The position numbers were made by a program, and so were the translations under genes. DNA of 63,762 nucleotides, counting the filler. It is 12 parts of 12 records of this genome, joined end to end, with 100 filler letters (N's around TTAATTAATTAA, not from the genome) between each part and the next. Parts side by side here need not be neighbours in the genome. Positions count along the whole stretch, not along the records: positions 5,549 to 9,838 come from SRR15195285_3250; 11 more parts are not named here. One strand, given 5' to 3'. The notes under the pieces were generated by a model. That model ran no database searches. It saw nothing but the letters and a program-made list of their open reading frames with translations, and was not told where the DNA came from. Position 1 is the first letter of the stretch. Every line of letters begins with the position of its first letter. Of the stretch, positions 1 to 63,762 are shown one piece after another.

Positions 1-118
1 ATTGACGCCTGCCCTGCCGCCATGTGCGCGATGGCGCCAGCGCCACTGCTGGCCACTGTGCCGTCGATGTGAAGCGAGCCCGCTGTGCCTCGCCGGTCAG
101 CACTTGCTAGCCTGTGCT

Positions 119-1450
119 ATGCCACCGCGGGGACGCCGATCGCGGCTCAAGCTGGGAGGCCGGCGGGATAGGCCGGTGAAGGACGACCGCCAGCGCGCGA
201 GTGATCGGCCGGCGGCTGCGATGCAGCAGCGGGAAGGCCACCCGACACAGACAGTGTGTCAGCGTCCCGGTTTGGCGAACCTCGGCGATTGCTGCTTTAT
301 TTCGAGTGTTGTGCAGGCCCTCTACTCCTGCGAGTTGGTGCGCACAGGCTTGGTCGGTGTCGACGTGCTGGAGAAAGACTTCAATGCTGACGATTCTGGC
401 GGCGGCGACTTCGCACACCTCGTTGCCCGAGCGCTCCCTGGCCTGATGAGAGAGATGGGTGCAGCTGGTGTGGCGAGCGCCCCACCACACGCGATACCTC
501 CGCATGCGCTGGTCCGCGCAGTTCGTAGTGGCGCAGGCTCTGCGTTCGCGAGCGGTCAGCATGACGCTCACGAGCTTCTGCAGCAACTACTGCTCCTCCC
601 TGAATCCGATCCGCTCACGCTCGACCCACAATGCGTACACGTCGAGCATACCCACCCAGCGCGTGCGGCCAAGACTGCGCGCGTTGCTGCTGCGCCTGGC
701 CCACAAGCGGCGGTCAAGTCGATGCAAAAGGTACTTCGATGCTTCCAAGGTACTGTACATACTGCGACGTGCTGCTTGGAATGCGAATGCAGCACCAGAG
801 AACACGACGAAGTCTTCACGACGCTTAGCATATCTTGTGCCCACAGTAGGTGTGACAACGCGGAGCCGTCTGTGGCGTCGGGTTTAGCGGATCATTTCCG
901 GGTCGAGCGAATGCGGGGCAGCAACAAAGTTTTTTGCGCCAAGCACTGCAACGCTCTGGCAGAAGCACACCGGCAGACACGCCTGACGAGTCTGCCCACG
1001 ATACTGTGCGTGCACCTGAAGCTACTGGGGGAGTCATCTTCCCGTGCAATTGCAGTGGACCAAGAGCTTGAGCTGCAGCCCTGGTGCACTGCCGCAACGA
1101 GCCAGTGCACGAGATACCAACTAGTTGCTGCTGTTTTTCACACCGGCAACTCGCCTCAGTGTGGACACTATCTAGCCTACTGCCATACCAATGTGGCACA
1201 GAGACGAAAGGCATGCCTCCGTCCGCGGCTCCACAATGTTGGCTTGAATGGTGTGACATCGAATGGTGAACTTGTCAATGCAGCCTGGTTAAGATGCGAC
1301 GATGAGCGTATTGAGACACTTAGTGATGTAGAGAGCCATGAAGTGCTGAAAGGTGATGGGGACAGTCGGAAGGGCTCAACGCCGTACATTTGCTTTTATG
1401 CTCAAGCTCCAGCTGCGAAAAGCGTTTTGAATGAAATCTCAAAGCATTGA
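119..1450 (+). CDS. Ubiquitin-specific protease (USP, peptidase C19)
   Basis: Cys box GLANLGDCCFISSVVQAL, QHDAHELL, Zn-finger CLEC...CAKHC, His box HTGNSPQCGHYLAY, WLRCDD and PYICFY. First in-frame ATG is at 119. Confidence 0.9.
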   Translation: MPPRGRRSRLKLGGRRDRPVKDDRQRASDRPAAAMQQREGHPTQTVCQRPGLANLGDCCFISSVVQALYSCELVRTGLVGVDVLEKDFNADDSGGGDFAHLVARALPGLMREMGAAGVASAPPHAIPPHALVRAVRSGAGSAFASGQHDAHELLQQLLLLPESDPLTLDPQCVHVEHTHPARAAKTARVAAAPGPQAAVKSMQKVLRCFQGTVHTATCCLECECSTREHDEVFTTLSISCAHSRCDNAEPSVASGLADHFRVERMRGSNKVFCAKHCNALAEAHRQTRLTSLPTILCVHLKLLGESSSRAIAVDQELELQPWCTAATSQCTRYQLVAAVFHTGNSPQCGHYLAYCHTNVAQRRKACLRPRLHNVGLNGVTSNGELVNAAWLRCDDERIETLSDVESHEVLKGDGDSRKGSTPYICFYAQAPAAKSVLNEISKH

Positions 1451-1610
1451 TTGCTGTAGTAGAAGGGCTCGACGCGCGGTAGTTTCATCTGTCAGGAGGG
1501 GCATAAACTGCAGCTGCAGTCGAAAACTACAGGTATTCGAATACCATTACTGCGCAAAACGTGTTGTACATGGTGTGTGTACAAACGATTACCATAGAGT
1601 AGTGTCTCGT

Positions 1611-4600
1611 TCAGCTCTCGAAAGGTTTAGCTCTCGTCAACATGTGATGTTTGCTAGTGCGTTCGAGGTAGCGTTTGTCCTTCGGCTCAATTATCCACTC
1701 GTGCCGAAGCAGGTCGTACTTGCCACTAACGGGAACAAACAAAATGAGCAGCGGAGTCATAGACAGATCTCGCACCCATGACCACACACGTTAACAGTGG
1801 CGTGGGAGAAGGGGCTTACATGCTCGGTGGGAATGGGACCTTGCCCACACCAGTCGTTGGTGGCTTCATACAGGATTTATCCCGCGGTTCGATGGTCCTG
1901 TTGAGCAGTGCACAAATGGATCTTAGAGGATGGAACACAAACGCGCCAAAGATGCGGCTTGTGGATTGAGAAGGTGCCAACAACGACAACCACAAAAATG
2001 ATGCATGAAGAGAGGGCATTTCGCACCACTCAGCCCGTATTGGGTTGTACTTGCCGATGCGAGGTGGGAACGGTACCGATGCGGTTCCTCCCTGGTGCGG
2101 ATTCATGGTCCGCTTGTCACGTGGCTCGATCGTCCAAGAGCCCTTAACGGGATCATACTTTCCAATCCGTGCCGGAAACGGTACACTGACGGGAACAAAC
2201 AAAATGAACAGCGGAGTCATAGACAGATTTTGCGTCCATGACCACACACGTTAACAATGGCGTGGGAGGAAGGGCTCACGATGCGGTCCCCGATCGCTCT
2301 TTGTTCTCAGAGATGCCCTTGCGGTGCTGCCCGCTCAGATCTTTCTTCCAGTCAGTAACAACCCGCATGGACTTTTCATGGTGCGCTTGGATTTTCGGGT
2401 CTGCGCCCCATAGCGGGTGTTGCGCCTTCTCCTCCGCAGCCACCTGTGTGGCACTGGGTGGTCAACCGGCAGTGGACAGAGCAGACAAACTCCACAGAGG
2501 GGCACAGATGCAGAGGAGCGGCAGAACAAGCAAGAACATGTGCAACAAGTCGTCAAGCTATTACGTAAAAAGTGCTCACCTGCTGTGTGTGCGAAATATT
2601 TTCGATCGCTTGCCATAGATCCTTTTGAGCACAGGTTGGGAGTCCCATTTGGACAAGCTCCTCGGCGCTGTGGATCCGCTGTGGACCGGCCACTAAATCG
2701 TGCACAGTTCTTACTCCGCGATGGATAAGCTGCCCGAGTGTTGCATCCTTAACTTCGGGTGGGCAGTGCATCAACGACTGGTGCAGGAACCCCGCTATAT
2801 TTGCATGCAGCGGAGCGGACATTCCGACCACATACCTCTCCCATTCACTGTTGCCAGCTGAAATGTAAATGACGTGGCGACGCTGGTCTCGGGTAGAGTC
2901 TATCACACGCCGGCATCGCTTGAATGTTGCAAACGGTCCCTTCTTGCCATCGACGCTCTGCTCCGGCTGTCTACCGTCAGATTTATCGCTTCCATCTGGG
3001 GATACAAACCATTGGCACTCTTCTGGATCTTCTCTATCGAGTAGCTCAAACAGTCCCTGGCCGCGTACTAGATGAAGCGTCCGACGTCTTGGTCCTCTTC
3101 TGGTGGCGTTCGGTGCTCGTCGAGTGGTGCGCGTAACATCCTTGGGCCGTGCACCGTCCAACGACAGCGCGGCATCTGGGTGGCGCGTGGACGCGTATGG
3201 CACAGCTTCTGATACTAACGTGCTGTCCTGCTGTACACCCGCCGTGCTACGCTCGTCTGAGTACTGATCTGGCCAAGATGCGTCATCTTGTACAGAGGAA
3301 GGAGCGCTACTCGGTGCGCTATCAGGTCCCTCGATGCTCGAGGTTGAGGCAGCATCGAGCTGTCGTTCTGCTTGCCACTGTAACCGAGATTCATCCCGCT
3401 GCGCCTGCAGCTCTATATCTTCCTGGCTTTGACTCATCATCCACTTTTCGAACTCACTAAACGTCACTTGTCCGTCACTATCAGTGTCAATGGTACGCAC
3501 AAGCCGCCGGAGCTGCTCGTCAACAAGTCCCATGTCCAACCGCGACATGGCATCTTGCAACTCTTCTAGACTGAGCCAGCCGTTGCCGTCCCGGTCCACT
3601 GCGCTGAAAAAGCTTCGGATGTCTCTACATTGAACTCCGAACACAGATCGACGCTGACCGATGGCATCCGCAATCACGCGAATTAGCGCGCGTTGAACAG
3701 CTTCTGGCATCCGATCAACAGTAGCTTCATAGGCACCACTGCTGCGCGCAACCTGCGCTTCTGGTTCCGGTTCCAGGGCTGCAGCCTGTAAGTACGACGC
3801 CTCTTGTGCCGCGCGAAGCTCAGCGGCGACCTTCTTCTTCTCTGCGAGCAAGGATTCGCGTTGGCGTACCACCTCAGACTCGTGCCGTTTTAGCTGCTCC
3901 CGGATATGGGCATCGGAGGCAGCCTTGGCGCGTTGTATAGCAGCCTGCTCCTCTTCCATGATGGCCCGACGCTGCCCCTCTAGTTCTGCCTTGTGGTTCT
4001 CCAAAGCTAACTGCTGAGCCTCCATCTGTGCCCGTACTTCAGCAGCCTCCTGCTGCGCTCTTGCAAAATGTGCCTGCATCTGTGCTGCTTCTACCTTGGC
4101 TACCTCGACTCTGGACGCTTCTATCTGTGCCGATTTAGACATTTCTGCCTCCATCCTTGCTGCCTCAATCCTCGCTGCATCTGCCTGCGCAGCTTTGTCT
4201 CTCGCTGCTCGCGCATCAGCGAGTGCTTGAGCAGCTTCAATTTGGGACCGGGCCGCTGCTGCCGCCTCAGACTGGGCAGTTGCAGCCGCGGCATCGGCCC
4301 GGGCCTTGGCTGCTGCCTGCGCAGCTTCGGCTTCTGCCCGAGCCCGAATCGTTGTTGCCTCGGCTTCGGCTTTCGCTCTGACAATGATTGCTTCGGCTTC
4401 AGCCTCGGCTCTAGCCCTCGCAATTGCTATCTCGGACTCCAATTGGGCTCTAGCCCTGGCAGCAGTAGCCTCAGCTTCGGCGCTCGCTTCGGCGCCCGCA
4501 GCTTCTGCCTCAGCCCTAGCGATTACCAAAGCAAAGGCGGACTCGGCCTCAGCAGAGTCAGCTTCTTCCTTTGCTTTGGTAATAGCTGCCTCTGCATCAG

Positions 4601-5429
4601 CTCTGGCAGCCGCCGTCGCAGCTTCGGCATTTGCTTTGGCAGCTGCAATCTCCGCTTCAGCTTTAGCAACAGCATTGGCAGCCTGACCTTCAGCCCGTGC
4701 AATAGCAGCTGCAGCTTCCCGATCGCTGATTCCAGTGAGCGTCTCTACTACATCCTCGGATCCTGGTCTGACCGTCGCGTCCACAGCCGGTGCACGTTGG
4801 GTTGGCATATTTGCATCACCCGTCAGCTCACCCCATTGGTTAACGCGATTACCACCGAAGTAGACTGCTTGGGTCGTAGATCCTGTAGCTTGTTGCGTCA
4901 CATCATCGGCCTGAAGTTCCGATTCAAGTGCAGCAATCTCCCGATCCAAGCCCGCCATATTTCTCTTGGATTCCTGAGCAGCCGATTCAGTAGATTCGTT
5001 TGCTGTGTCACCCGAGTGCAGGTGTTGCAGCGCTCTGCGCAGTGTTTGGAAATCTACTTCGCGACTAGCTACCAAGACAATCGGCACATGTCGACCGGAA
5101 CTCAGGATAACTTCCAATCGCTGCCGGTCAAAATCAATTTGGGCAATCCGTGCTAGTGAAACGCAACCAACGGCTTTCCTGGATCGGATATCAGACCAGC
5201 GCAGCACTAACTGATTTCGCAGGCCCGCAAGTTGGAACAAAAATGCTTCGTCGCTTGCTGCTGTCGCATTGCTTGCACGTGCTCCCATCATTTTGAGAAT
5301 CAAACCAGTTTCAAAGAGTTCGGCAATTGCAATATCCGCCTCGGAAATTTGATGATGCTGGTGGCCTATTGCTCTAAGCTCCACAGAGTTGCCTTGAAGG
5401 CCGGCCCGATCACCTTGATGCAGCGGCAT
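1611..5429 (-). CDS. Multi-exon protein: PH-like N-terminus, Ala/Glu coiled coil, EF-hand pair, SAM-like segment, three C-terminal VPFP-IGKY-W.IEP.DK repeats
   Basis: EF loops DRDGNGWLSLEEL and DTDSDGQVTFSEF. The 958-aa ORF is extended in frame by GT-AG introns at 2444-2579, 2186-2279, 1898-2026 and 1726-1819 to a TGA at 1611-1613. The start may lie beyond the contig edge. Confidence 0.75.
1726..1819 (-). repeat. 94-nt spliceosomal intron, copy A of a near-identical pair
   Basis: GTAAGC...CCCGTTAG on the minus strand. It has 10 mismatches in 94 nt against 2186-2279, and its removal restores the IGKYD frame. Confidence 0.85.
2186..2279 (-). repeat. 94-nt spliceosomal intron, copy B of a near-identical pair
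   Basis: GTGAGC...CCCGTCAG on the minus strand. Its removal restores the GTAS-VPFP frame. Confidence 0.85.
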
Positions 5430-5448
5430 CCCCCCAGCCGCACGCGGT

Positions 5449-5548
5449 NNNNNNNNNNNNNNNNNNNNNNNNNNNNNNNNNNNNNNNNNNNNTTAATTAA
5501 TTAANNNNNNNNNNNNNNNNNNNNNNNNNNNNNNNNNNNNNNNNNNNN
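5449..5548. other. Artificial contig spacer (N44-TTAATTAATTAA-N44). The same spacer occurs at 9839, 14615, 20984, 30690, 34662, 41664, 45621, 49124, 54211 and 59955
   Basis: Identical 100-nt structure with a six-frame stop linker, repeated 11 times. Confidence 0.99.
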
Positions 5549-8500
5549 CTATTCGCGAATTCTTCCCAGGTGGGACGATAGCTGAATTCCCTGCAGTGGA
5601 GATTCGGCTGAAGCAATTGTACATGTGGAGGGATCAGGAAGCCAGGAAAAGAGATGACGGGGTGAACAATATCTGCGATAAGCGCACGCTAATCAGGCGG
5701 GCGATCGAGGAGTGTGGATTGGAGTCACTGACCCTGAAACAATCTGCAGCATCAACGAAGCACGCCGGATTGCTTAATGATTCTGGAGCGCAGCAGTCTC
5801 CGTTGGTGCAGGCACAGCAGAAGCAGGTGCAGCCAACACAGCTAGAGAGCTCTCATCTTGTGAGTCCAGAGCTGGAGCCGGAGCCGGAGCCACAGCCAGA
5901 GCTACAGCTGGAGTCGCAGCTGGCGGGTCAGAGTCCTCCCACTGCTCAGATCCCAGAGGAACTACGAAGCCAGGATTACAAAGGTAGCCACGTGCTCATC
6001 GTCTCATACGATCAGAAGGCAGTGGTGGTGCGAGACGAGAAGCAGGACAGGAAGGTCAGGAAGGCTGAGGCGGCATCAGCTGCGTCCGGTGCTGTCATGG
6101 AGAACTTTGTCGTGAAGAACAGCTGGTCACTGGTCGGGGCGAAAAAAGATCAGAGTGATGGTGGCAATCCCTGGTCAACAGTGCTCCGCGCCGCGAGAGC
6201 GAAGGTTGGTCTGGACCTAACGAATACTGACGCGTTCAGACCGATGGCTGTGGCTTATTATCCAGATGCGCACTCATTTCTCTTTTTCGTTGTTGCGAAT
6301 GTCTGCATGAAGCTACACGACGGCTTGGATACGTGTGCGTCCGACTGGCTTGACATCGCAAAGAGACGAATGGTTGCGGCAGATTATATCATGCAAACCG
6401 CTCTACGAGAATTTCGACGGTATGTCAAGCAGGTCGAAATGAGCGTATTTGCCATGGCCGCACCGAACGTTATACCGCAGCACACGCTCACGCATGATCA
6501 TGCTACGCCATCAAGTGATGTGGCACAAGCACAGCAGCATGGCCTAAACTCTTGGCAAGAAATCACAGGCCTAGAGTGTTCTGAACGTGGCTTTGCCACG
6601 AAGACTGTGGATGTTTTCAATCCAGCTGCAAACAAACGTTGGGCAGCCTTGGGCGACAGAGTCATTGAATGGGCGGTGCGAGGGCATCTGTGTTGTCAGG
6701 CTGCAAACTGTGCGACGAGCTTTACAGCCTGCGCGCGGTGTGCTGAGAGGATGAAGCTACTACGTGTTGGTAATGATAAAACCAGCAGCACAGATGCATC
6801 GGGGTGCCCTTACTGCAGCAAAGCTCAGTACACAACAAATCAGGCACTAGCAGGTATCACTCAACGGTGGCTTAAGCCTGCATTGGGCACGTTTCATCGC
6901 GGTCGCTGGTCGCCTGCTCGGAATGATGATCTCAGTGAACATAGAATGGGTACTGCATGCGAAGCAGTCATCGGCCTTGTGGCTCATCAGTTCGGTATCC
7001 GAGAAGCTGTGAAGCTCTACGGACGTGTGGCCGGCTGCATTCCATTGCCCATCACTGACACCGATAATGACTCCTCTCCAGCTCGCCAGGACTACAGTAC
7101 GCTCCTACCGAAGCAACTAGAACGCCATTTTGGCACTCTTGCTGATGTGTGCAAGAGTACCGCCTTGGCAGCGGAGTGGCGAAGGTGCGTGTTTCTGGGT
7201 GAAGCTACAACAGACTTGAGCGTGATGCGCCACCACTTTGACAGCTCTCCGCATGCTGATGTGGGTGACTTGCACACTCTCACACGTAACAACGAGTACC
7301 GCAGCACGAAGCAAACAGCTTTGGCCCGCGCAGCAAAAGCAGCCGGTCTAGGCTCGTGGACAAGCAATTCTGCGCTCAATCAATTTGGATCATTTGGGAA
7401 TCGTGGTGCTGAGCTCGATGTGACAAGCGCGAGTGAGTGCTGGAAGGCAGGCGTCGGCACGTTGCTTCTGGACACTGGCTTCAACTTGGATAACGTAGAC
7501 CAGCTTGTCAGAGTCTTCCTGTTGGAGGTTGTGGAGCCGGAACCAGAGCCAGAGCCGACGGCTACTTCTAGTTGGGGTAGCATGGCCGCAGCTGCCACAG
7601 CCCATACCAGTAGCTGGGGAGCCATGTCGACTCCCAGTGCGTCTGGCGGCTGGGGAGACATCGCCGCGGCACCTGCGATAGGTTCTGGTGGTGGTTGGGG
7701 AAGTGTGGCAACACGTGCTGACACAGATGATGCTGATGTTCTGGAAAACTTTAGCACCGCCAGTGACTCAACTGCCATCGCGACTGCATCCACCAGTGGC
7801 TGGAGTGGAGGCAACGTATCACAACTCGAAGATGATACCGACGAAGTGCGGAATCGAAAGCTGCATCGGCAGGTCAGCTACTACTTCTCAAACCAAGCCT
7901 TAATGGCTGACGGAGATCGGGTCATGGAGCTGATCAACGACGATGTGGCAGCTGGCGGTCTAGGCTTCGTACCTCTAGGAGACCTAATAGAGTTTGGTCA
8001 GGTGAAACAGCTGCTTGACGGCACTTTGCCACCGCATGAGCACAGACTCAGCACTGCTCTGAAGGACTCAGCGCTGCTCGAACTATCACATGATGGGCTC
8101 GCTGTCCGTCGCAAAGGGCCTATCCCAAAGCAGGCTGACTATCGTGATATGCAACGTTATATCAACGACAAAGTGTCGCACGTTGCCCCTAGCAGCGCTG
8201 CCGTGGAGATGACCGTGAACGAGCTTCAGCTTCGCTGTGAGAAGGCACGAGTTTTCAGAGTGGCACAAGAAAAGCTAGAGAAAGCTACTGTGGCTGCCCT
8301 GCACGCTGGCACGATTGACCAGTTCACGGCCGCATGCAAGATGCTTGCGCGCAGTCGCCATCACCTGCTAGTTGACCTGGGCAGGGGCGGACCGAACTCG
8401 CTAGTATTCGAGGAGCGCCACAAGCGGAGGCAGTTGCTGAACGCCTGCAGAATCAACGTTGCCATCTGTGAGGTCGATATCGTCAACCGCCAGAATCGTC

Positions 8501-9375
8501 TCGAGGCTGAACCTGAGCTTCAGCCTCATTCGCAACTAACAGTCGGCGAAAGACTTGAAATAGCCCGATCAGAGCTTCAGCGCTCTAGGTTACTGGAGGA
8601 TGAACCGAAGCTTAGTACCTCTAAAGACTCTACTTCTGAAGAGCAGATGTACACAGAGGCACCTAAGGTAGTAGCCAAGTTTGTCTGGGCATTCATTGCT
8701 CTTGAGTCCGACCATCTTGACCGGTACGCACGAAAGAATACTCCAGAACTAGTCTCTCTTTTTTAGCGTTTTTGTTACACCTCGTTATGATTTACTAAGA
8801 AGCTTGAAATTAACAGAGAGATGTTTTGTGGTACTTATAGGGCAAGTAAGTTTCTGAGAGAAGTGGAGACAAGTTTGAGGGATATGAACGGCTTGAAGGA
8901 CCTTCTCGAAGCGCGTCGCAATGCAATGGATTCAGCTCGCGAGGGTGGCAGCTTCGCAACGATCGAGGCGACCTGCATTTCTGCAGTAGCAAACGAAACC
9001 ATCATTCACAAGCCTGGACGACGAGATCTCTCGCAGTGCCCTGACTTGCGTCCTGACGAACAGCAGTGTAGCAGCTGCGGGGAGCGTGGCGCAGTTGATG
9101 TGCTCTTCACGAGGTCACAATTCAACCGAGCTGAACCACGCTGCAAGGTATGCGTAGAGCAAAGGATACAGGCAGAAAAGCTGCAGAATATTGAGGCACG
9201 TCGAGCGCTGTGCTCGGCTGCAATAGCGACAGCCATGCCGCTGGAGCACGTGCTGCCTGCCGCCCTGCCGACGCCTCAGATCTTGAACCAAGCGAAACGC
9301 AAGCTGACTCAGCTAGAGAAAGCGGCGCGGAAACGCGAGGTAGGCCTTTTCAAGGGAATCTTTAGCATGCCATAA
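5549..9375 (+). CDS. 5'-partial multidomain RNA-processing protein: HRDC-like, degenerate Nudix, tandem RNase III-like, WG repeats, La motif, TPR-like, CxxC-CxxC zinc finger
   Basis: The frame is open from the contig edge. Motifs: LYMWRDQEARKRDD (HRDC-like); WAALGDRVIE...TNQALA...GTACEAVIG and CVFLGEA...ECWKAGVGTLLLDTG (RNase III-like); RQVSYYFS...GFVPL...F...VRRKGPIP (La). A phase-2 intron at 8724-8840 joins the 8821-9375 ORF in frame, giving at least 1235 aa. Confidence 0.8.
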
Positions 9376-10426
9376 TAGAATTGGTTTGGCACGGAGGCGA
9401 AGCCGTGATGATGTCTGGAGGTTCAAACATAGACTAGCAGTCCTGATCCAAGATGTCGTGCACGATCACTAGCATTCCTGATCCAAGATGTACACCACTG
9501 TTGCTATGGGGCAGCCTCCCCTCAAGTCGCTGACTGCGCCAGGTACAAGGCCGCTCTTGGTGCAAATCATGAGGCGTTTCAATACAAGACTGAGTACTAG
9601 GCTCCCTGCCTAGCACAATCGCTCGGAGCTGGGCGCGCTCAACAACGACACACAGCTCCTTCATCAATGTCGTCAACCAAAACGTTATGTTTACTTTCAC
9701 ACATGACACACCTGCACACCTAATAGCAGCACTCATTGGCGCTCATTGGCAACGGGCATAAGGTGGGCAGGCCCGCCGGCCTCCGGAGTAGCGAGGAAGC
9801 CCTCCGGTGGAGTCGCGGGGGCCAAAGCGCCCCCCCCCNNNNNNNNNNNNNNNNNNNNNNNNNNNNNNNNNNNNNNNNNNNNTTAATTAATTAANNNNNN
9901 NNNNNNNNNNNNNNNNNNNNNNNNNNNNNNNNNNNNNNCTTACTTGCATTCCCCGCATGCGTAAGCCGGCAGTACCGGTAGTGCTACTATACTACAGGTG
10001 TAAACCCGGTAAAGTCAAAAAGGCAGACGTCGCGAAAGACGCAAAAACACCCAAGATTGCGGTCGATCGCAGATGTGAACTCAGAATCATATAATCCAGG
10101 ATGAACGCGTGTCGTTCCGGTTCGGACTCGCGCGCCGCGGGAACGCCGGCGCGCGACACGCCCGCGCCGCCGCACGAGGCGCGCCACGCGCATATACATG
10201 TATGCGCCGCGCGATCCGCGGGCATGCAGTCGTCTCTATAACGAGTGAAGTGACGCCGCGGCGGTCCACTCTGCAACTTGTCCACTACGGGGCTGTAGTA
10301 TCCGAATACATCGATGTATAGGTAGAGAACATGTGTGAGGGAACTGCTCAGCAGCAGTGTTGCTAAGACACCGTAGATGGTGTTGCCAACACACCTGGTG
10401 TTGCATTGCACCCCGGGGTTGTATTG

Positions 10427-11642
10427 ATGGATCGCCGGGTGGCCGCAGCACGATCGTCAGCGGCGCGCTGCCGCTGGAGGCAGCTGAGGTGGCGCGGGTG
10501 CAGCGGGCAGCTGCTGCTCGTGCAGCTGCTTGCCCGAGCCGGTGGCTGCAGCTTTGCTTGTGAAGTGACCTTGCGGGGCGGCGAGTGTGGTTCGGCCGAC
10601 TCGGGTTGGCAGCTGTCAGCAGCTGTGGACAGTGCAGACTGGTGTGAGGTTGCGTGCGGGTCGCAGCACTTCGGCCGTGGGGGCTGTCGTGCGGAGACAA
10701 CATGGGTGGCGATGCTGGCAGAACAAGTCGCGAGCATCTCCGAATCCAACCAGAGGACGCTGGCTGCGTTTGAAAGTCTCGGTGGAGCCAACGTTTCTTG
10801 CAGGGGGCCGGGGGCGGATGACGCTGATTACTCCGACGCCAAACGCACCTGCATTTCTCCTGTCGAGGACCTTGCGGAGTGCGAACAGCTGTGTAGGGAC
10901 GATATCGGATGCCATGGATTTGAGTATCACGAGGGCGTCTGGGATCAGTGTCGATACGCGGAGTCCGGGAATTTCGATGTGCACCGCCGGAATGACTGTT
11001 CCGACGGGCTCCCACCTGGTGTGCTGGTTCCGGGATGGTTCGAACCAGGATGCGCCAGGCGCGTCGATTCAGGGATCTGTGAGAGGTGGAAGCGCTTGCC
11101 TGTGCTAGCTTCTGAGTCGCTACATTTGTATGGTGGGTACAGCTGTCGGCTGAAGAAGAGATCTGGCGCAGCGCTGTCTGGCGAGATCGCGGGCTGTCCG
11201 TTCACCAGGGTAGTGTTCATGCTGCTGGTACTGGCCGGGTGTAGCGCGCTGGGTTGCCTGATCTATTTGTGTACGTTGGTCGCCCCGTTCTTCGTTTCTT
11301 GCCCTTAGACTCGCAACAGCGCAGTCAGCGCTCGAGACTTATCTCAAGGTTTTGATGGGTACCTTCGCAGGGTGCAAAATCAAAGTACCAGACTCCGAAG
11401 TGTCAACCAGGGGCTCGCCGCACTCGGCACATGGCTGCGAAACTGTTCCAATTGGTCCGCTATCAGCGCGCGAGAACGGTTGGACAAATGGGCCGACCGA
11501 CACTGCGGATCAAAAGGCGTGGCAAGTTGACCATGTCGCTGCCGACGCACCTCGGTTCCTACCACCGCCGTCGCCAGCACACCTGGGCCAGAGTCTGGAG
11601 CCTCCAGATTCCCCTGCTGAGACGATCGAGGCGACCTCGTGA
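10427..11642 (+). CDS. Cys-rich PAN/Apple-like single-pass membrane protein
   Basis: ECEQLCRDDIGCHGFEY...CERW motif and hydrophobic VVFMLLVLAGCSALGCLIYL. An intron at 11271-11370 joins the 11352-11642 ORF in frame. Confidence 0.6.
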
Positions 11643-11909
11643 TTGGACCAATGTGCTGATGCAACTACCAGGATCGTAGGGTTGTGGGTGTGATGGGTAC
11701 AAGACAACTAGATATCTGGCTAGAGAGCAGCATGCTCGTAAGATTATGTCCAGTACGACACGATATGTGTACAGCGATTGTTGCAGATGACATCATGATC
11801 AGCAAAATGGCACAGTGTCGCTCGTCGATCGATAACGTCAACAGACGAGCAATCGATATGCTGCAGTTTGACTTTCACAATCTATTATGTTACAAGCCAT
11901 GCGTGCTGT

Positions 11910-14507
11910 CTAGTGCTCTGTGTCAGGATCCATGAACGCCGCGGCCTCGTCCGCATCTCGAAAGAAGCTGGCGAGGATCGCTCGATGTGTCTTGAGCTGT
12001 GCCACCATGGCTGGTCTACCTGCAAGATTGGTGTGGCCGATTGGGAATTTGTCGAAATCAGTCCCATCATCGCCTGTGTGGTCATACAGCTCCTCGCCAA
12101 GCCTGCGACCCCAAATCCAGTGCACACAGAAGCGTCACCTCTCGCGTGGGGCAGAAATGAAAACGAAGCTTCAGTTGACGGTGCTGCTGCAACACTCACA
12201 GCGATGATGTGGCAGCCGAGTCGTCCAGCCACCCGTCCGCATGAACCGCCAATGCGGTGCCGTTCCAACGCATCCAGCGCGTGTACCGCATGTTCTCTGA
12301 CCTCAATGAGTAGCCCATCGCAAAGATATCCGAAACGGCCGAGCTTTTGCAGTAGTTTTTCTCGTACGCCGAGGTCGGCCAGTGCGCTGGATCTGAGTCA
12401 AGCGGCTCTCCACAGCGTGGAAAGTCTGAGAAGGTGTGTGTGCGTTGCTGCTGTGCCCGGTGCACTGTCACGACGACGCCTTTTTCTGTGTTAGCAGCGG
12501 CAGCAGCAAGCAAAATAGGTGTAAAGTCCACGCCGTCCAGGGCCGAAGCGTTGGCCGGTGGCCCAGAACGTGTCAGTGCCGCCGCCGATGGGTAGATGTC
12601 GACTGCAAGGCGCACCAATGCACTGTGGAGTAAGGAAGGGCACTGTACCCACACCACGGCAGTGTAGATTGATCATACCTAGTTCGACCGGCGCGCTGAT
12701 CACAGTGCCAGCCAGATTCTGGATCCACGGAACCTTAACAATCAGTGGCACGCGGACAGAGTGCTCATAGTTCGTGAATTTATGCCACAGATTGCCTTCG
12801 CCCAAGCCCCCTGTGGCAAGCAACAAGTTAGGGCGTCGCACAGCTGCCACATGGGATTCAAAGCCAACGGACTGCGCACATCCATGATCGGCGTGAAAGA
12901 TGACGACAGTGTCTTTCCCTAGATCCAACTCCTCCAGCACTGCCAGTGTCCGCCCAATCGAGTCATCCATTAACGATATAGCTGCATAGTATGCGCGGCG
13001 GAGCGAACTGGCAAATGTAGCATCGACTGGCGACCCACGGCTGTAGTTCACAAACGTGGCAGCCGTGAGAGGGTTCTGTCCGCGTTGGGACGCAGGTCGA
13101 CCCTCCTCCCACAGTACCCACTCACACTGGTCTCCACACTGACGAAGTCAGCAACCAGCAGAGGACTTAGCTGCAACCAATGGCGAGATCATAAGGCAGC
13201 AAGATGGTAGCATCAGTATACAATTGATTAGCGTTACCGTGAACGCAATGTTAGGCGCATCGTTGTAAACGTTTGGCTGCGTCGGTGGCGCTACTTCCCG
13301 ATTTGCATAGAGGTCCCACCACTTCTTTGGCAGTCGCCATGGTAGGTGCGGACGCCGGTGTCCAGCAAAGATTGCGAACGGTCGCTGTTGCTGTTTCGCG
13401 AGCCGAAGTGAGTCAATAGTTGCGTTGGCGAGTCTGTGATCAAACGTGTCGTCTTCAGGGACATCAAGGATACACAGTGAGCGGGTATATCCATTGGCGG
13501 ATACGTTCTTCCCTGGCCAATGCTCATCGACAACTGGGCACCCCTCTTCCGAGAACGGAAAGTACTCCTTATCTTGCGACCAAGAGTGTGGCTGGTCATA
13601 GTTGGCAGGGTGGCCTGGGTGATACCTGCTCCCGGAAAACAAGAACTTTGATCAACCAGCTTTGAGTGAACAAGAATGCAGGCCAACTTTGACCAACGAA
13701 CACAGAGGTACGAAGAGGCACACAGAGAGCCACACAGTGTGCCCGTACGTACGTCTTCCCCCCGCCTAGCGTCAGGTACCCATGATCCTTGTAGTGCTGT
13801 GGGTGTGGTACCCAGAATTGCCCAGCTGGGAGACGTGCGTGTCTGAAATCGCCCTTGAACGTCCACAGCTGCAGAGTGCCCGGACGCAGCCCACTCTGCA
13901 CATGTTTGCGTGCATAGGCAGAGTCAGAGACGCGTGCAGGCAAACTGCAGTGTCCTGAGTGCTGACAGAAATTTACCATAAACGAGTCTCGGCTCGGTGC
14001 GCACACAGCATGATTGCAGTACGCATGGGTGAAGGTCGCGCCAGCCGAAGCAAGGCGGTCGAGGTGCGGGGTCAGCGCCATGTGTGGATGTCGGCTCCCC
14101 AGCGCCGTACGGAGGTCATCGACCATGAAGTATAGCAAATTCTTGGCACCTGGAGGACTTGGCGTCGGAGGACTTGGTGGCGCTGGGTGCCATGTTTGAC
14201 CCGAGATGCACTCTCCGGTGCCCTTGCACTGGTAAGGCCCACGTTCTGGGGATTGAAAGTGGTTGCATGTTGGCTGTCCTTCCTTCGCATAGAAGCAGTA
14301 GGCGCCACAGCGAGGATCCGCGCCACACGACGCGCAGCATTCATCTGCTGTCGTGGTGTTGGTCAGCTGGGCGATCCGACTAGCGCTGATGCAGCAGTGC
14401 TGCTGGTCACCGACAGCACACGAGGGCCCAGCTTGCGCACTGGAGCTACTCTGTGCTGCTGGGGGCAACAGCAGTGCAAGCGGCACAATCAGCGCACGTG
14501 GGACCAT
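11910..14507 (-). CDS. Secreted formylglycine-dependent sulfatase (iduronate-2-sulfatase-like) with N-terminal PAN/Apple module; multi-exon
   Basis: Signal peptide, NLLYFMVDDLR, TPHLDRLA, CAPSR signature, GGGKTY, RPHLPW, FHADHG, RVPLIV, MGYSLRS...RYTRW and EELYDH, spread over consecutive minus-strand ORFs. Confidence 0.92.
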
Positions 14508-14714
14508 GGCTGCACGCGACGGACGTGCGCGTTTGCGTCGCGCGCGATTACGCGCGATACCCCCGCGGCTATGGTACTCGCGCGAGCCCTATTCAGACTT
14601 CAGAGTTCCAGCTGNNNNNNNNNNNNNNNNNNNNNNNNNNNNNNNNNNNNNNNNNNNNTTAATTAATTAANNNNNNNNNNNNNNNNNNNNNNNNNNNNNN
14701 NNNNNNNNNNNNNN

Positions 14715-17700
14715 CCGATCCAGCAACGCCCTGCCAGCAGTGCGAGCCTGGAAAGTACGCCGAGGTGGGTAGTAGCGTTTGCACGGACTGCACTGCTCGT
14801 ATACACTGCGTCTGTACAACCCCCGCCGATACTTCTGGTTACGCGGCGATCTCGGAGATGAATTTAGACCTACGCGCAGGAGTGTTCAACGTCTCGGTAG
14901 AGTGTGCTGACACGTATCTTGGCCTAGGGCGAGCGACCCCTTGCGCCGCCAACGGTTCATACACGTTGTCTGGGTGCACACCGATCGCTTGCACCACACC
15001 TTTAGACGTCACCGGCTATCAGATCACAGAGACGGAGCTGTTTGCGCCAGGCTTTGACGTCATGGCAAGTTGTGCCGTTAACTACGAGGGCACCGCATCT
15101 GTGACGGCCTGCAATTCGCCTGGTCCGTATCATCTGAATGGCTGCTCGCCGATTGTCGGCCGGTGTGCCGGGAACACGTGGCAACCAGATTTCAATTGCA
15201 GCACCACTGTGCAGAGGCTAGTGGACAACGCATCGACTACGGTGGGGAATGACACAGCAGGATGCTGTGAGGATATCACAGGTCTCTGTGCCGGCAACAC
15301 TGCGGGCATATCAGCCGACTTTGACTGTAGTTCGACCGGTCGGGTGCTCAAACGTGCTGCACGAACGATCGTCAGTACTGGGCTGGCACGAGATTGCTGT
15401 GACCTAATGCCATGTTCAGCACCAGGTATAATTATAACGACTGCAGCACCACTAGTCATTACGCCGTCGTCCTCTGCATCAGTCAGCGCTGTGGGAACTT
15501 TGCCACTCTGTGTAGTACCACCGGGAGCATTTCTGCGATGGGAATGGTCGATCAGCGACCCAGCTGTGACTCTAGACCCAGGGACGCGCAGCACGAACCA
15601 ACTGCAGTTGCTCCCGTTTACGTTCTTGGCTAGGGTCTCAGCTAGCCTGAGTGTTCGTGGCGCACTCAGCAGCAATCCCAATGAGACAACAACGTCATCA
15701 ATTCAGCTGCTCGTGCTGCCCACTCCCGAGGTTTTTGCGGTGATTTCCGGCGGAAGCTATCGTAGAATTTACCGCGGCGATGCTATTACGTTGGATGGAA
15801 GTATGAGCTCCGATCCAGACACTCCAGTGGCCGACTGGGATAGCATTCAGTGGTCCTGCGTCGATGTGACGACGAATGTTGGGGCCGATATGCCATGCTT
15901 TGCTGACGAACCTGGACCGACAAGTGGCGTGATCTTTCGCGTCGATAGTGCACAGCTGTCGACTTTCACTGAAAAAGTAGAGATAGCGTTAGTTGTTGAA
16001 GCAAATGGACGGACAGACCGAGCAGTCGTCACAGTGGAAGTTGTTGCAGTGCCTGTCCCAGAGGTGTCTGTTGTGGCTGTCCAGCCGAAGTATAGCGCCA
16101 GTCAGAGAATATCTCTCGTTGGAGACGGGCAACCAGTGGACGCAGACCACTCTGACTTCACCTGGGCGTGGTCTGCAAACCTGTTAGCTGATACCGAAAT
16201 TCAAGAGGGAAATTGGCGCCAAGTCCTTGGGCGTGTTGATCTGGACGCAGTTTCGACGACAGCGAGCACAAACCAAGTCCTGGTCATTAACCCAGGATCA
16301 TTAACTGCAGGGGCAAGCTATCGTTTTCGACTTGAAGTGAACGACGGTCGTGCGACAGGGTTAGCGCAGATTGACCTGCATATGAATTTGCCACCTGCCG
16401 ATGGCACCCTCAGCGTCGTTCCTGCCAGTGGAACCGCAATAACAGAAAATTTTGCCATTTCCGCTAGTGGCTGGGCTGATGAGGACCTCCCGCTGACATA
16501 CGCTTTTGGGTACACAGATAGGCCTGTTTCTGCACGTTCCGTTGAGAATGCCCTGACTGAAGCTGCCAATGACTTGAGTGTCTTAGTAGTTCTGCCAGCA
16601 GGCACATTCTGGTTGAGGGTTGTCGTTTCAGACTCTTTTGGAGCGTCGGCCGTGGCGCAAACTGAAGCGGAAGCCACAGCGTACCAACCAGCTGCGCACT
16701 CTGACATCACCACTGATGCAGAAGAAATGCTGAGCGTCAGCATAACCAACGGCAACAGTGCGCAGGCAACTCAGCTTGTCTCTGCGTTTGCTGGTGCGCT
16801 GTCAGATCAGACCACTGAGTCGGGCGGATCAGAAGCCCAGCTGTCGTCAGCACGACAGGTTAGGTCTGTCCTCGCCTCTGCTCTCTCAAACGTTGCAGCA
16901 GGTGCACAAAACTTTTCTAGTGGTCAACTCCGGCTAGTGGCGCAGGCCACATCGGCAGTAGCGAGCGAACCTGATCAGGTCACGCCTGCAGCGCTGGAAG
17001 GCACTGTCAACGCCCTTTCGTCCCTTGGGTCTGCCAGCGCGATGGAAGGCAAAGTGAAAGCACCAGAAGGAGCCCAGTGCAGCAAGACAGAAGTGTGTGC
17101 TCCTCATTGTAGCAATGTTGTGACGTGCGTGGACGCCAACGGGGCTGGAGTGACGCCAGTGGTCGAACAGGTTGACCCAGTGTTGATCACGAGTGTCGTC
17201 AACGCGATCAGTAATGTAATCTACTCCACTCAATCGGCTTCTTCATCTCGCCTTGTGGTTGCTGTGTATTGAATCGATAGAGCTGAAACTTGGAGCAGGT
17301 ACATGCGGCAAACGTACGATCGAGTGCCGCACCAACAACAAACACTTCTGCAACTGCTTCTCACGCAGAGAGCCTTCGACGTCTGGTACGGAAGTCGCAG
17401 GCAGCTATGACTGCGGGTGTCTTCGCAGGAGAAGCCATCAAGAAAATCACCTCACCTAACTTGGACCTAGCGACGCAGGTTGGTTCACCAGAGAAGCTGA
17501 GCAGCGTTGTGGCGGAGGTCGCTGCTGATGTCAAGGTTCACGCACCCGTAGCAGCGTTTGGAGCGTATCCCACTGTCACAATGTCTGCCGTTGCGTGGTA
17601 CGGCCCTCCTAGTTCAGATTGTCTGCAAATGTTACTGTCATCGTTCAGTTGTACACTCCGAGACCTTATCCGTACGAGAGCCCTCACACCGCGCTGGTGG

Positions 17701-20080
17701 TCAAACGTTCCTCAGGGCGGCCGGTGCATCTCCGTTTCCTACGAAACAAGCGCCACAAGCCACTATGCTATCCGAACCCACGGACAAGGAAAGTCGTCGG
17801 CGCCTCGGAACTGTGAATGCGACTAGCAATCCTTGTGAAGGTCTTATCTTAACGACCGACGGAAAGATTCGCCGACAAGGAACGCTATGTCCCAGCATAC
17901 CAACATCGTCATGGCATGCCAGCATCAACTTCTCTGCTTACAATCGATCGCAAGTGTGTGAGGCTCATGTGTGGACAGAAGGCACTTCGTGCAATGACTT
18001 CTGTGGGCGGCAAGGGCGGGATTGTCTGCACGCACAGAAAAGTATTGAAGAGTCGTGCGGCCTAGACCCTGCGCATGACAGGCAAGATGTGGACCAAAAC
18101 GGCTGCCAGCAGCGGTGGGACAACCAGATCTGTGGCTGTTCAGTACCGAAGGATATCCCGACAACTAACAGCAGTGTCATTAGTACCAGGGTTCTGGGTC
18201 TTGAATACTCGAGTATTACGGGTGAACCACTGCGCATCGAACACTTGGGAACGCCTTTCGTATTGCAGCTATCGCTTGACAAAGGAATCTTCGCCTGCGA
18301 TGCTGTATCCAAGAGTTTAGAACTGTGCAGTGGCAGATGCATACCCCGGGATAGTTGCGCAAATCGCGAGCACCAGTACTGCTCCTTCTTCAATGTCGAG
18401 CTCGATACCTGGGAGATCGACAAAAAGTCACGCCGTGGTCACGTTTCTGCAGATGGCCGTAGTGTTACGTGCGAGTTCGACCATCTAACTGAAGTGGCAT
18501 CATTTCTTGGTCCTAGCCCGTCAAAGAAGTTCAATGAACCATGCTTTTCTTGCCTCAGCGATTTTCTGAGCAACCCCTGGGGCATCATCATCGTATTGAC
18601 TGGGCTGGTGTTGCTAGTATGCACGGCGATGGGCACTCTGTGCAAACACTACCGATATAGTCAGCGTGTACCCGATCAGATCGCGCTTAGCAAGTTTGCA
18701 CAGGCGCGGAAGAGGGTAAAGGCCCGGGACGCAGATATCAAGACCTCATTGGCGGAGGACGTGGGGCACAAGCTTCGGCATGACTGCGGTTGTGGTGGCA
18801 TCTTGTGCCCTCTGCCTGGCGATCCGTTCGATTGGTGCCAACGTGGGCTACTGCTCGTAACAACATTGCTGGTGAACCTGATGGTCAGCTTGATGTTCTT
18901 TCAGCCTGAGGATGACGAAGTGGCCTGTGTTAACAAGTGCGAGCAGCAGGACAGGAGTCAGGAAGAAGTGTGCACGACCGTGTGCAACGAGCCGGAGAAA
19001 GACGGAATATGGATATCTTTAGTAACTGCATTGATCTCCATACCTGCCACTATGGTCATCACTGCAGCTTTGATGTGGCTGCGCAGTCCAGTCGTTGCGG
19101 CAGTGGAACCAAGGCTCAAGGACAAAAAGCACTCGGTTCCAAAGATGATAAAGACGCTTAAAGCCGCAAGCAAGTCAAAAGCGTGGGCAGCCAAGCAAAA
19201 AGCTGCAGCAGCAAAGACTGGCAACAGTCGCAGTACCGTGCTCCCTCCTCAGAGGAGAGGTGGCACCAAAGTCTTGCAGACGAGCACCCGCGTGGCGAGG
19301 GCACCCGATATGCCACGCGCTCTCGCGACTGTGGTAAGAGTCCAGAGGATTGCCAAGAACGGCGTGCGGGCTGATATATGTACGTCGTCCGATTCAGACA
19401 TGAACTCAGACACGGACACGGGCACGGACGCGGCTAGGAGCGTCGACGAAGAAGCCGACATTCCAGAGCTAGTATTACCTCCAGCTGATATCGCACGCAG
19501 CAAGGAGGAGGACACCCGTCCTGCGCTTGGGGTGACATCCACAGCATTTGCTGTCGTACCTGCTGCACATCAGTTCCGCAAGAATGTCAAAAGGAAGGCG
19601 AACAAGAAAACCATCAGTCTAGATGCGTATGTGGATGCATGCATTGCCAAGAACATTGAGCTGGAGAACCGCCAGGTCACAGCTAGAGTCCCGCTACCAC
19701 GCAAGCCCAGCGCAGCCTGCGTACCGGTCCTGGTTGGCCTTATCTGCGGGCTGTTGAGTCTCTTCATGATTTATGGCATTGCAGCCAAGCTTGGACCTGT
19801 AAGCTGAATTTGCTAATCCCCCTGCCAAACTATAATTATAGACCTACCCAAATCCGTGCACGTGCAGGCTATAGGACTAACACGACGTTGGCGGGCTATG
19901 CAGAACCACACAAGACTTTGGTTGATTGCGACATTGATCTCGTTGGGCATGGGTGTTGTGTCCGACACGGTCAAGGTCGTTGCGATATCCATTGTGCTCA
20001 AGCACTTCGAGCGATTTTCTGACGTTGGCGAAGAGATCATTCATGCCATCGCAGGCGAGCTCGAATCGAATGACCTTTGA
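14715..20080 (+). CDS. Polycystin-1-like (REJ + GPS + multi-TM) protein; 5'-partial, multi-exon
   Basis: Cys-rich repeats, ITLDGSMSSDPD, LTAGASYRFRL, NLPPADGTLSVVPASG...WADEDLPLTYAF (REJ), CSFFN...W...TCEFDHLTE (GPS), then several hydrophobic helices. Confidence 0.85.
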
Positions 20081-20750
20081 GTCTTCGCTCGCTTCTTGAG
20101 GCCATTAGAGCGGCAAGATGCCGCGCACAGCATTAGTAGATAATACCACCCCCGTCGTGGGTGGCATTATGGGACGCCAGGCGTCTACAAATCTCCCCAC
20201 GCAACCAATAATTATCAGCCGACCAGCAAGAACCTGATGATGTAAAAGCGTTGGTTGATGATACAAAGATGAGAAGGTAGTGTAGTTTTCTTTAAAAAAA
20301 ACCATATCCTAGATAGTACATTGTCATTGTCATTTCACCACACAGGCCCATGTAGTAGAGGATCAGGAAGAAGAACTCGCTGGTGTACCGTGTGGCCAGG
20401 TGCCTGGTGACTGAGACCTGCACCAGGGGCTAGACCCCGCATCGCCACCACGCAGCACGCGTGGCGCCACTTCCACCAACAAACCGGCAACAATCGAAGG
20501 TCTTTCCAGGCCGATTCTCACATACTAGAATACCGGCTACGACGTTGAGATCATACCTTAAGGTAGTTGAAATTCACCTACCGGTATGGAGAAATGGTAC
20601 TATTTTCCAATACAGACTACGCCAAATATTTAGATCAAAATACTCCGGCGCTTGATTATGCATGGATGAGGATCGGCCTGGCTTTGGCCCTCGATTCCCT
20701 GCCCGGGTGCGCAACTGCGCATGATGCGAGCGCGTTTCGATAGCGAAGTT

Positions 20751-20983
20751 CGCCAGAAGATTGGTCCGCCCATGAACATGCCCACGAATCCGTATTGAGC
20801 TTTGCCGTCGGTGTAATCTGCCTTGTTGCTGGAATCATAGTACACTCGCAGTGTCTTTTCTCCGTTTTCATTGAAACATATCCCCTGATGACGATTCTCG
20901 TAAAGGTACTTGATCATGTGCATTGCCGCCTTGAAAGCTTCGTGAGTCGGCTGTGACATTACCCTCTGTAGATAGTTGATTCC
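20751..20983 (-). mobile_element. Ty1/Copia LTR retrotransposon fragment (RT C-terminus / RNase H start)
   Basis: INYLQRVMSQPTHEAFKAAMHMIKYL...GICF...LRVYYDSS...DGKAQYGFVGMFMGGPIFW matches the Copia pattern. Similarity stops after the W, and the contig edge cuts the other side. Confidence 0.8.
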
Positions 20984-21083
20984 NNNNNNNNNNNNNNNNN
21001 NNNNNNNNNNNNNNNNNNNNNNNNNNNTTAATTAATTAANNNNNNNNNNNNNNNNNNNNNNNNNNNNNNNNNNNNNNNNNNNN

Positions 21084-22714
21084 AGCAGCAGCAGCAGCAG
21101 CAGCAGGCAATGTCGCCACATCCGGCATCTTCGACGTCATACTTTCCATCCTCACCCACGCAATCCTCGTTGGTTGTACAACCTGCCAGTAGCCCGCCGT
21201 CGCTGGCAGACCAACTCCGTGAGCTGGTACAGTTGAAGGCGGAGGGTCTCATCGACGAGGCTGAATTCCAGATAATGCGCAAGTCGCGACTGAGCAGTTC
21301 AATGACGAGTGATGCAGCAGCTGCAGCTGCTACGTATGATCGTTCGCCGACGAATTGGGCTCGTGGTTCTCCTGCAGAAGTGACGACATCTGTGCGTACA
21401 CCGCGCCGTCACGGGTCGCCTCGTTCTCCAAAACGCAGATCTCCGGTTTATGGCTTTCAACTGGATGATGGCGACAGAACGCGCCCCCACATCGACCACA
21501 TGTTCGAGGAGACTGCGAGTGAAGCGATTCACCGCTGGACAGGCCATCAGGGCGAGGTACAGGGACTAGAATCAAAGCTGGACCAAATGTGGCAGCATAT
21601 TGAAGAGATGCGGCAAGATCAGCTCAGCCCTCAACATGACACCTCGGCGGCTGTGTACCGGAGTCCGATGGTGTCAGATCAACCAAATGCTGAGCTCGGT
21701 TCAGATGTTGCACACTGGCACAAGGGTTTGCAGCAGCAATACGGCCGCCATCATGGCGCCAGTGCTGGATTGCTGCCGCGCAGCACTAGCATGGTCCACC
21801 CGCATTCGACCGTTGATATCCGCGCGCGGACATTCAGTGCGCCTATGAGCTCGATACCACCGTGGCGTCAAGCGCAGCCATGGGCAAAGCACATGGCTGG
21901 CGGCGCGCGCGGCGGCGATGAGCTTTTGCCAGAATTCACAGATGCGCACCGTGCTCACCAGCGCGTCTGGTCTCCTGTGCAAGACGCGATGTCATCTGGC
22001 CAGGCGTTGCCTAGCACGCTGGATCGCGAGCTTTGCCAGATGGCAACCCGCGGTGATTTGGATTCAGTGAAAGGGCTGCTACATTTCGGCGCAGACAAGG
22101 ACGCCCGAAACAGCGCTGGTGCTCCGGCCGCTTGGCTTGCCGCTGCCAACGGCCACTCTGCCGTGCTCATGGAGTTGGCTACCGTGGGGGCAGATGTACT
22201 CTCACGAGATCCGAGTGGCCACACTGCGCTAACTGTGGCATGCGTCAACGGTCACGCCGATTGTGTGTCACTGCTACTCTGGCATGGTGCAGACTACGAG
22301 GCTTCGACAAAAGGGTTTACGCCGCTTATGTATGCTGCGTGGCAAGGGTGGGCGAATTGTGCGGAGCTGCTGCTTCGAGCAGGTGCAGAGCCGATGCGCA
22401 CCAACAGCGATGGTCACACAGCATTAGACCTGGCACAGCAGCACCGACACGCCGACGTTGTTCGTCTTCTCAGGGTCCGCAGTGGTGGCAGTAGCTCTCC
22501 TGTACGGAGTGGCAGCAACGGTCGGGGTGGGCGCCATGCTGGCATGAGCTCTAGTAAGGCTCTTGGTAGGGCTGCGAGTCCGCATGGCATCTTGAGGCCA
22601 GTGGCGCATGTGCCACTGGTTGAAGAGGGAATCCCACCATCACTGAGACCAGGAATAAGGCCCAATGCAACCGACGCGACGATGCCGAGGAGTGGAAGCA
22701 GCTCCAGGAGATGA
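21084..22714 (+). CDS. Ankyrin-repeat protein with SHOCT-like motif; probably 5'-partial (contig starts in a CAG run)
   Basis: DQLRELVQLKAEGLIDEAEF (SHOCT-like). Ankyrin motifs GHTALTVACVNGH, GFTPLMYAAWQG and GHTALDLA. Confidence 0.88.
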
Positions 22715-23163
22715 CAGAGGTGGCCACCAAGATACGGCATGAACATGATTGTAGCTCTGTGCATCCATGGCGAAGCTTCGGATTACAACCACTGTGTATA
22801 GGGTAGCGGCCACAATAGTTCAAGGCTATGACCAAACTGGAATGTAGCTTAGGCACAACTAGCTAGGATAAGCGCAGCGGCTGTGGTACACCTGGCTCGT
22901 GCCACCGCGCGGCCGTGGACATGCCCGCTGTCACTGTGTTATGTGGCAACGACTGCAGGCCCGCTGCTGAAGTGCTGAGACTGAGCCACAGCAGCCGGAA
23001 CTATGGTGTGCGACCAAAGTTGTCCGTGGCACGTAAAAAGTCATTTGGCTACCCTTGTACCTTGCATCACTAGACCCTCCTCGTCGAGTTCTTGGCTGTC
23101 TCTCAAGACGCGCTGCGGCTGTCCATACAGACAGTCATAAGTGCATCATAGGGTTGCTTGCCC

Positions 23164-24443
23164 TCACCCACACTTGGCCTTCTTCTCCTTCTTGGCCTTC
23201 TTCTCCTTCTTGCCCTTCTTCTCCTTCTTGGCCTTCTTGTTAGGCGTTGCAGCATCTAGACCGACCCGGTCCTCACCGCTCCGTTTGCCCGTGCTACCTT
23301 TTGGGTGCATAGCCGGCGTCGAATGTTTTGCAACCGTCGCTCTGTACCCCCAAGCAGTGTTTTGTTGTTTAGAAAGTGTGCCCATTGTAACAATGATCAG
23401 TGGCTACTCTGGTACTTACTCTGCGGAAGGTGCTAGGTCCAGGTTCCGAATCCAAGCATAATCGTTCACTCTGTTAAGTCTTGGCAGCGCGTGAAGCAGC
23501 AACATACCGCTGATCTCCTGAGTTGCACCATTGTTCTGGGATGTCCCGTCTTCCTGCTTCTTCCTTGCTGCTGCACGCTTTTTGCGCTCTGCGCGGCTCA
23601 GGCGTCCAGCAGCACCGGTGCTCGGGATGTTCAGAACCTCCAGCTTCGCACAGCACTGCAACCATGACCCAAGCTGTGAGAGGAATGAAGCGGTGGGCAG
23701 GAGCAAGATGGTTCCAGAACTGGACTCACGCAGGCCACAGCACTTAGCAAAAACGCGATTGCGTCCGCTGTCAGTGGATTCGCAGTTGAATGACTGGCGT
23801 CCCAGTCCTTGTTCTTTTGGTTTTTCTTCTGAGCAGGATGTTTGGTACCTAAATCGAGCGCTCGCAGATTCCGCCCCCTCACAGCCATCCAGTCTGCTGG
23901 GATGGCCGTCGTCAGGTTGTTGCGATCCATCCGCAGCTCCCGCAGTCCTTTCTGCTCATCCGCCGCTACCACCGTAGGCAGTGCTGTCAGTGCATTGCCA
24001 CTCAGCAGCAACGTGGTCAACGCGTGGAGCTCGTCGAGCAGCGGAAGAGTCGTGAGCCCACAGTCGCAGAGGTCAAGAGTCGTCAGGACCCGTAAGCGCT
24101 CCACACCTTCTGCCGATGCCAGCGGATTCTGCGCCAGGCTCAGCACCGTGAGGCTTCCGCCAAGCGCAGCAACTGACCCGAGCTCTTTCAGCTTGTTGTT
24201 CGACAGATCCAGCCGCTGCAAGTTCGTACACTGCGAGAGCACGGACACGTCGTCCAAAGCCTTTCCCGAGGCATCCAGCCGTACCAGTTTCTCGGCGCCG
24301 CTGCCACCCGCGTCCGCCTCGTCCTCGGAATCATCTGACCAGTCTTCCAACGCGCCGTCCTGAGCTGCCTCGCCTTCAGCACCAGCCACCTCACCGGCCT
24401 GCTGCTCCTTGCACCAAGCTGCTAAATCTGCTCGCGAAAGCAT
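23164..24443 (-). CDS. Leucine-rich repeat protein with Lys-rich tail; multi-exon, 3' end approximate
   Basis: LQRLDLSNNKL, LTVLSLAQNPL, LTTLLLSGNAL, LRELRMDRNNL, and the tail KKAKKEKKGKKEKKAKKEKK. Confidence 0.8.
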
Positions 24444-24904
24444 ACGGATGCTGGCGCACGTGCACCAACCGAGGCGCCGCTACGGATCGCTCTAGAGCTT
24501 ACAAGCGCGGTAATATTCGCGCGCGAGCCGACGCCGCGCGGCACGCGCCGCGCGCGCCGCCGGCGCCATCATAATTTCTTCGATTTCTGTGCTCCATAGC
24601 GGTATAGTGCCCAGGTTGTAAGAACCTTACGTAATGCCGGATTTGGTTCAGAAATTTGGTTCATATCGAATTCACCTCGTTCACAGATCACACGCCGGTG
24701 CGAATTCATTCGAGTATACGTGTATGCTGCATACTAGCTACTAGTACAATTGTAGCACTATCAATCGCGTGTACACATATGGCGTATGCATGTCTTATAC
24801 TGGGTATGTGTGATCTCATCGCGCGCGTGCGCGCGCGCGCGGATCGCGCGCGAAGCCATTCGTTCGTTCGGACCGGATGTGGCTGTGATGGCTAGATTCG
24901 TTTC

Positions 24905-27019
24905 ATGCTGAAGAGCCCCGCAGGCCTACAGTGTTTCCGCCGCCCTGCTGCACACGCACGCTACCGCTACCGCTGCGCTCACTCTGGCATTCTCCGCCCG
25001 ATCGCGGCAACGGATCTAGCGCACAGCCGGCGGTTTTGCTCCCAGCAGCTGCTTCGCCGCTGCCCGCCCGCGGCTGCTGACGCGTTTCTCATGGAGACCC
25101 CAGCGCGTCCGACCGGGGGAACGTGGGAAGAGGCGGAGAAGATCCTGATGCGTATGATTACCCAGAATGTGCGCGACAGGATGACGCCGGAGGTGATGGA
25201 CGACATGACATACTATCTCCGCGTTCTGGAGCTGGACCCCGACGAGCTCTCCGTCATTCATGTGGCTGGCACCAAGGGCAAAGGCTCCACGTGCTCAATG
25301 GTGGAGAGCATCCTCCGCCACGCCTCCGCTCAGCCAGGCTCGGCGGTTGCACCGGGTCTCAAGACAGGTCTCTTCACCTCTCCGCACCTCATTGACGTCA
25401 CTGAGCGCATCCGCATCAACGGCGCTCCCGTGTCTCGGGAAGTCTACCTGCGGTCGTTCTGGTACGTCTACGGGCGTCTTGCTGCGGCGGGGGACGCTGG
25501 TGGTATTGACGGCTATTGCCCCGTGAGAGCGATCCCTGGATTCTTTCGATTTCTTTTTCTCGTTGCAACCCACGCGTTTATCTCGGAAGGAGTGGACGTC
25601 TGCCTGCTCGAGGTGGGTCTCGGAGGGCGACTCGACGCGACGAACATTGTCCGGCGCCCGACGGCGACTGCTGTCACGCGCCTAGACTACGACCACGTTC
25701 AAGTCCTGGGTGACACGTTGACACTCATCGCTGGAGAAAAGGCTGGGATCTTCAAGCGTGGCGTGCCCGCCATCACGATGCCTCAGGACCCCGAAGCGAT
25801 GGCCGCGTTGGCGGCCCACGCTGCGAAGACAGAGGTGCCACTGCTGCTCGCACCAGCAATTGACAACCTGCTGGGTGCTTCAGGTAGTGGTCCGGTGGTC
25901 GTCGGGCTGGAGGGTGAGCACCACGCGCGGAACGCTGCCGTTGCAGTGGGTTTGTGCAACGCATGGATCCTGCGGCATGCCGCCACCGCCGCGCTCCCCG
26001 CCTTGCCGGCGCGGCCTTTGCCGTTGCCCAGCGCCGAGGACACAGCAGCACCTCCTGCTGGACTAGGAGCGCCAGAGGTCACAGTCGGCCTAGAGGCAGA
26101 TGATCTGTTCCTCCTTCGGCCAGAGTTCCGCCCTGGTCTCGCTGCCTGCTCTGAGAGCTGGTACGGCCGATCACAGATTCTGAGCTACTCAATTGCCGGT
26201 GCAGATGAGTCAACGGTCACCATGATGCTAGATGGAGCTCACACACCCGACTCGATCCGGGCGATGGGGCAGTGGTACTACACCAAAGACTCAGCTGCAG
26301 GTGGCCCAAGCGGAGCTCCAATCGTTGCACCTGGCGCGACGAAGGTGCTGCTATTCTTTTGTGGCGCTGAGCGGGAGCCCGCTGATTTGTTGAGTGTTCT
26401 CCGAGAGACGCAGCTCGAAGCCAGCGCCGCAGACTTCACAGAGGTGAACCTAGTCTCCGTCGCTTGCCGCTCTACGCAGCTCAGTCTTTGCTGCTGTAGC
26501 CTCGACGGCTTGGGGCAGCCTAGGTAGCGGTGTTTCAATTCTTTTCTGTGCTCGACTGAACACGTCTGCGCTGTCTTGTGCGACATGACATACAGGTACT
26601 CTTCACGGTCAACAACTTTCATCCGAGCAGGCGCAAGCAGCAGGGCGGGAGTGAGGATCCTGACCTCAGCTGGCAAGAGACTCTCGCTGCAGCATGGTCC
26701 AGCGACCGAGTGCGGGGCGGTGAGCTCTGCGCGCCATGCACGTTTGGTGAATTCTGTGTCATTGTTGTTCTGATCTAGCCATGTGATGAGCAAGCTTGTC
26801 GGATCTGATCGGTTCTTTGTCTGGGTGGTGGATCCAGGTGGGGAGATTGTGCTCATCCAATCTGTCTCGGACGCGCTAGACCGCCTAGGGGCCTTGGCGG
26901 AAGAAACGGGAGGAGGTATTCAGGTCTTGGTCACGGGGTCGGTGCTCCTTGTAGGAGACGTGCTTGGTGAGCTCGTGCAGCGCGGGCATTGGGCACCGAC
27001 GTACCCGGGTGCATCGTGA
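24905..27019 (+). CDS. FPGS: Folylpolyglutamate synthase
   Basis: IHVAGTKGKGST, GLFTSPHL..VTERIRING, EVGLGGRLDATN, EKAGIFK, LDGAHT. The last exon has VLVTGSVLLVGDVL. Confidence 0.95.
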
Positions 27020-27177
27020 CCAGGAGAAATCAATGAAAACGAGACAGTGACTCGCAGTACCTTGTCTGACACGTCTTTAGTGTCGACATGGCGTACGCAA
27101 CGGTGAATTGTGGTGTGGCGAGTACAACCTGAACCTGAAACGCGGCGTCTGCGTTGACCACCAACCTGTGGCTAACC

Positions 27178-28223
27178 TTACGGAGAGGCAAGTGCGCCGA
27201 GAAATCGGACTATGTGCCTCTCTTTTCCTCCGAGTTCATGGCCGCCACTATGAGTTTCGTAAGTCACGCAGGCGTCGCCACTGCAAGACAGACAAAGCAC
27301 GCACGAATTGCGGTGTTAGCTCGAACAGTCCTTTAGCACTCAAGACTATGACGTGGCATGACAGCTACGCACAGTGATCCAACAAGCATGTCTCTCAACC
27401 ACCCGCTCGCCGCAAACGGCAGTACTGCGTCAGCTGTGCCATGTGTCACCAAGACCTGCATCTTCCCTTTGCGCTCAGCAAGCTTTGGCTGCCATGCGTC
27501 AACAGTGATCGGGGCACCAGAAAGCATCATCACGCCTGCGACGCGGTCGATGGGTAGAGAAAGCGACACATCCATTGCAGTCATCGCGCCCTGACTGAAG
27601 CCAGCCATGCACAAGGGGGCCTCACTCCCCTTCGGAAACGAGGCTTCGGCTTCAGCGATCAGAGACTGCATCTTTCTGCGGCACTCTGGCATTCCATTGA
27701 ACTCCTTGCGAATCAATCCAGCCAGGGCTTCAGCGCCACCCTGCATAGCCATCATCCATTCCATTGGGTTGATCTGCCACCACGCAGGCGTCCCTTGCGC
27801 ATCAGGAGGGGCTTGCGGGAAGACCCAACCTACACGCTTTCCAGCCAGCTCCGACTGCGGCATTTTAGCAAACAGCTCAGGAAACGGAGCAAAATCCGAG
27901 TTGCTCGCCCCGTAGCCATGCAACACGACGCAGAGAAGGTCGATCGGGTCGTCACCTATCGGGGCGTTGACGACGCACTGATAGCCCCCCAAGGTTCGGG
28001 TACTGACGGCCCCAGCGGTCGTCCCAACTGGAGCTGGGGGCTGCGCGCCGCCGCCGCCCGCGTTTCCGCTGGCTCCAGCGCCGCCCTTCGCGCGTGCTGC
28101 CTCGCGGGCACGAGCTCGCAGGTCAGACTTTTCGATGCAGTCGGCGAAAGACAGCCCAGCCTGCGTGATAAAGCTTCGCAGTTCCTTGACACTCATCGAG
28201 TCAATCTCCTCCTCGGCGCTCAT
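27178..28223 (-). CDS. Phospholipase/carboxylesterase (abhydrolase-2, acyl-protein-thioesterase-like) with N-terminal SAP-like motif
   Basis: LHGYG, GFSQG nucleophile elbow, HGTADAVLP. The last exon supplies the catalytic His (HSGGHE) and a TAA at 27178. The N-terminus reads SVKELRSFI...DCIEKSDL. Confidence 0.88.
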
Positions 28224-28506
28224 CGCCGCGTATGCGTATCGGAGAAACTTCGAAAGAACACAATCGTCGCGCGACCTGCGCTGGCGCTACGTAGAGTTCC
28301 ACGCCGGCGCCGCGGATTCGAATATATCGTAATGCATGCATGCTGGCCATATGGGCGCGCCCGCGCGCGCCCGTGCCGGACGCGCGCGTATACATAGATG
28401 CTCACTATTATACTACGTAGATCGCAGTATGCGTGGGGTTGCGCCGTTGCGGGCGTACCTCGCGCTCACGCACGGAACACCTCGTTGGTTTCAATCCGCA
28501 CAGTAA

Positions 28507-30232
28507 ATGCCTGATACAGGTGCTCTACCCGACCTCTCGAACGGCCGGCCAGTGCGTTTTGCCGATACCTACGCCGAGAATGAAGGGCTGCTGTCCTGGC
28601 TGCGCACAGAGGTGTTCGAGGAGGTCTTGGAGCCCGACCTGCCAATCGTTGACTGTCACCACCACTTCTGGGACCTGAGGGGAAAACTTTACGACGACTA
28701 CAACGTCGGGCCGCGTGGTCAGATTGTGTATGGGCTAGACGAATGCCTTGAGGACATGTGTGACGGGCACAACGTCACACATACAGGTGAGCAAAGATAC
28801 GGGCACTGCGTGTATCGCAGGCAGGTAGCCTGACAGCGTGCTGCTCCACCTACCATTGTACTATCGTACAGTCTTCTTGCAGGCAAGTGCCGGAGGTCAA
28901 TACCCAAATTGGCACGGCAGCAGTGCCCCACAGCACCTACGTCCAATGATTGAAGTGGAGCTCTGCCAGGGTCTCGCAGCGAAGTGCGATGCAGAAAAGC
29001 CCACCGCTCCGAAAGTCTGCGCTGGAATCATGGGCTGGGCGGACTTCCAAGATCCACGCGTTGAGGAGCTGCTACTCGCCGATTGCCGAGTGCGAAACTT
29101 CCGAGGGATCAGAGGCCCTCTGCCAGTAAGTTTCCATCTGTGTATGTGGACTGGCGTGGTGCTGGAACGGTCAAGAGGAGTGGAGGCTAGCTTGTGGTAT
29201 AAAAGGTCGTGCTGCATGTACCTTATACACAGCATCCATGGACTCGTCACAGGATATTGCGGATGCGAATTTCTGCCACGGCATGGACTTGATGGAAAAG
29301 TACGACTTAGTCTACGATGCAGTTGGAGATCTGACGAAACTGAAAGAGGTTGCAATCAAGTGCGCTGCTGGCAGAGCCAGCGTGTGCTAGCACTGTACAG
29401 ATTGTTTTCTCTCGGGTTGTCCAGTGGCACTCTCTGTAGGCTGGTGAGTGTCTGACTGACAGCCGACGGACTCTTGCTGTGCGTGTGTGGGACACAGATA
29501 TCCAGGCGTACGGATTGTGATCAACCATCTTGGATTGGTGTGTTCACAGTAGGCTCGTGTCTTCAATCACCGTAGCTAATGATTAGCACTCACCAGCGCG
29601 CCGAATATTTCGACAACAATTTGATTGTCGCATTGATGATTTTGTGACACTGTGCTGGGTGTTGCAGCCAGGCCCCGTTGACCAGCCAGCAGAGAAGTTG
29701 GACCGGTGGAAGAAGCACATTGCCGAGATTGCGGCAGAGTGCTCGAACGTCTTCATTAAATGTGGTGGGTATCAAATGGTCAACAGCAACATGCGCCTCG
29801 AGCAGCGGGTCGTGCCGATCGGATCCAAAGAGCTCTGCGACAAAATATTTCCGATCTACCAGCATGTAATTCGGTGCTTCACGCCAGCGAGATGCATGTT
29901 CGAGAGCAATGTGTGTCGCAAATCCACCAGGGCATTCAACCTGCTATTTCTCTACTGCATGTGTCGATTGAGTGCAAGGCTGACATCCTGGTTCTCTGTG
30001 CTGTATGACGATACGGGCGGCGCTTACTGGATGCACTTATTTCTAGTTCCCCCCCGACAAAGAATGCGTTTCTCACAGAGTCCTTTACAATACGTTTAAG
30101 CGTATCGCGGGAGCGCTCGAGCTGAGCGACGAGGAGAAGCTTGATATCTTTCACGACACTGCCATGCAGGTTTACAGACTGGACGACGATATGGCTTTCG
30201 AGCCCCATTTCTCTAGTGCACCAAAGCTATAA
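28507..30232 (+). CDS. Amidohydrolase-2 family (sugar lactonase / LigI-like); multi-exon
   Basis: EPDLPIVDCHHHFWD, NFRGIR, IVINHLG, NVFIKCGG, RCMFESN/FPPDK and IFHDTAMQVYRL. Confidence 0.88.
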
Positions 30233-30353
30233 ATGCTGTCTACTGTAGTATAATTATCTGATGGTAGTGGTAACTGATGGTAGTGGTAACGTCCAACAGC
30301 AGGTAGCCGACCATGGCGTCTCCCAATCCTGTAGCTCTATGAACAGCGTGTGA

Positions 30354-30689
30354 TTACGGTACACAGAGTTTCTTGCCAGCACACCCACACCATCGCCACC
30401 TTAGGAGTGAACAGGATCCTGACGGCTGGCTGGAGAAACCAACACCGTTGCGCAAACAGATACTGAAGACCCACGGTGTGCGCAAACGCCAAATTTCACC
30501 TTGCGTTTGCAGAAGCGGCAGTCGAGCTCGCACCTGCACGTGGTGGGGTGCGCAATGCCTGTAGTCCACGGGCTTTGCTGCCCTGAACTGTAGGCGACCT
30601 GTTTGGGCTGGGACCTCCAGCTGGAGGTGGACCACTCGGACGCCGCGCAGGGGTCTTCGGCGGCTCCGGCTCCGGCTCCGGCTCTGGCT
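30354..30689 (-). CDS. 3' fragment of a Pro-rich protein beginning in an EP repeat; boundaries approximate
   Basis: The minus strand reads PEPEPEPEPPKTPARRPSGPPPAGGP from the contig edge. Confidence 0.4.
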   Translation of the reverse strand, partial: SQSRSRSRSRRRPLRGVRVVHLQLEVPAQTGRLQFRAAKPVDYRHCAPHHVQVRARLPLLQTQGEIWRLRTPWVFSICLRNGVGFSSQPSGSCSLLRWRWCGCAGKKLCVP

Positions 30690-30799
30690 NNNNNNNNNNN
30701 NNNNNNNNNNNNNNNNNNNNNNNNNNNNNNNNNTTAATTAATTAANNNNNNNNNNNNNNNNNNNNNNNNNNNNNNNNNNNNNNNNNNNNCGCCACAAAC

Positions 30800-30850
30800 G
30801 GCGCCAAGCTGGCCCCGTGTGGCGCCAAGCTGGCCCAGAGTGGCGCCAAT
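30800..30850. repeat. 21-nt tandem repeat (GGCGCCAAGCTGGCCC core), about 2.5 copies
   Basis: Read directly near the contig start. Confidence 0.7.
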
Positions 30851-31033
30851 CGGCGGCAGGCGGTGCACCATTGGCTACGAAGAAGGTGAGCAAGCGGGCG
30901 AGGAGAGCTGAAGACATCGACACTCATTATTCCAGTAGCCAGAGGCGGCAGCAAATCTAGAATTAGATAGAGGAGCTAAAGGACGATCGGAAGCCGTGAG
31001 CTGAAACCATGATCTCGATGACCGTCATAATTG

Positions 31034-34000
31034 TTACGACAGCTGCCACTGCTCGTCGAAGAAACCGCATGCTGCAATGTGCCCGGGTCGTTCATTTGTT
31101 GCCGGAGTCTCAGGCGCGACCCCAACTATCGCCCAGTCTGGTAGCTTCGGGTTCTGCATTGAGTTGGTGTAGTCATCTGCACCCACATGCACATCAAGTC
31201 ATCGCTTAAGGTGACCAAAACACTGGATCACACTAGTGATCATGCAACTAGTATTGAGCAGTGGCAGCAATTGTTGAATGATCCTGCTCTACTCACGGCC
31301 CTCGCGAAAGGTAAAACCAGAGTTGAGGAGGATATACTTGGGCGCGCTCTTGCTCGCGAATGGACTTGGGTAACAGCCGATAGCAACATGGTCGGCCGCC
31401 GAGAAGGGCGACCCGTGTTCACTGAGAACAGACCCCAGCAGGTCAGGGAAGCTGGTGTCTTCCGCATCCACAGCCGCAACAAGCGAATTCGTCGCTGTCG
31501 CGCGCGTGCAAAACAGAATCTCTCGTCAGATTGCACCAAAACTGGAACGGAGAGACCACTGGTTGCAACACTACGAACGCACCAGCGGTACCCCACAGCA
31601 CCAGGTTGTACGCAGCCTTATCCTCGGCCGTTACACTGGCCGCATGCTTGACCCGACACCTGCGTTTCGTCATCCATGCATCCACATGCGAGTCAGACAT
31701 AACATGTGCATAATTATGTAAAATGCTTCTTCAGAGAACGATTTCCTAGAGGCCAGGAATCGCTCACTTTCCGCGGCAAAGTCCTTCCCACCGGTCGATC
31801 TGATGTGGAGCTTCACGCTCGACCCAGCGATGCACAGCCTCGCGCTCTGGCTCCGATTTTGACGCCACGTCGCCCATGAGGTCCGGCAAAACTGCGAGCA
31901 GGAAGATGCTTGCATCAGCCTAGGATGTTTGTGTGCAAAACATTCAATTTGTATCCAAACGAAAAGCTGATGTTCCCATTTCCTCACCAACAAGAAACGG
32001 TGAGAGGTAGACGTCGTCAATTGGACCTTGGAGACCTGCAACGCACCATCAATGCATTCGGGTCAGGCCTCCATTCACTGTTGGTGTCCTGCTGCTGCTA
32101 CCGATTGCATGTGGTTTCCAGTTTGGATGAACCACTTCACGGTACGTAGTTTTCGATTAGCTATCAATGATTGTGTGTACCAGGTGATTTCTCCCAGCTG
32201 ACATCAGGTTTGAAATTCGGGACGGTGATCAGCTTGCGACCAGTGTCAGCATATGGATCAGAAGTGGCGTAGGCCATGCCGACTGCCGGCACCCACCTGG
32301 CCCGGTACAATCTTTCTCACGCATTGCACCCGGTTGCACCAACCGTCCGTCTTGGCAAATGAGTGCCTTTGCTGCAGAGGAAACATGGAACCGTTGTGGT
32401 GGTCTTACGTCCATCGACCGACGTCACCGCTATGGAGGCCTTTCACAAACGATGCAGAAATTACCGGCTGTGGGAGCTCTGTCGGGCAGGTCAGCTCCTG
32501 CGAGATGTTGACGCAATCATAACACGTGTCAGCTGCTGGTGTCAGACAGCCACCAGAACCCACCGGCAGTAGCACCGCGCACTTGTCCAGCGTGGCGCGT
32601 GATGTATATCACGCACCTGTCCATCGACGATAACCGGGACTGTCATGAGGTCAAGCTGCGCAGGATTGATCGTGAGAGCCCGCACCTGCACCGATATCCA
32701 GTACAGAATGAGAATGTAGCAATTCTGGAATTCCTAGCAAGGCTTGTACAACACACGTTAACGGTGGATATCTCCACAGCACTGGACTCGGCGGGTGGCT
32801 GCCCGACCGTAACGCCCTGTGACACGCAAACAACTTCAGCTGCGACAACCTGCTTATTTGTACGCTATGAGAGGCAGTTCGTGACTGCGGCGCGCCGGCT
32901 GTCCGACTCCGTGCTGTTATGTTCCTACTATTTGAATCTAGCACTCGAGGAACCGTCGACGTTGGCAAGTCGACCGTTCGGTATGGGATGTTTTCTTACA
33001 CCAGGTGGATCGATAATCCGCGCGTCTACTGTAGCTTTCACCCAGTGCTGCTCCAGCCGCTCGACAGTCACCCAGCTAGCCTTGTTGTACCGCAGAGTTT
33101 TGGTCTGCACAGAAACTGCATCGGGGAAACCTGTCCATAAGCAACCAAAACATACCGTGGCATCAGCCCCACATGACAGACAGAATCAATGATTTCCCCA
33201 AATACCCGCCCAAACCGAATTGAGGTCAATGGAAGTGTTGGGAGCAAATCGCCGTACGATCTTTCCCTGCAGCAATCTCGCGGTTACAGCGACGCAGGAC
33301 CTCGACCAGTGAGGCCTCGTCGTAAGCGTGGCCCTTGTCAGGTCCAACGATATGTGCAAACCGCAGCCCCTCCGCCGCTAGAACTGGCTCCATCCAGCGC
33401 GCGGGTGCCATTTGTGCATCGTGCTCGCCCGAGTAGACCACCAGTGGAACGTTAAGCAGCATGCGCGCATAGTCCGGTACGTCGTACCACCCCCAAAGTG
33501 TCTTTTCGTATGGCGGCGCGCGTGCCGCCGCGCCAAAGTCTGTCTGACTTTGTGTGCTGTCGTATCGTCGCCAGAACTCGTCAGCATACTCGCGCGCCTT
33601 GTCGCTCAGGACAAAGCCGGCGCCTGGGTGAACCACACACCAACGATCGGGGCAGTGGGCTCCGAGATGCCACGCTCCAGCGCCGCCCATGCTGAAGCCA
33701 CCGAGTGCGATTCTGTCCTCGTCTATGCCGTACTGGGTGCAAACATGGTCGGTCGCCTCGAACACGTCCACCTCGCCTGCCCACTTAAAGCCAAGACAGT
33801 GGCGCCCGAATGCATGCATTATGATCACGCCGGGCGGTGGCGTCGCGCCAAAGCTGGAAGTCGGGAAGGCTGAACGCTCACCCCAGCCCATGATCGAGGC
33901 CAAGTCGGTGTTCTTGTCGCCGCGGCCGTGCAGCCATACGAAGAGCGGCGCAGGCGGCGCATTTGGCGCGACAGCTTCGCTCGGTACCTCCAGGCCGTAT

Positions 34001-34449
34001 GGTTGAACGGACCCGTCCAACGGTGAGACGTATCCGCGTACTACCAGGCCAGGCGCGTTGCACCACGAGGGCGTGCTGACACCGTCTATTTTGGCAGCTG
34101 TTTGCTGCAGCTCGCCTAGCCGCTGCTCCGCCACATCGAGCGCCTGCATTCCCAGCCGACCGTCGTCGTTGTCGGCGTAGAACTCACCAAACTTGAGCGC
34201 GAGGCGGACTGCCTTGGTGTAGATCGCCACGTCCGCATAGTGCGGGTGCTCGGCGCAAGCTTTGAGATCCTCCTCCACGATTTTCAGTCTCGCGCGCAGC
34301 GGTGCCGCGTGCTCCTCCGCCAGCGATCCGCCCAGCGGAGGCAGCCGGCGCTCAATAGCCGAGGCGGGTGCAGCAGCAGCAGCGCTCTGCACACAGGGCA
34401 GCAGAGAGCCGAGCCGACGGCACGCAGACAAGGGCAGCTGAAGCTCCAT
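31034..34449 (-). CDS. Alpha/beta serine hydrolase (prolyl-oligopeptidase-family, bacterial-like); multi-exon
   Basis: GYVSPLDGSVQPYGLEVP, VWLHGRGD, AGEVDVFEA, GFSMGGAG, HPGAGF, GEHD, GHAY. Downstream exons give YILLNSGFTFREG and KLPDWAIV...PGHIAACGFFDEQWQLS-stop (31034). Confidence 0.85.
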
Positions 34450-34761
34450 TATTTTACGCTGTCTACAATTGTAGCCCTAGTTACGCGTAGACGGAGCCAC
34501 GCACGGGCGCGGAACGCGAACGCGCTCGGCGACGCCGCCTCGAGGCGGGTGCAGACCCGGCGCGGCGCGGGCGGATAAGTGGCTCCATGCATGCGCAATT
34601 TCACACGGAATTCCAGTCAGGACCGCCGCGAAAAAACTGATTTCGGTGTTACAATCTCGGANNNNNNNNNNNNNNNNNNNNNNNNNNNNNNNNNNNNNNN
34701 NNNNNTTAATTAATTAANNNNNNNNNNNNNNNNNNNNNNNNNNNNNNNNNNNNNNNNNNNN

Positions 34762-37026
34762 CGGAGCCGGAGCCGGAGCCGGAGCCGATCGCGTCTACGC
34801 TGTCACCAGGTGAGGCTGAGCGTCAGGCTGCGTCGCTAATGGCGTTGCGACGAGAGAAACTCTCGCGCCAGCAGCAAGACGCACCCAAGGCTCTGAACTG
34901 GGATGTACTCGACTCTCCTGGTCCGCGCAAGAGGCAGCCAGAGTCGCGCAGCGGTAGCCTGGGATCAGTGGCCCCGATCACGCACTACCTGAGTTCGCTG
35001 CCATTCGAAAAGGCGCAGGCGTCGTCCGACGGAGTGGAGCGCAACCTGCTTGCCAAGGATCGCGAGCATGCGCAACACTACGTCGACAAGCTGCATGGTA
35101 CCGCCGTCACTAAGGCACGCGGGGCTGGACCGTCGCCAGAAGCGCGCCGTCGCTACGCGAAGTTACGTCAGGCCTCGCCTCCTCCAAAGCCGATGCTTTT
35201 CTCTCCGCGTGCGGAAGATGAGGATGGGCAGGAGGTCGGTACGGTAGAGATCAACTCGGGGCTGGTCATACCGCCGCCGCCGCTGCCCCCTGCGTTTGGA
35301 TCCCGTGGAAAGACCAGCCCTGTGGATTGCAAGGCGACAAACACGTCGCAGAGCAGCTCAAACCAGCAGTCCAACCTGCAGAACGCCAGCGATCGTTTTC
35401 CAATTGAGAACAGAAGTCTGTTGGAGGGCAACCTGTTGGATGGCGGCTACAGAGTACGCCCAGACGCTATCACAGGTTCCCCAAGCCCGCTGCGGATGCG
35501 CGACCCCGAGCTGTGCGTCACTCGTCATTTCCTTCTAGATTTGTGTTGCATTGCCTCCTAAATTCAGCGTATTGGCTGGTTGGCTTCGCGTTGCACTGCA
35601 TTGCAGATATGCAATACTTGAACCGTCAACATCGAATGTAAACGAACAGTCCTCGCACAAACCGGCAACTGGCGGAATTGAGCCAGAATCTTCACTACAA
35701 AACGAAACTGTTGATGCCATCCCGCGCAGGACGGTGACACTTGGCGGTAAGAACGTCAAGAACACGCGTGCCGTGCTGGCTGCAGAGCAAGCAGCCGCAG
35801 AAGCAGAGCTGGCACGTAAGATTGCAGCGGAGGCGGAGCGTTCGTATGCCATGCAAGCCGAGGCTCAGCAAATGCAGGCTGAACGAGAGCAATCGGCGCA
35901 CGCCGAGGCACAGAAGACAGCGATGCTTGAGTTTGCAGAGTCTATCGGAACCAATGTGCAATTTGAAGACGATGCTGCAGCCGAAAACGCCGAGGGTCTC
36001 AACCAACACAAACAGTCACCGCCATGGAAGATGACAGAGATGGAGCCTGGCGCGAATCCGTTGCTTCAGACAGATCAGCTGGCCCGTGAGCTTACTGACG
36101 AAGTCAAAAGCCTACGTGGGCGTCTGGAAAAGGCAAGTGCAGGCAGTCTACCGCGAGCACAGCTGCGACCAAAGTCTGCTGCGGCTCCCACTCCAAGCAT
36201 GCTTGGACCCCGTCTCGAGATGATCTGCGACGACCTCGATGCATTACCGGTGCGCCCCTTTTCAGTTGTTGCTTTTGTTGGGCTTCTCTTCATACTACCA
36301 GTAGCGCCACTCGTTGACACAGTAAGCGTGGGCTGGCATCGATTGACTCAGCGCAAGACGCCAGAATGTCCGCACGGTTACCAGTTGCGAACTTTTAGAG
36401 TAGGCGACGAGGAGGGCTGGTGTGCATGTTTTCATCAGTGGACGGCTGGCCCGCATGAATCGTACACCGCAGCTGGGTGGACTCCAGATCGCTTGGATCG
36501 GTGGTTTAATATGGCTGCAGGTACAAATGGCGGCTGTGGAATCCGGCAGCCATCCCGAGATCTGTTTCTGATCGAGCGTGTCCATACAGAGGTCGACGAA
36601 GAGGAGCGTGATAAAGCATCGGGAAGCATCAATGAAAACCAAAGCAGCAGCATTGTAGCGACTGCATGCGTATGGACAACGCCAAGCAAAACAAAAAAGA
36701 CCCTGATAGAGCGGAACGGCGCGAAGGTGGTGGTCGCAATGCCTTCAACAGGGGAGATCAACTGGGTAGCAAGCGTCGATGGGCATCGTGGGAAAGGCCT
36801 GGGTGATGTCGTGACGCTGGCAGCCCTGCAGCGATTGCATGAGCTTGGATATCAGAGTTGCTGGTTGGAAACTGATGATTGGCGTATTCCAGCCATTAAG
36901 ACATATTTCAAGTACGGCTTTCGAAAGCTCCTCACGCACGACAGTCACACGGTGAGGTGGGAGACCGTTGAAAAGATGTGCAGGTCAGGGCAGATCGCTC
37001 CGAACGTCGCCCCGCAGCTGCTGTGA
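34762..37026 (+). CDS. Low-complexity protein with C-terminal GNAT acetyltransferase; likely 5'-partial, with introns
   Basis: LRTFRVGDEEGW, IVATACVW, NWVASVDGHRGKGLG (acetyl-CoA motif A) and LETDDWRIPAIKTYFKYGF. The contig starts in (GAGCCG)n. Confidence 0.75.
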
Positions 37027-37240
37027 ACTGAGCCGCAACTGCAACGAACTGATCTATGCATTTTTGGATTGCCAAACAAGCAGTCAGAATTTGCTATCGA
37101 CTTGACAAAAAGGTAAATGCATGCATTCGAACATTTGTGCTGCGCAAAGTGGATGCTACATTTGATTTCAAAGCATTTGCTACAGTAGATCTACCACCTG
37201 CAAGCCCTCTACGCAGAATGGATCATTGAACATCACTAAA

Positions 37241-40200
37241 TTAGTAGAACTTTGAGGCAGCAGCGTTGACTGTCTTGGCTTTCTTCTCCATACCGAGCAG
37301 CTGCTCCACCGCTGAGTATAGTTGCTCGACTGCATCGGCCTCCGTCAAGCCGAACGACGGGCTACTCATACGCGTAGATTCCACGTCGTCTCCGTTGCCT
37401 CCGTCACCTCCGTCGTCCTTGCTGGCATCCGTACGGACAACTCGCCACACCTCGCACTTGCCGTCTCGAGGCAGTTGCTCCATGCCAGAGAAGGTTTCAC
37501 CGCCTTGACTCCCCACCGCAAGCCCACACGCTTTCACGGCACGACTCAGCGCGCTAAGATCCTTCCCTCGCTTCGACAATGTTGGCACAGCAACCCGCGC
37601 GATAGCAAGGAGGCCCGTGCCGAGATTTGGTGGATGCGTGGCAACAAAACCGTACTCGCCATGGCTGGCCCACGCCCCATTCTCACCGGCAATTGCGGTG
37701 CAAAGCCGCTCAAGCAATCCTCTACCTTTCGCCAGCAGCGCTGCGAGCCCGCCTTCAGTTGCCTTACAGGATCCACTTACGAGCAACGAAATGTGCTCAT
37801 ATGCCCCGATCCACACCGCTACGCTCCGGTCTTCCGCTAGCCAGAAACCTCGGCCTTCCGGCCAGCATCCAAGGACACCGCCGAGCTTCAGAATCTCTGC
37901 TTGTGGCTCGAACTTTGAGTCCACCAACTCCGGTATGATCATGCCATCAGCCACCTGCCGCAACCCTGAGAGCTCTGAGTCGGCGACGAAATTCTCGTGG
38001 CCTACGGTGAATGAATAGTAACGCCCATCAATAACTTGACCTCCAGGACCCCCCGTTTCCACAGAAAACGCTTCTTTCACGGCAGCGCTCAAAGTTGCCT
38101 CGAGGTCTTTGCGACCAGCTGCGTCGTCACCATACCCCGCCAGCAGCTTGAAATTTGTCCCTTTCACGTTGCGGTTAAACCGCAGGCGAGCGCCGCACTT
38201 TGGTCCAGCTGTCTTCACTTCAATGGGCAGCACTCCGTCGACCTCCCATGACGGCCTTGTTCCGCCCCGATTCGGGGTATCTGGTCCAACATGTAGAGGG
38301 ACACCACCGCCACCAGCAGGTGGCAGAGGAGCGCCAAAGTACGCACGAATCAGCTGGTCCATGAACGGCTGGAGCTTTCGATAGTCCTCTGCTGCGCTGA
38401 TGAAGCAACCGATTGCCTCTCGTTCCCGACCGCACGCGTCCGAGTGTGCGAAGCTCACATTCAGCGCTTTCAGTAACTCTTTTGCCTTTGCACTTCCCAT
38501 TTTGTTCAGGACGTCCGACTCGAACACCTGCGCAACGAGATTATCTGCGTTTGAGCGTGCTGCCTGCTCGAGTGCCGCAACTTCATCTGGGAAACGACCA
38601 GCAATTCCAGTCTGGCGCACTGGCTCTGGCTCCTCCATGGGCGGAGGCGCCCATTCTTCCTCTACTGACACTGGTTCTGGCTCTGGTTGCAGAGGGGGCT
38701 CGGGCTCTCGCCTTGAGGCAGCGATGGCAGCTTGGATAGCTTTAGTGCGTTCCAGCTCCTCGCGTTTCTTTGCTAAGAACTCCTGCTTTGCCTCTTCGCC
38801 ACGTGCCTTGCGCGCCGCTTCTTCCTCCGCAGCCTTCTGCTTCTCTGCAAGCCTTACCAACCTGTCTTCTTCCTTCGCAGCCAGTCGCTCATCAAGCGTG
38901 AGCGACTTCCCACCGCCATTCTCGTAAGCCTCGACACCTTGCCACTGCGACTCGCTGAAATTATGCCTGACGCCGAAGACGGCCGTCGGGTTCTCATATC
39001 CAACACGTGCGCCAAGCTCACTGGCGCTCAGTGCGCCACTCTCATCATGTCGCATGGCTTCGGCAGCCCGTTCCTTTTCTTCACGCGCGAGCCGCTCATC
39101 CATGCCCTGCCCGTCTTCGACCTCGTCGAGAGCGCGATACGCCCCTCCGACAATTCCCATTCCTCCTTTCGATCGCCCCGCAGGGATGCCCTCAGGCGGG
39201 ACCTCAGAAAAGCGAGCGGCATTCAATGTATGAAGCCAACGCTGCTTCTCCATAGCATTGCGCGCCCGAAGAAAGAAAAGTCGATGGGTGCCAGCACGCG
39301 ATACCGTCATCCCTCGCTCGTCTTTACCAACGATCTCGCAATCGATGTGGAACTCAAACTTGTCAAGTTCTCCTCCATCAAGTGGTGCAACCACGTCGTG
39401 AACAACCAAGCATCTCGCTGGGTTTGCACCATGAAACGCACTGGAGTCGCTCCGGCTCACGCGCTCAACGATGTTGTTCATCGCCGCCTCTGATTCAAAG
39501 GCCATTAAAAGTTCACCTTGCAGGAGTATCCATCGCTCTTGCCACCCTCCAAGCTTCTTCAGTGATTTTAGCCACAGCTTTGAGCGGAGTTGTGGTGCAG
39601 CTGCCCCAGTCCGGATCACGCAAGGACTGTACTCAGCGGCCATGACACCAGCCGACGTGGCCAGTTCTTCCATTCGAGGAGTCTCCTGTGCATCTTCATC
39701 TGCGTACAATCCTGGTGGCGTGTACTTCACATTCAGCGCCTTCATCCACACTAGTTTCTCGTCCGCCGACGACGCCCGCACGTGGATCACGCGCTGGCCT
39801 GTGTCGACGTGGAACTCATGCACACTGTCAGTCGAGCTCTCTTCTTCTGTCTCGAACGTCATGGGCATATCCGCCATCGCATTCTCTGTACCACTAGCGC
39901 CGGTATCTCCTGGGGCATCCCTGTTGCAACGCAAAGTTGAGTGCATACGTTATCAAAGACTAAGAACGGGACGAGCCGATGCTCACCGGACATCTTTCAC
40001 GAAAAGAACCTCATACGGCCTCCCATAGTTGCCGGTCAGTTTGTGTCGCTGATTCTCTGCAGCGTCCTCCTGCGCACAGATGTTGCGGTCGACATGACTC
40101 TTGCATCTACCGTAGCGCATATTGTATGTTAGGATAGCAATCATTTCGTGCAGAACGTACCATACGCTCGTAGTAGCGCAGCTCCTTGTCCTTGAGTGTC

Positions 40201-41280
40201 ATGAATCTGCGCTGCCAGCCGTGGATCCCCGCACGCTTGGACGGCAGCTTCTCCATCATACCCTGCAGAAAGGTGCCTCTCTTGACCATGCATGGCCGCC
40301 ACTCGGACTGTCCTAGAGCACCAAGCTCTGCTGCGATGTGGTCAGCGGCGACGGCTGATGCATCAACGCCTTCTACATTCGCATCATCGCGCTCGCTGCG
40401 GAAGTGCGACGATTCAGAAAGACAGAATGGGTACAAGCAACGTCAGAGTACTACGACGTACGCAAGATTCGTGCTGGGTGCCATACTGGCTATCTCCTGC
40501 GCAAAGGCAGCCGCTGTGCCTTCCGCAGCTGGGCCGTCGTGCTTCCATTCAGTTGAGGTCGCGTCGACGATTCTGCTGTCGTCGGTGCCTTGCCCTCGGT
40601 CCATACCACCGCCACTACTGCCCGCAGTCGGACGGTCAGTGGTCGCAAACTCGCCACCAGCTGCAGTGCGCACAGTATAATGCGCATATCGGGTGAGTAC
40701 CACCTCAGCGTTGCGTCGGCGGCAATTCCTGCGCGTGTTTCAGCTCGTTTCACGCACCTTTGCCCCAGAGTCCAGTCGTCGTGACCGCGGCATGCTTGCC
40801 GCCGCGTGCCGCCATAATGGGCTTGCCAAGGCAGGGACCTGTGTATCCGTCGATGTGGTATGCGGCACGCCCGAGATTGATCAAACAAATTCGTACTTGG
40901 TTGAGGTTTTTGTCCTCGAAGAGGTCGGACGTGTCGAAGTTGTCTCTATCGTCCACGCCCAATTCGCGAGCAGCCTCGATGAAGGCACGTATCTATCACG
41001 CGTGACGAGGCCTTAGCACACCAGCGATGGTCGGCAACGGCAATAGTAAAACACTCACGTTCTCTCGCTGCGGGAACGGCATGCTGCTGCGGTTGATCAG
41101 GGCGACGCTGCCGGGGCTCAGCGTGTTTGCGAGCTCGCAGAGAGACACGCCGTCTCGCAGCGCCTCCGGCCACTGGCCATCGGACGCGATGGACGGCTGC
41201 TTCGTGAGCTCGGCCACCCAGGCCAAAATACACTCCTCGTCGGATCCAGAGTAATCGCCTTCGTACGGCCCCGACGGCAT
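37241..41280 (-). CDS. CH-PH-PH-coiled-coil protein fused to a degenerate ATP:guanido phosphotransferase domain; multi-exon
   Basis: CH: LRDGVSLCELAN...QRENV...FIEAARELGV...FDTSDLFEDKN. PH: GWQRRFMTLKDKELRYY and GGWQERWILLQG. Kinase-like: WPEGRGFW, VAVWI, PPNLGTGL. Confidence 0.8.
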
Positions 41281-41763
41281 GTCCGTGCCCCGCTCACCGA
41301 GCGTCGAGCCGCAGCAGCAGCAGCAGCCGCCGCAGTAGCAGCAGCAAGCCTGCGCCCTCACCGCCCCCCGCGATCCGTCCACCGCAGCTCGCCGAGCCGT
41401 CTCGCCTGCGCAGCGCCGGCGCCGGCGCCGGCTCGAGCAGCCGCCTCCCTCATCACGACCAGACCGCCGCCCCACCCTCCTATTGGCATCCGACCGCGCC
41501 GCGTTTAAGGCTGCTCATAGCGGTTCTGCGACGGCATCTTGTCCACGTCAGGGCGGCCCCACCGGCCCACGGGCTGTCCGTGCGTCCGTGCAGCAGGCAG
41601 GGGGTGTCCGGCGGCTGTCCGCGGCAGCATACATGTATTGTCAAACTCGCAAAAGTGGACTCANNNNNNNNNNNNNNNNNNNNNNNNNNNNNNNNNNNNN
41701 NNNNNNNTTAATTAATTAANNNNNNNNNNNNNNNNNNNNNNNNNNNNNNNNNNNNNNNNNNNN

Positions 41764-44700
41764 AGTTCCTGCCATAATTGCCAGCAGTGCAAGCAATAGC
41801 CCCGTCCAGCCACTCCACAGTTCAAGTTGGATAGCAGTCAGCGTACCAAGCACACAAGAGAAGGGCACGACCGTGGACGCTCCCCCCAACCCGATGAGCG
41901 AGAGGACCACGATGCGTATAGCTGCTAGCATAGTGCCGAGACAGAGCGTAGGGACGGGCAACAGCACTGTCAGCAAGGTTTTCTTCCTGTGAAAGTGTTG
42001 AGGCACTAAACGCGAGCGGTCCTGCAGAGCAGCGATCGGGTTCGTGTAGAGCTCGGAGAAATTTTGAGAAATTCGCTGTGACTCAACACATCTTGGGACG
42101 AAGTGCACATCAGCGCTGTACAATAGTTTGTTTACATAGCTCTGTACCCACGGATGCGACACAAACTCGCGCACGCCATATCGCAGTGCAAAGTCCAACA
42201 CAGGAAGCTTACCACGAGCCAAATTCTCGTTGGCAAAGGGAGTGAGCAACAGCCGCTCGGCCTCCTTTGCCGTGTTGCATTTGTCTAGCAGTTCGTGCGC
42301 GTGCTGATCAAACTGGCAGGAAAACTCAGTGAGAATGACGGCGGCGCTTGGATATGTTTGAGCCCACTCCTTGCAGTAAGCGGCAAATGCGACAGCTAGC
42401 TGCATCGGTGGAAGTCCAGTCAGCATGAGCGCGGCATAAGGTTTGACTCTTGAGTTTGACTCTTGCTTTTTCTCAATAGTTTGCAAGTTCAACACTGACC
42501 AAACAGCTGGATAACGACCTCGAAGGTCGTCTGACAGCAAGATGGCGATTCCATTGTCGTGCGGCTCTTCGTTGACTGGCTCTTCGTCGGCGGGGTCTTC
42601 GTGCGCTGGGTCGTCCCTCTTTTCAGTCGCCGAGTGGCTGCGCAGAAAGGCTGCGACCAACTCGAGAATTGTTGAAAGCTCCCGGCCGCTGTACACATGG
42701 AGCTTTGCGATAGGATAGCCCTGAGTCTGCAGTTTCCGGGCCACGAGCCTTGAAAAATCGCTGAACTGTGAGTCTTCAGCGCCGTCAAGATCGATAGACT
42801 TAAATGTCGGCCCAGCATTGCAGAGCGCGGCGCGCCAATGATGGATGGTCCAATTGCACTCGCGGCTAACCTGCAGCTCGAAGTCAAGCGGCATCTTGCC
42901 ATCATCTTGCAGCTGCCGTGCACTAGTCATGAACACGGCAACGTCCGTGTCCGTCACACCCGTCACGTTCACGAGGCTTAGGCTGCGGAGCGATAAATTA
43001 GCGAGCGAGCTCAGTTCACCATCGCGCCAGGCGGCGAACTGAATGCGCAACTCGAATCGCGTGTTTTCACCTATGGCCTGCATCTCCTTCATGGAGTCCA
43101 CGAACTGTTTCCATCCGTCGACTGTGCCATGTTGAAAGTAGACAAGCTCTAGCTTGCTGAGCCCAAGACCCGCCAGCAATGCAGGCAAGTCGCAGTTAGG
43201 TAAGTCGCAGCTCCCGACTTCCAGCTGGAACTCCCGCGTCATTGCTGCGTGTCTCCGCTTGCTCTGCAGCTTTCGCGCACGCTGCACAAATTGCAACCAA
43301 TCGTCTCGCGTCATGCCGTTCACAGTCCTTAGGCTGAGCTTGCTGAGCGCCATATTACCAAGCGCTGCCAGCTCACCGTTTTCCCAGCGGCAACCCGTAG
43401 CCAGCAGCTCAAGCTCGCACGTCATCACGCTCTCCTCTTGAAGCTTACGTGCACGCTGCACAAATCTTTCAATACCGTCCAGCGTGACATGAATCCCGTC
43501 GATCTTCACGCTGATCAACGTCGACGCCATAGTCCCCCCGAGTTCCCGCAAGAGCTCTTCATCCGTTGCACATACTGCGCAGCGGGTGAAGGGAAACACT
43601 TCATCCTGGATGGGTAGAGCGTCCAACTCGTGATGACCTTCCTGCGCGCCACCTAAACCTGAGACGAGGTCCGTTTGGCTGGAATCTTGCGTTCTCCGGT
43701 CCGCTTGAAGATTCTGGATCTTGCAATCATAAAGTTGAGTGGGGCGAGCGTGCGGTTCGTGATGACCTCCTTGCACAGACGCGAGGCGGCCCAGAGGGCC
43801 CGCACTCGGAGGAGGTGGCGCGGATTTGTTCAGCTGCTGCTGTGGCTGCTCTGATGCTTGAGGCTCCATCACCACCGGCAATTTCTCGATCTGCCTGTTC
43901 CTACCTTTTTTCGCATGCTCACTCCGCCTCTTTACATTTGTCGGTATTGTAGGCTCACTGTCTCCATGGTGATCCTCCTCCTGCTTCTCCTCCTCCTGCT
44001 TCTCCTCCGGCTCCTGCGCCAGCTCCTGCTCATCGTCAACCGGCGCCAGCTCCTGCTCATCATCATCGTGGGCCTCATCGCTGGCCAGCTCCTCGCCTGA
44101 TTCGGAGTCAGAGTTGTCCACTGGTATCGATACTGGCCCGGCAGGCGGTGGAGGGAAGGAGTGCGGGCCAGGGTCCATCGCATCGACCCGAGGCACGTAC
44201 GACGTGAACCGGGCTACTCGTTTCTCTCGAATCGCGACTTTCTGGTATACCCGGTTCTGCTGCCGTTTCTGGGCAGGTGTTTCACGCTCACGAGGGTTCA
44301 ATTTAGGCGACGGCCATGACGAGCCACCAGAGCTTGTCAAGCTGGTCCTCGACTGCGAAAGCCTCAGCTCAGCCATCGACTGATCATCGTGCGACCGCGT
44401 CGAACTTCCTGTGCTGACCCGCGAGCGCAGCCGCTTCAGCTCAGCATGTACCTCATCATCGCGCGTCAACCCCTGTGCGACAGCAGCGGTTCTCAGTGTT
44501 CCTTGGTGTTCCTCAGGAGAAGATAGAGCGAGTACAGAGAAGAGAGTGTGTAGCCAGAGAAGAGTGCGTAGCCTCAGAAAAGAGTAGCCAGAGAGGAGAG
44601 GCAAAGGTGTGGGGTGTGTGTGGGGGGGAGGCAGACCTGAACGGCGTTTCCGCTCCCACCGCGCCCACGCTGAGCGGATCCGGAGGGCTGCTCGCCCAGC

Positions 44701-44769
44701 TCCGGAAGCTGTGAGTACCCACCGGGACGGCGCATCGCTGAGGTTGTGTATGGCCACACTAGCAGCCAC
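41764..44769 (-). CDS. TRPC-like channel subunit; 3'-truncated, 5' exon structure uncertain
   Basis: EFSCQFDQHAHELLDKC and LDFALRYGVREFVSHPWVQSYVNKLLY resemble the TRPC pre-S1 region. Hydrophobic helices follow up to the contig edge. Confidence 0.7.
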
Positions 44770-45822
44770 AGGAGTGAAACAGGTCCAAATTCTTGTGAAT
44801 CCTATACGCCGCCAAGGCGGCTACGACCGTCAATACAAACAGCCACAGCAGCGAGAATAAGGAAGAAGTGCCCACAGCAGCCGAGAGGTGGATCGTTGAT
44901 GACTGTGAGCAGCGAGCTAGCTCTCGACGGCCGTCATTTCAAGCACCCATATACAACAGCTCAGCAGCAGCCGCAGCGGCAAAGATAAGGCAGGGAACCG
45001 CCCCAATCAATGTGATCAGCCGGCTCTCGACGAGCGTCACTGCCAGCAAGCAAGCCGCCGCACCCAGCAGCACCAGAGCACCAAGCACCAGAGCGCCAGC
45101 ACAAGAAGGTTCTCAACCGCACTGCACTGCACTGCACAAGACTGACCTGAGGCTGATGGTGGAGCTCCCGTTGGTGGCGGTGATGTTCTGCTCCGCGAAA
45201 CTGGCCGTCGTCGCGGGCAACAGTGCTCGCTGCGTGGTACGTACACACAACCTGCCCCTCCCAGTCCCATCATCCTCCATTCGTATCATTGCCACGCTTT
45301 CACAGGCTGGGTCAGGATTCAAAATCCACAGGCGGGGCCAGAACCAGGCTAATATCCGTACTGGTGTGCGAAAATAAACAGCGGCTCGGGGCGGTCCTGG
45401 GAGTCTGCTGCATTTATCAATGACTTTTTCGTGCTCCCGACCAAGGAATCCAACCCAGCCTCTGACATTGTTCGAGTTCATGGGGGTCCTCGTCGTCAGG
45501 AGTTTTTTCGATTTTGATTCGGTGTGAGTCAACAGGCCAAATGCATGCATTTCGTTTTTTTAATTCACTGTTGAATGTATGAGCGTATGGTGCAATTCTC
45601 GTTCTTGTATACGAGTCTGANNNNNNNNNNNNNNNNNNNNNNNNNNNNNNNNNNNNNNNNNNNNTTAATTAATTAANNNNNNNNNNNNNNNNNNNNNNNN
45701 NNNNNNNNNNNNNNNNNNNNATGCGTGACTGAGAACATCGCCAAATGAAAAGCTGAGCTGTTTTATTTGAGATCTCTTCAGCGTTCATGCAATCTCCGAG
45801 TCGCACATGGTGATGACGCTTT

Positions 45823-48800
45823 TTAGTGTTGATTGAGCGCCTGTACCAACGTGAAGCTCGTTCGGTTCTGCGCAAAGCTCCCTGGGACCACGGGCGGGCC
45901 ATGCATTGCAGCAGTGCTCAATGCTAGTGGTGTCACACCGTCTTCATCGAAGATTAGGTGTGGCCGCTCTCTCATGATTACACACTCGCTCCCGCTGCCA
46001 TCGCGACCAGGCGCATCCGTGTAGTGAACCTCACAACCGTATGCAAGTGCACCCATTACGGAGGAAAAGGTGGCACCTTCATCAGTGCTCCAGTAGTGCA
46101 CTCCATGGTTGCCTCTCGTGGCATTTGGCTTGCTCTGCTGAGTATCGCGGCCAGTATGACGCAGCATGTGCAGGACTGGCGGAGTGCGATTATCATAATA
46201 TACAAACGGATCCTCGCCACCGGCACCGCGAGACGAGTGAAAGCTGTACGTCGATGGGTCACGCCAATTTACAGCACGATAGAGTGCCCCCCTGCCCATT
46301 CCAATCAGTGAGCCATCGCTCTTGATGATCACCGCTAAATTAGAATCGAGGCAGTAGTGGCTGCCATTGAATGGCGGATCTTGGCAGTTCGAAGTCGGGA
46401 TTCGCACCGGCGCAGACCACGGCCCCTCCGGCTGCCCAGGTGGTGTGTAGGACATGAACGTCGCCATCTCCGAGGAGCGATTCCAATGTCCAGCGAAGCA
46501 ACCAACCTCGGCGTCGCATTGGAGCGGGCAGGTTTTGTTAAGCGCGACATCAGAAGAGCAGTCGCACTGACCACCGCCGTCCATCGGTGTGGTGCCACCG
46601 GGTCCTGTCGGTCCAGAGGTAAAAAACAGCACGTACTCTCCAGATGGCGCGATCGCGACAGAGCCCTCATGTGCTTCCGGCAGACAGGTCGCCATCGCGC
46701 ATCCACGTTGTTCGTAGGGACCAATGGGAGAGTTGGATACAGCATGTGTGATAATTGAGTTGCTAGTCCACTCCCAGACGTTGCAGCCGTTGACAAAGGT
46801 TGAGGCGAACATGTGGTACTCGTACTCTGCCCCACCACCACTGGTGTGATTTCGTGTCTGTCGCCTCACCACCGGTCCGCCCCAGGTAGAGACCTCAGCG
46901 ACACCGTCGGTCTTAAGCCCCGCAGGCAACGTAGTCGGTTGGTACCCCGCATCTCGCGGCGTAGGCACAAGGTTCAGCTCGGCGCATTGGAGTCCTTTCC
47001 ACTGTGGAGCACATTTGCAGGTGCCATCAGGCTGAGCTTGCCCATTGTAAGAGCACCCAGAATCATCGAGCGCACCACCACAGCCGAGGCGGCTATCGTT
47101 GACCCATGCTACCCCACTGTCCAGTGCGTATGAACCAGAGGCACAACACGCTGTGCACGGGTAGGGATCTATCTGCTGCCACAGTTGTTTCTGGCTATGC
47201 AACTGTTGCGGTTGCTTTCCTTTTAGCATGCTGATATCGTGGCTGCTGATAAGGACGCTATACCACCGTGCGAAAGCTTGCTTTGGATTCTCATGGCTAT
47301 CACTGTCTGTAATTCCATCGCTGCAGCCACAGTGGCGATGGCAGCTGTCTACGTACGCCCCATGCCCAATGCTGGTGCTGCTGTTGACGCCGAGCCAGGC
47401 AGCAATAGATCCTCGCATTCGCTTGCCATACGCCTCCACCGCGCTGATATTGTCTTGGTTGCTCCCACACTCTGAGCAGCTCCAGCCGAGTTGGTTGGCA
47501 TCGAACTGCGACTGCCACGCAAAAACAGGCATCTGCTCAATAAAAGGGGCAGCAACTTCCGCAACTACACAAAACCAAGGCCTGTCACGCCACTGTGTGG
47601 AGTGCACGCATCTCTGCGAGAGCGTGCTCGTTAGGTTAGCCATTAGCAGCGGCGGTTTCACCCAGGACTCAGTGTTGACGTTCAAGTAGTATCCAGAGTT
47701 GGCAATGCTGGCGATTCGAGTCGTTGGTGAGAGCCGGTCCGTGAGGACGTGATGGAGATGATCCGCATTCGAAAACACGGCAACACCACCACTGGAGCAA
47801 CCACCTATGACAACGTCCGTTGCGGCACCAAGATTTTCATCTTCCGCTAGTGTCCCTATGATACCCTCGACGTTGTAGCGTCCACGGAAGAAGAGCTCAA
47901 TGGGTGGCGGCGGTGGCACTGGAGAGCTGGGTCCGTGCGAGTGGTTGGTAGCAGCTGTGACACAGTATCCGTCCGCGTGCACGTACGAATATCCCTGCGC
48001 ACCATCGTCATACCACAGCTGCAGCTGCAACTGTTGTTTTTCACTCCGAATCGCTGCCGTTGCAGCCGCTGCACACGTGGAACCGGAGAGAAAGAGCTTG
48101 CCGTCGGCGCGATTGCCGACGACACAGCTGCTGTTCATGCTCTGAGTACCAGCCATCTCAGGATCCTCGTGATTATCTGGGTAAAGAACAGTGAGATTGC
48201 CATCACGGAATGTGAAGTGGTCTCGTGCCGTGCTGCAAGGACTCAGCTGCAGCTGCTCCCTGGAAACGGTGGCACACAACTCGATGCGGTGCTTAGGGCC
48301 GGCGCCAGTCGTCGTTGACCACAGTGCGAGCTGACCGCTGGAGCGAAGCTTCCATCGCTGCGCACTGGCCAGTGCAGAGTCACACGGTCGCCATAACACC
48401 GCATCGCCACTCTTTGCGGTGCTGTTAACCGAGACTGAGGGCGGCGGTGGAGCGGCCGGTGGCACGCTCACGAGCGTCTGCGAAGTGTTGTCGCCAGCGT
48501 AGTAGTGACCGTCGCTGCACAGAAATTTACACACAGATGTATGCTACTCAGTCACCACCTAAATCCGATCTTAGAGGGTGCTTGTGACTCACCAGTACAC
48601 CATGTAGACCCAGTTCCAGTCGTGCATCAGTGGCGATCGGGTCGGGTCCGCGTCGAAATCGTCGACACCAGCCGTCTCGAGCTGCCACGTTGGCCGATGC
48701 TCGCTCCACCATCGGCTAGAACCGAGCTTCGTCATGCTACGCTGCCGACAGTCCTCAAGCCACTCGTCCCACGTCTCGCCGTATCCGCAGAAATCGCCGC

Positions 48801-49017
48801 CCATGTGGTAAATTAACCACTTGTCCCGCCCCGCAGCGCTCGTGGCCGGCCGAAAGTAGAACGCAGGCGCGCTGCCATCCAGACAGCGCGCGAGTGGGAA
48901 GCGCCCGCGGTCGACGAGTCGCAGCCTTGCTGCAGGGGGCTCTACTGAGCGGTTCATTTGCGACAGTGTCACTACTGTCAGCGCCACCAGCGTCAGCGGC
49001 GCCACCAGGAACCCCAT
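45823..49017 (-). CDS. Secreted pectin-acetylesterase (Notum/PAE family) with ricin-B-like insert, fused to EGF + GH43-like beta-propeller
   Basis: ARCLDGSAPAFY, KWLIYHMGGDFC, WNWVYMVYC/DG (intron 48515-48592), GCSSGG, DSCHRHC. The second part has CSYNG...CKCAPQWKG, STWGG, YHMFAS, HAVSNSPIGPY, EDPFVY and RERP. Confidence 0.85.
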
Positions 49018-49223
49018 GGGGGACGACAACCCGTGCCTTGTATCCAGCTCCCTCCACCCTCCTTGAAGTGGTGCTTGCGCCAATAACTGAACGGCTGGCC
49101 TTGTCTCCAGCTCCCTCCACCCGNNNNNNNNNNNNNNNNNNNNNNNNNNNNNNNNNNNNNNNNNNNNTTAATTAATTAANNNNNNNNNNNNNNNNNNNNN
49201 NNNNNNNNNNNNNNNNNNNNNNN

Positions 49224-49672
49224 GTCTCGGCGAGCTTGCTGTGATCGCGCAAGAGCGTCCCGGAGTACACTTCAAGCGCACACGGTCGGCCTATGCTTGC
49301 AGCAGCCGCGCGTTTGCGATGCTCTATGCACTGACGTATCGCGACCTGCAGGAGCTGCGGCAGAACAACCCACAAATCGACGTGGCAATACACGCCGCTG
49401 CACAAAACCTTAGGAAGCATCGGCCGTCGCTGTTCGCCACCGATGACAACGCGACTGCCGTGCGAGCGGTACATGGTGGACCTGACCGAAACGCAGGCAT
49501 CGATGCCGGTGTGGCAGCTTTAGCAGCGAGAGTAGAGAGCTTAGAGACGGAGGTTCGCTCGGGGATGTCTACAATGCGTGACGACATCACAAATCTCCAA
49601 AGTAGCATCGATGAGGGTATCGCAAAACTGCACACCCAGCTCGAAGCAGCGTTGAGAGACGGTGGCAAGTGA
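49224..49672 (+). CDS. C-terminal end of a cyclic-nucleotide-binding-domain protein (probably a CNBD ion channel); 5'-partial
   Basis: LGELAVI...RTRSAYA...LYALTYRDLQEL...P, followed by a coiled coil. Confidence 0.7.
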
Positions 49673-50132
49673 ATGAGGCAAGTGATGGTGTCCACCGAAG
49701 GCTACCACAATCCTTGGGACGACTGCTCGTGGATTCAAGTATGAAGCGTTTGTTCCCACTCGCAACGTGGGGCCTTCACATGGTCATAGCACAGCACATG
49801 CAGTAGAGAGCACTGCCGCGACGATTTCTGCCGATATAGCTCAATCGGTGGCACAGTTGCAAGCTTGCACAGTACCATCAATTCAGCTCTGTTAGAGCTC
49901 TGCAGATCACGATGAATGCTGCCGCAAACTCGGAACGCAGTCCGAAGCTTGCATGAATATCGTGTGGACTTTCCCCACTACCCAGTGTTCTGATTCCTAT
50001 CTGAATGGGTGTTGACAAAATAATGCAGTGTGCCTAGACATGGATCATTGTGGTTTATACCAAGCAATGTAATACCCATACGTCTCCAAGGCGCATGCGT
50101 CCATTCAGAATCAGTGTGGCACTCGCAGGTCT

Positions 50133-53100
50133 TCATGTCTGGAGAACCGGGCTCCACTGAGAATTGCCATCGAAATTCTCTGCTTCCACATACTCATCTC
50201 CATCGTATGGTGGTGGCGAAGCAACTCCCTGTGGGGACCTGTGTCGCTGTCGCGAGCCATCATGCCGGCGTGCCGGCCCGTTATATGGCCCAGCTTCATC
50301 TTCTTCGTGCAGCGAAGGCTCCGGCGACACCGGCCAATCAACCACCCGTACTGATCGAGATGCATCTCTTCTTAAGTCTCCACTCGCCCATGCATCGCGG
50401 ACGGCATAGTCGCCGTCTTCGCCTGCGCTATCGTCTCCGTAAGCTTCGCCGCGTCCGTCATTGTAGTCGTTGTACTCGTCTCTTGCCGAGTGCGACCGCA
50501 GACTGCCCGGATGAGGACGATCCGGGCCATGCATTTGCAAGGCTTCTGCGGACGAACCAACCTGATTACGCTGCCTCAATTCTGGTAGCGATCGATCACT
50601 CTCACCACCAGCGTCCTCTCTCGGCGGCGATCGGCGACGATTGTTCCGCGCGTTCGGCTTTGGCTCAGCACTGCGCACGCGCTGACGTCGTGGTTCTACA
50701 GGAACCTGAGGCTGCTGGTACGGATTCAGCGCCGGTAGCCCGCCACCCCGCCTGCCGCCACCGCGGCGCATTTTGGCACTACCACGACCACCACGCCCAG
50801 CTGCGCCATTCCGCCCCGTTGCGCTTCTGCCACCCTGACGACGTCCAGAGTTGCGGTTCGTACGATCCTGAATAGGAGGAGGGCTCCTGCTCCCTCCACG
50901 TCGTTGCCTTGCGGAACCACCCGGTATCGTGCTCGGCCCTGGTCCCTCAGGACCTCCCATATCCGGGAACCCGCCACCGAGCTTGATGCAGGCAAGGTGT
51001 GTCGTCTCCATCTGCTTAACCCAAGGGTGCCACTCCTCGATGCACTTTTTTCCAATTGCCAGTGCCTGTGCGCTACTTTCTGAAGCCTCTGTCACCAGGT
51101 TGCAGCACAGCTGCTGTACTGAAATGTTGTGATAACAGATCGCCAGGGCTGCCTGAATTGTGTCTGCCACCTCATCTTCTGCCTCATCCTGTCCTTGCTT
51201 GCCCTTGCCTCCCTTGCCAGTCTTCGGATCGGCTTTCACCATAGGTTCATTGAACTCTTCTCCTAGCTCCGCAGCCTCCTGCTTGCGCAGCTGCTGCTCA
51301 GCCTGGAAAAGAATCAACGATTGCTCCGCTAGCTTCAGCGCCTCCTCATGGCGTGCCAGCTTGGCTAGTACGTTTGAGAAGTGTAAGCAAGTCTTCGCAA
51401 CGAAATCGCGCTGCTTCAGCCGCTGGTCTTGCCAGAGTGACTTCTCGATGTACTGAAGGGCGGCTAGCGGCTTATTCCGTCTGTAGAAGTACTGAGCCAT
51501 GTTGTTCGCCGTCTCCTTATCAAACTTCAGCCATATCAACTTGACACCCATGTCATCTTCGAGCGCTGTTGCGTCCATCTTGAACGGGTTAGCCTCCTCG
51601 GCCAGCAGCTGCGCACGCGTTTCCTTCTTGGGTCTCTTCTTCTTCCCCCCCGGACCCCGTCGTCCCTCTGGGTTGTCACCTTCGCCACCCTCGCCAGGAG
51701 CGGAGGCCTCAATCTGCGAATACATGTCGAGCATGAACTCCTTGTAGTTGCCATACTTCTGTTCGAATAGAAACCGTTCCCTAGCAGCTATCTTGCGCCC
51801 CAAAATTCCGCGCCACACCGCCTGGACCTTGGTTGCAGCGTTGTGCAGCGGCAAGCGCTTGATGTGTTGTACCCGGAACCAACGCTGCATGCGGATTGCT
51901 GCCTCTCGGCGTTTGCCACGAAGCTCAATAATTGCACCCTTCCGCTTTCTCCGTCGGCCGATCTCAACTTTCGCACGATTCCCACGCCACATGCCTTGGA
52001 TGGCCGTGGCAGCACGATGTCGACGTCGCATTCTCTTTCTGAACCAGCGCTGGATTTGAAACGCTGAGCACCAGTGGTACATGTCCCGAAGGATTGCCTG
52101 TCGGCATTGTCGCCCACGCCACATTGCCTGGATACTCGCAGCAGCCCGATTTTCTTTGTTGCCTTTAAGATTCATGGCCTGCCGCCTACCTTGCCAGCCC
52201 CTGAAAACTGACTGCAGCTTGGTCGCGTAGACATCGACTCGCTTCTTGCGCACGTACTCACGCGCAATGTAGCCACGAAAGGCAGATTGCACCGTGCCTG
52301 CCATCATCTCCCAGCGGGACACGCGTCTTTTGACTGCAAAGGCGCGGAATTTTGTCTGAATACGGGTGGCCGCGTCGGACAGAGCCTGCGTTTCAAGGTA
52401 CGCGGCTAGATAGTTGCGAGTATAATGTCCACGGAAATGCCTCTGGATTTCACGCGCGGAAAATTCCCTCAGATATGGTCCAGTACGACAGAGCCACCCA
52501 CGCCACACTGCCTGAATTTTGATCGAAGCCAACTGTCTCCGCATATTCCGTCGCGATTTCCAGCCACGCGCGAACGATTGCATCGTAAGTGCAGCATCCA
52601 TGCGTTGATTTAGTCTGATCCGATCGGCTTCCGCGTTCAACCTGCGTTGCTCCAGCAGCAAGGGGAATACGATGCTCCGCGTAAGGAATCCTCGGAAAAC
52701 TTTCTGCATCGTGATCGCGCTCTTCACTTTCAACGCCTCAGCTGCTTTCATCATCCGTGCTGCCTCAGCCTTGGCTTGCTCTTCCCTCTCGACCTTGGCC
52801 TGGGCTTCCTCCTCCTTTTGGATCTGAATCTCGTACTTCTTCCGCTCTTCACGCTTGCGCCTACGCTCTCGGATCTCTCGCTCGCGCTCACGCCGTGCTC
52901 GATCGCGCGCCTTCGCACGTGCGATGCGTACCCGCACGCGAAACCCGCGAAACGCGGCCTGAATTCTGATGGCTGCGCGGCTTCGCTTCAGCCACATCCT
53001 TAGCAACCAGCCCCGAACGGCCCGCTGCATGGCGCATGCTGCGTCATGCTCGGTTTTCATTACATTCAGCAGTTCACGAGCCATATATCCTCGCCACATT

Positions 53101-54210
53101 GTCTGGATGTAGGTGGCTGAATCTCGCTCGGTGACCTCCTTCTCTCGCTCAGCCAGGCTGTTTGTCAAGCTATCCATCAAGATAGCAAGGCGCTTCACGA
53201 TGTACTGTTTTTCCTTCTTCTTCTGCCGGCTTAAGTGCCACCTCCACGCTAGCTGAATTTTTGCCGCTGCAACGTGCGTCCGCCTAGACAGCAGGCGCAT
53301 TCGTTTCCGAAACATGCGGCGCCGGAACGCTCTTTGCACCATAACAGCTGCAGCTGACTGCATCCTCATCATCAACTCTTGCCTCGCTTGCATCTTCCTT
53401 TGCCGCTTTTCAGCGCGAGCCTTCGCTTTCAACACGCGTGGATCTGCCTGCTGCTCCCTGGCCTCTTGCTCTAGCCTCTCCCGCTCAATCATGTCAGCCT
53501 TTGTCCTTCTCGCATCTCCCCGCTTCCCTGCACTCTGAGCTGCCACGCCCATATCGTGCGCCATGAGTTCACCTGTCGCCTGTGCCTTCTGCTCCTTCAA
53601 GCGGCCGAGCTTGTTGTCGAACTTCTCCTTTTCCATTGCCTGGAACATCTTAAACTTCATCGCGTCGGACACCTCTGGCCGCCACTGCCATTTCTGCTTC
53701 GCGGCCCGCTGGATCGTGATCACAGCGTTGGTGCGGGGGCTGTGGCCTAAAATTTTCTTCCCAAAAATCTTCTCGAGCTGAGCTATCTGCTTTTTTCTGC
53801 GCATTTCCATCTTAAAGCGATAGATCGACTGGATGCGCGAAGCAGCCGCGTTCTCTGTTTCCCACTCCAGCTGCTTGCCAATCTCGTCACGTTTCCGTAG
53901 AAATTCCCGGCGGATCTGCTTGCCACGCCACATTCGTTGCACCGTGATCGCGGCAACCAGCTCGCTGACATTCTGGATGACCATCCGCCGCAATCGCCTC
54001 CCGCGGAAACGCGCCTGAATTTTCGTGGCGTATTTCTCCAACTTCTGAGCGTGCGCTCGACGCCGTGCCATCTTGGCCCGAAAGACAGCCTGCAGCTTTG
54101 ACGCCGCCCAGAACGTCACCTCGGCGTGTTTCTCGATCTCCGCGTTCATTTTTCTGCGCCCGATCTTGCCGCGCCACACGGACTGAATTTTGGTCGCAGC
54201 TTTGGACTTC
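50133..54210 (-). CDS. IQ-motif-rich calmodulin-binding protein with TPR-like region; 5'-partial
   Basis: More than 20 IQxxxRGxxxR-like motifs. TPR-like segments NNMAQYFYRRNKPLAALQY, LHFSNVLAKLARHEEAL and AICYHNI. Confidence 0.88.
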
Positions 54211-54483
54211 NNNNNNNNNNNNNNNNNNNNNNNNNNNNNNNNNNNNNNNNNNNNTTAATTAATTAANNNNNNNNNNNNNNNNNNNNNNNNNNNNNNNNNN
54301 NNNNNNNNNNACATGTCATTTTTCGGCGAAATTGACCATACAGTATGGTGTCATGTGACGGCGATCATCCATACGCTGGACTTCGGCTTATGGTTATGCC
54401 CAGGTTCCAACGGTTCCTGGGTTCCGCGTTCCTCCGCCATCAGCAGCACCAGAGACTGAGCGGGGGGCGGGCGCGAAGATACG

Positions 54484-57400
54484 ATGCACTGGACTCGCCC
54501 AATGGTGGCGTTGCTGCTGGCGGCTGCTTTTGCTACCCTGCCCGCCCTTGATGCAGCCCAGCAGGCTGGCGCTGCTGGGCGTGAAGACGTCAACTTTAAC
54601 TTCGGCTGGACCCATCGCTATGGGCTGCACCCCGAACCGCCCCTCCCGCCGTGAGCGCCATCACGCTGTCCAGTGGCAGCTCCTGCTGACCCCTGTTCGG
54701 TCGGCACTTACTGTACGATGCATAGCTATGATTGTATGTAAATCGTGTGCCATGTACGTATTGCTGATAGGCCGGGGCCGCCGCCCACACCGGCTCCGTG
54801 TACCCCGGGGACATTCAAGTTCAACGCAACCGGGTGAGACCTATCCGCCTCCTTTTACGGCCTCACCGCAGCTCTGTTTCAGATGACACAGCTTACCACA
54901 CTGTTGCAATGATGTGGGATTGGTGCGTCGCCCACTAGCTTGGACTGCTCGGGCCTCGCCAAGAACGCGGGCGGTGACGCGTCCGCCAAGCTCTGCGAGC
55001 AGGCTTGCTGCGCGCAGCCGACGTGCAACATATGGCAGTGGGCACCAGGCGGCGGCAACGCAAACGGCTGCTGGATGGGAGATGCCAGCTGTGGCAGCAC
55101 ACCGGATAAAGGCCACGCCGAGTGGGTCGGCGGAGCGCGGCACAAACCTTCGGGCGGTGGCCCGTCTCCGAGTCCTGGCGGTGGTCCAGGAGCGGACCCT
55201 CCCGAGGCGCAGCCCAAATTCGATGCTTCCAGCTGGGAGAAGATTGCGACACCACACGACTCTGTGCGCTCTATCCTCAACCACGTTTTGGCCTCACCTC
55301 TCAGATGCCACAGTAAACGCTGGTGAACCGCGCTCAGGTCATGTCAGATGGTGCCCTTGGCGCTGTGGCAAACAAAGATCTGTGCGCAACTGGTTGCTCC
55401 GGCCGATCATATCTCCCCCGCAGAGAGAGTTGGTACCGCAAGGAGTTCAATCTCCCCAGCGATTACACGGGCTCATCGGTATGGCTGTGGTTCGAGGGCG
55501 TGTTCCGTGACTCGTACATCTTCCTGAATGGCGAGCAGATCTACTATCACGACTGTGGTTACACTTCGTACGTGCTGTCTCGTGTCGTATCCCGCATGTG
55601 TCGCGCCGTCGTCTGACGCCATGGTGCCACGACCACTGTACAACTATACAGCTTTCCGGTGCGTATCGACAATGCAACGAGTGTTGTCAAAGGTGGCAAG
55701 AATATTCTAGCAGTCTTCGTTGATCCAAACACCGGAAAATCGGGCTGGTGGTACGAGGGCGGCGGCATCTATCGCAACGTTCACCTCGTCAGGACGAATC
55801 ACATGTGAGCTGATGCGATTTCAACCAGTCACTTTGCACGATTAAGCAGTCACTTTGAGAATCGCACACTTGCGTACACTGTGCAGACTCAACTGCTGTC
55901 TGCGTTGCATTGCATGTATGGTGGCTTCAGCCATATTGAACAAGATGGCCTATTCGCTTACTCCAACATCAGCGGTCTGATGCAAGAAAGGGCCAGCCCT
56001 GCACTCGGGATGTTCGCAGAGTCCGCTGTCCTGCATGCTTCTGCATCAGTCGTCAACGACGGTTCGTCCGCTGCAGAGATCTGCGCGACATTTTCTCTGA
56101 CTGATGAAACCGGGAAGTCTGTCGGCTCTGTGACATCACAGAAGTCTCCACTAGCCTCTGGTCAAACAGTGACGCTCAAAGGCGATATAACGGTCACTGC
56201 TCCCGAGCTCTGGACCAGTCCAAAGCCATTTCTCTACAACCTCACAGCAACGATCACGTCGTGTGGATCTAGTGATACCGTGGCAACCCCACTGGACGTG
56301 CTGTCCACCTCGACTGGTTTCCGCGATCTGCGCTACGATGCCGACTCTGGTTTCTACCTGAATGAAAAGCACTACAAAGTTAGAGGCTTCTGCGACCACA
56401 ACGACCTCGCCAATGTGGGCATGGCTGTGACCGACCGGCTTCACCTTTTCAGGGCACAGGCAAGCCGATCGGTAGGAGGAAACGGCAGGCGTACGAGCCA
56501 TAATCCCGCGGCACCAATTATGTTGGACATCTATGATCGGATCGGTATAACCGTCATGGACGAGAATCGCGAGTTTGATGTGAGTGCTTTATGCAGTGAT
56601 ATCTCGTCTGTACGCTCGCAAGCTTACAAGAGTGCGGTGTGTTGGCCAGAACAACACCGAGTACGTGAACAACATGGGCGCGATGGTAAAACGTGATCGG
56701 AATCATCCCAGTATAATCATCTGGTCTTTCTGTGAGTTGCGCAATTATCCACCTCTAGGCCAACAACAAGCCTACTGTTCTGAGCGTGTGTCTCCCGGTT
56801 GTTGACAGGCAACGAAGCTGGATGCGAAGGGCGTTTGGAGGCTGGAGGGCCAAGATTCAAGGAGATCACGTATGCCGAGGATGGCAGCCGACCGGTACTC
56901 GCAAACATGTTCACGTTCAACGACCTGCTGTCCAAGACGATTGATGTGCAAGGGTTCAGCCATCAAAGCCGCGCCAAGCTCGACTCGTGCCACGACCAGA
57001 TGCCAGACAAGCCTATTTTCATGTCGGAGTGCTGCAGCTGTAACACACAGCGAGACGAAAATACAGGTATCGAGAGCTCAGACGGCCGTTCGAACGCCGT
57101 CCAAAAGAGCTTCAATGCCGACTGTGTGCAGTCACAAACCAATGCATCAAACGGAGCCGACTACGCAGTTGGGACAATGGTCTGGACTCTTTTTGATGTA
57201 AGCTTGTTTCTCCGTGCATCATCGCAGCAAATGCCCAAAATGACCCTGGATTCTGCTGTGATATCCAGTACTATGGGGAGCCATCTGGTGCTTGGCCTCA
57301 CACAACTTCGTCTTTTGGGCAATTCGATCTCTGTGGTACGCGCGTCCCATACACGTCTTCTGTCGCTACACTTGACATGCTTCATTGTCATCTGTTTTGG

Positions 57401-58313
57401 ACATGCAGGCTTTCCCAAAGCGGCAAGCTACTGGTACCAAGCATACTGGTTGCGACAGATCGACGATAGCTCTGGCGACAAGACATTCCCGACAGAAGGA
57501 GAGCATATGGTGCACATTGTTCAGTCTTGGGACAAGACCAACCTGGACCCACAGAAACCTACCGCCAATATTACGATCCAAGTCTACTCGGATGCTCCTT
57601 CTGTAGAGCTGTTCGTCAATGATATGTCCGCCGGCAAGCGAGAGCTGCATTCTGTTGCACCTCTCTTGGCTAATGGCGATACTTGGGCTGTTTGGAGCGT
57701 TGCATATTCTCCAGGGAACCTCACAGCTGTCGCATACGATAGCAGTGGAGCACTAGCAGCACAGCACACTCGCCTGACGTCAGGAGAGGCGGTCAAGATT
57801 GAGCTTACCATTGATGTCCCGTCGCCGCTCACTGGCACAGGCTCAGCTTTGGTCCTCGACGGATCGGATACTGCGCTGCTTCGCGCCTCGATTGTTGATG
57901 CAAAAGGGGTTGTCGCTCACATGGCCGCGGACAACGTGACGTTTTCCATAATATCGGGCCCCGGCCGTGTGGTCGGCGCGCATAACGGGGACCAGGCATC
58001 GCATGAGCCCAACCATTCACCATGGCATTCTGCGTACCATGGCCTGGTCCGCGGCACGATCATGGTGACTGAGGACCGGGCGACACCGACGTGGCATCGC
58101 CGACGTATGCTTGAGATCGATTCGGCTGGCACTGTTATGGTTTCTGATGAGGAGCTTGGTGCTAGCGCTCCAACGCCACCGATTGTGGTCGAGGCTACAG
58201 CGCCTGGACTCAAATCGATGCAAATATCGATCCCGACGAGCGTCAACGTGGCAGCCGATGGTGTGCTTGCCGTTGCGGCCAAGGGAGCTGGAAAGAAGGT
58301 GGTATTCAATTGA
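54484..58313 (+). CDS. GH2 beta-galactosidase with PAN/Apple insertion; secreted, multi-exon
   Basis: Signal peptide, [82 protein letters not shown], and C-terminal Ig-like domains. Confidence 0.95.
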
Positions 58314-58463
58314 GCCGTGAGCTGAACAGGATGACTAGGTAGGGATGTGGCCTTGGAGCAAGAGGTTGTGACGATACCAATCAAGATTGTTGTGGTATTT
58401 TTTGCCCGCTGGGCCACAATCACTCACTCTCGTCGTGCCTCTACTAGCACAATCATGTATAAT

Positions 58464-59346
58464 CTATGGCGCTCGCGTCCGGTTGTACTGAGCCAGTAGT
58501 CCATGGTACTGCTCTCGGATGTGAGCCCTTCGCGAAGTGATCTCGGCGCTTTCTTCTTGCTGCGCGAACCCGATGACGCAGAACCCGATGCGTGCACCGG
58601 CCGATAAATCACCTCCTGGGCCTTCTTCACGCACGCAGTTATCTTCCAGGGCGTGTACAACTGCGGCGCGACCAATTACAGAGATCGCTCCCTGCAGGCC
58701 CACGCACCCAGCACAAGGAAATCCAGGGTCATCTGCGGATGCGCTAAGCTGTGATGAAACCATGATGCACGGAGAATGCGGCGTACGTCGAGAAAGATCA
58801 GCTCATTAGTACGCTCACTGTAGAATCCAGTACCGTTGTCGCCGACAATTATGTTGCCCATATCGCCCACCTTGCGTGCCTCGCCAGGAACTTCGCCGGG
58901 GGGCGTTGGGTAGCACCCGTGCTGCGGAACACAAGGCATGCCCATAGTAAGCAGAGCAGGTCGGTGTCAGAGACCGCTATCAGTCTGAGCAGGTCGCTCG
59001 AGAGCGCACGCTGCGAGCGAACCGTGCAGCATGGACGCACGATCTCGTCAAGTGGGTTGTAGTGAGGACCAGTCGATGTTCCCGTCTCAGTGTTGGACAG
59101 GTCACCAAAATCGTGAATATGTATGCCGTGCAGTCCCGGCGTCATTCCCTCGGTGATCACGTCAGTCGTTGCGCCGACGCCGGGAACATATGTGATGTAC
59201 ATCGTGCCGCTCGAGATGCCACCGCCCTCCACCTCCTGAGTTGTGGCATTGAAATGGCAGGTGGCCTCGATCTTGCCCGGCGCCATCTGCCCTTCTGCCC
59301 CGGCAGCGCACAGCCCAACGAGAGTCGCAGCGCGTAGCAGCATCAT
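58464..59346 (-). CDS. Secreted Cu/Zn-family superoxide dismutase
   Basis: Signal peptide, [44 protein letters not shown]. Introns at 58922-59040 and 58692-58786 keep the frame. Confidence 0.92.
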
Positions 59347-60159
59347 CGTGTCAACAGTGCACAGCAACTACAGTATCCAGCCGAACCGCGAGCGCGCCTC
59401 GTACCAGTATCCGCCGCCGCGCCGGCGCGGCAGCAGCGGCATCCGCGGCGCGCGCGGCCGGCCATGCATTATTGATGATAGCATCGCATCCGCGCGCGCG
59501 TGCATCGCCGTAGGATCCTAATCGCCGGCAATGAAACTTGAGAAAAAGAAAATGAGATCATCGCGTTTACCGGGTACATGTACAGCTGTGCAAACTACAA
59601 TGAAGCGCCGGAGTGCATTCAAAACAAACTTGAAAAGCAAGTGTACACCAATCAATTCCTATTCCAGTAATTCTGGATACAATTACCGGTACGTTCTCAA
59701 ATGAGCTCTTGGGTCGAATTTGCCAGTGAAGCAGTCCGTTCTAACATTGTGGTGCAACAAACGGGTCTGTGGTGGCCGCCACTGCGCTGTGCGGCGGCGG
59801 CGCGATCCGCCGATACGATCCCGTGCGTGCCCGCCGCCGGCCGGCGGCGGCGCGCATGCATGCGCACGCAGCGAGAATGCGGCTGCTGGATACTCCAAAC
59901 TGGATCAGCACTTGCCAAAGCATCACACAATCGATCGCTCCTCACGTGTTGCCTNNNNNNNNNNNNNNNNNNNNNNNNNNNNNNNNNNNNNNNNNNNNTT
60001 AATTAATTAANNNNNNNNNNNNNNNNNNNNNNNNNNNNNNNNNNNNNNNNNNNNATTCAATTCGTTCCGGCACTTCACTTCAGCCTGCACCCAAAAACAC
60101 CATTGCCACGACCACAAAAAACCCCATTGGCTGTCTATCTGTGCAGCGCGCGCTTGTAC

Positions 60160-60282
60160 GTGTGTGTGTGTGTGTGTGTGTGTTTGTGAGTTGGTGTGAT
60201 TGATGGGGTTGGGCTGCCCGTCCCTCTCTCTCGATCTCTCTCTCTCTCTTTCTCCATGGCTTTCTCTCTCCCTCCCGCTCTC
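60160..60282. repeat. (GT)n and (CT)n microsatellites in the presumed first intron of VPS29
   Basis: Read directly; they lie upstream of the acceptor at 60402. Confidence 0.8.
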
Positions 60283-60402
60283 TGCGTGTATGGCCGCTGT
60301 GTATACAGCGCTGGGCGGCACCCGTTGACCGTGCTCGGCAGCACAGTAGGCAGTAGAGGTAGAGGTTGTCGTCGTTGGTTGACAGTCGCTTGTGCTTTGC
60401 AG

Positions 60403-61004
60403 GTGCCACACCGGACGGCAGACATGCCCGAGCGCTTCAAGAAGCTCTTGGTGCGTACTCGCAGCTGCCAGCGCGTGCTCTCTATGTGACTCTGCCACAG
60501 CTATATCCTGAGCGCAACCCCGCTGCGCAGGTGCCAGGCAAGATCCAGCACGTCTTGTGCACGGGCAATCTCTGCTCCCAGGAGATGATGGAGTATCTCA
60601 GATCAGTGTGCCCAGACGTGCACGTAGTCAAGGGTGACATGGACGAGGACCCTGGGCTTCCGGAAGACAAGGTGGTCACCATAGGACAGTTCAAGATTGG
60701 GCTCTGCCACGGGCACCAGATCGTCCCTTGGGGCGAGAAGGAGGCGCTGGCCATCAAGCGGCGGCAGCTTGACGTAGACATCCTCGTCACAGGACATACG
60801 CACAAGTTCGAGTGTGAGGAGCACGAGGGCAAGCTGCTTCTAAACCCTGGCAGCGCGACGGGTGCTTATTCTGGGCACACGAACGAGGTAAAACCTGGCT
60901 TTCTGCTGATGGATGTCAAAGGCTCGGACGTGACCACCTACGTCTACTCGCTCACCCCCGACGGCGAAGTTAAAGTGGACAAGAGCCCTTACTCGAAGAA
61001 GTAG
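60403..61004 (+). CDS. VPS29: Retromer subunit VPS29; first exon missing
   Basis: VPHR...FKKLL/VPGKIQHVLCTGNL, VKGDMD, CHGHQIVPWG, GHTHKF, NPGSATGAY. Intron at 60451-60530. Confidence 0.97.
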
Positions 61005-61172
61005 GTAGATAGATCGATCATGTAAACCTGGGCGCTAGGCTCCGCATTCCGGGCGCGGTTTCGACAGCGAATGGTGGCGCTCCCGTCCCATCACGTGTTC
61101 ATCGGAAAACAATGACCACTTTGTTAGGAGAGTGGCCTCTCTTACACCCACGCACACGCTCAGTTGAGCTCC

Positions 61173-63186
61173 TCATCTTCGTACTTGATGGCGAGACATT
61201 GTCTCGATCGGCTGCCCGTGCAAGCGACAAACATGCGCTGTGAGAACCGCGAACAAGTGAGCAGCAACGCAGGAGCGCGTGCGGCAGCGACGAGGCTGCG
61301 CAGCGTATAGCGATGGCATATTACACCTCCATGGGCGGAGCCGCTGGGAATCCGGCTGTCGCAGGTGCGTCGGTGTAATAGTGCATCATGGAGCGCTGGC
61401 TCAACCAGTGACGATATGAGTCATCAGGCACCGCGAGCACGGCCCGAAGGAATGCGATGGTGCTTTGCACTTCTGGCTCCGAGAATGCCTCCAGCGGGAG
61501 GATTGCGTCGTTCGCAAGTGATGAGTAGAATATATCTGCGCGGCAAGATGAACACATACACGGAGTGAGACGTAGGCGACGCGCGTTGCTTGAGCCAGGT
61601 CAAGAGAACATCTGCGTCTGCTACAATCGATGCATACATACCTCGTGCCACCATTTTGTGCAGTACCACTTTCTTTGGATCAACCACACCATGAGGCCCG
61701 GGGACAATGGGTTGCTCTTCTGCCTCCCACTGTGACGGTGCTTCAGTCCGCGGGGCCAGGCCAGCACGCTCGAGCAGTGCCGCCTTCAGCTTGCTTAGCA
61801 CCCTGCAATGCGAAGAGGTGTACGAATGAGTAAGCAGGTTGCAGGTAGCACGCGCGGCGACTGGGGCACGCCAAAACAAGATAGAGGCCAGCTTTACAAG
61901 CACTGGCAAAGGTCGAATAACGTGCGCCCTTACATCTGCTCCAGCGGCGTTGGCCGTGGTCGCGACGGCGGCGGTGCGAGTGCTTGCCCAGAACCGCCAG
62001 GAGCAGCCTGTGCTTCCTCTTCCACCACCGCTAGCTGCTGTGCAGCAGCACAACGTTCAACGATCATCTCCAAAATGGCTGCGTATACCTTGTGCTTGCG
62101 CAGGAAGCGTGCCTGAGCCTTGGCGCGCTTCTTTGCAGCTAGAAAAGCCATCTGGTGCCGCCGTGCTTTCGCTGCCGCCGAGCCCGACCCCACACCGGAA
62201 ACCGTCTTGGCCACCCGCAGCTTGGAGTGAGCCCGCTGCTCACGCTGGTCTTTCTGATCTTCCAGCTTCTCTAGCAGTTCGTTGTTCGCCTTAGAATTCA
62301 CCAGCCGCCAATTTCTGCCATGTTCATTCATGCGTTTCTGCACGTCCCGGTTCTTACGCGAGTGCAACTCGTCGAGCATCTCATTCAGCATGCTATCCTC
62401 ATGTTCCTCCTCCGACGGTTCGTCCTCCGATGTCTCCGGTTCATCGGCCTCGAACGCATCGTCGGCATACTCGTCCTCATTTTCACCCATCTCGCTCTCG
62501 TTCTCATCCTCATGCCGCGGCGACATCTTGGCGAAGCTGGTCGGTTGCCTCGCCGCGATTTTTGCCCGGTGCTGCTTCGCGTCAGACTCAAAGGTCGACT
62601 GAACGGCCGGCCCTTTCGACTTTATGACAGGCATCGGGGGCAGTGGCATGTGGTCTGGGCTTGTCTCCTGCTCGGGCGCACCCTTTTTCTTGCCATGGCG
62701 ACCCTTCGTCTTGCGCTGCACCTTCTTGGTATCCGCGTGGCCGTGCTCACGCCGCGTGTTCATGTTGTTCTCTCGTACAGTCGCAGCCGCCAGCTGCTGA
62801 GTATGCAACAGAGGGTTCTCCATAACATCTTGCAGGTCCTGCCCCGCCTTGCAGGCCGGGATGGCGCGCGAAGAGCGCCGTATCTCGCGGCGCAAGTGCG
62901 AGAAGGCCGCCGCGTTGTAGTCAACTACGCGATCGCTCGGGTCGTGGATCATCGGCAGCCACTGCGAGTTTTCGGCCCCTTGCTTCCCGGCTTTCACCTT
63001 GCCGGAACCTCGCTTGCGGCGCCCGCGCGGCGTCTCGCACAGGTCCAGCTCCGGTGTGCCGATCGGGCAGTAGGCACCAGCCGCACTGAGCCAGCCGCGC
63101 CGATCGCCAACTGCCTTGCTCGAACTTCCCGAAACCTTCGGCAGCAGCCGCCGCGCCACCGCCACCGCATCTTCGCGCGTGGCCAT
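61173..63186 (-). CDS. Hypothetical multi-exon protein (charged, low complexity)
   Basis: Long ORF from the ATG at 63186 plus downstream ORF segments bounded by GT/AG. No family recognised; 3' exons are tentative. Confidence 0.55.
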
Positions 63187-63762
63187 GCCCGCCCCGCACG
63201 ACAGCTCGCCCCAAGAGCCTGCACACGCACTACGCCTGCGCGCACCACCCAGCTCGCGTAGCAACGGTGACACTGTCCCGCCGGTTCCGGCTGGTTCGCC
63301 ACACAACGCCAGCCGACCCGACAACGCAGCCCAACCGGCTCTGCCAGCCAGCAGCCAAGGCCAGCCCGGCCAGCCCAGCAACCAAGCAAGCAAGCAGGCT
63401 CCCGTGCCGTGCCGTGCCGTACCGTGCTGTGCTCTCGATCAGCTAGCAGCAGGCGGTGGGGCCTCGAGCAGCGCTCTATGACGCTGCGCAGCGATGGAGC
63501 GGGCCAGCCCAGCCCCACACGGTGTACACAAGTAAAAACACCGACCCCACTACAAACTCGTACACATATATCGAAGGTGGCTCTGATTTTGTATACACAT
63601 GCATTGGAAAATAATGCCACTTTGTTCACGGCGTATTTTTCTCGGTACAAGTTGCTGCCGGTGGGTTTCTCTCACGGGCTGGGTCAGAACTACACACATT
63701 TCAGGAGTGATCTTCGGGAAATGCAGCGACCCTCGAGGTGGTCAATGGGAGTCAACTGTATT

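Follow-up and report, generated by a model that had tools for sequence, protein, structure and literature searches.

Organization of the locus

The window, i.e. the whole stretch of DNA analysed (63,762 nucleotides), is made up of 12 contigs with artificial N..TTAATTAATTAA..N linkers between them. The gene described here occupies the whole of one 4.3 kb contig, and its 5' end is cut off at the contig edge (Table 1). A frame of 1071 codons (5551-8763) runs without a stop, and a second open frame (8791-9375) lies in the same phase. Excision of a GT..AG stretch leaves 1235 codons, consistent with the original prediction of a frame of at least 1235 amino acids with one intron. This putative intron is backed by its base composition and by collinearity with relatives. 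Confirmation of the splice by RNA, suggested as a check of that prediction, was not obtained, as the one RNA-library contig that crosses the site (X16 record 14, covering 8588-8918) runs through it unspliced and without a joint. All segments that had been listed were recovered, each in its place and in one chain.

Table 1. Features of the gene and its contig, with positions counted along the window
Feature	Position	Strand	Remarks
Gene-bearing contig	5549..9838	.	4.3 kb; N..TTAATTAATTAA..N linkers on both sides
Coding exon 1 (P0001)	5551..8723	+	5'-incomplete (contig edge); 1057 full codons plus 2 bases
Putative HRDC, N-terminal half (aa 17-55)	5599..5715	+	Pfam HRDC E 0.0021; aligns with EXOSC10 HRDC start in profile A4
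Probable Nudix-fold domain, catalytically degenerate	5977..6420	+	box 6124-6219 reads RAARAK, not REUxEE
RNase IIIa (aa 355-497)	6613..7041	+	conserved CxxC..CPYC insert (about 6685-6840); D369 and E471 kept; A365 and T468 at the other metal sites
RNase IIIb (aa 540-660)	7168..7530	+	V547, E551, E629, K632 at catalytic positions; predicted inactive; PF00636 E 4.5e-8
Five WG/GW motifs, Argonaute-hook-like	7573..7803	+	Gly/Ser/Ala/Thr-rich stretch
La motif (aa 762-860)	7834..8130	+	no RRM detected downstream
Helical TPR-like region, first part	8218..8723	+	homologous to start of P0032 TPR domain
Putative GT..AG intron, 117 nt	8724..8840	+	GC 0.35 (flanks 0.55); contains TAG and TGA stops in frame
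Coding exon 2 (P0002)	8841..9375	+	TAA stop 9373-9375 included
Four-cysteine finger CxxC..F-T-x-S-Q..CxxC	9067..9153	+	conserved in 4/4 aligned sequences

Homologues and RNA-library contigs

The relative P0003, on a separate 11 kb contig, is 77% identical over the entire length of the present sequence, and its residues 192-1315 map to 5551-8763 at this identity in tblastn searches. P0005 has the identical domain order at about 31-35% identity, and the collinear architecture recurs in other collections on contigs of independent origin. In relatives, the sequences of the two exons belong to a single uninterrupted protein, which they match as far as its C-terminal end. The gene is represented in RNA libraries by X16 record 14 and by X18 record 28 (2152 nt, depth 43), the latter covering 6250-8406, i.e. 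the end of the Nudix domain through the La motif and beyond; the domain boundaries are bridged by DNA as well as RNA contigs. Compared with X18 record 28, 20 of the 38 visible changed codons are synonymous, including all eight in amino acids 355-397 of RNase IIIa. A chimeric contig, which had been named as a possible refutation of the original prediction, is not borne out, since P0003, P0005 and X18 record 28 show the architecture to be continuous. The gene is not chimeric, and 5551-9375 represents a genuine protein-coding gene that comes from an uncultured marine protist.

Judged from the relatives, the family combines an Rrp6/EXOSC10-like DEDD-Y 3'-5' exonuclease, an HRDC domain, a Nudix domain and two tandem RNase III domains. 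To this core the clade of P0001 adds WG/GW repeats, a La motif, a TPR domain and a CxxC..CxxC finger. The added module also occurs as a stand-alone protein in related organisms (P0032), which is collinear with the C-terminal part of the present protein (E 4e-31 for exon 1 and E 2e-11 for exon 2). Family members were found only in marine metagenomes and in one picozoan single-cell assembly, from which the sole named relative, a fragment, derives. The family is small and apparently without an earlier description. The domain architecture likewise appears to be undescribed, as the original prediction had it: no paper with such a domain combination was found in the literature searched.

The N-terminal region

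The exonuclease is recognized by Pfam (PF01612) in P0003 (E 3.5e-29), P0004 (E 3.9e-27) and P0005 (E 4e-24), and its DEDD-Y motifs are intact in all three. A family profile matches EXOSC10/Rrp6 over the exonuclease and HRDC domains with E 4.2e-42 to 1e-37, and P0004 alone matches Rrp6/EXOSC10 at E 7.7e-29, while the profile match to Mut-7 is much weaker (E 1.2e-7). No other contig of the window holds the missing domain. From the 77% identical relative P0003 we infer that the missing 5' end of the present gene encodes an Rrp6-like 3'-5' exonuclease, which moves the reading of the protein towards 3'-end trimming. In the original prediction the exonuclease was missed; lying beyond the contig edge, it could not be seen by its reader.

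The HRDC-like segment that had been noted at the start of the frame has a sub-threshold Pfam match (PF00570, E 0.0021 at amino acids 19-48) of 18.4 bits against a cut-off of 23.8, which spans only profile positions 4-33 of 68, and it aligns to the beginning of the EXOSC10/Rrp6 HRDC domain in the family profile. The exonuclease and HRDC domains of the family align with Rrp6/EXOSC10, with the difference that in the present sequence the exonuclease is beyond the contig edge and only the first half of the HRDC domain is recognizable. We know of no Rrp6 protein that carries RNase III, Nudix or La domains.

The Nudix assignment relies on homology to family members. No Pfam match to PF00293 was obtained on the protein itself, and this part of the structure model has a pLDDT below 50 and no fold match. 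BLASTP aligns the segment with the Nudix domain of the paralogue P0004 (E 2e-7), which is intact (Pfam NUDIX E 4.2e-12), and with P0005 (E 3e-23). Language-model features, taken as a lead only, put NUDIX clusters at 0.93. When compared with the signature GX5EX7REUXEEXGU, the box has lost the catalytic glutamates and reads R-A-A-R-A-K, compared to R-E-A-K-E-E in P0004; they are also lost in P0003, P0005 and P0016. The degenerate Nudix box of the original prediction is homologous to the P0004 Nudix domain with the REUxEE glutamates gone and, judged by these residues, the probable Nudix domain is predicted to be catalytically dead.

The tandem RNase III domains

Both RNase III-like domains that had been proposed are supported by several lines of evidence. 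Pfam PF00636 matches RNase IIIb (amino acids 547-641) at E 4.5e-8 with 34.2 bits against a cut-off of 27. The family profile retrieves Drosha (E 2e-4) with both RNase III domains in order, as well as C. jejuni RNase III (E 7.5e-4). The predicted fold, compared by VIA over model residues 187-536 (pLDDT of 60-90 over most of the RNase III part), is closest to Drosha (Z 20.3, 279 residues aligned, rmsd 4.2) and Dicer (Z 18.7); DCL1, Giardia Dicer and DCL3 come next. In Foldseek, ranks 1-33 (all E <= 0.01; best E 1.5e-6) comprise only Dicer, Drosha or DCL proteins. The pair is thus predicted to form a Dicer/Drosha-like intramolecular pseudo-dimer.

The catalytic residues give a different picture. 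The metal-binding acidic residues of RNase III, which we take to be E40, D44, D107 and E110 in Aquifex numbering, are incomplete in both domains (A365/D369/T468/E471 in IIIa and V547/E551/E629/K632 in IIIb). In the family alignment the IIIa position equivalent to E40 is Ala or Gly in 9/9 sequences, D44 is Asp in 9/9, D107 is Asp in only three of eight (Thr here) and E110 is Glu in 8/8. In IIIb the E40 equivalent is non-acidic, D44 is replaced by Glu and E110 by Lys, Cys or Asn, each in 7/7 sequences. The E117K mutant of E. coli RNase III is a binding-only enzyme, and like this mutant RNase IIIb has a lysine at the essential glutamate. With a valine at another acidic site, RNase IIIb is predicted to be catalytically dead. 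RNase IIIa retains only the two most critical acidic residues, D369 and E471, and real cleavage at this site is possible. The loss of the IIIb glutamate together with two of the four acidic residues of IIIa makes two-strand dicing unlikely, and the protein is most likely not a dicing enzyme. In the family-profile alignment the D107 equivalent of the active Drosha IIIa is an asparagine, so that activity read off from aligned residues can be wrong.

Pfam searches of P0001 and P0002 returned no PAZ, helicase or dsRBD domain at E<=1, in line with the original observation that neither PAZ nor dsRBD is visible. The paralogue P0004 has a weak PAZ match (Pfam E 0.015) and a weak match to the RIG-I C-terminal domain (E 0.076). 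This PAZ match is below threshold, no PAZ is among the best 60 of 148 PDB chains matched, and the corresponding region is absent from the present protein.

Thus, the protein has two RNase III domains per chain as in Drosha and Dicer, with packing as an intramolecular dimer predicted here, but differs from these enzymes in several respects. Helicase, PAZ, dsRBD and the Drosha central domain were not detected, IIIb has no catalytic glutamate and IIIa no more than half of its acidic residues, IIIa carries a CxxC..CPYC insert, the N-terminus of the family is formed by exonuclease, HRDC and Nudix domains, and the C-terminus consists of the WG, La, TPR and finger elements. Degraded RNase III folds used for binding or one-strand cutting are known from the partners of kinetoplastid editing endonucleases, Mucor R3B2 and mitoribosomal RNase III-like proteins. 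Such proteins are among the weaker hits of the structural comparison (T. brucei RECC1 Z 8.2, R3B2 Z 6.8, human mitoribosome Z 8.3). They possess only one RNase III domain, which finds its partner in trans, in contrast to the pair in one chain found here, which is much closer to Drosha and Dicer.

The C-terminal module

The five WG/GW motifs proposed upstream of the La motif are confirmed. Their tryptophans (amino acids 675, 689, 701, 716 and 751) all stand in an [SG][SG]W[GS] context; these are all of the tryptophans between residues 670 and 760, and none of the 13 others in the protein has this context. Across the family the cluster consists of 3-6 tryptophans flanked by Gly or Ser in a low-complexity stretch of small residues. 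In all seven La-bearing members, down to about 30% identity, it immediately precedes the La motif and forms a conserved unit with it, and it is absent as a cluster in the three La-less paralogues. Its conservation in number, context and position (7/7) speaks for Ago-hook-type binding as its function. A cluster of tryptophans flanked by Gly or Ser is shared with GW182/TNRC6, S. pombe Tas3 and plant NRPE1/SPT5L, which have no other similarity to the present protein. Low-complexity WG repeats can bind other partners or none.

The La motif, described as clear in the original prediction, is detected with a single sequence at E 9.5e-4 against the PDB and E 0.021 in Pfam, the latter below the cut-off. 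The family profile yields E 1.6e-9 for T. brucei La (1s29, aligned over the full length), E 2.5e-7 for Dictyostelium La and further matches to LARP6 and LARP7, the range being E 1.6e-9 to 7.7e-5. The model of a homologue superimposes on T. brucei La with a TM-score of 0.65 (target-normalised) and rmsd 3.2. In the single-sequence PDB alignment the residues that we take to form the 3'-end pocket (Q, Y, Y, D and the second F, human La numbering) are kept. Genuine La modules use an RRM adjacent to the La motif. The full-length La motif is thus common to La, LARP6, LARP7 and the present protein, but here it has no RRM (none at E<=1 in Pfam), forms part of a nuclease fusion and invariably follows a set of WG repeats.

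In the homologue model the La motif is followed by the helices of a TPR domain. The TPR-like region that had been proposed is supported by homology to the start of the P0032 TPR domain (P0001 687-977 to P0032 112-423, BLASTP E 4e-31), while the fold itself is seen in the homologue: P0032 residues 328-550 match the FKBP38 TPR domain with Z 14.3 (Foldseek E 5e-3, probability 1.0), and nearly all of the 50 matches listed are of the TPR type or other helical repeats. By sequence the present protein shares only the first part of this domain, and it has no TPR match in Pfam.

The CxxC finger near the C-terminus is present as predicted, but its description as Stc1-like does not hold up well. S. pombe Stc1 is a tandem zinc-finger adaptor between Ago1 and CLRC. 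The present finger aligns with the second of its zinc fingers, including F-[ST]-x-[AS]-Q and the C-x-x-C pairs, but has four cysteines compared to two fingers with eight Zn ligands in Stc1, and all scores are below significance. The Pfam Stc1 profile (PF12898) matches with its second half only (E 0.017, 16.1 bits against a cut-off of 24.8) and in none of three relatives. With the single sequence the top PDB match is Stc1 (2luy) at a non-significant E 0.39, and the family profile does not retrieve 2luy from the PDB. The likeness to Stc1 is thus marginal.

Discussion

From the domains and the sequence in which they follow each other, the condition of the catalytic residues, the conservation in the family and the presence in RNA libraries we infer, with a probability of about 0.5, an RNA-binding scaffold that may also nick its substrate, would link the recognition of duplexes to 3'-end capture and exonuclease trimming, and perhaps recruits an Argonaute. 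The RNase III pair would serve mainly to recognize RNA duplexes and would at most nick one strand. The La motif would hold an RNA 3' end, the N-terminal exonuclease would trim this end, and a partner protein, for which an Argonaute is the most plausible candidate, would be brought in through the WG repeats. The protein would couple the recognition of precursors to 3'-end trimming of small or non-coding RNAs and would not dice dsRNA. Of the original prediction of a non-canonical Dicer-like scaffold, this retains the real domains in one chain, the tandem pair folding like the Dicer/Drosha dimer and the WG-La unit; dicing, given the residues lost from IIIb and IIIa, and the likeness to Stc1 are not sustained.

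Alternatively, the protein may be a nuclear factor for 3'-end processing and surveillance of non-coding RNAs with no link to RNA silencing, the WG stretch being an unrelated linker or binding another partner. In yeast, cleavage by Rnt1 is followed by trimming by Rrp6 and the exosome, La protects the intermediates and a Nudix enzyme acts on caps. RNase III cleavage, exosome trimming, La protection and Nudix action on caps would here be fused in one chain. This is consistent with an exonuclease that resembles specifically Rrp6/EXOSC10 and much less Mut-7, with the La motif, with a paralogue that has an intact Nudix domain, and with the failure to detect PAZ, helicase or dsRBD. However, the WG cluster kept in every La-bearing member points to Ago-hook-type binding, and the degraded Nudix and RNase III catalytic residues of the clade fit a scaffold better than a processing enzyme, so that we regard this explanation as rather unlikely. 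Clearly less probable is a true non-canonical Dicer that cuts both strands, uses the La motif in place of PAZ as the end-measuring module and hands its products to Argonaute through the WG hooks. The resemblance of the tandem fold to Drosha and Dicer, the WG repeats, the La motif and the weak PAZ and RIG-I C-terminal-domain matches of P0004 all speak for such an enzyme. It conflicts with K632 at the essential glutamate and V547 at an acidic site of IIIb, with the loss of this site in all seven members that have the region, with the incomplete site of IIIa, and with a PAZ-like match that is sub-threshold and lies in a region missing here.

As a further reading, the feature could be an artefact: a chimera produced by the assembly, a pseudogene in decay, or two separate genes, with the downstream frame (8791-9375) unrelated to the upstream one. 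The contig is short and from a fragmented assembly, the intron was never seen spliced and is crossed unspliced by one RNA-library contig, and the catalytic residues are degraded. Yet the degraded residues are conserved family-wide and not random, the 1071-codon frame is unbroken and the conserved cores show an excess of synonymous changes. Independent contigs of other collections carry the identical collinear architecture, DNA and RNA contigs span the domain boundaries, and both exons align with one continuous protein of the relatives to its C-terminal end. An artefact is thus largely refuted and highly improbable.

In a more speculative and unlikely model, the protein and its catalytically better-preserved paralogues are central to a machinery that matures small RNAs independently of Dicer, with cutting, trimming and loading united in one polypeptide. 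The Drosha/Dicer-like pseudo-dimer, using its only active site, would nick one strand of a duplex precursor, the Rrp6-like exonuclease would trim the resulting 3' end, held by the La motif, and the WG hooks would load the product straight onto Argonaute. The lineage would be one of poorly known eukaryotes, probably Picozoa.

Among accessory domains, only a limited range is known from the tandem RNase III enzymes Dicer and Drosha. Here the tandem core is flanked by an Rrp6-type exonuclease and a Nudix domain on one side and by Ago-hook-like WG repeats, a La motif, a TPR region and a zinc finger on the other. Read as a 'Rosetta stone', this fusion predicts that duplex recognition, 3'-end capture, 3'-5' trimming and the recruitment of a WG-binding partner belong to one pathway. 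With the IIIb site lost family-wide and the IIIa site partly kept, the protein would be a natural single-site or binding-only tandem RNase III, which would help to understand how such enzymes evolve into scaffolds. The family may provide a first handle on the RNA-processing or silencing machinery of a lineage for which there are almost no molecular data.

A genuine gene with few relatives

The gene is genuine and no chimera. A protein of 1320 amino acids from an 11 kb JGI metagenome contig (P0003) is 77% identical along its whole length, and one of 1381 amino acids from an ENA metagenome (P0005) has the identical domain order at about 31-35% identity. DNA of the gene is present in marine or seawater metagenome runs from at least 13 studies, and the gene is also found in four RNA libraries from two studies. 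A single molecule also spans 6250-8406, which takes in the end of the Nudix part, the RNase III pair, the WG cluster and the La motif: it is an RNA-library contig of 2152 nt (X18 record 28) with a depth of 43 and 96% identity. With 39 of about 125 differences to this contig listed, 20 of the 38 visible changed codons are synonymous; among the listed differences this holds for all eight changed codons in the core of the first RNase III domain (IIIa, aa 355-397).

Relatives are few. When 1.84 billion representative proteins were scanned exhaustively with HMMER, only 14 relatives came out at E ≤ 1e-3, and the family members looked up all come from metagenomes. No DNA loci of the relatives were found in scans of metagenome contigs and viral contigs, and no giant-virus relative was seen in the viral contig scan. 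Only one relative is named: P0007, a fragment of 77 aa that shares about 88% identity with the window protein and whose EukProt label denotes a picozoan co-assembled single-cell genome according to a preprint. On the basis of this one short, low-coverage contig, the window organism is probably picozoan or closely related to picozoans.

A candidate intron joins two open stretches

The frame is open without interruption from the contig edge to a TAG, and a second open stretch follows in the same phase. The 1235 codons of the original prediction are obtained once the segment 8724-8840 is taken out. Its GC content is 0.35, compared with 0.545 and 0.553 in the flanking exons. In exon 1, aa 687-977 match residues 112-423 of P0032, a stand-alone metagenome protein (E 4e-31), while aa 72-175 of the exon 2 product match residues 733-839, its extreme C-terminal end (E 2e-11), as well as the related P0009 (E 1e-8). 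The tblastn searches agree with the protein matches of both exons. P0003, which was predicted with a prokaryote-style gene caller, can be aligned for about 13 residues beyond the 'DHLD-R' point, at lower identity once the first four (-Y-A-R) are passed, and ends there, as expected from a conserved intron position. Reassignment of stop codons was rejected as an explanation: both TAG and TGA lie within the 117 nt and none in the 1071-codon frame.

Composition and comparison uphold the predicted intron; the RNA did not confirm it. The joint 8723/8841 was not seen in any of the four sequencing runs compared; a 331-nt contig of an RNA library (X16 record 14, at a depth of 4.2) is unspliced across 8588-8918, and another contig (X17 record 23) begins within the intron. 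The RNA neither confirms nor excludes the splice, since DNA or pre-mRNA may be present in these libraries. The evidence for this putative splice is accordingly of the compositional and comparative kind only.

Features of the window (nucleotide positions)
Position	Strand	Feature
5549-9838		contig carrying the gene, 4,290 bases
5551 to 8764-8766		first open frame, contig edge to TAG, 1071 codons
about 6685-6840	+	CxxC..CP[Y]C insert inside IIIa
8724-8840		putative intron, 117 nt; GT start, AG end; in-frame TAG and TGA
8791-9375		second open stretch, terminated by TAA
5835-5977; 7533-7560; contig start at 34764		EPEPEP / ELEPEL linker-coding stretches
2556-5447	-	964-aa open frame on the neighbouring contig, long alanine/glutamate-rich repeat run (AEAEA type)
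14717-17269	+	851-aa open frame, REJ domain (polycystin / sperm receptor type), E 8e-56
37244-39949	-	902-aa open frame, PH domains and ATP:guanido phosphotransferase catalytic domain (arginine/creatine-kinase type), E 1.9e-14
5449-5548; 9839-9938; nine more sites		linker spans
5493; 9883; 14659; 21028; 30734; 34706; 41708; 45665; 49168; 54255; 59999		linker cores

The RNase III pair resembles Drosha and Dicer

Pfam places RNase III over threshold on the second domain (IIIb, E 4.5e-8). A profile of seven family sequences matches both domains of human Drosha, IIIa before IIIb (E 2e-4), and C. jejuni RNase III (E 7.5e-4). A structural model of aa 130-670 was built from a 12-row alignment, with a mean pLDDT of 61.5 and mostly 60-90 in the RNase III part. 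The model matches Drosha best (Z 20.3, 279 aligned residues, rmsd 4.2), followed by Dicer (Z 18.7), DCL1 (17.1), Giardia Dicer and DCL3 (both 16.8); bacterial single-domain enzymes rank after this class with Z of about 8-10. Foldseek ranks 1-33, all at E ≤ 0.01, are exclusively Dicer, Drosha or DCL, the best at E 1.5e-6.

The catalytic positions were compared in columns that we take to correspond to E40, D44, D107 and E110 in Aquifex numbering.

Residues at the presumed catalytic positions of both RNase III domains (family counts as fractions of members)
Position	IIIa, window protein	IIIa, family	IIIb, window protein	IIIb, family
E40	A365	never acidic (9/9)	V547	never acidic (7/7)
D44	D369	D (9/9)	E551	E (7/7)
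D107	T468	D (3/8)	E629	E (5/7), D (1/7), A (1/7)
E110	E471	E (8/8)	K632	K, C or N (7/7)

T468 by itself is not disabling, because the active IIIa of Drosha has an asparagine at this position in the Drosha alignment. The lysine in IIIb presumably equals the change in E. coli rnc70 (E117K), a variant that keeps dsRNA binding and has lost cutting. The RNase III pair resembles a platform that binds duplexes and has a single, weakened cutting site at best. Inside IIIa, seven of eight members conserve a CxxC..CP[Y]C insert that was not seen on the Drosha side of the alignment and probably forms a zinc-binding knob.

An exonuclease, HRDC and Nudix region in the relatives

A 3'-5' exonuclease domain (PF01612) opens the longer relatives P0003 (E 3.5e-29), P0004 (1684 aa; E 3.9e-27) and P0005 (E 4e-24), and its DEDD-Y motifs are intact in all three. 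The family profile follows EXOSC10/Rrp6 from the exonuclease into the HRDC domain (E 4.2e-42) and also finds Mut-7 (E 1.2e-7) and WRN (E 1.4e-8); P0004 as a single sequence matches EXOSC10 at E 7.7e-29. The contig edge cuts the window protein short at its N-terminus, where such an exonuclease would be expected; all other contigs of the window lack the exonuclease part. At the N-terminal end of the window protein, aa 17-55 align with the HRDC start of this EXOSC10/Rrp6-type profile, and Pfam HRDC matches under its cut-off (E 0.0021), over profile positions 4-33 of 68 only.

Residues 143-231 match the Nudix domain of P0004 (BLASTP E 2e-7), which is itself Pfam-positive (E 4.2e-12), and residues 143-311 match P0005 (E 3e-23). 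The Nudix box reads R-E-A-K-E-E in P0004 versus R-A-A-R-A-K in the window protein, and its glutamates are also lost in P0003, P0005 and the relative P0016. We read the region as a domain derived from Nudix, very probably an inactive one. A language-model search placed NUDIX clusters at 0.93, which serves as a lead only. The Nudix fold was not recovered by structure: the AlphaFold model is poor (pLDDT below 50) and its best Z of 4.1 gives no fold match.

WG cluster, La motif, TPR region and finger

Five tryptophans (aa 675, 689, 701, 716 and 751), each with G or S neighbours, lie in a stretch of 91 residues dominated by A, S, G and T; the 13 remaining tryptophans of the protein all lack this context. 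A cluster of 3-6 such motifs adjoins the La motif upstream in all seven La-bearing members, and as a cluster it is absent from all three La-less paralogues. The La motif itself is detected with the single sequence at E 9.5e-4; a six-sequence profile finds T. brucei La (E 1.6e-9) and Dictyostelium La (E 2.5e-7), then LARP6 and LARP7. In the model of P0032, the motif superposes on 1s29 with a TM-score of 0.65 (normalised to the target) and an rmsd of 3.2. In a single-sequence alignment, the pocket residues that we take to be Q20, Y23, Y24, D33 and F55 of human La are kept and F35 is replaced by L. Pfam found no RRM downstream of the La motif in the window protein.

The P0032 model was built from a 9-row alignment (mean pLDDT 53.9; 80-90 in the helical part, 82-87 in the finger). 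It shows a TPR domain at residues 328-550 with the TPR of FKBP38 as top match (Z 14.3), nearly all of the best 50 rows shown being TPR-type or helical-repeat proteins; Foldseek agrees (E 5e-3, probability 1.0). By sequence, the window protein, which is shorter overall, shares just the first part of this domain. It is plausible to call its region TPR-like, the fold being seen in the homologue only.

The finger (C-x2-C .. F-T-x-S-Q-x-N .. C-K-V-C) is conserved in all four aligned sequences. Its proposed likeness to Stc1 proved marginal: Pfam Stc1 reaches E 0.017 on the window protein and matches none of three relatives, and although the single sequence places Stc1 (2luy) on top in the PDB, it does so at E 0.39, and 2luy is missing from the family-profile matches at E ≤ 10. 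Neither the relatives nor the family profile support membership in Stc1. Atlas scores of 0.86 and 0.85 point to clusters with Stc1 in just 13% and 20% of their members, and are leads only.

Paralogues and free-standing homologues

P0004 carries the RNase III pair together with the exonuclease, HRDC, a Nudix domain that is intact, and an RRM. Three metal-binding positions of its IIIa (D44, D107 and E110) are acidic; the fourth, E40, is alanine. Weak Pfam matches were obtained to PAZ (E 0.015, residues about 875-920) and, at about 1565-1631, to the RIG-I C-terminal domain (E 0.076) and a Yippee-type CxxC (E 0.084); PAZ was not reproduced among the best 60 of 148 PDB matches. If the weak matches are real, P0004 would have the composition exonuclease-Nudix-PAZ-RRM-RNase III-RIG-I-CTD and would arguably resemble Dicer more than the window protein does.

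In two further family members (P0010, P0029) the RNase III pair comes with an RRM and, variably, a SAM domain, and P0011 has the pair and a CxxC tail. The WG-La-TPR-finger protein occurs free-standing as P0009, P0024 and P0032. The N-terminal 40-110 residues of these three contain a hydrophobic stretch resembling a signal anchor or transmembrane helix, which the fused window protein lacks.

Composition of the window

The 63,762 bases comprise 12 contigs and 11 artificial linkers of the form N..TTAATTAATTAA..N and are no single genome stretch; genes on either side of a spacer are not genomic neighbours, because the contigs were artificially joined. The remaining contigs hold ordinary eukaryotic genes, including ones with a REJ domain, PH plus guanido-kinase, IQ repeats and ankyrin repeats. 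The pairing of PH domains with a guanido phosphotransferase in one frame is unusual. One portion of the alanine/glutamate-rich frame resembles, by eye, an EF-hand segment.

At the EPEPEP / ELEPEL stretches, metagenome contigs pile up thousands-fold and leave many loose ends. Low-complexity linkers of this type abound in these communities or in the window organism, and give spurious joints. The joints 5889-5897/7532-7533 in a DNA run (X1, sides of 20-24 letters) were dismissed as repeat cross-matches between two EPEP-coding repeats.

Discussion

The window protein looks like a derived member of its family, in which the enzymatic sites have decayed and a WG-La-TPR-finger protein has been fused on, because the paralogue P0004 is catalytically better preserved and the WG-La-TPR-finger protein stands alone elsewhere. 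We infer all of its activities. In the reading that we prefer, with a probability of roughly 0.5, it is an RNA-binding, possibly nicking scaffold: the RNase III pair would recognise and possibly nick duplexes, the La motif would capture 3' ends, the Rrp6-like exonuclease would trim in the 3'-5' direction, and the WG repeats would recruit a WG-binding partner, most plausibly Argonaute.

The same exonuclease, RNase III and La parts could also serve a nuclear factor for 3'-end processing or surveillance of non-coding RNA, following the logic of Rnt1, Rrp6 and La and having no link to silencing; this is the strongest competitor, though clearly the less likely one. A true two-strand Dicer, as the original prediction proposed, agrees with the structural matches of the RNase III pair and is improbable beside the residues at its cutting sites. 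That the protein is an artefact we consider very improbable: the splice not being seen in RNA speaks for it, and the recurrence of the domain order in other metagenomes against it.

The domain combination is undescribed in the literature searched, and subscription-journal surveys of RNAi architectures outside it could hold a description; a search on Picozoa with Argonaute and Dicer gave no Picozoa paper among the matches listed. The window protein belongs with the tandem RNase III proteins.
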